Assembly: GCA_965112155.1 (NCBI GenBank)
Contig: OZ218101.1
Strand: one strand, 5' to 3'
From: Podarcis liolepis
Taxonomy: Eukaryota
DNA: 64,000 bases
In this document: positions 1 through 64,000 of the stretch, piece after piece
Layout of the letters: every line of letters begins with the position of its first letter
How positions within the stretch are numbered: the stretch's first letter is position 1
Made by a program: the position numbers and the translations under genes
Notes under the pieces: generated by a model
Told to the model about the DNA's origin: nothing
Database searches by the model: none
Seen by the model: the letters and a program-made list of their open reading frames with translations, nothing else

Positions 1-1722
1 TGGGGATTCCTTTTGAAATCATATAAACCCTGTTTTAAAATACAGCAATGAGATACAGCAATTGATAGCTGCCTTTTGGGCTCTGATAATTCACCACAGG
101 TCTGGATACTGGAGGTACGGAAGAGTGATTGACAGGCCCAAAGAATTGGATATGTAGCTTACTGCTCCAGAAATGTTCTCCCTCCACTGAAAATAGGCAA
201 CTAAGAAATGGATTCACCAATCCCTATTTGCTGTTCAAAAGATACCTTCATTGGATCCATTAAGAAATCAGTGAGAATGTAAAATAATAATAATATTTTT
301 CGCGTTGAGAATGAAATTCCAATAGCAATTCTTGTCAAAGTTGCTTAGCTGGAGATGAGAAAGTTTCTAATACGTTTTCTTTAACCAAAATAGCAGGAAA
401 CTTATTAAGACATAGCACAACTTGGGTAACAGATTCAGAGAACCTACACAAAGGGTAATTGTTTCCATATTTCCCCTTTCCTATAACTGAAGTGTACACT
501 AGTGTTTCGAACCCTGTAGCAGTACTGAGCATAAAGAGAACTGTGCCATCCTTGGACTAATGGAATTCGAAAGTCTTCCTGTAGGAGCAACTTCCTTTCA
601 TGTTCTATTAGTCTTGCAGCATGTTGGGCTAGCTGGTGTTTTCTAATGTGATTTGAAGGTCACTAATAGGATAAGACGTGTCTGTTCTATGACTATTAGG
701 AATACTAATGCAGAACATTAGTGATATGACATGATGGGAAATTGACAACATTGTACACAATGCTCCTAAGTCTGTACTTCACAGGACTTCCTCTGCAAAG
801 GAAGATTGGAAGGCAGAACAGAAAGACACAACAATTTATTTCCCAGTCCACTACCTTTCATCATCTCTCTCTCTTTTCCCCAAAAGAAAAGATAGCTGAA
901 TAGTCAGTTTTATTACCATCTCCTTTTCTTAATGATTTTCATATGATCCTGAAAAAGCACATTGTAAGACTGCAATGCACAGGAATTAGGAATGTGACAT
1001 TAACAAATGTCTGCTGTTCAATTTTTTATTTTTAAAACTCAGTGGGAATGCCTAATCCCCACTGCCTTTCAATGGCCACTATGGGTTGTATGCAATATAG
1101 CCCTAAGGCAAATGTTATCCTCCATCCCTGTCATCACCATTTGTCCCCTAAATCTGTCCTGGGGTTGCCCACAAACCTTCAGAACATATTAGAGGATAGA
1201 AAGGGAGGAAGAGAGGGAAACTCGTATTGCACTAGTGATAACTGTTGTGCTAGCACAACTATTCAGCTGCATACTGCCCTATGTGATTCAAATTTTAAGG
1301 AGAGTCTTCGTATCAGTGGCACATATTCTTGACCACTTGTACTGAGCCAGTCATCTACAGTGAGTAGGTCTCAATCCTTATGAGCCTGCATGAATATTCC
1401 ACCATACAAGAGTATTACTATCTTCCAAATGATGGGAATAATATCTGAATCGGGCATTAAGCTCTCTGTACGTTCTCTGTCCTGAGTTGTCAGATTTCCA
1501 GAGAGAAAAACAGTATTTCCCCTCTGACTGTTGGAGGAATGCTGCAAAGAGGAAGCATTTTTTAAAAAATAACTTGTATGGCATTTAACACGGAGACTTG
1601 CATTCATAGTTTCACATGTTAAAATTCTGTGGTGTAGTTGATATTTGTAAGCCTATATTTCTATATTTTGATCTGGTGAGAACTATATAGGGCTGCATAC
1701 TGCTGCAGGGAGAATTAGTCTG

Positions 1723-1725
<3 letters not shown>

Positions 1726-1762
<37 letters not shown>
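1726..1762. repeat. (CA)n microsatellite
   Basis: Perfect CA dinucleotide run. Confidence 0.95.
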
Positions 1763-1764
<2 letters not shown>

Positions 1765-2160
1765 TATAATTTGTTGAAAAATGAGGAAGCAAGAGAGACT
1801 GTATTAAATTGTTATGAGAATTTAAAGCTTATTGTTTTGCTGAAATTGCTTTTTCTTTTATGGCAGTTTGAAGTTGAAGAAATCTTTCCCTTGGCTATGA
1901 AGTCAAAGTGGCAACGTGTTCAGCTCATCTTTTCTTAATGCTGAAAAAGAAAAGAAAGGAATGCATTGGTTCATATGTCATAATGATTTTTAAAAATAGC
2001 ATTATTTTGACATCCTTCTGGCTATGAAGCCCATGCTTACAGGCAATGACATTTTTTAAGCATACCAAAGCCCTGTTCAGGTTTTATCATCAAGGTAACA
2101 CATGTGGACAGAGCATAAATAAGGTGTTAGCTTTGCCCCTTGTCATCATTCATCTCCAGT

Positions 2161-3044
2161 GAGAGCCAGTGTGGTGTAGTGGTTAGGAGCGGTAGACTCG
2201 TAATCTGGTGAACCGGGTTCGTGTCTCTGCTCCTCCACATGCAGCTGCTGGATGACCTTGGGCTAGTCACACTTCTTTGAAGTCTCTTGGCCCCACTCAC
2301 CTCACAGAGTGTTTGTTGTGGGGGAGGAAGGGAAAGGAGAATGTTAGCCGCTTTGAGACTCCTTCGGGTAGGTTGGCCAATTGGTGTTAAAGAAGGATAG
2401 AACTTTCTTTATGTATGCCACAACAGCAGCAAGAATACTTATCGCAAAACACTGGAAGACACAAGATTTACCCACTCTGGAAGAATGGCAGATGAAGGTG
2501 ATGGACTATATGGAACTGGTGGAAATTACTGGCAGAATCCGAGACCAGGGAGAAGAGTCGGTGGAAGAAGATTGGAAGAAATTTAAAAACTATTTACAGA
2601 AACACTGCAAAATTAATGAATGTTAGAATGATGTTGGATTGAAGTTAAGTGGTTTTTAGTAGCAATGTTATAAAGGAATATGTAAAAATGGATTGTTAAT
2701 AGGTGATAATTTAAAGTTATAATATATTAAGATGGAAGATTAAGATAAAACCAAAGAGGGAAAGGAATTGCTGAATTAACTAATTGAACTGGAATACAAA
2801 AAAGGGAGGTGTGAGGAGGCCAGGGAAACAAGCAAATGAAAGATAAGATATGGAAAGACTGATTTGTTTTTAACTATTTTTACTTTGCATTTTCATTTTT
2901 GTTTCTTCTTTCTTTTTTTACTTTTCTTTTTTTTTTGCTTATTTTTGTAATATGTCAAAACTTTAATAAATATTTTTTTAAAAAAAAGAGAGACTCCTTC
3001 GGGTAGTGATAAAGCAGGATATCAAATCCAAACTCTTCTTCTTC
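2161..3044 (+). mobile_element. Squam3-type tRNA-derived SINE, split by an L1 insertion (SINE parts 2161-2371 and 3007-3044)
   Basis: tRNA-like head (TGGTGTAGTGGTT...GGTTCGTGTC); body matches copies at 24709 and 36054; tail ATATCAAATCCAAACTCTTCTTCTTC resumes after the insert. Confidence 0.88.
2372..2989 (+). mobile_element. 5'-truncated L1/Tx1-clade LINE (ORF2 C-terminus, 3' UTR, polyA)
   Basis: ORF 2381-2626 (TAARILIAKHWK...LEEWQ...DWKKF) resembles L1 ORF2 C-termini; T-rich UTR, AATAAA and A-tail; exact 17-bp TSD GAGACTCCTTCGGGTAG at 2355-2371 and 2990-3006. Confidence 0.88.
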
Positions 3045-3727
3045 CTTGTTCAAATCATGGAGAGAGCCTCTTGTATTATGATAGCTGCCTATGCAATGTA
3101 GAATCCTGAAGGGAAGTGTGCTCCCCACCTTTCCCCACCCCAAGTGTTTTCTTAGCATGCACTAATAACATCTGAGGAGGGTGATATTGTATACAAAATC
3201 TGGACTACAACAGGGCACAGGTCTATGGACACAGGTCCAACAAGATCAAGACTCTCTCTAGCAGTGGCTTCTAGAAAGCTCGCAAGCAGATGGTCATAAA
3301 GATAGACATTCTGTGGTTCTGTAGCCATGTAGCCAAACAGGTAACCCCTATGCCCAATTTAGAATGTGCCTTTCTGTATTGTATGCTTTTCTCTGTACTT
3401 CTGTTCCTCTGATTCTATTGCTTTTCAGTTAACCAAAGCAGCGTAAGTAAATAGAGCACATAGCACTTGTAGGTCCCCAGTAACAGAGTTTAGGTATGCA
3501 TACCAGTATCAAGGAGAGGCTAGGGCAGAGTCAATTACATGACCAGAGTCAGCTGGAAAGATGAATGAAGAAGACACCCTAATAAGGTTTAGGGAGTTTT
3601 AGGTAGAAAAAAGCTCCAACTATGAGGTGTCCAATTGGAAGGCCATGGGCTATTCATGTGTTGCTGTAACCAATAATATTGCAGAAATAATATGGGCATG
3701 AGGGCAACATGTATTCAGATATAAATA

Positions 3728-3728
<1 letters not shown>

Positions 3729-3775
<47 letters not shown>
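3729..3775. repeat. (GATA)n microsatellite
   Basis: Tetranucleotide run. Confidence 0.95.
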
Positions 3776-3777
3776 TT

Positions 3778-4140
3778 GTGTGGCGAGCCCCCCCCCCCCA
3801 GAAATAAAGACACAAGACACCAGAGTTTAAGGTTAATGGGTCAAATTAGGCCACAACTTTATTGATTACAGGAATTGAGGGGTATTGGCTTAGGCCTTGG
3901 TCCTATCAGCTAACCAGCTTCAGCCCGCTTGGATGAACACCGGCAAGGGTTAACCACCAGTAGGGGGAGTCTTGCTGATGCACGTCAACTGGGAGCTCCC
4001 CCGGGGTCACCCATCGGGGGCATGCCGTAGGCCCACACCTCCATAGGATTAGGATGAGGCCACGCCCCCCTGGAATCCTTTACCGGACTACCCTTCGATT
4101 TGGGGGGAAGGTGATGGCACTTCCTCCCCTCTTTTAATCT
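3778..4140 (-). mobile_element. Partial copy (3' part) of the non-coding DIRS/Ngaro-like family also at 8715 and 19983
   Basis: Shares GGCCACAACTTTATT, GCTTAGGC.TTGG and CCCTGGA.TCCTTTA.CGGA with the 19983-20820 copy, in the same order. Confidence 0.55.
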
Positions 4141-4307
4141 GCATAAAAATACCCCTACCATGGCTTTCTACTGATTAGGGAAAAGCGTATTTTTCAGATG
4201 TTCTGGAACTCAGGGGCAAACATTCTTTGAAGCATGGAAGCTGAAACTCATAGGCACTGAAAGCCTCATTTCCCAAATCTGACCAACTCTTTTCAAAGCT
4301 ATGCCAC

Positions 4308-4349
4308 ACCTCCTCCTCCTCCTCCTCCTCTTCTTCTTCCTCCTCCTCC
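4308..4349. repeat. (CCT)n/(CTT)n trinucleotide repeat
   Basis: Direct observation; source of spurious poly-E and poly-G ORFs. Confidence 0.9.
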
Positions 4350-4597
4350 AGAATATTCAGGTCCACTCCATACATGCCAGTTACATACAAGATACTTCTC
4401 CATTGTGCTGTACCATATGACTGAAGTACATGAACAAAAAGTGCAACCAGTTTGGTGGGGCATGATTGTGTGATTCTTTCTGACCAAATCAGCACCAAAT
4501 CCTACCAACAGGGTGGTTCAGAGGTTTTATGCACACTAGGAAAAGTGGTCAAGGGAGCTTTTGGACTTGAGAGCATCTCACTGGCAACACTTGCCCC

Positions 4598-4813
4598 CAC
4601 TGGCGGAGGAATGGGGCGGGGGGAGTGCACCGCCCCCAGCACCATCGGGGAGGGGGTACCATCGTGGCTGCCCCCCAGGCATGCGCTGCACCCCCCCCCC
4701 CACTGCACCAGGCGCCATGCCCCCAGGACACATGCCATGCCCCCGAGATGCATGCCAGCCACACCCCCACTTGCTCCCTGCCCCCGGTGCTGGAGCACGC
4801 AGCTTCACCACTG
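4598..4813. mobile_element. GC-rich non-autonomous hAT-like MITE
   Basis: Imperfect TIRs CACTGGCGGAG / CTTCACCACTG; internal similarity to 18558-18783; flanks CTTGCCCC / TTTGCCTT are a degenerate 8-bp TSD. Confidence 0.65.
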
Positions 4814-5530
4814 TTTGCCTTAAAAATATGATGGCCTTTCACTAATTTCTATGTCCAGAACTTAACTATTATATGACTCTGGGTAATGTCAGTATACCAC
4901 ATCCCTTGCTGGAGGCATCTGGAGTACCAGATGCTAGGAATCACAGACAGGGAGAATGCTGTTGGACCGATGCTCTCATGCTTCCCATGGGCATATGGTT
5001 GGCCATTTCCTTTTAGTAGCTACTTGATTCATTGTACCACTTCCTCCCCTATAAAGTTTCATACCAATCATCACCATCCCAGGAAAAAAACAACAATATT
5101 GAGCACACAGAAAAACCCTGGTGCCTGCTTTTTTTTCTAATCTAATATATCAGCATTGATGCCATAAATATGCAGTTTGTCATCTTGCATTAAAAATGAA
5201 TGACTTTTACAAATGATAGAATAGTGTGCGTATTTTTTTTCCTAGCAGAAAAGTGAAAGAGATGTGTCTGCAATTTTTACCCCTGCAGACTTAGTCTGCC
5301 CCAGTTGTAATGTAGTTAATATGATTTGCAAGTACAATTTTCTTAAAAGTCCTTGTCAATCATATCTGAAAAAATGCACAGACATGAATATAAGTGCAGT
5401 TTTTGACAGCAGGATTTTAACTGTTTCCAGGAACTAAGTATATACGCCAACAAATTAGTCCAGGGAAATAACTAATCTGTAGCTATGCATGCATCAAATT
5501 ATATCATTTGATATGCATAATTCTCCTCTT

Positions 5531-5706
5531 CTCCCAGGACTTTGGCTAATTAAACAATTTGTGGTCTTTTAAACTGGTATGTGTGTGTGTGTTATTTTTG
5601 TTATTATGGTATGTATTTTTGTGTTTTTATATTGTAAATCGCCCTGTGGTCTTTGGATGAAGGGTAGTATGGAAATTTAATAAATAATAATAGTAATAAT
5701 AATAAA
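5531..5706 (+). mobile_element. Old L2-type LINE 3' end
   Basis: T-rich UTR, TGTAAATCGCCCTG...GAAGGGTAGTAT stem and (TAA)n tail, typical of L2 3' termini. Confidence 0.55.
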
Positions 5707-6134
5707 TTCAAATTATGCTTAACCAATGCACACAACTACCCACACCTTAGATACAGCTATGCATAATCAAAGTTCCTGTCCCTGGAAATTTTAGAGACCT
5801 TTCCACTTAGAGTACCCATGCTTTGATGAAAGACTATAGAACATGCAGTGATTCAGTCACTCTGATTCATTCAGTTATCCTTTTGGACTCAGTCCTAAAG
5901 TACTAATTAAATGGGATTTGGAGGACCGAGTGACCAAATTTGCCTTTAAAGGCTACAATTAGAGCATTATTGTTGGAGTACCACCAAGAATTAGTATTTA
6001 TTTCAAACCAAGGTTATGATTGTTGGCCAAAAATTTCTCTCTGCTAGAAGGGTTTTTGTTATATTTGTTGCTTCATGCTTCATGAGAGCTAATATAAGAA
6101 GAGATGGTCTCCTGAAAGTTGGATCTCTCTCACT

Positions 6135-6537
6135 GGGGTTGGGAATTGATTCAAACTGCATTTAAAGAGCAACCTATGCAACTTGCACTTTTCAGAACAA
6201 TGTGTGATTTGAAACAAAGACATCCTGCAAAATTTGCACTTTTCTGAATTTTGCAAAGCATTTCTCCAGTCAAGTCGTATGTGCAAAAAATGCATATCCT
6301 AGAGCAGTTATGGCCAAACTTGGCCCTCTAGCTGTTTTGGGACAACAACTCCCATCATCCCTAGCTAACAGGAACAGTGGTCAGGGATGATGGGAATTGT
6401 AGTCCCAAAACAGCTGGAGGGCCAAGTTTGGCCATCACTGTCCACAAGGACTTCCTTGCCAATGGATGCAGAAATGTGGAGAACTAAACTTCAGGCTGGA
6501 AAAAAACCTAATTGAAATTGACAGATTTGCCAACCTG
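6135..6537 (+). mobile_element. Old AT-rich interspersed repeat (probable DNA-transposon relic) hosting a MITE; related copies at ~55037-55425 and ~62280-62740
   Basis: Shared blocks such as GAAATTGACAGATTTG, TGCAAAATTTGCACTT and GCA.TT(C)TCCA across the three loci. Confidence 0.5.
6305..6440. mobile_element. ~136-bp palindromic hAT-type MITE
   Basis: Long TIRs CAGTTATGGCCAAACTTGGCCCTCTAGCTGTTTTGGGAC / GTCCCAAAACAGCTGGAGGGCCAAGTTTGGCCATCACTG; same family as 21687-21822. Confidence 0.85.
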
Positions 6538-8059
6538 TACTCTCTGCTATGCAGTATTTACAGAGAAATGATGGAAATGTTTGTAAGCATCAGGAGGCAT
6601 GTGAACAGCATCTGAACTGAAGTGCCAACATGGAATTTAACATGGATGTAGATTCCTCTGTAGAAAGTAGTCTAAGATCTCTCGGCTTTGCTGCCATCTT
6701 AGACTTCCTTCTGGCATTTCTGTCAATGTTTTTGTTTAACCTTCTGTGAAATTGAAGAAACCTCATCATAGCACTGAAAGCAAAGTGAATATTATTTCTA
6801 TAAAGGGGGGGGGGGCTCTTGTTGAAATTCAGCAAATTGAGACTTTAGTAATAACCACTCTTCCTAAATGGAAAAAAGCCTCTTTTGTGGAATGACTTCT
6901 TACCTCTCATATTATAGAGAAAGGCTTTGAGTGGAATGGTTTCATTCTGAGAGGATTTGGGGTTCCTGTGTGATACTTCACTTGATTCATCTTTGCCTAA
7001 CAATTTAAGTGAAGGGCACAGGGACTCTGTATCCACTTCCCTAGCTAAAGACATCCCTGTTCTAACAAAGGAATCAGATAGAAAGACAGCACAGAAGGTA
7101 CACGCTGATTGCTGTAGATTTTCAGAAATGAGAACATTGCTGTACAGTGAGTCATTTGCATGCCCTGAAAACAGGTTGTTCCAAGTGTAAGGGGGGGGGG
7201 GATATCAAGGCAGTTGCTTTTCATCTCCAATATGGAGTAAGGTTTTTTCTTTTTTGCAAAAGCACTCAGTATATTTCTAGCCTCCAAAAGCCAGCTCCCT
7301 TGAATTGGTTATTAAAGGAGTGCTGCTGAGCTCTGTAAACAGATTCATCAGGACTGCTGCAGTGTATGGTGCAGGTGTCAGCAAGTATTAGAGATAACAT
7401 GTGCCAAAATGAGACTTTCTGGCAGTGTGGAAGGTGCCACATTTATACTTGAAAACTGTTTTTAAAGATTTTTTTTTAATAGAAACCCCTAACTTTTCCA
7501 AGCTTTTCTAAATTGACTTGGGGTCTGAATGTGACCACATACGATGTTGTCAAATAAGAAAAAAATAACATCTTTATGCAGATACTACTTGGGGTATAAT
7601 CCTTTGGAAGGATCTCCTGCCTTTATTATGGACACTATGTTCTCACACAGCACCCATTAATTCCAGTGGGCCTTGTGCAGGAACAGTGAATATAGTGTGG
7701 GGGCTAAGACAATAGGCTATGAGAGATTAGCATTTGGGCAAGGTTGTGTTTCTTCTGCTCTCAGTCACTCAACCCTTCCGTATGGGTCCCCCAAAGGTTT
7801 CTTAGTCCCTGGGGTGGAAAAGCAATCTTTCAGAGCATCAGAAGTTAATCCCCATTATCTGCTTTCCACTGCAGATAATGCAATAACCAAGATATACGGC
7901 TTGGTTATCGTTAATCACCACATAATTATCTCTTTCAATGAGCTGTTGACAGGAGACCTCTAGGTCACCATGATTCCCCCCAGGAAGTCCACCAGCATTC
8001 AAATATTGATAAAAGTGCTATGGCTACCAGCACAAAATGGCTGCTAGGGGCAGCAAGAA

Positions 8060-8061
<2 letters not shown>

Positions 8062-8088
<27 letters not shown>
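8062..8088. repeat. (GT)n microsatellite
   Basis: Direct observation. Confidence 0.9.
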
Positions 8089-8090
<2 letters not shown>

Positions 8091-8714
8091 GTTTCCACTG
8101 AAACTTGTATTCTTTATAACTTTGGGATGTTTCCAGTGAAGCGCTTCATAAATGAAATGGATTAAATAATACAGGGGGTAAAATTGCTGGTGAGCCTTAC
8201 ATCAAGCTTTTGTAAAGCTTACAGAAATAGCATATGAAGTTCTCGGAATACTCAGAAGATGCTATGTGAAAGCTAAGTTGCAGTAGTAATTATAAAATAT
8301 TTCTGTGATTTTTAGGCCTTTGGTTTTCAAGCAACTATCACAGTAGTGCTGACAATGGTTATTAGAGACGAGGTTTCTGCTGTTTTTGTAGACCTTTAAA
8401 AACGGGAAAGCAGCGACTTAAAAATATTTCTTTCAAGTCCTCTGTTCTCCTCAAATTAATAAGCATGAGAGTGCTTTGCTTGTAGAACAGTATGTGCTGT
8501 TAGTGTTAAAAAATAAATAAGCAGAAATAAATTCTTCAGTGTTCCTGTTCATATGCATGTTCATAGATACATTGTTCTGTTCCACATAATTAACAGAATT
8601 TGCCATTTAACCAAACATGCAGAAGCTCTTATTAGCCCCAAACAATTTACATGCTTTTCTTCTGACTACTGCTCCAGTAATGAGCCCACAATTCTCATAT
8701 CAGAACTAGAACAA

Positions 8715-9228
8715 CCTGGCACAGTATACGAAATCGTGGCAAGCCCCAGGATTCCTTTAACAAAATTACCTTCAGCGCAATAGGAGGGGCAGGCACAGCC
8801 TATCCTGACCCCTCCACCACCAGCATATTATAAGCAATGCCTAACCTTACAACCTTACAAGTTGTGACGAATTGCTGAGTAGTAGGCAAAAACCAAATGG
8901 CACAGCCAATCACCAAATGGCAAAATTCCTACTAGGCCCCTGCGCCAAGGCAGACGACCCCATGACAGGCAAAGCAAGGTCAACTGGAAAAGAGGGCGGG
9001 CAGGTGGGTGATCTGATGCACTCTGCAAAGAGAAAGAGAAACCAGAGTGCACCAATATTTAAAGACTATGGTCCCACCCACCCAATTTGCAACATACAAT
9101 TTGCCCCAGCAACCCGGTTATCTAATCACAATGCCAGGCAACAACTATTAACCTGCCTGGCAACAAGAGGCCTGGCCCGGTGGCCCACACCGCAACACGT
9201 GCTCTCATTTATTGGAGAACACGCTTTG
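8715..9228 (-). mobile_element. Non-coding DIRS/Ngaro-like family copy (5' part)
   Basis: Colinear with 20310-20820 (e.g. CAACCTTACAAGTTGTGACGA, CCAAGGCAGACGAC, terminal CGCAACACGTGCTCTC...GAGAACACGCTTTG). Family assignment is inference. Confidence 0.6.
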
Positions 9229-10506
9229 CCTACATTTCCTTTGCTCTGTTGAGTCTTCAGAAACCTCATTTGTATTGCTGCATTGGCAAATAGCAGATGG
9301 CCATCAAGTTAGTTTTGCCGTTGCACTCCCACTTTACTATTAGTTTCAGGACACATCTGTAACATCTGGAAAAGAAGATGACAGAGAAGGAACTTGGGAC
9401 TTTGAATATTTTACAAGATGCCACAACCCTGAAGGTATGAGAACTTTGCCGTTTCCGAGAGAGAGAGAGTGAGAGAGAGAGTGAGAGAGAGAGAATTATG
9501 GGGCCCCTTCCTCCAGTTTCAAAGATCCAGGTGACATCTTGGTAATAAATTAAAATGATATTAAAAATAAATGATTTGTGATCTTTAGGCCTCTAGCTGG
9601 AGGTAGTAAAAAAAAAAAGTGTGTTGTGCAGCTGTCTTAATAAACTTCAAACACCTGCCATATGTGCAGATGTCAACACATAAATATCATGAACATTAAT
9701 AATACCTTCAAACAAGAGCAAAGCAACCAAAATAATCAAAGTTATTTTTATAGCACCTTTTCTCTCTGAAAACACCTACTGAGTTATTTTTTTTTGGGGG
9801 GGGGGGACTTTTTTCTATTGCATTTATTCCAGTCTTGGAGGGGGAAAAACCCTGTATGCTGTTAGTTAATTGAGTACAAAAATTGCAATTTACACGTTTC
9901 ATAAACTTTAGAATAAAGAATTTCACTGTAGGCTTCTGGGAAATGGTGGAAAAAATAACTAGTCCAGGGGTGGACTTCAGGCTTCTCAGAACTAGTTTGT
10001 TTATTGATTTAATCAGGACCCCAGGAGCTACCAATGAGAGCCAGATGCAAAAGACATATTGCTAGTGCTCATGGACAGGGTGCCTCTGAGCACATTCTGA
10101 GCCCAAGAAATTGTTTTCAGTACCAGAAATGAGAACAAGGTCATTTCATACCAAAGTCCAGTCCTAGGGCCAGATTCAACTAAATAGCTACACTAGTGGG
10201 AGCCAGTGCACAGAGCTCCCTTAGTGCATTGGGGATTCCCTTAATTCCTGCCCCCTGGTGCCTGCCTTCTAAATCAGCTCCAGGAGGTCTGAAGAACCCA
10301 CAGAAGAAGGGATATAGTTCTACCAGGCGACCGTTAATGCAGTGCTTGTGCTGACAGAGTAATCTTCTTAGCACTACTTTGAATTCAACCCCTACTTAGC
10401 TTTCATTAATATAGGTGGGAAAAGGCATTTCCTTTTTGCTATAGTTAAACAATTGTGAGCCTGAAACCCTTGCTGATCTGCAAATTGCAGATACCGATCT
10501 AGGTAG

Positions 10507-10858
10507 GGACACGGGTGGCGCTGTGGGTTAAACCACAGAGCCTAGGGCTTGCCGATCAGAAAGTTGGCGGTTCAAATCCCCGCGACTGGGTGAGCTCCCG
10601 TTGCTCGGTCCCTGCTCCTGCCAACCTAGCAGTTCGAAAGCCCATCAAACTGCAAGTAGATAAATAGGTATCACTCCAGTGGGAAGGTAAACAGCGTTTC
10701 CGTGCACTGCTCTGGTTCGCCAGAAGCGGCTTAGTCATGCTGGCCACATAACCCAGAAGCTGTACGCTGGCTCCCTCGGCCAGTAATGCAAGATGAGCGC
10801 CACAACCCCAGAGTCAACCACGACTTGACCTAATGGTCAGGGGTCCCTTTATCTTTAC
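10507..10858 (+). mobile_element. Sauria (Squam1) SINE, full length
   Basis: GGGAC.CGGGTGGCGCTGTGGGTTAAACC head, B-box GGTTCAAATCC, ACCTTT-type tail; TSD TACC(G/A)ATCTAGGT at 10492-10504 and 10856-10868. Confidence 0.92.
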
Positions 10859-11588
10859 CAATCTAGGTGCTGCTCACCCCTGGACTAGGCCACCAGTTAT
10901 CCTTCTCCTAGCTGTTCATGCATTTGCTCACATTCACTCATATCTCTCACTCCTTTCTCCTCCTTTCCTTCCTGTACCATTTCTGCCAAAGAGAGGCTAG
11001 GATAAGAGAGTCCTTGACACTGCTAGGCCTACCACTAGGTGATCTGGCTTGGCTGTCCAGTGCAACATCATTTGCTGATTTTTTTTTTTGTTATGTGCAG
11101 CAGTTTTACTCAACTGTCACCTGGAAAGAGATCTCCAACCCCCCCCCCCAGCTTCAGCTTTCTTAGTGCATTTGCTTGGGAAGAGCAGAAGAGCTGATAT
11201 TAACATGAGGGTGAAGAAGAATTTGCAAAGGCAGTCAAGGGATTGAAGACCCAGATCAGAGAACCAGCCTCCCTGCCACCTTGCCCCCCCCCCAATTCCC
11301 AGAAAGCAGCAGAAACCCAGCAGCTAAGAGGTCAGGTAAGCACAACTGCCCCCCTCACAATCCACTACTGCCTAGAAGTAGGGCTACCATACGTTCGGTG
11401 GGAATTTCTGAAAGGTGGTGCTTTGTCCTGTATCTTAGGCAACCCTACTAGAAGGTGAGAAGCTAGCCATATTGGTGGATTCCAAATTCCTACACTTAGT
11501 TAAAGCCATCTTCCTTGATGGGCAGACCTTACAGATAAAAAGCATTACCAGCACAATTAAGGACAGGTGCCATTCTCCTTGTCTTAGC

Positions 11589-11590
<2 letters not shown>

Positions 11591-11639
<49 letters not shown>
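11591..11639. repeat. (CA)n microsatellite
   Basis: Direct observation. Confidence 0.95.
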
Positions 11640-11641
<2 letters not shown>

Positions 11642-11926
11642 AAAACATCTTGGATGAAAAGGTCAAAATCAGGAAGGAATAGACATCAATACTTCATTAA
11701 TTCATTCCCACAGCAAGCAGCAGATAGACAGGGCACAGAGATTTAGCTCAAAACAAAAGCCTCTCTGTTACAGGGGCTTCGCTTTCTTCCCTTGGCTTCT
11801 TTTCCTTATAATTGTGGAACACTCACTCCTTGAGGCTGCAGCACAGAGGAGCAACACTCTCCTAATTATTGCTGGACAAACATTATTTAGCCCTTCTTGG
11901 GCCACTATGGTTGTACTTCTGCTTGC

Positions 11927-13007
11927 CTCGACACTGTAAATCGTAATGTCCTGTGGACTGTCGTCCTGAAAGTCGGCTGCCCAGATAAATTTGTGCACAT
12001 CCTTTGGCTCCTCCATGATAATATAATAGCAACAATCACAGATAGCAATGACTCTCAAAGTGAACCATTCACAGTGAGACCAGCTGTTAAACAGGGATGT
12101 GTTTTCAGCCCAACTCTATTTATTATTTTCATGGCCATGATCCTACACATTGTCAAAGGGAAACTCCCCACCAGGGTAGAAATCATATATTGAACAGATG
12201 GAAAGCTCTTTAACTTGAGTAGGCTGAAAGCAAAGAGCAAGGTTACCAAAACTTCTGTCCTAGAGCTTCAATATTCTGATGACACCATAGTGTGCGCACA
12301 CTCAGAGGATGACCTCCAAACCATCTAAATTGCTTTGCAGAAGCTTACGAAAAGCTTGGCCTATTGTTCAACATCCCAAAAAGCAAAGTGCTGCACCAAC
12401 AAGCACAAAGCAACCCCTCTGCAGTGCCTCGAGTCCAGCTTAATGGTGTAACATTGGAAAATGTCAATCACTTCTCTACCTGGGCAGCTATCTGTTCACA
12501 AGGGCCAACATTGATGCCAAAATCTAGCATCGCCTGAGCTCTGTGCAGCTTTCTCCTGAATGAAGTGCAGAGTGTTTGAGGACCAGGACATTTGCAGGGA
12601 AACAAAAATGCTTGTTTACAAAGCTATTGTACTACCAACCTTACTGTACGCTTGTGAAACATGGACGACTTATAAACACCATCTCCATCTCCTCGAAAAA
12701 TTCCATCAGCAGTGTCTCCAAAATGTTTTACAGATCACTTGGGAAGACAGTGCGAGTGCTCCAACTGGTGAACAGCCTTTACCAAAGGCGCCTGAACTCA
12801 GGACAAAAGGGACAAATGTGCTAAGAGGAAGGCACATTTGGCAAACTCTCATTTTGATCAGCTCCCACCTGGAAACCTATGTCCCTACTGTGGAAGGATG
12901 TGTGGATCCAGAATTGGCCTCCACAGTCACTTACAGACTCTCTATTAAGACCGTGTTCATGGAAGACAATCATACTCAGCTACGAGTGATCACCAAAGAA
13001 GAAGAAG
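11927..13007 (+). mobile_element. 5'-truncated, degraded RTE-clade LINE (not Bov-B) with an internal deletion
   Basis: RT motifs DTVNR, KQGCVFSPTLF, LQYSDD; downstream YKAIVLPTLLYACETW; C-terminal CPYCGRMCGSRIGLHSHL zinc finger; (GAA)n tail; 12-bp TSD ACTTCTGCTTGC at 11915-11926 and 13008-13019. Confidence 0.88.
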
Positions 13008-13287
13008 ACTTCTGCTTGCTTCCATCTAAGTGGATACAATGTGGTCAGTGTTCTCTAAGGTCTGTCAAAGAATACTTCCTGGTGTGTGGCTTTTACTGTC
13101 ACTGCAGTATTGTGATTTCATAACCTGAATGGGCAATAAGGATCTCCACCCCGAAAGCAGAAGAGAGGGCTGTTACACATACTGATTTAAAATCTAGTCA
13201 ACTCTTTTGTGTGGACTTCAAGTGATAATTATTATGCAACAGAACCCGAACAGTGAAGTTACAAAAGTGATTTCCAGCATCACCCTA

Positions 13288-13532
13288 TGTTTATATATAA
13301 GCTAGCTTATTGTTTGTAAAGTCACTTGCTTTTATGCTTAACAGTTTTTATCTACAGAGTACAGAATACAGAGACCACTGAGGAAGAGCAAGATTGAAAC
13401 ACATTTGGGTCCTATGATACTTTGTGATTTATAATCTGTTGTTAACATTTTGTCAGTTTGTGCTGTTTGTGTTTGGATTCTTTTGCTTTGGAAATAAGTA
13501 GATATATATGGTCTGCTTTTAATTCCATCAGA
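13288..13532 (+). mobile_element. Hammerhead-bearing repeat, copy 1 (Penelope pseudo-LTR / retrozyme-like)
   Basis: Direct repeat of 14758-15000; contains GACCA-CTGAGGA-AGAGCAAGATT-GAAAC-ACATT-TGGGTC. Confidence 0.65.
13373..13411 (+). ncRNA. Decayed minimal type-I hammerhead ribozyme motif
   Basis: CUGANGA (13378-13384) and GAAAC (13396-13400) enclosed by GACC/GGTC; stem II damaged. Confidence 0.5.
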
Positions 13533-14757
13533 ATTAAGTCCAGTTTTGTTCCATAGATGATATTTAGAGGTCAAGGAGCATAGGATTGTAGCCTCAAAAT
13601 TGTTAGGGCAATTTGGAAGCAATTTTGCATGAAATGATTTGCTTGTTTAACACAGTTTGCTTTTAGCTTCAGTGAAAGAATCTGATGCATCTTGTCAAGG
13701 CCCAAGACTACCTTCTTCCCACACTTTTCTTTCTTACACAGAAAACTTTGAATTAAAGCCATGTTTTTCCTTCTTGATGGAAGCTTTGAAGTCAAGTAAT
13801 ATATACATCCCTGCTCTTCTTTTCCCAAATGAATATTCTCTGTTGCCATCTTTGTAGCATGCCACCTGATGAAGCTGTTAAAGTTAATAAAGTTCAAGAA
13901 GCAACTCCTTTGGCCCTTGACAGCTACTGTCAAATGAGTTACATTTCTTTAAAAACAAAAAAAGTACACTGAATTATGGAGAATGTTTGAATCAGGTTCA
14001 CTCCAGCAAAGCTAAAGGGGGAGCCTGTGCATCATAATTTGCTTTTTGAGATGCCTCTATTTTCAGTTGCTGTCACATATGCATAACTGTTATTGGAAGT
14101 CTGTAATAATGACTGGAACCTCTCCACCACAATTATTGATTCAAATTATTGTTTCAGGGGTGGAGAATGTTGAACTTCCCATGACTGCTTTCTTAGCATC
14201 TGGCCAAAATTGCACAGTGGCTAAGGAGACCCATGTATGCCAAAAAAAAATTGTGTGGATGCCACAAATCAAGGCCAAAGTATGTAAGAAGGAGTTGGCA
14301 ATCTGTGACCCTTACAACACCCATCATCCCTGATCATTGGCTATGCTGGCTGGAGGTGATGGAAGTTGTAGTCTGACAGTGTCTGGAGTGACATAGGTTT
14401 CCAACCTTTGATAGAAAATAACCTTTCAGAACCTATGCTGCTCCTTGTACCTTGGAGCTATCTTGTAGGCCACAGAGCCAGGAAGAAAATAGCAGTAAAA
14501 TATACAACAGGGAGGCAGGAATGCTGACCTACCCTCCTCCTAATGAATTAGGAACCAGATCAGAGTCCAGGGACGTACAGTGATGTTTGATGGCTCTCCG
14601 GGCAAACTAACTTAAGATACTTGCTCCATTTGGAAACACATCTCTCAATTTTAAAGATCCCACTTGACTGTGCAATACATGCACATATTTGTATGTGGCA
14701 TTCAAAGGCTGGATAAGTATTCTTGCTAGCAATCCAAATTGGTGATTACTTTTGATT

Positions 14758-15000
14758 TGTATATATAAAAGCTGGCTTATTGTTTGTAAAGTCACACTTT
14801 TATGCCTAACAGTTTTTATCTACATAGTACAGAGACCGCTGAGGAAGACCAAGGTTGAAACACATTGGGGTCCTATGATACTTTGTGATTTATAATCTGT
14901 TCATATTGTTCATATTTTGTCAGTATACGCTGTTTGTGTTTGGGTAGTTTTGTTTTGGAAATAAGTAGAGATATACGGTTTGCTTTTAATTCCATCAGAT
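14758..15000 (+). mobile_element. Hammerhead-bearing repeat, copy 2
   Basis: Roughly 85-90% identical by eye to 13288-13532, with three small indels. Confidence 0.65.
14834..14872 (+). ncRNA. Decayed minimal type-I hammerhead ribozyme motif
   Basis: GACC-G-CTGAGGA-A-GACC-AA-GGTT-GAAAC-ACATT-GG-GGTC: both core boxes, stem II (GACC/GGTT) and stem I (GACC/GGTC) are present. Confidence 0.62.
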
Positions 15001-15161
15001 TGTTTTTATATGCCAAAAGTATGTAGTATATTAGTTTGTAAGGGTTACTTTTTATTGTTGATCCTAATGGAGAAAGAAGAGCTTTGGGTAAAGCAGAACA
15101 TCACACATCACAAACATATCTTGTAGACTATATTTGATATAACACAGTTGGGCTGTATTTA

Positions 15162-15230
15162 GAGTCAATCCACTGGGTTAAGAATTGTATCTGCTCTGGA
15201 GTCAATCCACTGGGTTAAGAATTGTATCTG
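15162..15230. repeat. Exact 32-bp tandem duplication with a 5-bp spacer
   Basis: GAGTCAATCCACTGGGTTAAGAATTGTATCTG at 15162-15193 and 15199-15230. Confidence 0.95.
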
Positions 15231-16275
15231 AATTTAGAATTTAGAAACTTGGAGAACTCTAATTTCTGACGGTGCATGACTAAGCAACTGAATCTGAGAG
15301 TGAAGTATTTTTGCTCATGGAGCAAGTCCATGTTGAAGAAAACTCACATGTGCAGAAATCAACTACTAATATCTAAGGGGGGAGGAGAGGAGAGGAGAGG
15401 GATGGAGAAGAGCCTTTCTAAGAGAATTTAAATAAAGCTCTTCTCAGCTCTTGTCAGTTTCTTCCATGTGATGTGTAAAACAAGGTTAAGGTTAAGAGTG
15501 GCAGCCTAGGGGAGGAAAACACAGAGGGAGGAACTGGATGAGTTCAAAGTCTCATTCCTCTGCAAATTTCTTTGCAACACGGGCCCTGTTTGTGGTGCTA
15601 TTTTTAAATCTGAAACATCAAACCCTTCTTTCCATTAGCAAGTTATAGGACACTGACATTCTAATGCCTCCAAAGTTCATTATGCACTTGGAAAGTGACT
15701 GCCTCGTGTAAAATATTGTCGCCACAGAACATTTCTGGGATTTTCAAGTGCCCTTGCTGAGTTCCATCCTCATTAAACTACCCAGTGTGTGTTCTCAGCT
15801 GGACAGCATCTTTATAACTTCCAAGTAAGTCAAGTGGAGCCCTTGCCGGGCACAAAATGCAGCAGATGCAAGGAAGGAAAGAAATGAAGGCTTGCTTGTT
15901 ACAAATAAACAAAAGATCAAATCCCTCAAACCAGTCCCTGAAGCGATAACCTCCAAGTTGAAATGCTTGTGATGTCTATTTTGGTTTCTCATTTTTCCAG
16001 TGTTAAGTTTTTCCACATCAGGTTGCATTTACACACAGATCATACATACATACATACATACATGCATGCATGCATAATTTTAGTTGTATGTCATCTTTCC
16101 ACAGTTGAAGCCATGCTCAAGCTGGCTTACAACATGAAAAAATACATAACATAACAAAAGTAGTCATAAACAATAAATAAAGCATGGGGAAAATATACAA
16201 CCAAACTAAACAATTGTCACATAAATTACAACAAGATCTAAAATTAAGATGCAAAAAAGCAACAGCAACAACAGT

Positions 16276-16647
16276 AACACTGTCCAACCATCTCGTCCTC
16301 TGTCGTCCCCTTCTCCTTGTGCCCTCCATCTTTCCCAACATCAGGGTCTTTTCCAGGGAGTCTTCTCTTCTCATGAGGTGGCCAAAGTATTGGAGCCTCA
16401 GCTTCAGGCTCTGTCCTTCCAGTGAGCACTCAGAGCTAATTTCCTTAAGAATGGATGTGTTTGATCTTCTTGCAGTCCATGGGACTCTCAAGAGTCTCCT
16501 CCAGCACCATAATTCAAAAGCATCAATTCTTCGGCGATCAGCCTTCTTTATGGTCCAGCTCTCACTTCCATACATCACTACTGGGAAAACCATGGCTTTA
16601 ACTATACGGACCTTTGTTGGCAAGGTCATCTCTCTGTTTTTTAAGAT
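16276..16647 (-). mobile_element. Bov-B (RTE) LINE fragment lacking both ends
   Basis: Minus ORF TLPTKVRIVKAMVFPVVMYGSESWTIKKADRRRIDAFELWCWRRLLRVPWTARRSN...LEKTLMLGK...RGRQRTRWLD is the Bov-B C-terminus; near-identical to 31318-31689. Confidence 0.93.
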
Positions 16648-17696
16648 ACATACTACTTTCTTACAACAAAATACTTAGGTTAGTAATTCATCCATTTGTT
16701 TATCCACTGCATGATTGTGTGGTTATGGAGATGCTTTGTGTGCCTTATTTTAACAGATCTTGGACCACTGTGTCCAAATGTCGGTATTTATAATCTGTGC
16801 ATCAGATTCAGCCAAGTCCTGAGCCAAATCAGTTCTTTTTGGAGAGACTCGGGTGTCAAACAAATGGGGTTCAGACAGCCATGGACTGCTATGGGTTGGG
16901 TTGGATGAAACCAGAGTGATCCATGTCTGTCAGTGGGCAGGACATCTGTCAGGAAACAGAGGTAGGGAAGGCAAGAAAATCTTCCTTTCTGTATGATGTC
17001 TTCACCCCCGGATAGCATTATTAGATGACCCTACAGGGTGTGGGTGATTCATCCTAGGTTTCTCACACCCTGGAGTTCCTCTTTTGCTCAATAGCTGAGC
17101 AGTGAGAGTGATTTTATTGTGTGTAGGATTGTTCTTCTCTTGGCTATATGTTTAATTAAGCTTTAAAGTCCTTAGGAAACATTAGCTGCACTCCCGAACC
17201 TATTCAGGAATAGATCCAGGGTTAGGTGATTCACAAGGATGATCCCAAGGTGTGCCATCCTGATCAGAGCCATGGGGTGGGTAAATGGTTTGGTTCAGTA
17301 TAAATAGAGCAATGCTGGCTCACAGTTGCAGGTTGTCCTAAGCCTGATCTCCACTGCCCCACCCTAATAGTTGCCCAGGCGAAGAAAGTAGGTGATCTGA
17401 ATGGAATATTCAGACTTTCACATATCTCAATTCTTTTTTAGTTAAATTGATGCTAATAAAGATAAGAGCAACTCTTATATTGGTGAAACTTCTTTTAAAC
17501 CAAACAAGCTGTTTTGCATATGCATCCAAGTGACAAATGGGAGTCTGCAGATTTGTGATAGTCAAGAAAAGGTCTGATGCTAAAAAGTAACACAAAATGG
17601 GTAGGATTGCCCTATGCATGCAAGTTGTATGAATTTACACCAGATCCTTCCCTCTCTCTCAGCTCCGTATTGTATTTCAGGAGTAGTTTGGGGAAC

Positions 17697-17883
17697 ATAG
17701 GAGCCAACTTCTAGGGGCTGAGGTCCCTTTGCCACCCCCAATGAAATATTTGAGGGGGCTACCACCCCAAAAAGTTGATAGGCATTGCCATTCAAATGGT
17801 ATGTGTGTGTCACATCTTGTGCTAAATTATGTGGGCTGGGGCTTTCCTGTCCCCCAAATATTTTATTCAAGTTGGCATCCCTG
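17697..17883. mobile_element. hAT-like MITE
   Basis: Imperfect TIRs CATAGGAGCCAACTT / AAGTTGGCATCCCTG. Confidence 0.55.
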
Positions 17884-18557
17884 TTTGGAAGGTGAAGTGC
17901 CTCGGGGAGCTGTAATGGGTAAGAGGACCAAAAAGCTTCCACAAGCTTCCTTCCATTTGTGGTACATGGGAATGCAACTTAATTAAAGTATCAAGGTAAT
18001 GTAACTCATAGATAAAGAGGTCAAATCTGTAAAATCTATATTTCATTGTGGGTGTGGTCAGGAAATACTGCATCCCCAAGTACAGCTGCTGGATACATCA
18101 GGTTGCTAAAAAAAAGAAGAAGAAAATTCACACTGTACAGTCTAATCCTAAACACATCAATGGTTCAATCGGACTTGCTCCCTAGGAGGTGATTTTTTGA
18201 ATTAATGATGGGTGGTAGAGTTCCTCACATTGGCACCACTCTGTCCAAAATACCCATTGTGGGCTGATGGGAGATTATGACTGCCTGCCATCTGTTAATC
18301 CTGCTGTGCTGTGGGCTCCAAGCCACAATAATTCCTGCCTACTTTGGCTTGGTCATGAAGCCAGCTTGAAGGCAACTCAGGAATGCAGTATGCTCTGGAA
18401 GCAACTGGATAAATGGGTCTTTACCATGAGTGTCCACTTGTTTGGGTTTTAGTCTTGCTTTAAATGCATTTGTTGTTTTCATATTTTAAACCTTTTCAAA
18501 ATTTTCTTACATGTAAATTGGCTTGAGATGCTGATTTAGAAGGTATAGAAGTCTACA

Positions 18558-18783
18558 TACTGGCGTATGAAGGGGGAGCAAGGGAGCACACCACCCCGGG
18601 CACCATTTGGGGAAAGGGTGCCATCATGGCCACACACATCCTGGGACGCGTGCCGCACGCTGTGCAAACCCAGACACGCACCATGCCCCCGCGCCGCCCG
18701 CCATGCCCCCACAGGTGACACACTACATCCCAGGACATGTGCCACGCCACGTCTGTTCTCCACTCCATGTTGCTCTGCCACTG
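18558..18783. mobile_element. GC-rich hAT MITE
   Basis: Exact 8-bp TSD AGTCTACA (18550-18557, 18784-18791); ends TACTGGCG / TGCCACTG; related to 4598-4813. Confidence 0.82.
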
Positions 18784-19859
18784 AGTCTACAACAAAGATT
18801 TTAACAATAATAATACATTTGCTGAAAGCTTTTCTATACTTTTGGGCTTATGTAGATAATGGAAAAAACATCTTCTGCAATAGGTGATGATATGTGATTT
18901 TAAATTTGTATGTGGTCCTTACTGGAGAGAGAGAGAGAGAGAGAAGTAGGGAGAGGGGGAAGAGAGATTTGTTTTCATATTTCACAATTCCATATTCATG
19001 AAATTGTGGTATACAAGTATTTTATGAACAGATTATAAAATAAAACTTTAATGGCAAGGTCTACACTTGCACCAGTCTCATTGAAAATGAATGAGAGCTT
19101 ATCCCAGCCCCTCTAATGTAAAAAATTCTAAGGATCTCACTGATTTGTAATCCTGCTAATCAAATTCTAATTAATTCCCCTTTACCTGTGTAGCAATAAC
19201 TTCCTGACTTACATGACAATTAAGGAGTCGGTTAGCATAACTGACTCTCTGCTGCTGCATGGCAAGATGGGGCTGCTATTTTCAGCAACCCAGGGAGCAA
19301 TGATTACATCAGGTGCTGACAGTAAGAGCACATAATTAGCTCAATGAGGATGACACAGAGGCTGTGTTTCTGAGGTTCATTAATTAATATAGTGAAATAC
19401 ATTCCTGGTTCTAAGTGTCGTTAAAAACCTCCTGGATCTGATACTCAGGACACCGTGACATTCCTGTTAAGGTCGTTGCAGGATTTGTCTAAGAATACCT
19501 GGTGAAATTTATATGCAAAAGAAGGCGAACGTATTCCACAGCATGGGGAGAGCTGTGTTAAATGTTTTAACGAGACCTAAATGTATGTGCAAGACCTTTG
19601 TCTCAAAGGATGGTAACAGTGGCAGCGTTCTGTTTAATGTTTCCAGCACATAACTGCCAATGTTTTATCACTGGAAGAAGTCTCATGGCACTTACTTCTC
19701 CAAAAGAAACAAGAAAGGCAGAGCTCATCTGTTGCCATAGTGTTGTGGCCTCCAATGAGTGCAGAAGGGGAAAAAATATTTCAGACTGAGGGCTGCATTC
19801 TGAGGGCCATGTGCTGGTGGTGGGTGGGATGAGAGGAAATTTTTGGCAGATCAGTTGAT

Positions 19860-19967
19860 GTGACTGTGACTGGCCCAAGGTCACCCAGTGAGCTTCATGG
19901 CTAAGTGGGAATTTGAACCCTGGCTTCTGAGGTTCCAGTCCAACACTCTAATCACTGCACCACATTG
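19860..19967 (-). mobile_element. Old tRNA-derived SINE 5' fragment (Squam3/MIR-like)
   Basis: GTGACTGGCCCAAGGTCACCCAG...ATTTGAACCC...CTAATCACTGCACCACA is the reverse complement of a SINE head. Confidence 0.7.
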
Positions 19968-19982
19968 GAACAGATTCTTTTT

Positions 19983-20820
19983 GCGTGTTGAGTCCCACAA
20001 TTGCCACCCCCCAATAATTCACACTTCACACATCAATTTTTGTTTAGGTTTTTGGCATAATTTTGGCCACAACTTTATTCAATACAAAAATGTGAGTGGT
20101 TGCTTAGGCATTGGTTATGACTATCTGTCCATGCCCTCAGGGACAGAGCTGGCATTTCCGGACACCAGCGGAAGCCAGAGGCATTCCGGACACCAGCGGA
20201 AGCCTTAGTGGGAAACAAGTATTGGGTGAGAATGAAGCTGGGCATCAGTCCCTCACTTCTCACCCTCATATTCCTTTGGGGCTTGCACGGCCCAAGTCCG
20301 ATGCCAGGGACAAGGACGAAATAATGGCAAGCCCCTGGATTCCTTTAACGGAATTCCCTTCGCATCATTTGGAGGGGCAGGCACTTACCCCTCCAAGCAC
20401 CACTTTAACCAATGCCTAACTGCCAACCTTACAAGTTGTGACGATTTGCTACGCAGTAGGCGAAAACCAAATGGCACCAGCCAATCCGCCAGATGGCAAA
20501 ATTCCTACTGTGCCCCCGCACCAAGGCAGACGACACCATAACAGGCATAGCAAGGTCAAGCGATCCAGAGAACCCCCCTATTAAAGGGAGGGAGGGCGGG
20601 TGATCCGAAGCATAACGGCCAAGAGGAATTCCAACCTCTGGCCCCTTATATTTATAGACTCTAACCCCTCCTCTGAATTTGGCAACATACAAAACTCCCC
20701 AGCAACCCAATCTTAACCCTTTAGAAGGCTTGGGTTCTCTCCAAATCTGCCTAGTCATGGCAGGGTGGCATGTTTCCCCAACCGCAACACGTGCTCTCTG
20801 GCTAGGGAGAACACGCTTTG
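19983..20820 (-). mobile_element. Apparently complete ~840-bp non-coding element, probably derived from the terminal repeats of a DIRS/Ngaro (tyrosine-recombinase) retrotransposon
   Basis: Overlaps both other copies; minus strand has a terminal hairpin, TATAAATA (~20649-20656), CCCGCCCTCCCTCCC and AATAAAGTTGTGGCC (20065-20079); no TSD seen. Confidence 0.6.
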
Positions 20821-20944
20821 TAAAAAAACAAACAAAAAAACTCCCCCTCCCTTAATTTACAAATATATATATATAGTTTGCATCTAGGACGTTCTCCAAG
20901 TATGTAGGAATATTGGGCACTTAGGCAGGTAGAATCAGCTTCAC

Positions 20945-21616
20945 AAATATAAGATGGGTGGCACAGGATCTAGCAGTCTTGGTAGACCACAAATCAACAG
21001 TGTGATGCAGTGGCAAAAAAAAGCAGCTAATGCTATTCTAGCCTGCCTCAAGAGAAGTATAGCATCCTGATCAAGGGACATAATAGTACCACTCTACTTT
21101 GGTCAGACCACAACTGGAATATTGTGTCCAGTTCTGGGCATTACTATTTAAGGAGTATATTGACAAGGTAGATCATGTTCAGAGGTAGACAACCAAGAAG
21201 ATAAAGGGTCTTGAAACCAAGCCATATGAGGAACAGTTGAGGGGATTGAGTATGTCAAAGCCTGATCAAAAGGGGGAGGAGATACGATAACCATCTTCAA
21301 ATATCTAAAGGACTGTTACATGGCGGATGGAGCAAGCTTGTTTTCTCCTGCTCTGAAGGCCAGGACCCAAGTCAATGGATTCAAGTTACAAGAAAGGAGC
21401 TTCTGACTAAGCATCAGGAAGAACTTTCTGATAGTAAGATATGACAGTGGAACATATTCTCTAGGGAGGTAGTGGACTCTAATTCCTTGGAGATTTTAAA
21501 GCTGAGTTTGGATGGGCATCTGTCATGTACGATATAACTAAGTTTCCTGCATTGCAGGAAGTTGTATTAAATGGTCCTGGGGGCCCTTCCAACTCTACAA
21601 TTCTATGATTCTATGT
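20945..21616 (+). mobile_element. Old degraded CR1 LINE 3' fragment
   Basis: Recognisable [14 protein letters not shown] / [11 protein letters not shown] / LQERSF.LSIRKNFL remnants with many lesions; CCTTCCAACTCTAC(A)ATTCTATGATTCTATG tail. Confidence 0.88.
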
Positions 21617-21686
21617 TTCTATTATTCAATCTCCTAAATCCATTGTGAGAGGGGAAATATATATCATGTGCATCTATGTTTTATTG

Positions 21687-21822
21687 TAGGCATAGGCAGA
21701 CTCGGCCATCCAGATGTTTTGGGACAACAATTCCCATCATCCCTGACCACTGGTCCTGTTAGCTAGAGATCATGGTAGTTGTAGGCCAAAAACATCTGGA
21801 GGGGTGAGTTTGCCTATTCCTG
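21687..21822. mobile_element. ~136-bp palindromic hAT MITE
   Basis: Exact 8-bp TSD TTTTATTG (21679-21686, 21823-21830); inverted arms. More decayed relatives near 14300-14410, 31070-31194, 33565-33685, 34880-35010, 42815-42945 and 56383-56525. Confidence 0.88.
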
Positions 21823-23193
21823 TTTTATTGGATCTATTCCTTGCCCATACACTAATGTTATGGGACACACCTTGCTGCCTCCTGCCTTCAGACTCGTCAC
21901 TGTATAATCTAGAAAGCCAAAGGTTGTTATTGTATTGTCTAATCCATTAGAAATGGTGGGAGGTTCCTGTTTCAGTTAAAAGGGTTGTCTCAGATGACAT
22001 TCCATTCCCTTCTCAGTTTACAATCCAGCAATTCAAGGCAGAAGTGAAAGGTATCTAAGTTACAAAGTGACTGGTTAAAACCCATTCCCAGTCAATCAGC
22101 ATTACCTTACTCTTATCACCCACAATTTGTTTTTGTGGGCTAGCAATTTCCATGATACGAAACGAAGGAGATGGTTTGCATTTCTCATACCCCCAAACCT
22201 AGCATTATCTTCCCTGATAGAAAAAATACATAATATCAGCAAATTGAAATGGCCTTCTTTGCATGTCAGATCTTACGCTGATCACAAACACAGTCTCCAT
22301 AGTGATTAATGAATAGCATTGTGGTCATAGTGGGAAGGGTTGCCTTGCTTTGAATAGAAATGAGTCACTACAGATCTTTCTCCCTTCACTAATCTGCCTC
22401 CAAGCAACCTTATTTATTCTGACCTTCATATTTTGACTTGACTTAGAAAGTCAAATGTAGCTCAAATGCAACTTTAGTTCATCCTTATCTGAAATGCAAC
22501 CTGACTCATAAAATATAATAATAATTAAGGACTTGAATGAAGATGGTATTTCCTGTTGTCAGAAGAATGACAGAAGGCAATGCTAAAGTAATCCATAATT
22601 AATTCTATAGCTGAATAACATATTTCCGCTAAAAGCAAAGTAGCCTAAATAAGGATCTGTTTCCTGGAGAGCAAACAGCTTTCTAAATTTACATCCTATG
22701 GGCTTGGGGGGGAAATGTATTAGATAGAAATGGAAAAGTATTTGTATTCTCATGAAGTAATAAATGATGTGTCATCATTAATAGCCACAGGAAATGGTTG
22801 GCAACTCAAGCAGAATAAGAAAAAGCAGTGACAACCTGTCACTGCCTAATGAAGCTGAGAGATTAAAGGTATTCAATCATAGCATTTATACCAGTACATC
22901 GGGATTCTCTTTATTAAAAAGGCATTGCTCTAATGATGCATTGAAAGGTTTTCTCTGTAATTATAGATTGTTTTACTGATCACAATAAGATTGCAAAGGT
23001 GCTAATGGAGGATTCACATATAGCACAGGTAATATAGTACATTGGATTTCTAGGCACGGTAAATCAATTATCCGTACAATATGTGTAGATGTGCTAAGGT
23101 ATAGGGAAACATTCCCTGTGTTGACCTTAAACCAATTTCCATGCTCTACAATGTATGTATCAGAGTGTGTGCATCAGAATAGGAGGGAAGGCT

Positions 23194-23618
23194 TGTTGCG
23201 TCAGGCGGACCTTTGGTAAAGGGCTAAGTTGATAGTTCAGGACAATGGTTAGCAGTCTTAAAAGCTGAGGCAGAGAAAAGCAAGTTGTCTCAGCAGTATT
23301 GTGGTCCAAGATGACCGCCCACCCACAGTGCTTCAAGTGGTCAGTGCTTTTTTCTGTGGTCACTTTATCTAGGCAGGGGGCTTTCAGCTACAGGGACATA
23401 TTTGAGTGAAGTTCTTCAGGTGTTTCCTTAGTCCTCTGCAGGGTCTGTGGTCCAGCCATTTGGAATCTGGTGGCAGAGTGTCTTCTTGGGGTTCTGGGGA
23501 CCAGATGCAGGTGCCGATGTCAGCAGATCCACTTGGAAAGGACTGTGAAGTGGCTCCATCTCCTCTTCTGTTGCAGAAGGACTCTCCATCTGCAGATCCC
23601 TGGTTGGGGACCATGACA
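23194..23618 (-). mobile_element. Possible degraded Gypsy-type solo LTR
   Basis: GC-shifted block starting TGTCATGG on the minus strand and ending ...CAACA; no matching TSD found. Confidence 0.35.
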
Positions 23619-24708
23619 ATTTTATTAAGAAAAGCAAGAATAGGAGCTGATAGGTGGAGAGATTTCATAATATCTATTTATGCCCATCATTAAGATCTTT
23701 CAAATGTGGAAATACTGTGTTTGCTTTTATTACACTATATATTAGATTCATTGTTTGACCAATACGGTGAACCTCTATTTATAAAAACATTAAAATTTCA
23801 ATTACTAAAACACATTAGGATGTTCACTTTAGGCATAGAGTCCCTAGAGGCATAGAGAGTTATTCTGTCTAGCATTCACTACATTCATCTCAACATTTGT
23901 TTCCAGCATGCAGTGATTTGCATGTTATAAGTGCACATCTTAACATGGAAATCCAACCCATTTCTCAATGTCATCTTTTCTACCAAGTGCAAATGCAATG
24001 CTTCTCCACCCTTCCCCACCCCAAATACAACTTGTGCCAGCCATTCACACTGCAATTATCCAAGCAGTCAAAAACTCAGTGATCTATTGGCTTTATTCTG
24101 GTTGGGATAAAATGTAAATCTGCATAATAGCTGTCATTTTCAGCTTCAGAACCCTGACTGTAAAATGCAGATTGATTTCTAACCCTCCATCTCTTTAGTA
24201 TGTAACATAATGTGTTTGGCTTGCTTTGGCTTCGACGAAGGAGCTGCTGCTAAAGATATAGCATTGTCTCAGCAAACTGGGCATCCTGTTTCCTTTTTTT
24301 AAAAAGAGAAATGCCTTGTTTGCTTAGCTGTGGAAATGCATTCATCTAGCAAAACTTAACACAATTTGAGGTTCTGAAACAGAACAGCCACATCTTCCCA
24401 CTGCCAGCTTTAGAGGTATGCAGAGTGACAACAACACTTCAATACTCCATGCTTACCCAGAGCTACACTGCTGTAGTGTTGCCACATGCCAGGTAAACAG
24501 AGCTTCTGATCTGCACCCCAGTCACATTCACACAAAGGCTTAAGACCAAAGTGGTTCCTGTAGATAAGGTCATTGGAAGACCGGCAGGACAATCCAAACC
24601 CTGACTAGGAAGCAGCAGGCTGTGATGGATCAGCAGAGCTACTGCGGTATCCACAGCTCCATTGTCCTTGCTGGCTTGGGTGCAGAAGGTGGTAGTGGGG
24701 ACAGGCAA

Positions 24709-25039
24709 AGAACCAGTGTAGTGTAGTGGTTAAGAGCGGTAATCTTGTAATCTGGGGAACCAGGTTCGTGTCTCCGCTCCTCCACATGCAGCTGCTGGGT
24801 GACCTTGGCTAGTCACACTTCTTTGAAGTCTCTCAGCCCCACTCACCTCACAGAGTGTTTGTTGTGGGGGAGGAAGGGAAAGGAGAATGTTAACCACTTT
24901 GAGACTCCTTATAGGGAGTGAAAGGCGGGATATCAAATCCAAACTCCTCCTCCTCCTCCTCCTCCTCCTCCTCCTCCTCCTCCTCCTCCTCCTCCTCTTC
25001 TTCTTCTTCTTCTTCTTCTTCTTCTTCTTCTTCTTCTTC
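24709..25039 (+). mobile_element. Squam3 SINE with an expanded (CCT)n(CTT)n tail
   Basis: Full head and body as at 2161; tail of ~95 bp of trinucleotide repeat (24944-25039). Confidence 0.92.
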
Positions 25040-25759
25040 GTACTATGCCAGCCTGCAATTGATGCAGCAATCAGCCCCTTTCAATCCCCAGCCCCTGGAA
25101 CATGTTTTGGGGTGCTCTGCAGTTTACTGATGATGGGGATCCCCTGCCCCTACATGTTTGTGGGGTGCAACAGGGATCTCTGCAGTGGCAGAGCAATGCT
25201 AGAATCACCCCATGGGCAGAGGCCAGTTGGACTGGACACCCTTGCCAAATCCAAAGGCACAAAGAGAATTTGGATTGCAAGTTTACACAGAACATGCAGT
25301 TTGTACCAGTTTACTTCTGGGTGCAAAAGCAGCGACACACCTGCTTCCCCCCACCTGACCCACCCCAACACATCCAGTTTATCTGCAAAATGCTGAAATA
25401 ACCTGTTTATAAACTGGTTTTTAATTTTGACTTTTACTGACAATTTCAGTGTGTATCTTATATTCTTTGTAAACTGCTTAGAGGTTTTTATTTACAATTA
25501 CGTGGTGTAATAAAGCAATAAAAAAATACATAAACAAGAGAATAATAAACTGTTCTCGCAGGTCAACCTGCGACAGTGTAAAAAATCCTGAAGCTTGTCT
25601 TGCTGCTCTGTCAGCTTCAGGGTAATTTATAATGCTTTACTACTTCATGGACAGGTGAGTAGAGTTAAATATCAGAGGTACTATGTAGGGGTTGAAAGGA
25701 TGGTGAATGAGTTGTTCTGCAGTCCTGCTCCAGTCACTTTGGTGACATATTATCAAGGC

Positions 25760-25931
25760 TGTCCCATAATCTCATTGTTGGAGCATCCTAGGTTCAATCT
25801 CAAGCATCTCCAAGTAGGTATGGGGAAAATTCCTGTCTGAAATCCTGCAGAGCCACTACCAATCAGTATAGACAATGTTGAGTTAGATGGACCAACATTC
25901 TGACTCAATATAAAGCAGCTTCAATGTTCCT
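25760..25931 (+). mobile_element. Degraded Squam2-type SINE
   Basis: GGTTCAATC...GCATCTCC...GAGCCACTACCAATCAGTATAGACAAT...AGATGGACCAA...CTGACTCAATATAAAGCAGCTTC matches the Squam2 layout. Confidence 0.7.
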
Positions 25932-28900
25932 GTAAGCAAATCAGGATCTGGGAAATGGAAGTCAGGAGCAAAAAGCAACCAGTATCAGAGGTCAAACCAG
26001 AAGGCAGAAATGGAGAACAAGCTATAAGAGTCAAGACTGAGAAAGAAACTTAGGACATGTCCGATAGCACCACCAATAAGCAAGCCCAGAAGCACAAGAC
26101 ATACTAGTGTTTATTGCTCAAAGAAATGCCAGTGGGCATCTTAGGCGACTGTAGCCAGGCTAGGTAGGTTTCCTAAAAGACTGTGGTTATGTGGCTTACC
26201 ACAAGGTAACAGTTAACAGTTCCTGGCCCAATGATACATGTTGCTATGCCTCCACATTATCGTGGGCTCAAAACACAATCCCATAACAATGTTAAAAACG
26301 TACCTGTGCACTCAAGCCTTTTATTGTGGTTTATTGTGGTTAAATGTCAGATACTCACAAATGACGTCCTTGGGTTATTAGTTACATTTTTTGTTATATT
26401 ACTGTGATTTTGCTGTTTCATCATTTTAATTTGTTTACCCCCTTGAGATTGATTGCTGTATAAATACTTCTATAAAATAAATGATAATTGGGAAGCATTA
26501 TCTGCTGCACTGCCAAGGAAATTCTTGCACCCTGTTTTTCAGTCTAATCTGATGCATAGAGGCTTATTGGATGCAATTTGATTGCCTTGTCACTAAACGT
26601 ATAAAGACAACAGGTAGCCATTAACATCGTTTGGGGGAATGGATCTAATTGTCAGCAGAAAATAAAATAGAGAGCGGGATATTTTAATTAAATCTATTAT
26701 GAAATGTCTTATCTCTGAAACATTTATATAAATTTGTTTTATGTTTAGACAGGCTTAGACACATTATCCTCCAGAGGTTACAGTGAATCCTGTATTCTAT
26801 GTTGATGCACATTAAAAAGACTTAATGTGTCACACAATCAATTCTTTATTTGTAATGCCAATACCAAATACAGGGGATTAGGCCTAGACATGATTTCCTT
26901 GAAACAGTGGATCATCCAAATTGGATTTTATATAAACTGTAGAAAACAAGATAAAAGACAATGAAATGGCTGCTAATGCCCCATGTAATATTGACACTGG
27001 TGAACCATTCTGTATCCTTCACGTATTATTGTGTTGTTCACAGAGATAAAGTAGTTCAATCTGAGTATAATGCTCACATCATCTGGAAAATAATGTTAAC
27101 GACAAAATAGATACTTCCAAGGAGATAGGGAGATACAGACAGCTGTTGTCAGACTCAGGCTGGGTTTTGTGTTGGTGTGTATAAATTTAGGGCTGGAGGC
27201 TGTAGAGAAGAAAAGGGAGCTGTAACTATTGCATTCCAAGATGTAACTTTCTGTTGACAAAATAATGGCAGAAGGTCAATCTCTGGTCTAGCTGACTCAG
27301 TTTTTTCAATCACAATGGCCAGCATTGCTCACTCTATTCCCCTTTTCACCAGAAGAAGCTCTGGGGCTTGACCACACACTATCTCAAGTAGATCAGCAAA
27401 CTAGGTTCCAACCTAAGACCATGATGCTCTCAGGTAAATCTATGGACTCAGACAGTAGTTGTCTACAAGACCTTCAGTGAACGTGGACACTTGAAAAAGC
27501 AGGGCCAGTCCTATCATTAGGCAGAGTGAGGCAGATTAGTCAATTGGTGGATGTTGGGGAGTCTGGAACAGGAGTGAGATGGTGGACGACAGTATTTCTT
27601 GTGCCATGAGGCTGATTCTGTGCTACCCTGCTGCCCTCAGGAGTGATGGGGCATCCTGCTTAAACAAACCTGTAAGCACCTCTTGTGGTACTTTAGGACA
27701 TGACAAGCTTGTCATTTTACTTTCTTACAGGTTTATGCCCTCATTCACCCTCAGGAAGGGGTGAACTTGCAACGTCTGTTTTCTCTTTCAGGTAAGATAA
27801 TGCAAACCTTCCATCCTTTGGAGTCGTAACAATAAAAATGATGCTTCCCATCACTAAGAAAATAACAACAACAACAACCTGTAAGAAAGGTCTGCTATAT
27901 AAAGATCTGGTGGAAAAACAGATTTGCTTCTAACAATATTGTACCCCACAATTTGCACAATTTGCTTCAGTCATTTTCTTACGTTTGTTTAGTTGACTAC
28001 ATGCTTTATGATAATATTTGCACGGAGTGGATATGTTCACTGTAATTATTTGAGAGACTTTTATATGTATTTATATAACCTGCTTCTAAAAGCCTAATGA
28101 GAAGCATGTTTACACAGTCCAGATTCTAGAAGAATATTCAGGTTATACAAATGCTACTGCCTGCTTGCTTATAGAAAGCAGACAACACAATGAAATTCAA
28201 CTTAAAAGTAGTCCCCAAGTTTCAAAACTCTAATATTATGTATTAAAAATGATTGTTTCATTTTTCAGGTTTTCATTTTGCAGGATTCTTAGATATTTTA
28301 GTTCTAATACTTTGCAGGGAACATATAAAAAGTACCTGGTGCTTTTAAAATTCAAAGAGTGATAGGCAGATAGCCTGGAAAGATTACATATAACATATTC
28401 TGAGATTGAAAGTGTTTCAGACTCCATTTTCTTTTTTATAGTTGTCTACTCTGGCATCAATCCTGATAAATTGACTTTAAATGTATCAGATGAATCCATG
28501 CAAATGTAAATGTGAAGTCAAAATTAGATTTTTGTTATGCAGAGGTGTCCTGTTTGAGCCTGAATAATATTACTGTAGGATCTGTCTGCAGCTCTAGCAT
28601 TTGGGCTGTGATCCTATGCACAGTTATATGGGAGTAAGCTCCACTGAACACATTTCTGAATGAACATACATAGGATTGCATGGTAAGTGTTTTATGAGCA
28701 CAATCTCATCTGCGGATCCTACGAAATTTAGTGGAGCTAAACCCCAAGTATAGAATCATAGAACTGTAGCACTGGAAGGGACCCTGAGGGTCATCTAGTC
28801 CAAATCTAGTAATTTAAAGTTTAGGTTAGGATTTTCAAGTAGTCTTTTTCAACATCCTGCTGTTATTTGATAACATTCTGCAAAACCACAGGATATGCCA

Positions 28901-29993
28901 AAATGTTTCCTGGACTCAATGGCCCTTGTGGTCTATTCCAACTCTATGATTCTATTCTATGAAAAGAAAAATGCCTTACACAACGAATAATCACTAGTGT
29001 GTGTTACAGGGCTAGGAGTGTGATCAAGCTAATATGGTCTTATAAAGTGCTTGGTGAACTTGTCAATAAAAATCCTGGTTCAGTTTTGTACTAAATTTTT
29101 GAGGTGTTCACCAGCCAGAAGTCCATCTGAGTTTGCTTTGTCCTCCTGGCCTCAAAATAATGGCTATAGCTTCCTCATCCCTTTAAACAGAAGTGGCTAA
29201 AATTTGCAGGCATGCCATCACTTACCTGGGACTAACCCCCACAGGCCTCAGGAGGACTTCCCTTTGACTAGAAGTATATAGGGCTGTGCAGCCAGAGTTT
29301 TCTTTCTCCTTTTATGAGCAACATTTGAGAAACTTGCTAACCTAAGGTACTGTAGACAGGCGCATACATAAAAAGGGAATTAATTTCAAAGTATAAGTAA
29401 GTATCATGTATGGTTCAGAGTGAAGCGGGTGACCCTCAGGGCCCTCTAAGACTTCTCAAAACACAAGGCCTGGTGAAAACAAAGAACTCCATGTTTAAGA
29501 TTCCATTAAGCTTTCACCTTGAAAGCTGAAATTCTCTTTTATCAAGAAATATACCATTCTGTTCTTTATACTCCCTTCTAACCCCATTGTGTGCTTAATT
29601 ATAGCAAATTAACATTCCGGTTTCTTTGTGTGCAAGAAACAGACAGTAATACATCGCAGACAATAGAAATATTCTCTCTCCCATTTCTGAAGCGTCTTCT
29701 TTTCTTATTCCAATCTTTCCTCCCTGCAGCCTTTTAATACTACAGGGCATCCTACATTGCATGTGGGATGCTATTATCAAGGTCAAAAGATAGCTGAAGG
29801 AATTTATCACAATGCTGCAGAGGGGATGTGAATCCTGGCAAGACTTTCCTATTTTCTTGCTCTATTGTTAAAATGCAATTTGCATGCTGGCAACATAACT
29901 CAGAGAAAATGATACTTAACTCATATTCTATGGTAAAAAAAAATCTCTGGAGATGAAAGAAAAAGAAGTAAAGGGAGCTAAATAGACACAAAG

Positions 29994-30080
29994 GCTGCAA
30001 TCCTATACACATTTACCCTGGAGCAAGTTCCACTGAACTCAGTGGGACTGACTTCTGAGTAGACAAGTGTGGGACTGCAC
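29994..30080. repeat. ~85-bp palindromic interspersed repeat (best copy)
   Basis: GCTGCAATCCTATACAC...CCACTGAACTCAGTGGGAC...GTGTGGGACTGCA; relatives at ~28604-28682, 29215-29290, 37520-37590, 51365-51440, 51805-51870 and 61180-61240. Confidence 0.65.
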
Positions 30081-31194
30081 ACTCTCAAGCAGAAGGGCAA
30101 GGTGAAAAGGACATCTATTAACTCAAAGCATTGTTTTAAATGATTATTCAAGTAAAAACTCAGGGCTGTGTTTATTTAAGCATGTGACAAACAGAGAAGA
30201 TGACGGATGGTGGATAACCAAACTCTGGAGTAGCTGCAAACCAATTATTTGTATTGTAAATGTCAGAATAATTAAAATATCAATTAATGCTTTTCTAGTT
30301 GAGACAGTCCATCTGTAGTTCATCCATTACATAAGGCACATGTAGTGTCTGTGCTTTGTGTGTAACACAAAGATTTATGTGCACTTTGGAGGAATTATTT
30401 GGGACATGTACGCTCAGAAAAAAAGCCAAAATGTTACCAAGGTAACCCAAATTCTGCAGTACAAAAGAAGGATGAGACTTCTATTTATATGTATTTAGAA
30501 TGTGGGTGTAAAGCAGTTTCACAAAATTGATTCTGCATATTCATGACTTCCCCCTCAACTATATGCACACATACAGAGAGAGACATCAGGCTGTGGTGAC
30601 TGGTAAACGCAAACTGTTACCCACTATGATTGGAAAAAGAAACTTTGGTCTGCAAGAACTCTAAAGAAAATACAATTATAGTTTGACCCCAGCAATCTTC
30701 TGCTATCTAGAACTCCCAAAGTGTGGGGTTCCTGTGTATCATATCAAAATTCAAATAATGTTATCTTCTTCACAGGTGTTGAATAGACTCATCAATTCTG
30801 TCTTATTAGTCATATAGATATTTACTATGTACTTACACATAAATTGATTTATGTATTCTATAGTATACGTATAGTACAGTATACGTATACGTTGCGTAAC
30901 AGAGATTTCTTTCTGCTTCACTTTGCTTGCCAAATGGTGGCACATTAGATTTGTCATCCAAGAGCACCATGAATTCCTTTGTGAATCTCATTCCTGCTTG
31001 GAAACCTGGCGATGGATCGCTAAACCTTGGCTAATGTTGTAGAATTGCAGCCTTAAACGCATATGCCAGCTTTTCCCATCCAGGTGCCCTTAAGACGTTT
31101 TTGGATTGTAACTCCAAACCAGCAAGACCAATGGTCAGGGATGATGGGAGTTGTAGTCCAACAGCTTCTGGAAGACCACAGCCTCCCCACCCAT

Positions 31195-32006
31195 TTGTTG
31201 TTGTTTAGTTGTTTAGTCATGTCCGACTCTTCGTCACCTCATGGACCAGAGCATGCCAGGCACTCCTGTCTTCCACTGCCCCCGCAATTTGGTCAAACTC
31301 ATGTTAGTAGCTTCAAGAACACTGTCCAACCATCTTGTCCTCTGTTGTCCCCTTCTCCTTGTGCCCTCAATCTTTCCCAGCATCAGGGTCTTTTCCAGGG
31401 AGTCTTCTCTTCTCATGAGGTGGCCAAAGTACTAGAGCCTCAGCTTCAGGATCTGTACTTCTAGTGAGCTCTCAGGGCTGATTTCCTTAAGAATGGATAG
31501 GTTTGATCTTCCTGCAGTCCATGGGACTCTCAGGGGTCTCCTCCAGCACCATAATTCAAAAGCATCAATTCTTCAGCGATCAGCCTTCTTTATGGTCCAG
31601 CTCTCACTTCCATACATCACTACTGGGAAAACCATAGCTTTAACTATACAGACCTTTTCTGGGAAAGTGATGTCTCTGCTTTTTAAGATGTTGTCTAGGT
31701 TTGTCATTCCTTTTCCCCCAAGAAGCAGGCATCTTTTAATTTTGTGACTGCTGTCACCATCTGCAGTGGTCATGGAGCTCAAGAAAGTAAAATCTCTCAC
31801 TGCCTCCATTTCTTCCCCTTCTATTTGCCAGGAGGTGATGGGACCAGTGGCAATGATCTTAGGTTTTTTTTGATGTTGAGCTTCAGACCATATTTTGTGC
31901 TCTCTTCTTTCACCCTCATTAAAAGGTTCTTTAATTCCTCCTCACTTTCTGCCATCAGAGTTGTGTCATCTGCATATCTGAGGTTGTTGATATTTCTTCC
32001 GGCAAT
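31195..32006 (-). mobile_element. 5'-truncated Bov-B LINE
   Basis: RT motif NNLRYADDTTLMAESEEELK, Bov-B C-terminus, 3' UTR and (CAA)n tail; TSD-like TCCCCACC(C)AT at 31184-31194 and 32008-32017. Confidence 0.95.
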
Positions 32007-33012
32007 ATCCCCACCATCATAGTCTACATTTTTCCATAGCCGTGAAAAAAAAATCTTACCTCATGTAAAGCAGACTTTACCTAACAGAGCCGGTCTTCTT
32101 GCGGAATACTGTTGTATGCTCCCCTCTCCTCTGTCACCCCTGTAGGTCCATCTACCTGCTCCAGAGTCAGGAGGCATTGTGGGATTGTGCCTCCTGCCCT
32201 TGGCTGGATCCGATGAGGGGGCAATTGTCTCAGGGCTTTCCTGATTGGTGAGATCCCTAGATGGGCCTTCACACTTGGCAGGGAAGTCAGATTGCAGCCT
32301 GCCCACAAATTAGCCAATATGCTGGCTTCAATGGGCACTGTAAAGGGATAATGGTCATGACATATGCTTACCCCTTTCTTCCTGCACAGTTATTCCAACA
32401 AATCCTCCTCCTCCCCAAGGCTGTATGACATGGGAGGGACACTTCCATATTGTCTCTTACAGGGAACTGTCCATGAGAGCAGCAAGGGAAGAAACCCCAC
32501 CTTTGGGCAGTTTTTGCCCTAGCAAAAGCAGACAGAATCTCTCCAAGGTTAAGCACTTCCAAGCCTGACTGATATTAACAAGAAAAAACTGAGCATTTGT
32601 TCAACTCTCCCATAGAAACCAGTATGAGGTTAAATGTTCTTTTGTTATTGGATTGTGCCTGTTATTTTCAAAGCTTAAGCATAAATACAAGGGAACAGCA
32701 TCTGCATAAAGAGTTTGAATGCTGGTTCGAAAAGAGAAATCCAAAGATGAAAATGCACTACTTCTGTACATTTAACTGGGGTGACTCATGCTCACTCAAG
32801 ATAATGGCCTGAGATAGGAAAATAACCCCATTTTTTGCTCATGCATTACCCTTTTGATAATATGAACATTATTGTTAGTTCATGGATAATAGAGATATCT
32901 ACTTGCCTTGCCCTCTTGTTGGGGAAATTTCAATGAAGAAACCACAGGATAAAAATGAAAAAGCAATAGCCGATGGTAATAGCATCCCATTTTACTAAAG
33001 CAGAAAAGTTAC

Positions 33013-33047
<35 letters not shown>

Positions 33048-36000
33048 GCTGCCATAATCTCCTTCCTTCACCTCAAACCAAATGACTTTTTTAAGCCTTA
33101 CATTTCTTCAAGGGAACTGATTGCCTCAATGTGTCTTCTGAACAAATGATTATGATCAGAGTCCCATGTAATTCAGAAGCTGCTTCCAAAGCTTAATCTA
33201 ATAACTTCTGATTAAGTACTTCCTGCCGGTAAGCCTACTTCTGAAGTAATGTGGCCCTCATTTCGTCGGACAATTAAACACATGCCACACCAACATTGTG
33301 GCACTGGGGCAAGTGTGATTCCATCACATTCAAAATGATTTGTGATTTTTTTTTGTACCTTGCCATGTGCCAGAGGAAACAATGACTAGCATAAGGCAGG
33401 GAAGACCAAAATGTTTGCTCTGAACCAATTCTTACTCATTGAGGTAGTTGATTCTAAGACATAATCCATGTTTCACCAACACTTTCACTTGTGAGGAGAT
33501 GAACAAAGGTTTTCATAGCTTAATAAACCTTTAATATAACATCTCTTTTCTAATGTTGTATGTGAAGGATGGGGAACTTGTCACCCTCCAGTTGTTGTCC
33601 CATGATCACTGGCCATTAGTCATGCTGGCAAGGGCTGATGGGAGTTGTAGTCCAAATGTCTCTAAAGAGTGCTTGGTTGTGGAAGAATGGTATATGCTTT
33701 TAAGGCTGCAATTCTACATCACTAGCCAAGAGGGTTAAGCAATCCATCGGTAGGTTTATAGGCAGAAAAGCTCATGGTGCTGTTGGGTGACAAATCCAAT
33801 GTGTCATCCTTTGGCAAGCAAAGTGAAACAGAAACAAATCTTTATCATGAAACATTAGTATACTATAGATTGTATAAAACAATTTATGTGTAGCCTAAGT
33901 ACATAGTAAATATCTTTATGATTAATAACAAAGAGTCTATGAAACTACTTAACAGCTGTGAAGATAAAACTATTGAATTTTGATGTGATGCTATCAAGAT
34001 ATAGCTGGAGAATTAGGACATGCTATATGGAAAAGTGAAGGAAAGTCAAGGCAGTAAATTTTTCAGCTTGGCTAAATCTCACAAGAAGATTCCCAGACTT
34101 ATAGAACCTTCCCAGTGATGTGCTATGCACACGTCAGCAACAGCATTGCAAGTCTTTGGGAGCCACATTTAGAATCATAGAACTGTAAAGATAGAATGGA
34201 CTGTGAGGGTCATAATTTCAGTGGGATGCAACAACAGGTAAATATGCTTAATATAAACAATCACGGGGATTGACACAAAGTCCTCAAAGCTGCATGCTTG
34301 TGAGTACAACAGCGTGTGAGGATTTCTCCTTTTCCCTTGAGCAAGCAGATGATCAATGCAGGAGGGAAGGGTTTTGTTTTGTTTTTTAAAAAGTCACATC
34401 TTCCTACATAAGTAGAAAGCAGAAAGGTTTCATGAGTATGCAGGGATTGAAGCAGTCAGCTGCTGTACTCACAGATCCTGGATCAGGGTGCCATCTGCCC
34501 ATAGAAGCTGTTCTGGAGAATGCTGGCTATTTCCCCAACCCCATTTCTCAGCAGTCTCTTGTTCGTAATATGAAGGTGTTCCCTGCTTCCAAGCCTGCTT
34601 CCACACATTGATTGGCCATGGATGGATCAGGGCCAGCATGCATTTTAAATCTTTCACATCCATTCCAAAAATTGTAGTATAGCATCAATCTGGCTGTGAA
34701 TAAAATGCCAATAGTCATGATATCGAAAGAGGCAAATCTCATTCCAGTTCCTCTTAAGAGCAATCTGCTGGAAGGGATGATGCATAAAAAGGAACAGGAG
34801 GGATAGGGTTGACTTATGGCTAAACCACAAAGTAGGTTTATGTATTTGTTAAAATATGGGAACAGGCTGCAGTTCTGTAACTCAGGTTTTGCCAACATTG
34901 TTCTTCGCAGATTATGGCGGATCGAACTCCCATGAATCCCAGCCAGCATGACCAAGGGATGATGGAAGTTGCAGTCCAACATCATCTGGTGGGCACCACA
35001 TTGTCTCCCTCTGTAAGACAATGTAAGAATGTAAAGTTAGCAGAAAATAAGCTCTGGATCTAAAGTAAATTATGAATGGTCATATCCATTTAAATGGAAA
35101 AGGTTCAAAAATGAAACTGAAATACTGTATGGTTGGCAACTCATCCAATCATATTCATAATTTCCTAAACCTGTTTATGTCTTGGCAGTATGATCTCAGC
35201 CAAACAAAAACAAAAAACAATCGACATCAATGGTACTGTGTCTAGAGTTATCAGATATCTATTCAGTTGTGTATAATAAAATGTAGAGTTCTTTCCAAGT
35301 TATCTCCATATTAGGTTTGGCAGTATTACAAATCAAGGTAATATAGCATTGGCATCAATCAGATGAATTATGTCTTTCTTTATAGAAATGTGCAGGTGAT
35401 TTATAAGCGGACAAGACCATTTTAGATCACTCAAATATCAAAGTCAACCCCCGATGTTATTAAAATGTTGGATTTGTCTTTGATCATTTTATAGGTTTCC
35501 TCTGATACATGATCACTAAAACTTTCAAGTCTGCTTTGTTGAAGGCATTCTTTATATATTGGTGATGATTTCCTTATCAATTGTCACCAATAAACAAATT
35601 GTGTAAACAGTATACTATAAAAAGTATAGTGGTCTAGCAATGTCCCCATTTATGCAATGAAAAGATTGCTCACAGGGTTTTGCCTCAATACTCCCTGAAT
35701 GACTGGCTTGAATGGGAAAAGTTCAGGGCAGCCAGTGAAGAGGGGCAATTCCATGCACCTGCCCTCCTGACAGTGGATTCACTACCTCTTACGGGAGAGG
35801 AGTTGGGGCCAAGGCAATGGGAATAATAATATTGTGTGGATGCACCAACAGAGCCAATCCACTGTCAGAACACCTGGTGCTTGACTTTGCCCCTCCTGGC
35901 CAGTTGCTATGGCTTCAAGGAAAGAAGGAGCTGAATTGAGCTTGGCTCTCGGCTGTGATGTCAGAGAGGACCCTACACTTCCCTCTCCTCCACTCTCCAC

Positions 36001-36053
36001 TCAGCAGATATGTAGAATGGTTGTGAATATAGGAAAACTGCAGGAAGGGAGGA

Positions 36054-36300
36054 GAAGAAGAAGAAGAAGAGTTTGGATTTGATATTCCGTCTTTCACTCC
36101 CTTTAAGGAGTCTCAAAGCGGCTAACATTCTCCTTTCCCTTCCTCCCCCACAACAAACACTCTGTGAGGTGAGTGGGGCTGAGAGACTTCAAAGAAGTGT
36201 GACTGGCCCAAGGTCACCCAGCAGCTTCATGTGGAGGAGCGGAGACGCAAACCCGGTTCCCCAGATTACGAGACTACCGCTCTTAACCACTACACCACAC
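36054..36300 (-). mobile_element. Squam3 SINE
   Basis: Reverse complement of the 24709 copy with a (CTT)n tail; CpGs largely retained. Confidence 0.92.
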
Positions 36301-39300
36301 AGGAGCCGAAAGAAGCTGGATTTGGTGCCAATCCGGTGGAGTGGGCCCTGCTCCCCTTCTTCCCTAGCCTCCTTCTCCTCCAGTGTTGTATCACCTCCTA
36401 CTCTCCATTATTTTCAGTGCAGCAATTAATGCATTGCCTTTTCTTGTTCATACTTCTATTTTAATAGCGCATCCTCTGTTTTTATTTAATCTCACCTTTT
36501 CATACATTGTACAACATCAAACGCTGAAAACAGCATGCCTGAGCAAACAAGCCGGCAGTAGAGTTGCTCTTTTATTCCCTTCTTTATCATTCAATATAAT
36601 CCTCTGCATACAGATTAACTTTGTTTGCACAACATTTAGTTTTGCTCTACCTGCTTGGAAGAGGAAGCACTAAATGCTTCAACAAATGGATTACAAGGTC
36701 ATGTCGTTTCAAGCAGCTTTTTTAAGTACCTCACCACTATCTGCTGAAAAGTCTGCATTGGAACGTTGGACTGTAGAATGAGAAGATGTTTTCATAGCTC
36801 GCTCACTGCTCTGGGATGCATGATAGATGTACAGAGCCATTGTTTCATAGGCTTGCAAGTCCTTGTGAGACCATGCACAAGGTTGCTTGGAATTCCCCTA
36901 TAATAGTATAACCCCACCTTACAAGATTGTTGTAAAGAAACTGTTCAAGAAAGGCCTCATATACGTATCCATGGCATTGGGAAGCAATGTTTGTATACAC
37001 TCAAATTATTTCTGATTCACGGTCTGATTCAAATCTGTTAAACCTGAAGGTCTCTTCCCCATTGACTCCATTAGCTATATTGAGAAATCTAAAACTTGCC
37101 AACCCCCACAGAAATGGATGAAATTTGCAGGCAAGGGAGGGGCCCCCCAAGCGATTAAGCCTGCTAGGCTTCATGAAGATCTATCCAGGGGTTTTCATGA
37201 AGGAAACTTAAATGATGTTGTTTGTGTCTGCTCAGCTAAATAGTTTAAGAATCCTCCCTGGTAACCCTCCTTAAGTTTGGAAAATCCCCTTTCAGACTTT
37301 TATCTCAAAATGCAAGCGTGGTGGCAATGTTGTGCTATTTCCTCACTACACCAGTATGTTTATTTTATAACAACATTTCAGTCTGTAGGAAGCAATTTTC
37401 TTTAGATTTATTCTTTTTAAAAATATTGCTTCAAAAACATTTAAACGTTTTAATTCATCATAAAGCTTATGGCTGCAATTCCACGGAGAAAACATATATG
37501 CTATCAGAAATGAAGTAGAAAGGCTACAATACAAACCACATTTACCAAGGGGGTAAGCCCCACTGAATACAGTGAGACTTACCTCCAAGGAAACGTTGTT
37601 GTTGTTGATCTTGTTAGTAGGAGGAGGAGGAGGAGGGGGAGGAGTATTCATTATATTTGTTACTCAGCCTTCATCATTTGTCCCAGTGTGGTTGGCCATA
37701 ATTTGAAAATACAGGTAGAATTCAAAGCAATGGTTGTCTAATTGAACAATCTCCCTTCTCCATACAAATCCAGTGTGCTCTGCTTTTGATGTGCTTGACC
37801 TCCCCAGATCTGATTTAGGGGTATTTGGAGGGAGGTGGGAAAGTCCCATTGCACTAAAAGGATTGTCCTGCTAGCACAACTATTTAGTTGAATCTGGTCC
37901 ATAAGATTAAAATCAATTGGAATCAATTGGAATTATTTGACTACAAAAATATGCACACATCAAAAACTTTCTGATATCTCTCTTTACATAAGTTGCAATA
38001 GCTAGCTGACTATTTTAAATTTTATGACATGGCAATTCTTTGTGTCATCTGTTTGTTAAAAATTAGTTTCTCCCCATGGAGTATTTTTAATTAAGTATTT
38101 TTTGTGACTGGTAATATGTGTGTGTGCATTTTTATTAAACAATATTTATTATTAGAATGGTTATACTGCAGTCCATGCTTATCTCTGAGTACTTACTAAT
38201 ATTCTTTATCAGGTCCTTTTAGCTGAGAGAGAAGGGATTTTTTATATATAGCTTAGAGTGGCCTGTTTATTGGAGTCTGCTTTTGTAAAGGGCTTCCTAA
38301 TCCTCTCTTACTGTCTTTAAATCCTAGGTGCATTTGCATTGGAATAAAACACCCAGACCAAGTGTATATAGAGTCTGGAAACTGCTATAGCTAGAAAATT
38401 ACGGTGCACAGGATAGTCTCAAAATAAATAGTAGATTAGCTTTACAGTGTCTCACACTTCTTGCTGTGTTATGCCAGAAGTGTAATGTGCATATACCATC
38501 TGGTATATGTCGCTGTGCACACTGGAAGAGAAGGGAGATGTCTTTTCCAGAGCTGCACGTACTAGAGGACCATCAGAGTTCTGGGGGCTTGCAGGCACCC
38601 CTAGGGCATTTTCCAACAGATGAGGCACATGAATAATGGTGAAAGTAAAACCCTTTGACAGGCTTCTGATTAAAAAGAGAAAGTGGGTAGTAATAGTGTA
38701 AAAAGTGCAACATACAGGATAACCTACATTGATGCTTTCGGGCTGCATAGTAAAAATAGGCTCACCAAGCAAGCACCCCCAAAATCACATCAGAGGTGAA
38801 TTTAGGGGAGCATGACTGGTTCAGTCATAGTGGGCATGGAGCCTCAGCAGCACTGTAGGGTTCAGCTATTATATGGAATGGAGTGTGAGAGGCAGGGGGC
38901 GCCAAATTTTGGGCGCCGTTTAAATTTGAGACCACACATTTTGAAAGCCCATTGTTTCAAAGAGTTTGTTTCAAATAGTGCTGGCTTCATTGTTTCCTGT
39001 CCATGTCCTCCAGCCAATTAGGTCTAGGCAAATCAGAAACAACAACATGTTGTGGAATATGCAGAAATGGTGAAACTTACTGAAGAATAAGAAATCAAGA
39101 TATCAAATTTTTTATAAAAGAATGGAAATGGTTTATTGAATATTTATAGATAAATTGTAAACAGATAAGAACATTAGCAGGATTATTGCAATAACCTGCC
39201 ATTTTATAAGAATATATAGAATCATAGAATCATAGAGTTGGAAGAGACCACAAGGGCCATCGAGTCCAACCCCCTGCCAAGCAGGAAACACCATCAGAGC

Positions 39301-39675
39301 ACTCCTGACATATGGTTGTCAAGCCTCTGCTTAAAGACATCCAAAGAAGGAGACGCCACCACACTCCTTGGCAGCAAATTCCACTGTCAAACAGCTCTTA
39401 CTGTCAGGAAGTTCTTCCTAATGTTTAGGTGGAATCTTCTTTCTTGTGGTTTGGATCCATTGCTCCATGTCCGCTTCTCTGGAGCAGCAGAAAACAACCT
39501 TTCTCCCTCCTCTATATGACATCCTTTTATATATTTGAACATGGCTATCATATCACCCCTTAACCTCCTCTTCTCCAGGCTAAACATGCCCAGCTCCCTT
39601 AGCCGTTCCTCATAAGGCATCATTTCCAGGCCTTTGACCATTTTGGTTGCCCTCCTCTGGACACATTCCAGTTTG

Positions 39676-40899
39676 TCAGTGTCCTTCTTTATCGGAGAAG
39701 ACTGAGGCAAAGAAGGCATTGAGGTGTTCAGCCCTTTCTGTGTCCCCTGTTTGCATTTCACCATCTTCTCCTCTGAGTGACCCCACTGTTTCTTTGTTCT
39801 TCCTTTTGCTACGGACATACCCATAAAAGCCTTTTTTGTTGCCTTTAACCTCTATAGCAAGCCTGAGTTCATTCTGTGCTTCAGCTTTTCTGACTTTGTG
39901 TCTACATGTGCTGGCTATTTGTTTGAATTCCTCTTTGGTGGTTCCCCCCCTTTTCCATTTTTTGTACACATCCTTTTTTAATCTTAACTCAGTTAAAAGT
40001 TCTTTAGATAGCCACCCTGGCTTCTTTAGGCACCTTCCATGTTTCCGTCTCATTGGTATTGCCTGACGTTGTGCTTTTACTATCTCCCTCTTAACAAACT
40101 CCCAGCCATCATGAACTCCCTTTCCTTTTAGTATTACTGTCCATGGGATCTCACCCAGCACTTCCCTAAGTTTTGTGAAGTCGGCTTTCTTAAAGTCAAG
40201 AAATTGAGTCCTAGTATGCTTGGCTGCTCCTTTCCGCTGTATAGTAAACGTCAGAAGAGCATGATCACTCGCGCCTAATGATCCTTCCACTTCTACCCCA
40301 CTAACCAGGTCATCAACATTGGTTAGGACCAGATCTAAAATGGCTGTTCCTCTTGTTGCTTCTCCCACTTTCTGGACAATGAAGTTGTCTGCAAGGCCAG
40401 TGAGGAATCTGTTTGACCTTATGCTCTTGGCTGAGTTTGACATCCAACAAATATCCGGGCAATTGAAGTCCCCCATTACTACTATCTCCCTTCCTTTTGC
40501 ATGCTTGGCCATCTGTTCCAGGAAGGCATCATCTATGTCCTCCGTTTGGCTTGGGGATCTATAGTAAACTCCCACAATGAGGTCTCTGTTATTCTTCTCT
40601 CCCTTAATTTTGACCCAAATGCTCTCACTTTGGCTTTGAGGTTCTAAATCTTGGATCTCTTCACAGGTATACACATCCCTGACATATAACACCACTCCTC
40701 CTCCTTTCTTGTCTGGTCTGTTTCTCTGAAATAGATTGTATCCCTCCATCATTACATTCCAATCGTGGGACTTATCCCACCAGGTTTCAGTGATGCCTAT
40801 TATGTCATATTTAGTTTGCTGTACCAAGAGCTCAAGCTCATCTTGTTTCTTTCCCATGCTTTGCGCATTAGTGTACAGACATTGAAGTCCATTAATCAT
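39676..40899 (-). CDS. CR1 ORF2 N-terminal part: APE-type endonuclease, 407 aa uninterrupted, truncated by the deletion
   Basis: Motifs YTNAQS, GITETW, GGGV, GVYYRSP, MGDFN, ILDLVLTN and SDH; ends NAFFASVFS at the junction. Confidence 0.85.
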   Translation of the reverse strand: MINGLQCLYTNAQSMGKKQDELELLVQQTKYDIIGITETWWDKSHDWNVMMEGYNLFQRNRPDKKGGGVVLYVRDVYTCEEIQDLEPQSQSESIWVKIKGEKNNRDLIVGVYYRSPSQTEDIDDAFLEQMAKHAKGREIVVMGDFNCPDICWMSNSAKSIRSNRFLTGLADNFIVQKVGEATRGTAILDLVLTNVDDLVSGVEVEGSLGASDHALLTFTIQRKGAAKHTRTQFLDFKKADFTKLREVLGEIPWTVILKGKGVHDGWEFVKREIVKAQRQAIPMRRKHGRCLKKPGWLSKELLTELRLKKDVYKKWKRGGTTKEEFKQIASTCRHKVRKAEAQNELRLAIEVKGNKKGFYGYVRSKRKNKETVGSLRGEDGEMQTGDTERAEHLNAFFASVFSDKEGH

Positions 40900-41047
40900 T
40901 CCCCCGTGTCTCTTATTTAAGGATTTTTCCTCCCACCACTAGGTCTGTGTGCTGTTTGCTCCATTTGGTCTATGACATTTGGATGATCATCTTCATCAAT
41001 TGATAGACTCCTACCTTCAGGAGCACTGTCTCCCACCCCCACATTAG

Positions 41048-41793
41048 TCAATTTAAAGCCCTCCTGATGAGGTTTCTGAGATTTTTGGCAAAAACATTTC
41101 TCCCAACCGTTGTGAGGTACAGCCCATCACTTGCCAGAAGTCCATCTTCAAGAAACTGCAGTCCGTGATCTAAGAATCCAAACCGTTCCTGTTTACACCA
41201 TTTGCGAAGCCAGCTGTTCACTTCTACTATTTTTTCCTCTCTCCCTGGGCCACGTCGTTCAACTGGGAGGACAGATGAGATGACAATTTGTGCATTTAAT
41301 TGCTTCAATTTCCTGCCCAGAGCCTCATAGTCTCTTTTGATCTTCTGGAGGCTATTGCTTGCAGTGTCATTGGTTCCCACATGAACCAAGAGGAAGGGGT
41401 ATTTGTCAGTGGGTTTTATGATTCCTTGCAGTCATTCAGTTACATCTTAGCCCCAAGGAGACAGCACACCTCCCGAGACATCTTGTCAGGCCCACAGATC
41501 ACTGCTTCTGTTCCCCTCAGTAGGGAATCCCCTATCACCACTACACGCCTCCTTTTAGGTTTGGTCGGGGTTCTTCCGTGAGCTGTCCGTTCCAAGGTCG
41601 CCTGCACATTCCCTGAGGACTGCCTTTGCTGCTCGTCTTCATATACCTGATCGACTGTAATGAGGGAGAGATCCTCAAATGGAGTCTGTTCTTTGTCTTC
41701 CATGCTAGGGGAGAGGACTTCGAAGCGATTGTGTATTTCTAAACAATCAGAGCGAACCCTGGGCCTCCTACTTCTTTGAGTCACATTTCTCCA
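41048..41793 (-). pseudogene. CR1 ORF1 (SGNH/GDSL esterase-like), disrupted
   Basis: VVVIGDSLLRG, VCCL.GAK, VHVGTND and DGL.L motifs split across ORFs 41440-41784 and 41048-41389 by a frameshift and stop. Confidence 0.88.
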
Positions 41794-41934
41794 TATATAT
41801 ATTTAAAGTAGATGAATAAATGAACAAATTAAGTTAATTTGGATATGCAGAAGATATTAAAAATAAATTTAAGGAACTGCAGAAAGAGGGGGAAGGAAGC
41901 CAAGTTTCAAAATGTTAAAATGATTGTAAAATTA

Positions 41935-42300
41935 AAGGTAAAGGTAAAGGTACCCCTGCCCGAACGGGCCAGTCTTGACAGACTCTGGGGTTTGTGCGCC
42001 CATCTCACATCTATAGGCCGGGGGCCAGCGCTGTCCGGAGACACTTCCGGGTCACGTGGCCAGCGTGACAAAGCTGCATCTGGCGAGCCAGCGCAGCACA
42101 CGGAACGCCGTTTACCTTCCCGCTGGTAAGCGGTACCTATTTATCTACTTGCACCCGGGGGTGCTTTCGAACTGCTAGGTTGGCAGGCGCTGGGACCGAG
42201 CAGCGGGAGCGCACCCCGCCGCGGGGATTCGAACCGCCGACCTTTCGATCGGCAAGCCCTAGGCGCTGAGGCTTTTACCCACAGCGCCACCCGCGTCCCT
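41935..42300 (-). mobile_element. Young, CpG-rich Sauria (Squam1) SINE of a different subfamily
   Basis: Full head and (ACCTTT)n tail; 12-bp TSD ATTGTAAAATTA at 41923-41934 and 42302-42313. Confidence 0.93.
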
Positions 42301-43916
42301 TATTGTAAAATTAGTGAAATGTATAAACCTGAAAAGCATAAATAAAAAAGAAACTACAATGTGTATCAGAGCTGCACACATCTGTGAAGTAACGAAGCTT
42401 ATACATATTTAAAGGGGAACTTCTAGGGAGGATAGAGTTACTAACCAGGACAGTCTGGGAATTCCTGCCATCCAGGACAACAGAGAAGTACCCAGGACAA
42501 TTAAAAAAAAAACCAACCATTTTTTTCTTACTTAAAAAAGAGTTTTTAGCATTTTAAAGTAAAATGTCATCACCAGGTCAAGTGAATTGAGGACATTCAC
42601 ATGTTTGCTTGGTAGAGAACTCTGAATTATTTTTCTATCTGACAATATTTCAGACAAGGTCTATATTATTGCTCAGGATCTTTTCACATCTTGCAAAACA
42701 ATTGGCCATTCAAGCAGGCAGGAAGTGATGAGAAGCTCAAGAGAAGCTCAAACTGTGAGCAACAAGCTGCTTAGGCCTTTCATTTCCAAATATTAAATAG
42801 AATATAAATTGGGGGGGGGTGACCAGCATCGCTCCAGATGTTGTTGGAGTATAACTCCCATCAACCTCAACCAGCATGGCCAATGACCAGTGATGATGGG
42901 AATTGCAGTCCAATGATATTTGGAAATTCATGGGTTAGCTGCCCTGATCTATAACCTAAATAATAGAAGCTGTTCTGCTGAGATGCTAGGCCAGTTTAGG
43001 GTATTTGAGTTTTCTCTATGTGGAATAGCTTCAAGGATGAGACCTTGTGAAGGGAATAAATCTGGCACAACCCATCCACAAACACTGACATCAATTTGTG
43101 GAAGGAAGGCAGCTGAAAAAATGGACTGCATCATTTATTCCTATTAGCATTTGGGACTCATATCTAAACATCTGCTCTCTTATTGGCCTTGTATTGGAAA
43201 TATGGGTACTGAAGAATAATTTCTGCTAAAATATAATAAGTTAATATTTCAGAGCATAGCCCAATTCACACTGACAATTGTGACCGTTTCTAATAAAATA
43301 TGCTGGATCTCTTCTTGCTAAAATGGCAGAAATAGATCATGTATACTGTCTTGCAATTAAATTCAAAGTTAGTTCAATCTGCTATTATATCATGGGAAAC
43401 TTGCCCTTAAAACTTCCCGGTTTCTGAAAAGAAAACTGCTGCAGCCATCTTCGCTAATGCAGCCCTCATCGAGCAATTTACAGGTGTCAGCATTTTAACT
43501 GATGAGTCACGAGCTTTCAACTTTCAGCCGAAAACATTAACATCTGATAGATGTGTAAGAAATTGCTCTCGCTGTACTTGCCTCATTATTTAAAAATAGA
43601 CTTGAAAAGACTCATCTCCCAATGGGGATGTATCTCATGAACTTCTGAAAGCCTTGGTATTGCTCCCCAAAGCCCAACTTAATATACAGATATTTTCCAT
43701 TTAATTTTCCCCCAATTATAATTATTACCCCCCTTTTTTCTTGTGTAATTTTAAAAGTAATAAGTATCCATGAAACCCATAAAACTGATTAACATGAAAT
43801 GGAAAACAAGGGTGGATATTCAACACTGTACAATAACAAATCAGTAGTTCTGTGTGGACAGATCTAAAGCAATCTGGAAAGACATGCCCATACACCTAGC
43901 AGATCATAATACTGTA

Positions 43917-44158
43917 CAGTGGTACCTCGGGTTAAGTACTTAATTTGTTCCGGAGGTCTGTTCTTAACCTGAAACTGTTCTTAACCTGAAGCACCACTTT
44001 AGCTAATGGGGCCTCCCGCTACCGCCGCACCGCCACTGCGCAATTTCTTTTCTCATCCTGACGCAAAGTTCTTAACCTGAAGCACTATTTCTGGGTTAGC
44101 GGAGTGTGTAACCTGAAGCGTATGTAACTTGAAGCGTATGTAACCCGAGGTACCACTG
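43917..44158. mobile_element. Tc1/mariner (Tigger/pogo-like) MITE
   Basis: Perfect 18-bp TIRs CAGTGGTACCTCGGGTTA / TAACCCGAGGTACCACTG flanked by TA on both sides. Confidence 0.93.
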
Positions 44159-46119
44159 TATTCTCTAAGACTCATAGTCTGTGTAGGTGGTTAACTGTTT
44201 TTCTGCCTGCTCCAGAGATTTACCACATCTTTCTTTCTGCAGCCAAACTAAGCATGATATCAGTTTGAAGAAACAATGTATTCTCTGTAGTCTGCAATGG
44301 TTGCTGTGGTTATTCCACCGGATGTTCCCAGTACAGTAGAATTCTTTCCAAGAAGGCAGAAACTGATGGTGAAGGAAGATTTTTTTTATTTGTTTGTTTC
44401 CTTTTTTAGGAGAGCATGACAGCCATGCATGTAAATAGGTGTATGTGTGTGGCTGAGCTAGAACTAGGCATGGACTAGATTGTTGAACAGAATCAGCTTA
44501 TATTTGACCATTTATAAAGGTTGTCTTAAGGTTCATCCACACATTTCATCTTACAACAAAACAAACCCCTCAAACCTAGTCGTTAAGTCAATGACGTGGT
44601 TAAGACAATGAGATATAAGCCAGAAAATGCCTTGTTTATATTTCACTCTGCAAAATGCTTGGTTGTTTTCAGCACAGCAGTTCCCACTATTAAAGGGTCA
44701 AGTCTGCTTTAAGAAATGGATCATCGGCTTGTCATTTATGGGAGAGAAGTGTCACTCCAAAGAGAAACACAACAAACAAATCTGCCCTGGTGAGGTTCTT
44801 ATCCTACTTTCACTGTTTTGGATTCCACACAGTTCACTTTTTTTTTTTTTTTTTGGATTTCAGCCAACACATTATAAAGCACTAAACTTATATACATTGG
44901 TATTTTAAAACACTTTTATGTGGGTTACAAAGCGCTAAATTTATAGATGCCCGTGCAGCAACATGTAGCCTCTTGGTGTGCGCTATAAAATAAAATAAAA
45001 ACAATGATCATGAGCGTTATTAAGGGCAAGTTTACGCAATAATGGCTTGCTATTAAATTATGCCTATCATTCACTCATGGCTTAGTTTCCTGGAAAAAGG
45101 CACCATCACATGATATGATTTAAGCTTGACTTGAAATATTACATGATTAAAATACAGATAAATATAAAGCTGATTTACAAGGCAGGAGCAGAGAAATGGA
45201 TCTGGCTTATGAGCTGGAACCTGACCTCTCGCAACCCAAGGGGCATGAACACCATGAGGAAGAGAAACACACACATGCAGAGACTGAATCACATGAGAAC
45301 CACTTTTTATAATTTCATCTGATTTCCCAACGATCTATGTGAACACCAGAACAGAACCAATTGCCTGGGTTTTCCAGCTGAGGTTGGCATCATCCCCTGG
45401 CAGGTTGCTGATTGGGTGGGAAAGACTGACCTGGTCATCTCCACCATAGTCACATGGTGACTACCATGGACAGTTCCTCCCTTGTGGCTGAGTATATGCA
45501 TAGATGTGTGCATTTGGTATGAGTGACCTGCTTTTCATGACCACTTGGGTGTATTTCTCTCAGGACTATCCATGTTGTTCATGATAAACCCTGACAAATC
45601 TTGAACTTACTGTGTATTTGAGACTCATTCTTTTGCTTGTCTGTTTTACAATTCCACTCAACTTGTTTGGAAAGACTAATCTCTTTTACTTGCCTGGCTG
45701 CAAAGAACTCAAGAGACTATTTGCATTTTGCTTTTCTTTTTTTTACTTATAGCCTTCAGCTGTTGATGCTGGTGAATGCTTGGTAATTTCACTTTTGCCT
45801 GCAGTTTCCCAGCTGCTTAATGTAGATATCCAAGAGAGTGCCCATGAAACAAAGGCAGGTTAAACTTAATTGTAAAAACAATCAAATTACTCTTCACTTG
45901 CGGATCTTTCCATCAGCTGTGGTTTGAGGGTAAGAAAAGAAGCATTTCTAAGCTCAAGGCCACTGAATCACCTAGTTCAACATCTTATAAACTAAATTCC
46001 ACCATACAGGTGTCTTCAGAAGGTTCAGTAACCGAACATGTCAGTAACCCATTGTGTGTGTGTGTAGCTGAGTTAGAACTGGGCAGGGACTAGCTTGCTG
46101 AACAGAAAAGGCTCATAGC

Positions 46120-46270
46120 AAAAGAATATAAGACAAGCCTGCTGGATCAGGCCAGTGCTCCATCTTAGACCAGTATCTTGTTCTCAGAGGCTGACCAGAT
46201 GCTTTTGGGAAACCTGCAAGCTGGACATGTGAGCAACAGCACTCTGCCTACTTCTGGTTCCTAGCAGCTC
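46120..46270 (-). mobile_element. Old CR1-type 3' UTR fragment
   Basis: AAGAATATAAGACAAGCCTGCTGGATCAGGCCA...CCATCT..ACCAG resembles the reverse complement of an older CR1 tail. Confidence 0.55.
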
Positions 46271-49145
46271 ATATGATAGTAGTAGAATCAGAATGAACTT
46301 GGCTATTTTTTAAAGCTATCATTAAGGCTGCTCTACAAGTTTAGTCCAATAGCTTAAAAAAAACCTAAAAACAACAACAACTAGTGCAGTGGTTTGGACA
46401 ATGAGCTGTGAGCCAGGAAATGCCTAGTATAGATCTCACTCTGCAAAAGCCCTTTAGGAGGCCTTAGGAAAACGGCTATAAGCTTCAGAGTATGCCACTC
46501 CCATCAATCTTGGATTACACTGTCTTGATTTACAAGAATGTGGCCAGGCTTATTGAGATACACTTTGTGAATCTGTTTAGCACTTTGGAAATTTATTATA
46601 GAAGGAAAATGCTATATATTTCTCACACATCTATTATTGCATCCAGAAAGTAGATCTCAGGTTTCCTACAGGTGAACCATGGCATGAACATCTGTTTGTT
46701 TTCCCAATAACATTAATACAGAACTTCCAGTGGACTCCACATCTCTATTCCTTACAAGTAGATATCACTCACAGTGGGGTTTTTTAATTTTTAAATTGTG
46801 CAGCACAGAAGCTGGCTGATCAGCTCAACAACCTCCCCACAGCTCCTTCATTATCTTCTCACCAGGCAGCTGGCACAGGCTTCTCAAGTGCTCTCTGAGC
46901 TGGTTCACCACTGCTTCCAGCTGGACAGAATCATCCACTTATCTTGTTGAGAACAGTCCCTGTTCCACTGGGACTTCACCCTGCCAATACTTACAGATTC
47001 AGTCTTATTGCAGTTTGCCCAGATAGCTGTCTTTTGCCATGATTAAAGGGACATGAAACTAGTCAAGGTTTAGCAAACAAACAAAATCAAAGAGCTGCAT
47101 GCATTTTAAGAAATGCTATTGAGTTAATAGGATAAACTGAAGAGACCTGCTGTAGATGCCTCATTACTGAATGAGAACGGGTGCCCTAGCCTTTTGGAGC
47201 TGAAGAGCTAACACGTAGAATTGCTTAACAGTGTCCTCAAGGAATAAAAGCTGTAATATGCAAAATTTCAAAACACAGTATTTAATACAGTGCCTCACTT
47301 TGTTTTTTATTAAAACACATTCCTCTTACTATTTCTAACTAGCAGCCTTATCCTTGGTGTTGCTTGGGAATTCTAAAAATAAAATAAAATGAAACCAGTG
47401 CAGTTTTTAAATTAGTGGCTAAAATGAAATGTTCAGTCTACCATCTTGGTTCAAACTGGTGCCCGGTTCTGTCCAAACACAGATTAAAAACCTGGTGCTT
47501 AATCCCAGAAACCATCATGCAAGATATGGTTACAATACATTAGGAGGTGTCCAATTGCATAGTGAACAAACAATTTTCCAAATTACATAGTAGATGCAAT
47601 ATTGTCCATTAGGAGCAAACTGGAACTATGGGAGAACAACAAATCTTGCTTAAATTACTTGAGAGCTAGTTTGGCCATCCTCAGTCAGACTTACTGAACA
47701 AAAATCTGATCACCTGTGATTGGGAGCCACTCAATCCTTGCGCTTAATACATCATTTCAGGTTGCATGAAGGTCCTGTTTGGCAAGGCAAGCCCTGCATT
47801 GCAGTAGGGTGAAGCGATGTGCTTCAGGAGGCAGTGCCTGAATAGTTTAGCGGGGCCATTAAAAGGGCCTTTCCACACACTACACAGGCACAAGCTGTCT
47901 CTGCAAGTGTTTGTGTGAAGGAATGTGCAGTTCAGTTATTGCATGCACAGACTTCACCCTTCTCAAACATGACATGCAAGTCACTGCTTGGGTGTAGAGC
48001 TGAACTACTGATGTACACAGGAAGATAGATTGTGCACTCCTTCAATGTTATATGTATACATCCCTAAAGCGTTGGCCCTAGCAGTGAAAAGGGGGGCATC
48101 AGTCACCCAAATGGGATGCCACAGCCCTTAACTATGCAGGTGTTAAATCCCAGTCTTCCACACCTATAACTAGTGCAAGGGAGGAAATAGAAGCAGATAT
48201 ACATTTCAGCATGTATTTTTAAATCCTTTGACTGAAACCCAGAATCCTTTTACCAGCTTAGAACACTGATAGTAATTCTATTACCACCGCAATAGCCACC
48301 CCTTTCTAATTCTCTAGACACAATTACTGTGCATCATGCAGAGTGAATACAAATCAGCAGAAGAAATAACCACTCCAAAAAAGCGAAAGGAATCACGGAT
48401 GGGAAAGTTCCTGCAGGGGATGCTCTTGTACTCTTTAACTTTAGCCAAACAAGTTTGAAAAAGAAAAAGAAAAGTGAAAGGAAACAAGGGGGAAACACCT
48501 ATAAGAGTTCTATATATGATTTATTTTTATTTTTTTTACTTCTGCCCTTGGCAATTTATACAAAGACAATTAAAATTTTAATTAACACAGTTATCAGTAT
48601 TTTTAACTGCACACAGCTAGTTGCCATTATAAAGATGGCAATCAAGAGTTATATGAAGTAAGGGGTTGATTGTGCTTCAATACGACAATAAGAGTTGTGA
48701 TAAGGTTGCAAATTGCAAAGGAGCTCTCGCTCCTAAATGGAAAGATAGTTTTATTAAGCAACTTGGTCACCCTTTTCACCCAGCTGCACTGATGAATGAG
48801 CATGCTCCACAATGCAAACTCAACAGTGAACCTGAATGGAATTGCAAAGGCTAGGAATGGGAATTGCAGCAGTAGCCTTGACCTCCTAGGAATCAGCTTA
48901 ACTGTTTTTGGCTAATTTATGAGGTCAAAACATTATTTACCTGTACATATTCATTTATTTTGGACACTCTTGAGACATGTTTCAGCCAGATGCTAAAAAT
49001 TAGGTAGCAAAATATGAGAATGAAACGGTAAACAATGCCATTGGTTAAAAGCAAAGCCAGATAACAAGATAGAAAATCCATTTTTTAAAAGTCGTTTAGG
49101 GCCTTCTCGGTAATGGCAACAAAGGCCTGACATCTAGTTTGAGGA

Positions 49146-49294
49146 NNNNNNNNNNNNNNNNNNNNNNNNNNNNNNNNNNNNNNNNNNNNNNNNNNNNNNN
49201 NNNNNNNNNNNNNNNNNNNNNNNNNNNNNNNNNNNNNNNNNNNNNNNNNNNNNNNNNNNNNNNNNNNNNNNNNNNNNNNNNNNNNNNNNNNNNN
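49146..49294. other. Assembly gap (149 N)
   Basis: Run of N. Confidence 0.99.
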
Positions 49295-49384
49295 TAGTTT
49301 GGACTCACAGAAGACTCACAGAAAAAAATGGAACTATTTATAACTAGATTATTCCATTCCTACTTTCGAGAGTGGCCTATAATA

Positions 49385-49516
49385 TATGGTTACCAGATTT
49401 TTTAAAATGAATCCAGGGAGACTTTTCAACTTTAGTAGGAATGATAGGATTTTGTATGGGGACTGATTTGTAAATCTAGGGACTGTCCCTGGGAAACGGG
49501 GACATCTGGTAACCTA
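49385..49516. mobile_element. Small MITE (probably hAT)
   Basis: TIRs GGTTACCAGAT / ATCTGGTAACC. Confidence 0.7.
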
Positions 49517-49527
49517 CTACTACTGAT

Positions 49528-50503
49528 GTATTTATACCATGCCCCTCTGGCTGGGTTTCCTTTGTCACTCTTGGCGGCTCCCAACAGAATTAAAAGCACA
49601 ATAAAACATCAGACATTAAAAACTCCCCTAAACATAGAATCATAGAATCATAGAGTTGGAATAGACCACAAGGGCCGTCGAGTCCAACCCCCTGCCAAGC
49701 AGGAAACACCATCAGAGCACTCCTGACATATGGTTGTCAAGCCTCTGCTTAAAGACCTCCAAAGAAGGAGACGCCACCACACTCCTTGGCAGCAAATTCC
49801 ACTGTCAAACAGCTCTTACTGTCAGGAAGTTCTTCCTAATGTTTAGGTGGAATCTTCTTTCTTGTAGTTTGGATCCATTGCTCCGTGGCCGCTTCTCTGG
49901 AGCAGCAGAAAACAACCTTTCTCCCTCCTCTATATGACATCCTTTTATATATTTGAACATGGCTATCATATCACCCCTTAACCTCCTCTTCTCCAGGCTA
50001 AACATGCCCAGCTCCCTTAGCCGTTCCTCATAAGGCATCGTTTCCAGGCCTTTGACCATTTTGGTTGCCCTCCTCTGGACACGTTCCAGTTTGTCAGTGT
50101 TCTTCTTGAACTGTGGTGCCCAGAACTGGACACAGTACTCCAGGTGAGGTCTGACCAGAGCAGAATACAGTGGCACTATTACTTCCCTTGATCTAGATGC
50201 TATACTCCTATTGATGCAGCCCAGAATTGCATTGGCTTTTTTAGCTGCCGCATCACACTGTTGGCTCATGTCAAGTTTGTGGTCAACCAAGACTCCTAGA
50301 TCCTTTTCACATGTACTGCTCTCAAGCCAGGTGTCACCCATCTTGTATTTGTGCCTCTCATTTTTTTTTGCCCAAGTGCAATACTTTACATGGCTTTACA
50401 TGGCCGCCTTCAGATGTATTCTAAAAGTCAGATAGTTGTTTATTTCCTTGACACCTGATGGAAGGGCGTTCCACAGGGAGGGCGTCACTACTGAGAAAGC
50501 CCG
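49528..50503 (-). mobile_element. L2-type LINE 3' fragment split by CR1 (L2 parts 49528-49633 and 50401-50503)
   Basis: ATTTATACC...GGCGGCT...CCCTAAACA continues as GGC.GCCTTCAGATGT.TTCTAAAAG...GGGCGTTCCACAG after the CR1, matching the lizard L2 3' layout. Confidence 0.65.
49634..50390 (-). mobile_element. Young 5'-truncated CR1 LINE
   Basis: Open ORF 49805-50341 (EKDLGVLVD...[11 protein letters not shown]...[11 protein letters not shown]) and (ATTCTATG)n tail; near-identical to 39217-39687. Confidence 0.95.
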
Positions 50504-50976
50504 CTGCCCTTGCAGCAAATACAATTCAGTATATGAAAGGTGGGGAACAAGGTTTTCAGTGGCTACTAAGCATGATCTATCTGGTTAGAGAGCTGGCAGT
50601 TTCATACATGTGGCATGTCTTTCACACATGCTGGAAGCCACCCCGAATCCAGAATTTCAACAACCTCTCCCACCCCCGTTCTCATCTCCATTCTGCTCAA
50701 TGCAGCACCACTGCTGATAGGAAGCCCCTGCTCCCATTTCCTACCCCACCCCACGACAGGGCGATGTCAAGTCACAGCTCCATAGTTTCCACGTCTCAGA
50801 CAAAATACATGGGAGTCTTATAAATGGGAATCTTTATCTGAACTGGTATCTGTACTGGATCTGAAATTATTTTACACATGTGCTGTTATTCTTTTAATCC
50901 ACACACCCACCCCCGTATCTCTGTGTATATACATAGCTATTTTAATTTTATATATGTTTCTATCAATCATTTCAGG

Positions 50977-51308
50977 CACACAGGTGGCGCTAGGACTTGC
51001 CAATCAAAAGGTTGGTGGTTCGAATCCCCATGACGGGGTGAGCTCTCATTGCTCAGTCCCTGCTCCTGCCAACCTAGCAGTTGCAGTTCGAAAGCACATC
51101 AAAGTGCAAGTAGGTAAATAGGTACCGCTTCAGTGGGAAGGTAAACGTCGTTTCCGTGCGCTGCTCTGGTTCGCCTGAAACGGCTTAGTCATGCTGGTCA
51201 CATGACCTGGAAGCTGTACACCGGCTCCCTCGGTCAATAAAGTGAGATGAGCACCGCAACCCCAGAGTCGGTCACAACTGGACCTAATGGTCAGGGGTAC
51301 CTTTACCT
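50977..51308 (+). mobile_element. Sauria (Squam1) SINE with a ~21-bp deletion in the head
   Basis: Exact 16-bp TSD TATCAATCATTTCAGG (50961-50976, 51309-51324); GGCGCT joins directly to AGG. Confidence 0.92.
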
Positions 51309-52153
51309 TATCAATCATTTCAGGATATATCACTGGAAATGATTCATAAATGAAAATAATAATAGACCACAGTCCTAAGCACACTTCAAAGGGTGAAAGC
51401 CCCATTGAACACTGTGGGAGTGACTTCAAAGTCAACATTCAAAGAGAAAAAAATCATAATATTTTGGTTAAAGCTTCACATTAGATATGTATATAAAGTG
51501 AAATCAGGTGGAATGTATCTCAATAGCAAACATGTAGCTTGCAGGTAATATAGAACATACAGAAAATAGTCCATTCCCTTCATGGTCTGCTCTCATAGTC
51601 CTTGGCAAGACTAGTCAAAGAGGGAAGGATGTTGCTTTCTCCAGCAGGCTCCCTGGAAACATTTTAAATGGGGAAGAGTGGCTTGTAATTTTCCGCTATG
51701 ACTGTAAAAGGAAGGGAGCATGCTTGAAAATATCTCAACACATGCACTCAGATCCTGTGCTAAACTAAAGCAAACGCATAAGCTGCATTAGGCAAACTTA
51801 CAAAGCTGCAATCCTAAGCATACTGACGAGGAGGCAAGCTCTATTAAACTCAGTGGGACTCGCTTCCAAGATGAAATTATGTATATTGTAAGCAATTTCC
51901 TTCTGATGGGGCACATTTTGAAAATTGATTAGCTCTTTAAAAACAACCACATTTCATCATAGGGATTTTCATACACACACACAAAAGACTGCACTTAGAT
52001 ATGAAGATCATTAAAGTAAATGATTTTTCCTTCTTTTGCATTCCAGCAATGTCTATACAGAAAAAAATTAAATTTAACCCATAGACTAAAATAATCAAGT
52101 TAACCCAGTCACCTGGTCGAGAGATCAACAAATCCTCAGAAATAATGACATAC

Positions 52154-52184
<31 letters not shown>

Positions 52185-52538
52185 TAGAAACCTGCTGCCA
52201 AATAATTGTCCAGTTAGTTCAAATGAGTGATGGGAAAATTCTTCTTAGCTTGGCTTTCAATTTGTTTGCTGTTCTCAAGCTTTCCTAGTTAAACCTCTCT
52301 TGTTTGAAGTTGAGTGTTGTTTCAAAAAATTAATAGTAATCTGTGCTTTCCCCCTTCTCTTCCTATTTGCCATGCCACCCCTGCAAAAAAAGTTGGGCTG
52401 CATATACATGATACATTTGAAGTACAGGAGGCTCCTCAAAGAACCTTGGGAGTTTGTTAAAATGCTAGAAATTTTAGCTCTGGTAAGAGTAAATTACAGT
52501 TCCCAGGATAATTTGAGAGGCCTTATGTGCTTTAAATG

Positions 52539-52901
52539 GGGTGCAGGTGGTGCTGTGGGTTAAACCACAGAGCCTAGGGCTTGCCAATCAGAAGATCAGC
52601 GGTTCGAATCCCCGCGACGGGGTGAGCTCCGATTGCTCGGTCCCAGCTCCTGCCCACCTACCAGTTCAAAAGCATGAAGTGCAAGTAGATAAATAGGTAC
52701 CGCTCCGACGGGAAGGTAAACAGTGTTTCCGTACACTGCTCTGGTTTGCCAGAAGCGGCTTAGTCATGCTAGCCACATGACCTGGAAGCTGTCTGTGGAC
52801 AAACGCCAGCTCCCTCGGCCAATAAAGCGAGATGAGCACTGCAACCCCAGAGCTGGTCATGACTGGACCTAATGGTCAGGGATCCCTTTACCTTTACCTT
52901 T
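52539..52901 (+). mobile_element. Sauria (Squam1) SINE
   Basis: 13-bp TSD TGTGCTTTAAATG (52526-52538, 52902-52914); (ACCTTT)n tail. Confidence 0.93.
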
Positions 52902-55900
52902 TGTGCTTTAAATGCATGTTGTACTACCTCTTGAAAGGGGAGGTAAACAGGAGCCTAGAAGATGTGTAGGTACTGGTCTTGGAGGAAGTACACAGCCACC
53001 ATGACTAGTTTCAATTGATAGCCCAGTATTGGACAGTGTGTTGAGGTGATGACATCTGACATGTAGACAACTGAGTTGCTGTTGAATACCAGGAAGGTAT
53101 GGGGCAGAGGGAGGCAGGGATGCTAGCATGGTGCAAGCACACTGGCAGAGCTAATCTGACTGTGAGTGTTTCAGTCCTGGTGCCAAGCGTATATAGCCTG
53201 AGATATAATGCTAGTTGTTGGCATAGGAAAAATCAACCCTATGCCTGATACGTAGCCCCAAGATAATCAAGAAAGAGAGAAATGTTTTGAGTTGAGAACC
53301 AGTTTGAGTGAAAACTCAGCATATTTGGGAACTGCCTTCTGAACCTTTGACAGAGCATGACAAAAAGGAAACCTTGATTCAACTGTATAAACGATTGTGA
53401 TACCGTATATGAATATTTAGGTAGTGTTTTAGAAATTAAGCATACACACATACACACCTGTGAAACACTGCACCAAAGTCAGTGTGAGATGTACAATCTC
53501 ACTCTTTTACAGTGTTTTATCCATGTGCTTGTGCACTTTCATAATGCACTGTAGGCGAAAATGAACCAAAAGCTGTGGCAGAATGCGCGGGCTGAAGTTG
53601 GAGAATTGCTTTTACAATTCAGAAGCAATGAAACTCAGGGTTGAATGAAGCGCACAAGCATTAAAGGAATGGACTGATGGAAATCCACTCACGCCTAGAT
53701 TTGTGATCCTCAGAGATAACTTTAGATGCATAGAATATTTCAGCTTCCATCAGCATGAGATATCGTAAAGTTTTTATGTACAATAGGATAACATTTCAGT
53801 GATTCCTCTTCAGTCATTCCTCTTCAGCTGATCTCCTAGAGAGAGAAAACACATTGTACTTTATGTAGTTGTTTTGATCGTGGCAGTTTTGGAGGGTCCT
53901 TTCAGATTTATTTTCACATTGAACTTTGTCTTCCCTGGCAATCTAGGTTTTCTCGTTTGTTGATTTGTTTTACAATCTCCGCTGATATTCTTTATTATTT
54001 CCTGTGTGTCGAATTACTGCGTCATAAATATTTAGAATGTGGCCATACTCGGTAAAGCAATCTTTGCATTGCTTTTGTTTAGGCTCTTATTTTTACCCAA
54101 GAGCTAAAATATTTAGCTCATAAGAAACACTGCTTGCTGATTTAATGATAGCACAATAATTTGTGTCACCAAATGCTGCCTGGTTTTTTAAATTCATGGC
54201 CCTTTAGCTTTTGTTTCTCCCTATATTCTGAGGTATGTTTGTGTGTGTGTGTTTAAAAATATGCTACCAAGGCCAAATCTCCTTTCTATTTTGTGCCTCA
54301 TTTCAATTGATGTTCACGACCTGTCTTTCCTTACAGGGTGTGTGTTGATTGCATGAGTTTATCAAAGCATCCCTGCTGCTTAATGTAATAATAGCTTTGA
54401 TATGAAATTATTGAGAGATCAACTATAATAGCTCAGACTCCAGGTTAAATGCTATAATTATTCTCTTCGCAGTGTTTTCCTCTCATGTTTTGAAAATCCC
54501 TGTGAGCATATTGTATGATTCTTTTTAATGTCCTATATAGTAGAGAATACATCTTCAATGCTGGCTTCCAAGCAAGAGCAAAGAGAAGAGGGTAAGACAA
54601 AAAGGGCTTCTGGCCACGTTCCCCACATTCTAATCCCTTCCTTTAATGCAAGTTCTTTGGTAGATAAAGGGCAAGACTTCTGGCAGGTTTCATTATTAGG
54701 TCTTTGCCATTTCTAGCTCTATTGTTTCAGAATTGGAATTGGATGCTTTGTTTATCTTAGAAGAATGTAAGCCATCCAAAGGGAAGTTCATTAACAGTGC
54801 CCTCTAAATAACTCATTCTGTTCAACTGTTGAACTTGTTCCAAGAAAAGTCACAATCAGAAGACTCTGCAGTGGTGTTTGGCAAATAGTGGCAATTGAAG
54901 ATGCAGATTCTTTTCATAGCATCTATGAAAGACAGACAATGATGAGAGCTACATTAAAGACAATTTGTATCCACCAGCTGCAGTGTTGCACCTGAAATTT
55001 TGGCTTGGCTTTAGGGAAACAAAGTCCACCCCTTGCTTAGGGACAAGGGAGAAATGCATTTAGTTTGCATTTTAATTGTAATGCAAACTTCCCAGATTTC
55101 CACTTCCTGAACCAATATGTGAACTGAAATTTTCCCTGTGAAATTTTTCCTGAATGTTGTGATGCAGTTCTCCAACTAAAGAATGCATACAAAAATGGAA
55201 ATATTAGTGAAATAATGTACAAAACACACATTCTGTTAAGGAATATTGCTTGCAAAAATGCTTATACCAGACAAAATTGTGCACACAATGTGCATATTAA
55301 GGGAAATCTGCATGAAAGTAAATATGAATTTTTGAGTGGACCTTTTTTGGGGGGGAGATTGCAGTGGGCTGAGCGGAATTTGAAATTGGGAAAATAGAAA
55401 TTGGCAGATTTGTCCATCTCTGTCCCTTGCATTGCCAAAACCCTCTCCACCCCCTTTACCTTAATGTTTATTTCTTTGGGAGCTACTCCTAGATCTCAAG
55501 TAACATAAGAAACAGTCCTGAAGAATAACAACAGATTTGAGGTATATGAAATTCCAGCTTATTATGACTCAGTGGATCCATCTATGTGGCATTCAGTGAA
55601 GCAGAAGCAAGACACCTCACGATCTTATCCTGCCACAAATTCTGCTTAGTCCTTGACCCAGATGCAAGACAGCTCTTTATTTCTGGATTTTTTGCATATG
55701 TTTGCAATTTTTGAAGTTTGGAGTGGGTTTTGAATACACTCTGAAGGCAGTTTGTGGATACTTTTTCTTCAAGTAAAGGTTTTGAAAAGCAATTGAAGAA
55801 CTGGAAAGTGAAGGAACTGAATGCTTAACTAGATGAGAAACCTTTTGCACAATGGCAGCTGGGACCCAAGCACAATCAGTTTTAACCTTTTGCTTCTTGC

Positions 55901-56220
55901 TTCAATCCAATAGGAGTCTATCTGTTATTAGAGGAAAACTTCTATATGGTGCAAATGGCAGCTTTTCTTCCAACAAAAATAGCAGGTAAGGAGGGCCTAA
56001 TCCATCTCAGAATTACAACAGCAAGCAAAAGTGTTAAAGTCTCAAAGGCCAGGATCCTCAACATCTTCTATTTACTTTTGAAAAGCCATTCAAACAGCTG
56101 CTAATTGCATAGACTTCAGCTCCCCTAACTTGGCCCTGGAATGCATAGCATTATTGATTTCAGCTCAAGAGGTTTTTTAAAATTAATGATCCATATTTTC
56201 AAAATAGGTTTTAGCTGCTT

Positions 56221-56360
56221 AAGATGATGTAAGGTTCATTCAGTTTAAGGCTCACGTTCATTTTCCACCCATAAAAGAGGCATAGATATAGATAATATTA
56301 TGTCTTTTATGGAAGGGGGTGAATGTGAGCCTTAAATCAAATGACCCTGAGATCATTCTT
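56221..56360 (+). repeat. ~140-bp imperfect inverted repeat (foldback)
   Basis: Arms TTTAAGGCTCAC.TTCA...CCATAAAAGA / TCTTTTATGG...TGAA.GTGAGCCTTAAA around a ~14-nt AT-rich loop. Confidence 0.85.
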
Positions 56361-56930
56361 CCATTTCCTGATCTTTCTAGAGCAGGGATGAGGAGCCTGT
56401 TGCCCTCTGGATGTTGCTGTATGACAACTCCCATCATCTCTTACCATTGATCATGTTGGCTGGAGCTAATGGAAATTGGAGTCCAATGAGATATGGAAGG
56501 CCCATTCTCGCTGATTCCCCACTCCTGTTCTAGAGAGTGCCTCAGTTGTATTGCATCCAGGCTGCTGTCTTGGAGATCTCTTAGAAAATTGATTTTCATT
56601 ATGTTAAGGGGGCCAGGTGTTGAAAAATATATTGAAACAAAATATCCTTATTTAGTAAAACAATTGTGGAAGATTGCTGGAGAATTAATATCAAGTTGTA
56701 TCCAGTGTCACAGGCCTGATTGGATAGTGCAGTTTACAGGGGGAGGAGACAATGGCAAATTTCTGTTGTGCAAGCAGAATCCATTCCGCACGCAGAGAGA
56801 CCTAGAAGCATAGCAAATGTAGTTTCCAATTGCTTCTTGGTTCAATGCATATCCCAGTGTTCCTAGTAGCAATAGATTTTCCCAAGCATCTAATGACTGA
56901 TAAGGCCTTCATTCTGAGACCTTCGCAATA

Positions 56931-57156
56931 CAGTGGTACCTCAGGTTAAGAACTTAATTCATTCTGGAGGTCTGTTCTTAACCTGCAACTGTTCTTAACC
57001 TGAGGTACCACTTTAGCTAATGGGGCCTCCTGCTGCTGCCGCGCCGCCAGAGCACGATTTCTGTTCTCATCCTGAAGCAAAGTTCTTAACCCAAGGTACT
57101 ATTTCTGGGTTAGTGGAGTCTGTAACCTTAAGCGTCTGTAACCCGAGGTACCACTG
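56931..57156. mobile_element. Tc1/mariner MITE, second copy
   Basis: Same TIRs as 43917 (one mismatch), TA flanks; 16 bp shorter. Confidence 0.92.
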
Positions 57157-57363
57157 TACAGAAATCTCCCCTGCTCTTTTCCTTCCTCAAAAGGGTGAGT
57201 TTGGAAAAGAGAAGAATGGTGACGTGGAGAGATAGGAAGGCTCTAATTTGTTCAGGGCCCAATTCAGAAGGGATTTGGATGATGGACCCTTCAGTCTACT
57301 TATTTAAATCCTCTCAAACTCAGACCAGTACCTTCACAAATTTCAGTATTTCCCCTCTAATAT

Positions 57364-57823
57364 TGTTACGAGTTTGTGAGTGCCAGACCCCTTCAATCCC
57401 TGGATCCAAAATATAACCCAGGTTTGCTTCCTTATGAGGTAATCACCTGGGTGATGGGCCATTATGAGGACAAAGGAAAGGAGGCTCTGTGTGAGATGGC
57501 AAATGGGTGACTTGCAGAAGGACAAAGGCAGTTTGGAGCAGAGTTTTGGGGGCTGTGTTGTGAACTAGAATAAAAGTAGCAAGCTGGAGAGAGTGTCAGA
57601 GTTTGGTTTCTGTTTGACTCCAAGGCTGTGACTATGGGAAAAGACTTCTTTGGGGAGTTGATGCTGTGAACCCTTCCATTGCAGGCTCAGGTTGTATATA
57701 TGCATAAATAAGCCATATATCATGAAGACACCACAGTCTCCACTGTGCCTAATTCACAAAAGGAAATATGAGCCCCAGGTAAGTAGAATCTCACACAGCT
57801 CAAAGATTGGGATGTGTGGAACA
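57364..57823 (+). mobile_element. Solo LTR (Gypsy-like), 460 bp
   Basis: TGTT...AACA termini; 4-bp TSD ATAT (57360-57363, 57824-57827); TATA-like and polyA-like motifs inside. Confidence 0.75.
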
Positions 57824-58654
57824 ATATGTTTCCAGTGTTCAGACTGCCCTGAAAGTCAGGTGTTCAGACCTAATTCCATCCAACTACACATCCACATGCT
57901 TTGAAATAAATGTCCATGCTAATTTAAAAATCATTCCTACTAACATTGCTCCTGCCACTGATGCAGAATTCTAAGGACAAGCACAATTATGAAAATATGT
58001 ATTAAACCTCCTTTATTAATGACTTCTAATACATATTCTTCCAGCAAGGACCTGTTCACTATGTATGTTGTTTAGTCATGACTATAAGCACTAATTATCA
58101 TTCACCCAGATGTTGTTGTTTTTTGTCCTTTGTCAGTAAAATTGAATACAATGTATAATTTTGAAGTGCTGAATTTTTAAAGTAAGAAATGGTAATTAGG
58201 AAATGTGAGAAATTAATTCATGTTGTTTATAATTAAAGTAAAAAATGTTAACTTGTATAATGCAGTCTAACCTGCTTGTTCACAAACAGAACAATAATGT
58301 TGGCAACTGATATGTAGATACAACAAATGCATTATACTAATTTCTAAAGTACTTTAGTTTTATTTTGATAGAACATTAGAACATCTCAGCCCAGATAGAC
58401 TTACTTGGAAATAATTTTATGTTTTTTGGTTTATGCAGTCCTCAGCACACACCTTTGTGAGAGTCTGATTATACAAAATACGGGAGACTGAAATGGATTG
58501 TCGATATTCCTTCTGGCATTCCTTCTGTGCTTTTAATTGCTGCACAACAAGCAGAAATTTAGCAGGCAGCACTTTCTGGCACAGAAAGGTAGAATCCTGC
58601 TAAACGTAAGCTGTTTCAGAAAAATCTGAGGCCCCTATTATCCAATGGCCTGCA

Positions 58655-59243
58655 TTCTTAAAGCCTGGAGAAGAGATGATTAAGAGGCAATATGATAGCT
58701 ATTTTCAACTACTTGGAGAGCTCTCATAGAACACATTTGCTCTGTGTTCTAAAGGATAAGACATGAGTCAAGAGCAGGGGTCAGCAAACTTTTTCAGCAG
58801 GGGGCCGATCAACTATCCCTCAGACCTTGTGGGGGGCCAGACTATATGGGGGGGATGAACGAATTCCTATGCCCCACAAATAACCCAGAGATGCATTTTT
58901 TTTTAAAAAAGCACACATTCTACTCATGTAAAAACACGCTGATTCCTGGACCGTCCGCGGGCTGGATTTAGAAGGTGATTGGGCCGGATCTGGCCCCCAG
59001 GCCTTAGTTTGCCCACCCATGGTTCAAATGACAAATACAAACAAACCAAAATTTTGGTTAAACATTAGGAGGGACATTCTGTTTGAAGTCTGCCTCAGAA
59101 GGTGGTGGATTCTCCTTTGTTGGAGATCTTTAAGCAGAGGCTGGATGGACACCTATCAGGGATGCTGCAGCAGTGGATATCTTGCATTTGCATAGGGTTG
59201 AACTGGGTGACTTTTAAGGTCCCTTCAGACCCCATAATTCTAG
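58655..59243 (+). mobile_element. Old CR1 3' fragment interrupted by a MITE
   Basis: AGCCTGGAGAAGAGA.GATTAAGAGG (SLEKRRLRG remnant), TTTAAGCAGAGGCTGGATGG and GGTCCCTTC tail. Confidence 0.75.
58775..59021. mobile_element. hAT (Charlie-like) MITE
   Basis: Ends CAGGGGTCAGCAAACT / AGTTTGCCCACCCATG with subterminal GGGCC motifs; TSD not clear. Confidence 0.75.
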
Positions 59244-60651
59244 AGGAAACACTCTACACTTGAGCTGTCACTTCATATTGTACATACAGCATGAATCCTC
59301 TTCTGGATGACAATGGATACTCCTGCCATCATGCACTCTGGAATTTATTTTCCCCAGTTCACTGGTGCCTGTAGAACCCCTGAGAACTATGTATCACACC
59401 CAATGGCTAATAGCAGTCTGCCTACCTACCTGCCGGGCAGCCAGCCTGCCTGCCTTCCGCTCTTTGATATTTATTTGACAGATAGCAATACAATGCAACA
59501 TATTATACATAATATATAATGCAAACATACGTTTAAAAACCAGCACAGAACATCTAAATTTATTTTCTTTAAATGTCCACGCAGTCAATTTATGTTGGTC
59601 AGTAACATTCTAAGAATCTGCAGTAACATGCAATCAATTCCAGGCTAATCGATATAATACAGTCTGCTGCTGAAATGATTTGTGATCTGATAAATACAGT
59701 CTAGCATTCTGGTTAGGCTTTTAGCCCAGAGGTATTGAGCTCCTTCTTAGTTGCCACATCACTTATTTTAGCATACAGAGTGCCTGATTTTTAAGCTGTT
59801 TACTCAGAGATTTAGGTACAGTTGAATATCTTTTATGTTTTTTCCACTGTGGTTTTCTAAAACTTAATTTAAAGTATATGGATTTATATGATGAGCTGTG
59901 TGGAACCCTACACAGAGACAGGATGGTGTACTCAGCATGTTCCATGAAATCTATCTTCAACCTACTGGGTCTCAGGAGTTTATATTGGTGCATTACTATA
60001 TGTTTAGAGGGAATCTTTTAATGATAATTAAATTTGACTTACATGCTGAAGACATGCTGAAGAAATACTGTTATCGTTAATCCTACCATGGGTTTTGCTC
60101 TTCTATTAAATTCGTTTTAGGATTCTTGATTACAATATCAATGTGGGGAGGAAGGGGAGAGATAGGGAATGTGGCCAACATTTTAAAGTGTGGTTCATTA
60201 TCAGCATATAGATGGAGTGAGAACATCTCCACATCCTGAGTCAGCAGGAAAGGATAATTTAAGGAAGATAACGTGTCAAAATGTGTCTCTTGGCCTTTTT
60301 TACACCAGATTTATGGAGCAACCATAATCCACGATAAAAAGTCACATCCATGCCAAGTAATATAGAGGATAATTCTAAGTGCCCAGTAGAGTAAGTGCAA
60401 TTATCTTTCAAACTGAATCAGTGCAATGTTGGGACAGCCTGTAACACAGAGATGTCAATCCATTGCACTGATTAGATTTACACACCACATTCATTTTATC
60501 TGTAGTTTGCCCCCCAAAAGAGGGATCAGGAAGGGAAGAAGGTAGATATGACACATTTCAATCTTTTGCGTGTGGGGGGCGGCGGTGATCATTCAAGAAA
60601 TGAATAGTCATGTTCTTCTATTGCATAGGGACCTTCAATAGCTTGGTTTCC

Positions 60652-60655
<4 letters not shown>

Positions 60656-60685
<30 letters not shown>
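60656..60685. repeat. (GA)n microsatellite
   Basis: Direct observation. Confidence 0.92.
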
Positions 60686-60691
<6 letters not shown>

Positions 60692-63572
60692 TAGGGGGTT
60701 GTATGCACCTTCAGAAAATTATACTGTGATGGTTGAAATGTTGAGGGTTGCATCCAATTATCTTCTACTCATAGAACATTCATTAAAGCTAACAAACCTA
60801 AGTTAGCTATGTCTATTAATTATTCTGTGTGTAACTAAGATTTCAAGCAATGCTGATGGTTTGACAGAACAAGTTTTTGATAAGTTAGTTTTTTCCCTTT
60901 TGAATGTAATGCCCCTCAGCAATGGTCTAAAATAAGGATTTCATAATGCAGCAGGTCAATAAAATTTATCCCAAAGCCCAACATCTATAATCATATATTT
61001 CTTTAAGATCAGTTCACAGTTCATGTCAGAATTTACATGACATATAGCTCATGATATGCAATGCACATAATTTGTGACTGATTGTGGCTTCCTAGGGCAT
61101 GCATTGTACATTGCAACCACTTTCTAACCGTTTTAAGTGCCAATATGCTGGAAGCTATGGTCATAAGTGTACTTCATAGTGCAATCTTATATGTTTCTAC
61201 ACAGAAGTAGGCCCCACTGAGCTTACTGCCGGATAAGTGAACTTTGAATCCATGTTCTTGGTTTGAGTAGAGCTGTAGGATCAACATTATACATAAAAAG
61301 CACACCTGCAGTTCATGTACAGTAGCAGCCTCCATCGAGGAATGTCATCATGTATGAAGCAGCTTGTCACAGTTTGTCTCTATGGTGTGGTTCCTTACTT
61401 CAGGTTCTGCCTGGTGGATTCTTACATCCCCATTGAGCCAAGGACCTTTCTCATCACAGGGTCTCCCTTCAGCAGGCAGCCCCTGTTGATACTTTTCTAT
61501 TTCTCTGGTTCCTCACTGCATCTGCAGTCCCTGAGTTTCTTCTGAACCTGCCCTTGAGGCTTTTCCTATAAGAAATCATCCCCCACCGCGCACCTTTCTT
61601 CTGTGAGTTGCGAGATCTTGAAAAACCCTTTCTCCCTTTTGCCTAATCTCCATTCTGTGGTGCTTCTCCTGCCTCACTTTTCCACTCACAATGGCCACCA
61701 TTTTTTGAGCTGTGAGATGCGTGAGAGTTGTGGTGACCCACTTTTGGCCCAGACCTGTTTCTGTCTGGCCAGGCTGAAAGCAGGATGCCACAGAGGCCAG
61801 CACAACGCACCCTGCTCAGTTCCTCACACGACTCTTCTCAAGATGACCCGATATTTCTCATTTGAGTTGCAGTGGCTAAATCCCTATGGCTGTTTTAGCT
61901 TTTGATCTTCCTCCCCTCTTTTGAGTTGTTTGAGCGTAATTACTTTAAGTAGGTAGGGGTTTCCCCCTCCTTGCACTTCATATATTAATATCATTAATCA
62001 TTAGCACCTTTAAATTCACTCTGCATTGCTTTAATAAATGTTAAATTATGAATGTGGACAAAGAAATTACACCTAGGTGATTTTAAAGCACAGCCAGGAA
62101 AATAATAGAGTCTCTAGTGAGCTTTCGAGAAATGAGATTAGTCTTGGAGATATGTACCTAAAAGATGGGTTATTAATGAAGTATGGATGAAAGCCAGAAA
62201 TGGCCAGGAAATATTCATAATGTTTTGTCTGAGTGGCTAAAGCATCGTCACATATCTCATTCTCTCCTTTCTTCATATTAGGGAAAGGTACTTTTCAAAA
62301 AAGTGCATATTAGGCAAATTCACTTTTAAATGTGTATATTTTAAGAGAACTTTGCGTTAAAATGCTGAAGAATTTCCATGAGGATTTAAACTTGCATGCG
62401 CGCGCACACACACACACACACACTGATGATGAAATATGAAGACCTTAACTTAGGACCGGGAAAAAAATGAGAAATTGAGAGAAACTGAAATTGACAGATT
62501 TGTACAATGCATTCTTCGTGTTATTATTACTAATATATGCATTTGTATGCACACTTAACTCCAGTATATATGTTTGTGTACATCTAACTTTGCCATAGAA
62601 CTGCACTGCAAAATTTGGAGAAGTGCAAATTTTCAGAGAAAGCTGTGTTTCAGTTCACATATTGCTTCTTCACCAGGTGCAAATTTGGTAGGTTCACCAT
62701 GAAATGTGAATGGAAAAAATATATATTTTCCCCGTCCTTACCCGCACCCCAGTAAAAGCGGGTGACCGTCCTTTAGCAATATACTGGAGATGAAAAGCCA
62801 AAAACACATAGCCAGCCACACTTAAAACACAGCCTGTGAAAGCCTTTCCTCACATATTTGCCATGTCTTCCTTACTGCAAGCACAGCCCCATCTGTTAAT
62901 AAGCAGGCATTAGCGGAAAGCTGAAAGTTAAACAGTCATTCTGAGTTAAACAAATTCACAGCGTTTGAATGTTTGATTCACAATGCGAATGTCAGTCCTT
63001 GGCTGCGGCTTCATCTCCTTAATGTTTTGTTTTAAATTGAAATTGATCCTCTTTGTTCAAAGATTGTAATTTGAAACACCTTACAAGCAATTAGCCTGCA
63101 ATGAATCTATTTTCAAAATGTGCCCAGCCTAGGCAATATTTATTAACGTGCGCTCTCTCTGGCCCCTTGTTATCGCAGGCGACAGATGATGCAACCCTAA
63201 CTGTAGCTCAGCGGCACATTGCATGAAGCATTGGAGGTCTGATAACACATTAAACTCTACCATTAGGGGGGCCTTCTTCCTCTTCAGCGTTTCTGCCGGC
63301 TCTGCTGAGAAAATTGTTAGTGGCTGGCTGCATTTCCCCCTTCTACTTTTGCACTCCATTGTGCTCATTATGTCACACAGGGCTTAAAACTCCTAACTGC
63401 TCAGGCTGGCTCATGAGGGTAGCTGATTTATTACACAGTCTCTCCCTCCCCTGAACAATTATTCACAGATGGGTAAGTCCATTACGGGAGGGGAGGGGCT
63501 GAGAACATGCCGCTATTTTAAAAGTAGGGTATCATTTCTCAGCGTGAGAAACGTCCCAACAAAAGAAAATGC

Positions 63573-63622
63573 CATTATAAATCTTACATTTCATTTGTCA
63601 TTATAAATCTTACATTTCATTT
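63573..63622. repeat. Tandem duplication, 26-bp period
   Basis: CATTATAAATCTTACATTTCATTT at 63573-63596 and 63599-63622. Confidence 0.92.
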
Positions 63623-63863
63623 CAATCACGCTCTTGACTAATAACAGGGGCTATTTTGCAGCCACTGTGTTATTAGGGATGTTTATATCATTTAGAAGGC
63701 TTGCTGTCGGGAGCCATAGCTAAGGATCAATTCTTTCAAAATACACACACACCGCACAAGAAAGTGTCCTGATGATTTTAAAGTATTTTTAAACACTGTC
63801 ATTATACCCTTTCATAAATCAAACATTGAGAGGGGGTGATCAGAAAACACACCAATCTTTGAC

Positions 63864-63895
63864 TGCCTGCCTGCCTTGCCTTGCCTTGCCTTGCC
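63864..63895. repeat. (TGCC)n/(TTGCC)n microsatellite
   Basis: Direct observation. Confidence 0.85.
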
Positions 63896-64000
63896 ATTTC
63901 TCCCTTTGGGGTATGGCGAGAAATAGCCAGCTAGGAAGGTATCCTTTATCCTTCCCATAAATATCAGCTAAGAAAGGGATGAGTGACTTCTGGATGAAAG

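Follow-up and report, generated by a model that had tools for sequence, protein, structure and literature searches.

A U-rich hairpin found twice on the minus strand of the window (the whole 64,000-nt stretch of Podarcis liolepis DNA analysed here) appears, from the comparison of copies and from modelling, to be one arm (P4) of a predicted four-helix junction RNA. The fold lies in X, a 174-nt spacer between the A2 and B2 repeats, present once per full-length element, of a Ngaro (tyrosine-recombinase) retrotransposon with the hydrolase-bearing layout. The element class is known, and the RNA fold of X is a real new variant within it whose function can be tested. We propose, at a probability of roughly one half, that X is a cis replication signal marking the read-through RNA for Gag/RT, with the U-rich loop of P4 as a putative docking site. 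Table 1 gives the coordinates.

Table 1. Parts of the two Ngaro remnants that carry the hairpin (positions in the window)
Feature	Position	Strand	Remarks
P4 hairpin, copy 1	8880..8934	minus	Hairpin of the sequence-only reading
P4 hairpin, copy 2	20454..20510	minus	Open loop AAUUUU (20503-20498) / UUUCG (20465-20461)
A repeat, copy 2	20600..20820	minus	221 nt; starts with CAA core; probable promoter; recurs as A1
TATA-like box in A	20649..20658	minus	AT-rich box at the same place in the families compared; putative function
Spacer X, copy 2	20426..20599	minus	Between A2 and B2; single per full-length element
CCCnCCCnCCCnCCC tract at A/X boundary	20586..20600	minus	G-quadruplex motif on the cDNA strand; putative role
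Predicted four-helix junction RNA, copy 2	20439..20558	minus	141 bits with model R1
X 3' end, GUCACAACUU	20433..20442	minus	Predicted partner of bases at and after AAUAAA; competes with P1
B repeat, copy 2	19981..20425	minus	Ends with CAA core; no target-site duplication
Long-range helix closing B	20104..20419	minus	20419-20410 with 20114-20104; pair probability 0.95; between-family covariation
AAUAAA followed by GUUGUGGC in B	20066..20079	minus	Poly(A) signal, presumably used
A repeat, copy 1	9008..9228	minus	Sister family
Spacer X, copy 1	8852..9008	minus	Predicted four-way fold 8982-8865; 126 bits with model R1
B repeat, 5' part, copy 1	8728..8851	minus	Cut off at 8728; poly(A) signal missing

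The hairpin and the fold around it

Both hairpins lie on the minus strand where the sequence-only reading had placed them, and they align within a shared repeat. They fold as drawn there, with a 7-bp outer stem, a 6x5 internal loop (AAUUUU / UUU(U/C)G) and upper stems of 4 and 5 bp, at -19.0 kcal/mol in copy 1 and -21.8 kcal/mol in copy 2. Against shuffled sequences the z-scores are -3.67 (0/200 as good) and -3.04 (3/200), respectively. Within a 121-nt context, the minimum free energy is no better than that of shuffles (z -0.15 for copy 1 and -0.01 for copy 2), and so the support for the fold comes from comparison and not from energy. The plus strand of copy 2 folds too (z -3.01); the strand was thus decided from G-U pairs and tetraloops. 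The one run of N in the window (49146-49294) is far from both hairpins.

The sequences for comparison come from a search with the SGNH protein, in which 150 of 1,326 candidates were listed and 80 loci, spanning 46-89% identity, were chosen. Clean B1/B2 repeats occur in 42 of the 80, which form three groups of 13, 20 and 9 elements; with the two window copies they were aligned by MAFFT into 44 rows, 39 of them distinct. RNAalifold returned from this alignment a branched structure of 25 pairs, five with two-sided changes. In a 40-pair model, drawn from the same sequences on which it is scored, 90.3% of the cells are paired and nine pairs (46 cells) carry two-sided changes; none of 500 shuffles, which ignore relatedness, scored as high, and slid controls were 35-49% paired. 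Four helices make up this model, namely a P1/P2 closing stem, a small hairpin, the P3 hairpin and the long P4 hairpin, and they are predicted to meet at one junction with zero linker bases. When 13 copies picked for divergence were added and 33 sequences were aligned to the model, two-sided changes were seen at 14 pairs, in an alignment that leans towards the model. The same fold recurs in 42/42 elements with clean repeats.

The covariation first noticed at a single outer pair is thus borne out well beyond it. As had been noted, copy 1 has U-A and copy 2 has C-G at this place; among the 39 distinct rows the pair is C-G in 14, U-G in 10, U-A in 8 and unpaired in 7, the unpaired cases being U-U in the most divergent families. 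The pair next to it is A-U in 20 rows, G-U in 11 and G-C in 8. A lower-stem switch from U-A to C-G occurs in the model-fitted set, and a further one was counted by eye in 15/16 GCAGG copies among the 100 of 4,221 genomic sites shown. A tree of the flanking regions gives only two events of change for the small-hairpin pairs and two for pair 27-51, and about nine steps, passing through G-U, for the outer pair. The upper stem of P4 is loose, being 75% paired with many U.U.

Where only one side of a pair changes, the sense strand has G-U, and the loops of divergent families include UUCG and GCAA (GNRA). Together these point to a sense-strand RNA, that is, to a fold on the coding strand, as the sequence-only reading had drawn it. 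They also bear on a highly improbable alternative, in which X acts at the DNA level through promoter sites (GC boxes, CCAAT) or through a fold of single-stranded cDNA. Its C runs resemble Sp1/KLF sites, and in the near families the apical loop spells CCAAT on the opposite strand. The cDNA of DIRS-1 is described as single-stranded (PMC7192593), which would suit such a fold. However, the substitutions that keep G-U on the sense strand would leave A-C mismatches on cDNA, UUCG and GNRA loops do occur, and the apical loop varies freely.

It had further been claimed that the sequence flanking the hairpin has diverged; this does not hold, for the immediate flanks are conserved and the hairpin sits inside a conserved block of about 130 nt. 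Between groups, the identity of the X core is 0.87/0.63/0.61. The values are 0.63/0.50/0.50 in SGNH DNA, 0.58/0.33/0.33 in A, and 0.67/0.38/0.39 in the part of B that precedes the poly(A) signal. Thus the X core is better conserved than the adjacent coding DNA (87% vs 63%), a conservation that by itself fits any essential RNA function.

In 16 of the 42 elements the whole domain was folded, from X to just past the poly(A) signal. The mean pair probability is 0.76 for the P4 stem (below 0.4 in 3/16) and 0.31 for P2; that of P1, a competitor of the helix formed by the X end, is 0.07. A comparison with Rfam, as the sequence-only reading had proposed, gave no match at E<=5 for either hairpin, and only weak unrelated matches at E<=2 in six further loci. 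A loose pattern of the hairpin has 4,221 matches in the genome, against three for the reversed control; elsewhere it matched once in viral contigs and 43 times in prokaryote genomes, about the number expected by chance according to our estimate. In the mainly open-access literature on Ngaro or transposon ENEs we found no description of the spacer fold; Repbase-type annotations and supplements could bear on its novelty.

The Ngaro element and its remnants

The hairpin had been placed in a mobile element, which is now identified: the window's two copies are leftover A-X-B units of a Ngaro element. For the two copies, a search of the genome (1.57 Gb in 290 contigs) returned 2,828 and 4,006 candidates at first look, of which 40 were scored and 30 retrieved per copy. 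An extra B lies directly upstream in 9/30 of the loci retrieved for the family of copy 2, and these nine loci, each taken with about 9.5 kb, are our full-length set. All nine have the order A1-ORFs-B1-A2-X-B2, the layout of the element with its ORFs named being A1-gag-RT-YR-SGNH-B1-A2-X-B2, and in all nine A1 matches only the first 221 nt of the A-X-B unit. This corresponds to the hydrolase-bearing Ngaro layout as it is given in two reports (PMC9210276, PMC4157794).

Pfam profiles were compared with the four ORFs of one element (L065). The RT ORF matches RVT_1 above cutoff (E 9e-13). The YR-like ORF gives Phage_integrase (E 0.0074) and Phage_int_SAM_4 (E 0.0095), both below cutoff, and its position and the element ends fit this assignment; the SGNH-like ORF gives Lipase_GDSL_2 below cutoff (E 1.6e-5) and contains a DGVHLS motif. 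ORF1 (Gag) has no Pfam match, with a Cys/His cluster at its C-terminus. No methyltransferase domain, which separates DIRS/PAT from Ngaro, was found by Pfam in these four ORFs. There is no target-site duplication, and the element ends have a 3-nt core in common with the internal B|A junction. In 9/9 elements the junction and the right end read CAA; the left end has CAA, TAA, TAT or GAA. The internal junction sits in a short inverted repeat. B begins with TGGCGG in most families and with TGCGG in that of copy 1, and this stretch has a covarying internal partner.

A census by motif found X in 48 of the 80 SGNH-anchored loci; 23 end after B1, four have the start of A without X and five are incomplete. 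The 23 (among the 80 loci L070-L149; seven checked by eye) stop right after B1, so half elements are common, and these A-ORFs-B forms are the reciprocal of the many A-X-B units. Ectopic recombination would explain them, as would a recombinase acting on the internal B|A site, with two separate circles excised or integrated. One locus (L104:1-3301) holds a tandem B-A-X-B-A-X-B that is 99.8% identical across 1.2 kb, a possible route to non-autonomous mini-elements. The full-length set contains mosaics (L061, L062, L063, L066, L068, L069 vs L064, L065, L067), in which two different gag/RT halves carry similar 3' ends: L061 is 93-94% like L066, L068 and L069 over its 5' 4.3 kb and only about 83% like them over the last 2 kb, and is 97% like L067 over the last 3 kb only. 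Two loci (L135, L133) have a pyrimidine-rich, splice-acceptor-like stretch ahead of the hydrolase core, upstream of the SGNH motif.

With the YR protein we found ten metagenome loci, and among these a distant Ngaro family (30% YR identity; YR profile E 4.5e-5, below cutoff). In three of the ten there is a unique spacer, about 75 nt long, with C runs at its start and, at its end, a mimic of the strand preceding B1; it has no two-sided U loop, and B has no AATAAA. Model R1 has no significant match on the ten loci (best E 0.93). The four-way fold is, to judge from these sequences, limited to a lineage. As the distant family shares the spacer architecture without the fold, the architecture would be the older of the two. 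Four of seven loci of this family (L152, L154, L156, L157) have one B only. In another (L150:6597-6793), AATAAA lies in A, about 45 nt past the B|A junction, and none is in B, so that this family may arrange its poly(A) signal otherwise than the families of the own genome do.

In the window, copy 2 is a whole 840-bp unit (20820-19981) and copy 1 is truncated (9228-8728). Sister copies of the latter continue past 8728, and the remainder of its B was not found within the window. None of 29 sister copies (L002-L030; 90-97% identical) has a B upstream, and one pattern for the B|A junction of this family had 0 exact matches, which does not prove its absence; the family may survive mainly as solo units. 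A third Ngaro remnant (4160-3776, minus strand) belongs to a divergent family and is a B repeat that lacks its start; AATAAAGTTGTGG lies at 3863, and beyond the CAA end at 3776 comes a (TATC)n run. Run unfiltered over the whole window, model R1 recovers the two copies alone; the next best match has E 0.06, and none falls on the LINE-like repeats. The window also holds a 420-aa frame with an APE-type endonuclease domain (39676-40938, minus strand); with a tail represented by the repeats 39216-39515 and 49634-49933, it is a LINE, which we take to be CR1-like. Lastly, a dispersed MITE-like repeat with a 58-nt inverted arm (6305-6440 and its copies, families D5, D7 and D9) gives weak miRNA-type Rfam matches (21713-21796).

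The U-rich loop and the ends of X

The sequence-only reading had likened the hairpin to an ENE, whose U-rich loop clamps poly(A), or else to a replication element. We took the features of ENEs from reviews and from the paper on the Evade retroelement. There an ENE is a U-rich loop adjoining G-C pairs, that of KSHV forming five U.A-U and three A-minor triples (PMC7583470); the ENE of Evade lies in a spacer ahead of the 3' LTR and requires its flanking G-C pairs (PMC12501189); and double ENEs have an adenosine triad and a pocket (PMC13541005).

Both U tracts are kept, as had been stated for the two window copies: all 44 rows have at least U3 on each strand, within an invariant core GG-A(A/G)-UUU / UUU-(U/C)-G-CC. 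The two G-C pairs closing the loop are invariant (39/39 distinct rows; 33/33 in the model-fitted set). An AA stands between them and the 5' U tract, and the opposite base alternates between U and C. In the 16 folded elements the loop is predicted to be open, with mean unpaired probabilities of 0.87/0.86. Counting opposed U as the smaller tract with terminal pairs closed, in 32 scored rows (one of the 33 was not parsed), there are two in one row, three in ten, four in 13 and five in eight; window copy 1 has four and copy 2 has three. Features of double ENEs are absent, there being one U-rich loop only and AA or AG in place of the adenosine triad. Hence the loop appears to have the outline of an ENE but, in roughly one copy out of three, to lack the length of one.

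It is possible, and we put it forward tentatively, that X is an ENE-like stability element, whose loop would capture the poly(A) tail of B2 as a short U.A-U triple helix and guard the rare read-through RNA from deadenylation, with long-range pairing tethering the tail near the loop. Such a role is compatible with that of a replication signal, as a second job of the same arm. The retained U tracts, the invariant G-C pairs below the loop and its predicted openness fit this, as do the U5/U6 tracts reached in divergent families and the distant Ngaro family, which has neither the two-sided loop nor AATAAA in B. The loop also lies in a spacer 312-372 nt upstream of AAUAAA, much as the Evade ENE precedes the 3' LTR in the portion of that paper available (PMC12501189). 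On the other hand, opposed U number three or fewer in 11/32 rows, the core can be read just as well as an irregular helix with A.G, A.Y and tandem U.U mismatches, and the upper stem of the same arm tolerates U.U freely. In addition, the other three helices are as conserved, yet an ENE does not need them, and Rfam gives no match. Of the suggested likeness, then, the U loop, its G-C closing pairs and the position upstream of AAUAAA stand, whereas the tracts are often shorter than five. A genomic A-rich third strand of the MALAT1 type was rejected: the longest U tracts belong to the divergent families, yet the A runs that follow AAUAAA in the near families are missing there, and there is no covariation.

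The other end of X faces the poly(A) signal. AATAAA is present in B2 of 41/42 elements, 312-372 nt downstream of the hairpin, and is followed by a nearly invariant GUUGUGGC complementary to the X 3' end. In the 16 folded elements the helix between the X end and the bases at and after AAUAAA has a mean pair probability of 0.81, and that closing B one of 0.95. The former is nearly invariant, so covariation does not prove it. The strand preceding B1 pairs with bases upstream of AAUAAA and covaries across all four groups; the last bases of X pair with the same target, covarying in two divergent groups and not clearly in the near ones. In these two divergent groups the X-end:B duplex, which mirrors that of the pre-B1 strand, is strongest with the B of the own family (-13.2 and -18.3 kcal/mol), and divergent X ends reach only -2.7 to -6.7 kcal/mol with near-group B. 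In both near groups, divergent B is a better pairing partner of the X end than the group's own B.

Two further pairings were rejected. For the 5' part of X with the bases after the poly(A) signal, cognate pairs are not clearly better. Snap-back priming from the GUUGUGGC end onto X would, by copying of the primer, turn an invariant T of X to C, and the G-U wobble persists in 42/42 elements.

At its start X has a C-tract, with four CCC runs in 33/42 elements and at least three in 41/42. The identity of A1 and A2 ends at this tract in 5/5 near elements examined, in 5/5 further families and in the distant family (two copies).

Four raw RNA runs of a related species were aligned to copy 2 and to a divergent locus, giving 113-228 reads per run. 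The reads, which mix many copies, cover both the passage from X into B and that from the pre-B1 strand into B; seven cross the B|A junction, and depth drops towards AAUAAA, most clearly in one run. The four runs yielded no untemplated tails, molecule ends or usable strand. They weakly suggest that the element is transcribed. Among 187 poly(A)-signal sites no retroposed poly(A)-ended copy was found, the two flagged candidates being a deletion and an (AAT)n run.

These data also bear on whether X is a regulator of 3'-end formation or export, altering the use of the B2 relative to the B1 poly(A) signal or, in a putative likeness to a CTE, recruiting an export factor for the read-through RNA, which is unspliced. 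In the B2 context only, pairing of the X end is predicted across the final bases of AAUAAA and the GU-rich stretch behind it; in the B1 context, the pre-B1 strand forms an alternative covarying helix. However, the predicted accessibility of AAUAAA is similar in the two (0.50 in B2 vs 0.57 in B1), the reads from the related species cover B in both contexts, and Rfam has no match. We consider this role improbable.

Proposed role and known systems

The layout of the element underlies our preferred reading, X as a cis replication signal. An mRNA ending at the poly(A) signal of B1 would lack X and the B|A junction and so could not rebuild the element ends. Only the read-through RNA would carry both, X being the sole sequence that tells B2 from B1. 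Pairing of the X 3' end with B2 on both sides of AAUAAA would bring the RNA 3' end beside the junction, and the U-rich loop would be the likely dock for Gag/RT or the RNA's own tail. The first strand would begin at the X/B2 border or just 3' of it, since RNA must be the template for X, whereas B2 stays identical to B1. Later, the C-tract at the A/X border could give a G-quadruplex in the cDNA, at which the second strand would stop and undergo the strand transfer making A1. It is because X is unique to the read-through RNA, is copied from RNA and has the repeat boundaries exactly at its ends that we infer a cis replication signal. The replication option of the sequence-only reading fits the anatomy at least as well as the ENE one, with the amendment that the hairpin is only one arm of a larger fold. 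Counting against a replication signal, the solo A-X-B units, of which there are thousands, could make a short X RNA with another role.

A more specific proposal, which we regard as doubtful, would make X the origin of reverse transcription: pairing would deliver poly(A) into a short U-loop triplex on a junction recognised by RT, the ENE-like clamp would select and prime the template instead of merely stabilising it, and the C-tract would set the strong stop of the second strand. No primer is known for reverse transcription in the DIRS order; for DIRS-1 itself, a 3' hairpin has been proposed (PMC7192593). How this copying starts is there an open question, for which the X fold offers a handle. 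X is a compact domain of about 120 nt, supported by covariation and with thousands of natural variants, situated where the geometry of the repeats places the start of copying; it is open to direct probing, binding and mutation. Should the loop bind poly(A), ENE-like elements would extend to a vertebrate YR retrotransposon, and it would show how short a triplex suffices with a tethered tail.

Among known systems, hepadnavirus epsilon and retroviral psi are structured RNAs that select one RNA species for RT or Gag. The parallel with X is an analogy in working only: X is a branched fold near the 3' end, with no Rfam match. Closest in layout is DIRS-53_XT of Xenopus, which has split direct repeats (A1...B1-A2-B2), gag, RT/RH, YR and SGNH ORFs, a trinucleotide core and no target-site duplication; the available part of its description mentions neither an RNA fold nor a unique structured spacer separating A2 from B2 (PMC9210276), whereas X is 174 nt long and better conserved than the coding DNA beside it. 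With the ENEs of Evade/Copia93, KSHV PAN, plants and fungi, as presented in the portions consulted (PMC12501189, PMC7583470, PMC13541005), X shares a U-rich loop with U tracts on both strands and G-C closing pairs, which sits in non-coding spacer sequence ahead of the poly(A) signal of a retroelement RNA. Unlike them, its loop has two to five opposed U with AA before the 5' U tract, forms a single domain without adenosine triad and is set inside a predicted four-way junction; it would be present only in the read-through RNA and not in the mRNA ending at B1, and its triplex is putative. Finally, X would resemble the internal complementary region (ICR) and 3' hairpin of DIRS-1, which act in cis from non-coding sequence close to the 3' end of their YR retrotransposon and are needed to restore its ends. 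However, in the part of the DIRS-1 work available the ICR is a complement of the termini that acts after the first strand (PMC7192593), whereas X is a unique, self-folding domain between direct repeats.

What the first reader, a model, noticed from the sequence alone, without database searches (positions are those of the whole stretch)
13288..15000. Paired ~245-bp direct repeats each carrying a minimal hammerhead ribozyme: retrozyme- or Penelope-like system
Seen: two same-orientation repeats 1.47 kb apart, each with CTGAGGA...GAAAC enclosed by GACC/GGTC. Reverting three CpG-type transitions gives CUGAGGA-A-GACC-AA-GGUC-GAAAC-GC-GUU, with a perfect stem II and the palindromic AACGCGUU stem III. 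Established: such minimal type-I hammerheads occur in Penelope-like element pseudo-LTRs and in short metazoan non-LTR retrozymes that make circRNAs, and can cleave as dimers. Inference: this is a non-coding, ribozyme-bearing retroelement family that may be undescribed in lizards. No RT or GIY-YIG ORF lies between the repeats. Caveats: stem I is mismatched next to the core, and both copies look inactive as they stand.
Basis: partly seen in the sequence, partly recalled or inferred. Interest (0 to 1): 0.85.

Follow-up and report, generated by a model that had tools for sequence, protein, structure and literature searches.

The report
Decayed Penelope-like hammerhead repeat pair
Two direct repeats of about 250-290 bp, 1.46 kb apart in this lizard genome, are most likely the worn-out terminal repeats of a Penelope-like retroelement; each keeps a mutated, probably dead copy of the small hammerhead ribozyme that such elements are already known to carry, so this is an ordinary relic.

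Summary
A1 (13288-13532) and A2 (14758-14999) are same-strand repeats, 85% identical, and the only copies in the window. Each carries GACC-N-CTGAGGA-A-(4-bp stem, AA loop)-GAAAC-ACATT-(T/G)GGGTCC.

For a Penelope-like element (PLE) origin:
- A CpG-tolerant minimal-hammerhead descriptor hits only these two sites. It gives 0.03 hits per shuffled window.
- Both copies have the extra base between A9 and G10.1 typical of PLE hammerheads, and the same CUGAGGA core as Poseidon_Ac of Anolis.
- The roughly 115 bp upstream of the core in A1 shares a colinear chain of exact blocks (36 nt in all) with the Poseidon_Ac pseudo-LTR. The chance of this is below about 1e-3.

Against a live or new system:
- No Rfam hammerhead match.
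- Neither copy passes a strict descriptor. Stem II is damaged in A1, and helix III is non-palindromic in both.
- The spacer has no RT or GIY-YIG remnant.
- No further genomic copies at 80% likeness or more.
- No RNA reads in a sister species.

PLE hammerheads in Anolis and retrozymes in reptiles are already published. The scan's own unchecked notes list 186 hammerhead findings in this genome.

Verdict: probably (about 0.65) a dead, ORF-less PLE-derived partial tandem. It is a new member of a known kind and of low interest.

The parts
13264..13554 (+). Repeat A1: pseudo-LTR-like repeat. The firm core is 13288-13532; the outer ~20 bp on each side are only weakly alike.
14739..15014 (+). Repeat A2: second copy, same strand. 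The firm core is 14758-14999.
13373..13412 (+). Hammerhead-like relic 1. Helix I 5' strand GACC(A); core CTGAGGA 13378-13384; bulged A 13385; stem II GAGC/GATT with one broken pair; GAAA 13396-13399; helix III remnant CACAT; predicted cleavage site after T13405; helix I 3' strand TGGGTCC.
   Evidence: no Rfam match
14834..14873 (+). Hammerhead-like relic 2. GACC(G); core CTGAGGA 14839-14845; bulged A 14846; stem II GACC/GGTT (4 bp, closed by G.U); GAAA 14857-14860; CACAT; predicted cleavage site after T14866; GGGGTCC.
   Evidence: no Rfam match even in a 71-nt search
13264..13384 (+). Part of A1 upstream of the core that is colinear with the Poseidon_Ac pseudo-LTR. The shared blocks are AAAGTGATT, TCACCCTA, TATATAT (a TATA-like box at 13292-13300), TTGCTT, AGTTTT and CTGAGGA.
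13533..14757 (+). Spacer B (1225 bp). It is single-copy and ORF-less, with no RT or GIY-YIG remnant detectable.
14313..14391 (.). Fragment of an unrelated high-copy short repeat lying in the spacer.

Best explanation
This is the relic of one old insertion of a Penelope-like retroelement derivative with a Poseidon-type pseudo-LTR. The cDNA was copied from slightly more than one unit of a tandem or multimeric template. The pseudo-LTR, its minimal type-I hammerhead and about 130-150 nt downstream of it are therefore present twice (A1, A2), around a 1.2-kb ORF-less interior.

Inferred mechanism when it was alive, by analogy with Poseidon_Ac:
- Transcription starts from the TATA-containing pseudo-LTR and runs through tandem units.
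- The hammerhead processes the transcript, either as a dimer through a palindromic helix III or with help from the PLE protein.
- A PLE RT/GIY-YIG protein supplied in trans nicks AT-rich DNA.
- That protein starts reverse transcription internally, about 110-150 nt past the hammerhead.

Since insertion the two copies have diverged by 15%. They have lost every CpG in the ribozyme region, and A1 also has a broken stem II pair, so both hammerheads are now dead and the locus is silent.

Shown here: the repeats, the motif anatomy, the similarity to the Poseidon_Ac pseudo-LTR, the absence of an ORF, the low copy number and the lack of RNA reads. Inferred: the ancestral CpGs, past ribozyme activity and the mode of mobilisation.
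For: 1. Direct repeats with E=2e-79, same strand, in the A-B-A layout typical of PLE partial tandems (PMC11167929).
2. A CpG-tolerant min-HHR descriptor hits only A1 and A2 in 128 kb of both strands, against 0.03 hits per shuffled window.
3. Features that the core match does not require are present: an unpaired base between A9 and G10.1, and G at 10.1. These are listed as PLE min-HHR hallmarks in PMC4209133.
4. Poseidon_Ac of Anolis has the same CUGAGGA core with one extra base before a 4-bp GC-rich stem II closing pair, followed by GAAACGUC.
5. A1 shares with the 126-nt Poseidon_Ac pseudo-LTR a colinear chain of exact blocks of 9+8+7+6+6 = 36 nt ending at the core. Random 123-126-nt segment pairs from this window reach 36 in 0-0.04% of trials, with a 99th percentile of 26-27.
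6. CpG decay after the duplication is visible. A2 keeps 3 CpGs and A1 has CA or TG at each of them. Window CpG o/e is 0.22.
7. A repeat ending 147-170 nt (core or extended boundary) past the core is on the same scale as the Poseidon_Ac RT start sites at +111-118 plus a 30-40-nt tail.
Against: - No Rfam hammerhead model matches, even at E<=10 in a 71-nt search. Rfam models may not cover loop-less PLE variants.
- Neither copy passes a strict descriptor. The ideal motif needs 3 reversions in A2 and 5 in A1.
- The fold energies of the present sequences are no better than those of shuffles, z from -0.3 to +0.75.
- No RT or GIY-YIG remnant in the spacer.
- No similarity to Poseidon_Ac downstream of the core. 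The tail is GT-rich rather than AC-rich.
- No other genomic copy at 80% likeness or more, so covariation cannot be tested.
- The comparison with Poseidon_Ac was read by eye from the paper's supplement, not made with an aligner.
- The possible 7-bp target duplication (CAAAAGT) has a chance probability of 0.085 and overlaps a block that is homologous to the pseudo-LTR.
Confidence: 0.65

Rival explanations
1. The A-B-A layout comes from a local duplication of about 250-290 bp, or from an unrelated old terminal-repeat element. The hammerhead-like motif and the Poseidon-like blocks are chance resemblances in AT-rich, CpG-depleted DNA.
For: - The repeat is confined to this locus at 80% likeness or more.
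- No Rfam match.
- Fold energies are not special.
- The descriptor was tailored after the fact, and a chance rate of 0.03 per window would give about 14 chance hits over the 473 windows of this genome that carry notes.
- No coding remnant.
Against: - The chance that such a motif falls in a given 245-bp stretch is about 1e-4.
- The independent colinear block chain with the Poseidon_Ac pseudo-LTR lies directly upstream of the core and has p below about 1e-3.
- The PLE-specific bulge after A9 is present.
- LTR features are absent: no PBS starting TGG next to A1, no polypurine tract before A2, no convincing TSD.
Confidence: 0.2
2. A1 and A2 are two independent insertions of a short, ORF-less PLE or retrozyme-type mini-element (a solo unit of about 250-290 bp). 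They landed 1.2 kb apart, for instance through the known preference of PLEs for AT-rich sites near their own copies.
For: - PLE proteins home to AT-rich DNA and to their own pseudo-LTRs.
- Monomeric 'solo retrozymes' are common in vertebrates.
- First-stage notes of this scan, which are unchecked, mention tiny TSD-flanked hammerhead units elsewhere in this genome.
- The spacer shows no PLE-like sequence.
Against: - A1 and A2 are each other's closest relatives, and no third copy reaches 80% likeness genome-wide. For two draws from a dispersed family this is unlikely.
- Neither copy has its own flanking target duplication.
Confidence: 0.12
3. The repeat is the 3' UTR tail of the CR1/L2-like LINE that lies just upstream, present once with its ORF and once as a 5'-truncated copy.
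For: LINE RT and C-terminal ORF pieces run from 11897 to 12945 on the same strand.
Against: The very high-copy LINE signal stops at about 13000-13010, and 13024-13347 is at single-copy depth. The LINE therefore ends about 260-280 bp before A1.
Confidence: 0.01

Closest known systems
Poseidon_Ac (PAc), the Penelope-like element of Anolis carolinensis, with its pseudo-LTR hammerhead (PMC11167929; Repbase consensus in its File S1)
   Same: - Lizard host.
- Direct pseudo-LTR repeats arising from a partial tandem.
- CUGAGGA core with G at N7.
- One unpaired base after A9.
- A GC-rich 4-bp closing part of stem II.
- GAAAC followed by a helix III built on CpG.
- Colinear blocks in the ~115 nt upstream of the core, including a TATA-like run.
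- The repeat ends 147-170 nt (core or extended boundary) past the core.
   Different: - No start codon in the ribozyme and no RT/GIY-YIG ORF.
- The unit is 1.46 kb rather than 2.67 kb.
- Stem II has a 2-nt loop instead of an 11-nt loop.
- Helix III would be ACGCGU rather than ACGU.
- No similarity downstream of the core.
- Old and decayed (15% between the repeats), whereas PAc copies are 99.9% identical.
- Not transcribed in the runs examined.
Metazoan non-LTR retrozymes (PMC7229834; vertebrate survey in bioRxiv 10.64898/2026.07.22.740005)
   Same: ORF-less, carries a type-I hammerhead, related to PLE pseudo-LTRs, has two same-strand ribozymes that could in principle release a unit-length RNA, and is reported in reptiles.
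   Different: Retrozymes are head-to-tail tandem arrays of short units (51-972 bp, on average 176 bp in Reptilia), have many copies and yield circRNAs. This element has 1.2 units of a 1.46-kb period, no family at 80% likeness or more, dead ribozymes and no RNA reads.
PLE minimal hammerheads (min-HHRs) of Cervera and de la Pena 2014 (PMC4209133)
   Same: The core, the bulged base between positions 9 and 10.1, G10.1, a short helix I, and a helix III reduced to a short stretch that would be palindromic if its CpGs were intact.
   Different: As it stands today, 10.1-11.1 is G.U and 15.2-16.2 with loop 3 reads ACACAU, which is not palindromic. No family-level covariation is available.
Plant LTR retrozymes (PMC4918200)
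   Same: A non-coding interior flanked by direct repeats that each carry a hammerhead.
   Different: Plant retrozymes have true LTRs of about 350 bp with type-III hammerheads, a tRNA-Met PBS, a PPT and 4-bp TSDs. None of these features is found here.

Membership tests
PLE minimal type-I hammerhead (min-HHR) | Catalytic core CUGANGA ... GAAA in the right order and spacing | tested here: met
   Both copies have it: 13378-13384 with 13396-13399, and 14839-14845 with 14857-14860.
PLE minimal type-I hammerhead (min-HHR) | Unpaired nucleotide between A9 and G10.1 | tested here: met
   A13385 and A14846 precede G10.1. The feature is listed in PMC4209133.
PLE minimal type-I hammerhead (min-HHR) | Helix II of 4 bp or more, closed by G10.1-C11.1 | tested here: inconclusive
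   A2 has G.U, A-U, C-G, C-G. A1 has G.U, A-U, G x A, C-G. The closing pair is a G.U wobble in both. This fits decay of a CpG at 11.1/G12 but does not prove it.
PLE minimal type-I hammerhead (min-HHR) | Palindromic 15.2-16.2 and loop 3, allowing a dimeric helix III | tested here: not met
   Both copies read A-CACA-U, which is not self-complementary. It becomes palindromic only if two CpA are read as former CpG.
PLE minimal type-I hammerhead (min-HHR) | Helix I of about 4-5 bp next to the cleavage site | tested here: inconclusive
   A1 has 3 contiguous pairs, then a bulge, then 2 pairs. A2 has a 4-bp GACC/GGUC helix set off by a 1 x 2 internal loop next to the core.
PLE minimal type-I hammerhead (min-HHR) | Family of copies showing covariation | not testable with these tools
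   Only two copies are available. None of the four differences between them in the motif is compensatory.
PLE minimal type-I hammerhead (min-HHR) | Self-cleavage | not testable with these tools
   Needs an in vitro transcription assay.
Rfam hammerhead families (Hammerhead_1, _3, _II, HH9, HH10) | Covariance-model score at or near the gathering threshold | tested here: not met
   No hammerhead match at gathering over the window, none at E<=10 in 1.9 kb, and none at E<=10 in 71 nt.
Penelope-like element (canonical, EN+) | ORF with telomerase-like RT and C-terminal GIY-YIG endonuclease | tested here: not met
   Pfam found nothing at E<=10 on ten stop-free spacer pieces. No GIY-YIG or YxDD motif lies between the repeats.
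Penelope-like element (canonical, EN+) | Pseudo-LTRs: same-strand terminal repeats from a partial tandem, with the hammerhead at the pseudo-LTR/body junction | tested here: met
Penelope-like element (canonical, EN+) | Sequence similarity of the repeat to a known PLE pseudo-LTR | tested here: met
   A colinear exact-block chain of 36 nt with the Poseidon_Ac pseudo-LTR. The null gives P(>=36) of 0-0.0004.
Penelope-like element (canonical, EN+) | 3' end at an internal RT start site in an AC-rich stem-loop (the 'tail') | tested here: inconclusive
   The distance from the core, 147-170 nt (core or extended boundary), is on the right scale, but the sequence there is GT-rich, not AC-rich.
Metazoan non-LTR retrozyme | Head-to-tail tandem array of short hammerhead units | tested here: not met
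   Two hammerheads lie 1461 bp apart, with a unique spacer that is not repeated after A2.
Metazoan non-LTR retrozyme | Multi-copy family in the genome | tested here: not met
   Depth over A1 and A2 is about 2-3 times single copy at 80% likeness or more in the contigs of two species, which is what cross-mapping of the two copies gives. More diverged copies cannot be excluded.
Metazoan non-LTR retrozyme | Unit-length linear or circular RNA | tested here: inconclusive
   Zero reads over 13024-14238 and 14401-15100 in two RNA-seq runs of a sister species. About 12% of each run was read, and small or circular RNAs may be lost.
LTR retrotransposon / plant-type LTR retrozyme | TG...CA LTR ends, a PBS after the 5' LTR, a PPT before the 3' LTR, and a 4-6-bp TSD | tested here: not met
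   No TGG-type PBS after 13532-13556 and no purine tract before 14739-14758. The only flank match (CAAAAGT) has a chance probability of 0.085.

The most novel reading that the evidence does not exclude
A is the pseudo-LTR of an uncatalogued, ORF-less 'long-unit' derivative of Poseidon-type PLEs. Its period would be about 1.3-1.46 kb, its hammerhead would have a very short stem II (4 bp, 2-nt loop), and it would be mobilised in trans. This would be an intermediate between autonomous PLEs and the short tandem retrozymes, with other, more diverged copies elsewhere in lizard genomes.
Probability: 0.2. Interest if true: 0.35.

Novelty: new member of a known kind. Interest (0 to 1): 0.2.

Why it matters
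It matters little on its own. It is one more decayed PLE-type hammerhead locus in a genome where such motifs appear to be very common, and lizard PLE hammerheads and reptile retrozymes are already in the literature. Its modest value is as an example of an ORF-less element with a Poseidon-like pseudo-LTR. [quoted passage not shown]

Tried and rejected
1. LINE 3' UTR idea. A CR1/L2-like LINE lies just upstream on the same strand, but the read-depth profile shows it ends at about 13000-13010. Rejected.
2. I spent the one search of protein representatives on the LINE C-terminal piece. It returned mostly zinc-finger proteins and became irrelevant once the LINE idea fell.
3. Rfam, three ways: no hammerhead match.
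4. Strict min-HHR descriptor: no hit anywhere, including the candidates.
5. Thermodynamic folding of the present sequences: no signal.
6. nhmmer and blastn for diverged copies in the window: none.
7. Pfam on stop-free pieces of the spacer, plus GIY-YIG and YxDD motif scans: nothing between the repeats.
8. Target-site duplication. CAAAAGT at 13263-13269 and 15014-15020 has a chance probability of 0.085 and overlaps pseudo-LTR-like sequence. Not used.
9. LTR-element reading: no PBS or PPT.
10. The search of earlier findings by sequence was blank.
11. Left out: a formal alignment of A1 and A2 with the Poseidon_Ac consensus. The comparison was made by eye, with short patterns and with a null that does not need the consensus.
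12. I did not fold or print a CpG-reverted version of the motif.

Full report
**The observation**

The two repeats are real. The repeat finder and blastn align 13288-13532 with 14758-14999 on the same strand. Identity is 85.3% over 251 columns, E=2e-79, and start-to-start spacing is 1461-1470 bp. A MAFFT alignment with flanks shows three indels:
- a 7-nt local duplication in A1;
- a 6-nt local duplication in A2;
- a gap in A2 at the A1 block CACTTGCTTT, shown as 2 columns in MAFFT; the sister-species contig carries CTTG there.

Weak similarity continues about 20 bp further on each side, to about 13264-13554 and 14739-15014. Neither blastn with word 7 nor nhmmer --max finds a third copy in the 64-kb window.

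- A1: GACC-A-CTGAGGA-A-GAGC-AA-GATT-GAAA-CACATT-TGGGTCC, at 13373-13412.
- A2: GACC-G-CTGAGGA-A-GACC-AA-GGTT-GAAA-CACATT-GGGGTCC, at 14834-14873.

A1 has two further non-CpG changes that hit the same stem II pair.

**Is the motif more than chance?**

Rfam gives no hammerhead match. This holds at gathering thresholds over the window, at E<=10 over 13200-15100, and at E<=10 over a 71-nt slice around the A2 motif. Rfam models may not cover loop-less PLE variants, so this counts only moderately against.

My strict min-HHR descriptor requires helix II of 3 or 4 contiguous pairs, helix III C...GUH with CpG tolerance, and helix I of at least 3. It finds nothing in the window, the candidates included. 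A1 fails on stem II and A2 fails on helix I.

I then relaxed the descriptor just enough for both to pass: one mismatch in stem II, and offsets of up to 2 and 1 at helix I. It then hits only these two sites in both strands of the window. It finds 0.03 sites per dinucleotide-shuffled window. That works out to about 1e-4 for a given 245-bp stretch. Over the 473 windows of this genome that carry notes, it would still give about 14 chance hits.

The present-day RNA folds are no more stable than shuffles.

**Context, and a hypothesis of mine that failed**

A 5'-truncated CR1/L2-like LINE lies just upstream on the same strand. Its pieces are:
- an RT piece at 11897-12190, Pfam RVT_1 E=3e-6;
- further ORF pieces up to the C-terminal piece at 12796-12945.

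I suspected the repeat was its 3' UTR. Laying whole-genome contigs of the source species (X1) and a sister species (X10) at 80% likeness or more refuted this. The very high-copy signal (word depth 1e5-1e6) stops at about 13000-13010, and 13024-13347 is at single-copy depth.

The same table gives the copy number of the repeat:

| Run | Single-copy baseline | Bins over A1 | Bins over A2 |
|---|---|---|---|
| X1 | about 31-35 | 31, 59, 38 | 32, 79, 50 |
| X10 | about 6-10 | 13, 17, 15 | 15, 28, 17 |

This is what cross-mapping of A1 and A2 onto each other produces. So there is no family at 80% likeness or more, beyond at most a contig or two.

Both repeats are present at the orthologous locus of the sister species. 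Two RNA-seq runs of that species give zero reads over 13024-14238 and 14401-15100.

The spacer is single-copy apart from a fragment of an unrelated high-copy short repeat at 14313-14391. It has no long ORF. Ten stop-free pieces give no Pfam hit at E<=10. It has no GIY-YIG or YxDD motif.

**What points to a Penelope-like origin**

Cervera and de la Pena (PMC4209133) list features of PLE min-HHRs that their descriptor did not require:
- a conserved G10.1-C11.1 pair;
- a palindromic 15.2-16.2 and loop 3, so that the ribozymes act as dimers.

Here the unpaired base (A13385, A14846) and G10.1 are present. 11.1 is U next to G12, and helix III reads ACACAU. These are exactly the states expected if CpGs at these places had decayed.

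CpG decay since the duplication is visible elsewhere in the repeat. A2 keeps three CpGs and A1 has CA or TG at each of them. Window CpG o/e is 0.22.

The Repbase consensus of Poseidon_Ac from Anolis carolinensis is printed in the supplement of PMC11167929. Across its tandem junction it reads ...CTGAGG|ATGCCT...GGGCGAAACGTC. It therefore has the same CUGAGGA core with G at N7, one extra base after A9, a GC-rich closing part of stem II, and a CpG-based helix III.

Read by eye against that text, the roughly 115 nt of A1 upstream of the core share these blocks with the 126-nt Poseidon_Ac pseudo-LTR, in the same order:

| Block | Poseidon_Ac | Window |
|---|---|---|
| AAAGTGATT | 2559-2567 | 13264-13272 |
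| TCACCCTA | 2596-2603 | 13280-13287 |
| TATATAT | 2617-2623 | 13292-13298 |
| TTGCTT | 2632-2637 | 13326-13331 |
| AGTTTT | 2638-2643 | 13343-13348 |
| CTGAGG core | 2662-2667 | 13378-13384 (CTGAGGA) |

The window coordinates were confirmed with two gapped patterns. The null was the best colinear chain of exact matches of at least 6 nt between random 123-126-nt segments of this window, or between A1 and random segments. Its mean is 11 and its 99th percentile is 26-27, and it reaches 36 in 0-0.04% of trials.

I could not run a formal alignment. This step is left out and the evidence is weaker for it.

Downstream of the core I see no similarity to Poseidon_Ac.

The repeat ends 147-170 nt (core or extended boundary) past the core. 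In Poseidon_Ac, reverse transcription starts internally at +111-118, with a second site 30-40 nt away. The scale fits, but the sequence here is GT-rich rather than AC-rich.

**Most likely reading (about 0.65)**

This is one old insertion of an ORF-less derivative of a Poseidon-type PLE. It was copied from slightly more than one unit of a tandem template, which gives pseudo-LTR + hammerhead + tail, then the interior, then pseudo-LTR + hammerhead + tail again.

The mechanism when it was alive is inferred from Poseidon_Ac:
- a promoter in the pseudo-LTR;
- a dimeric or protein-assisted hammerhead;
- RT and GIY-YIG protein supplied in trans;
- nicking of AT-rich DNA;
- internal initiation of reverse transcription.

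Today both ribozymes are dead and the locus is silent.

**Rivals**

- A local duplication or unrelated terminal-repeat element with chance resemblances (about 0.2).
- Two independent insertions of a solo mini-element (about 0.12). This is disfavoured because A1 and A2 are each other's closest relatives genome-wide.
- The LINE tail (refuted).
- An LTR-element reading fails on the PBS, the PPT and the TSD. The only flank match, CAAAAGT, has a chance probability of 0.085.

**Comparison with what is known, and novelty**

- PLE hammerheads were described in 2014, including in reptiles (PMC4209133).
- The hammerhead of a lizard PLE has been dissected biochemically (PMC11167929).
- A 2026 preprint reports non-LTR retrozymes in 4 of 5 sampled Reptilia and argues that they derive from PLE pseudo-LTRs (10.64898/2026.07.22.740005).
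- The scan's own first-stage notes, which are unchecked, list 186 hammerhead findings in this genome, 76 of them also naming Penelope.

The locus is therefore a new, decayed member of a known kind. It is not a canonical PLE because it has no ORF. It is not a retrozyme as defined, because it has no short tandem units, no family and no RNA. It resembles both.

Noticed in passing
window 11897-13010 (+): A 5'-truncated CR1/L2-like LINE. It has RT pieces (Pfam RVT_1 E=3e-6), frameshifts and a deletion, and a C-terminal CPYCGRMCGSRIGLHSHLQT piece at 12796-12945. Its 3' end is at about 13000-13010. Its last ~300 bp are extremely abundant in the genome (word depth 1e5-1e6 against about 32) and are present in RNA-seq reads of a sister species.
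   Followed up: partly
window 14313-14391, with pieces at 6341-6401, 21727-21784, 31119-31155, 33599-33652, 42829-42900 and 56424-56483: Fragments of a very high-copy short repeat, present in both orientations. The neighbouring sequence in other genomic copies looks palindromic (GGCCCTCCAGATGTTGTTGGACTACA...), as in a MITE. RNA reads fall on both strands.
   Followed up: partly
window 15162-15230: A perfect 32-nt direct duplicate (GAGTCAATCCACTGGGTTAAGAATTGTATCTG) with 37-bp spacing, just downstream of A2.
   Followed up: no
window ~31976 (-): A further LINE reverse-transcriptase motif (NLRYADDTTLMAESEEELKNLL) on the minus strand.
   Followed up: no
window 14796: The sister species (organism F) has CTTG inserted after 14796, so its A2 keeps the CACTTGCTTTT of A1. 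The 4-bp deletion is specific to the lineage of the window's species (table 4).
   Followed up: no
window 11580-11620: A (CA)n microsatellite just upstream of the LINE fragment.
   Followed up: no
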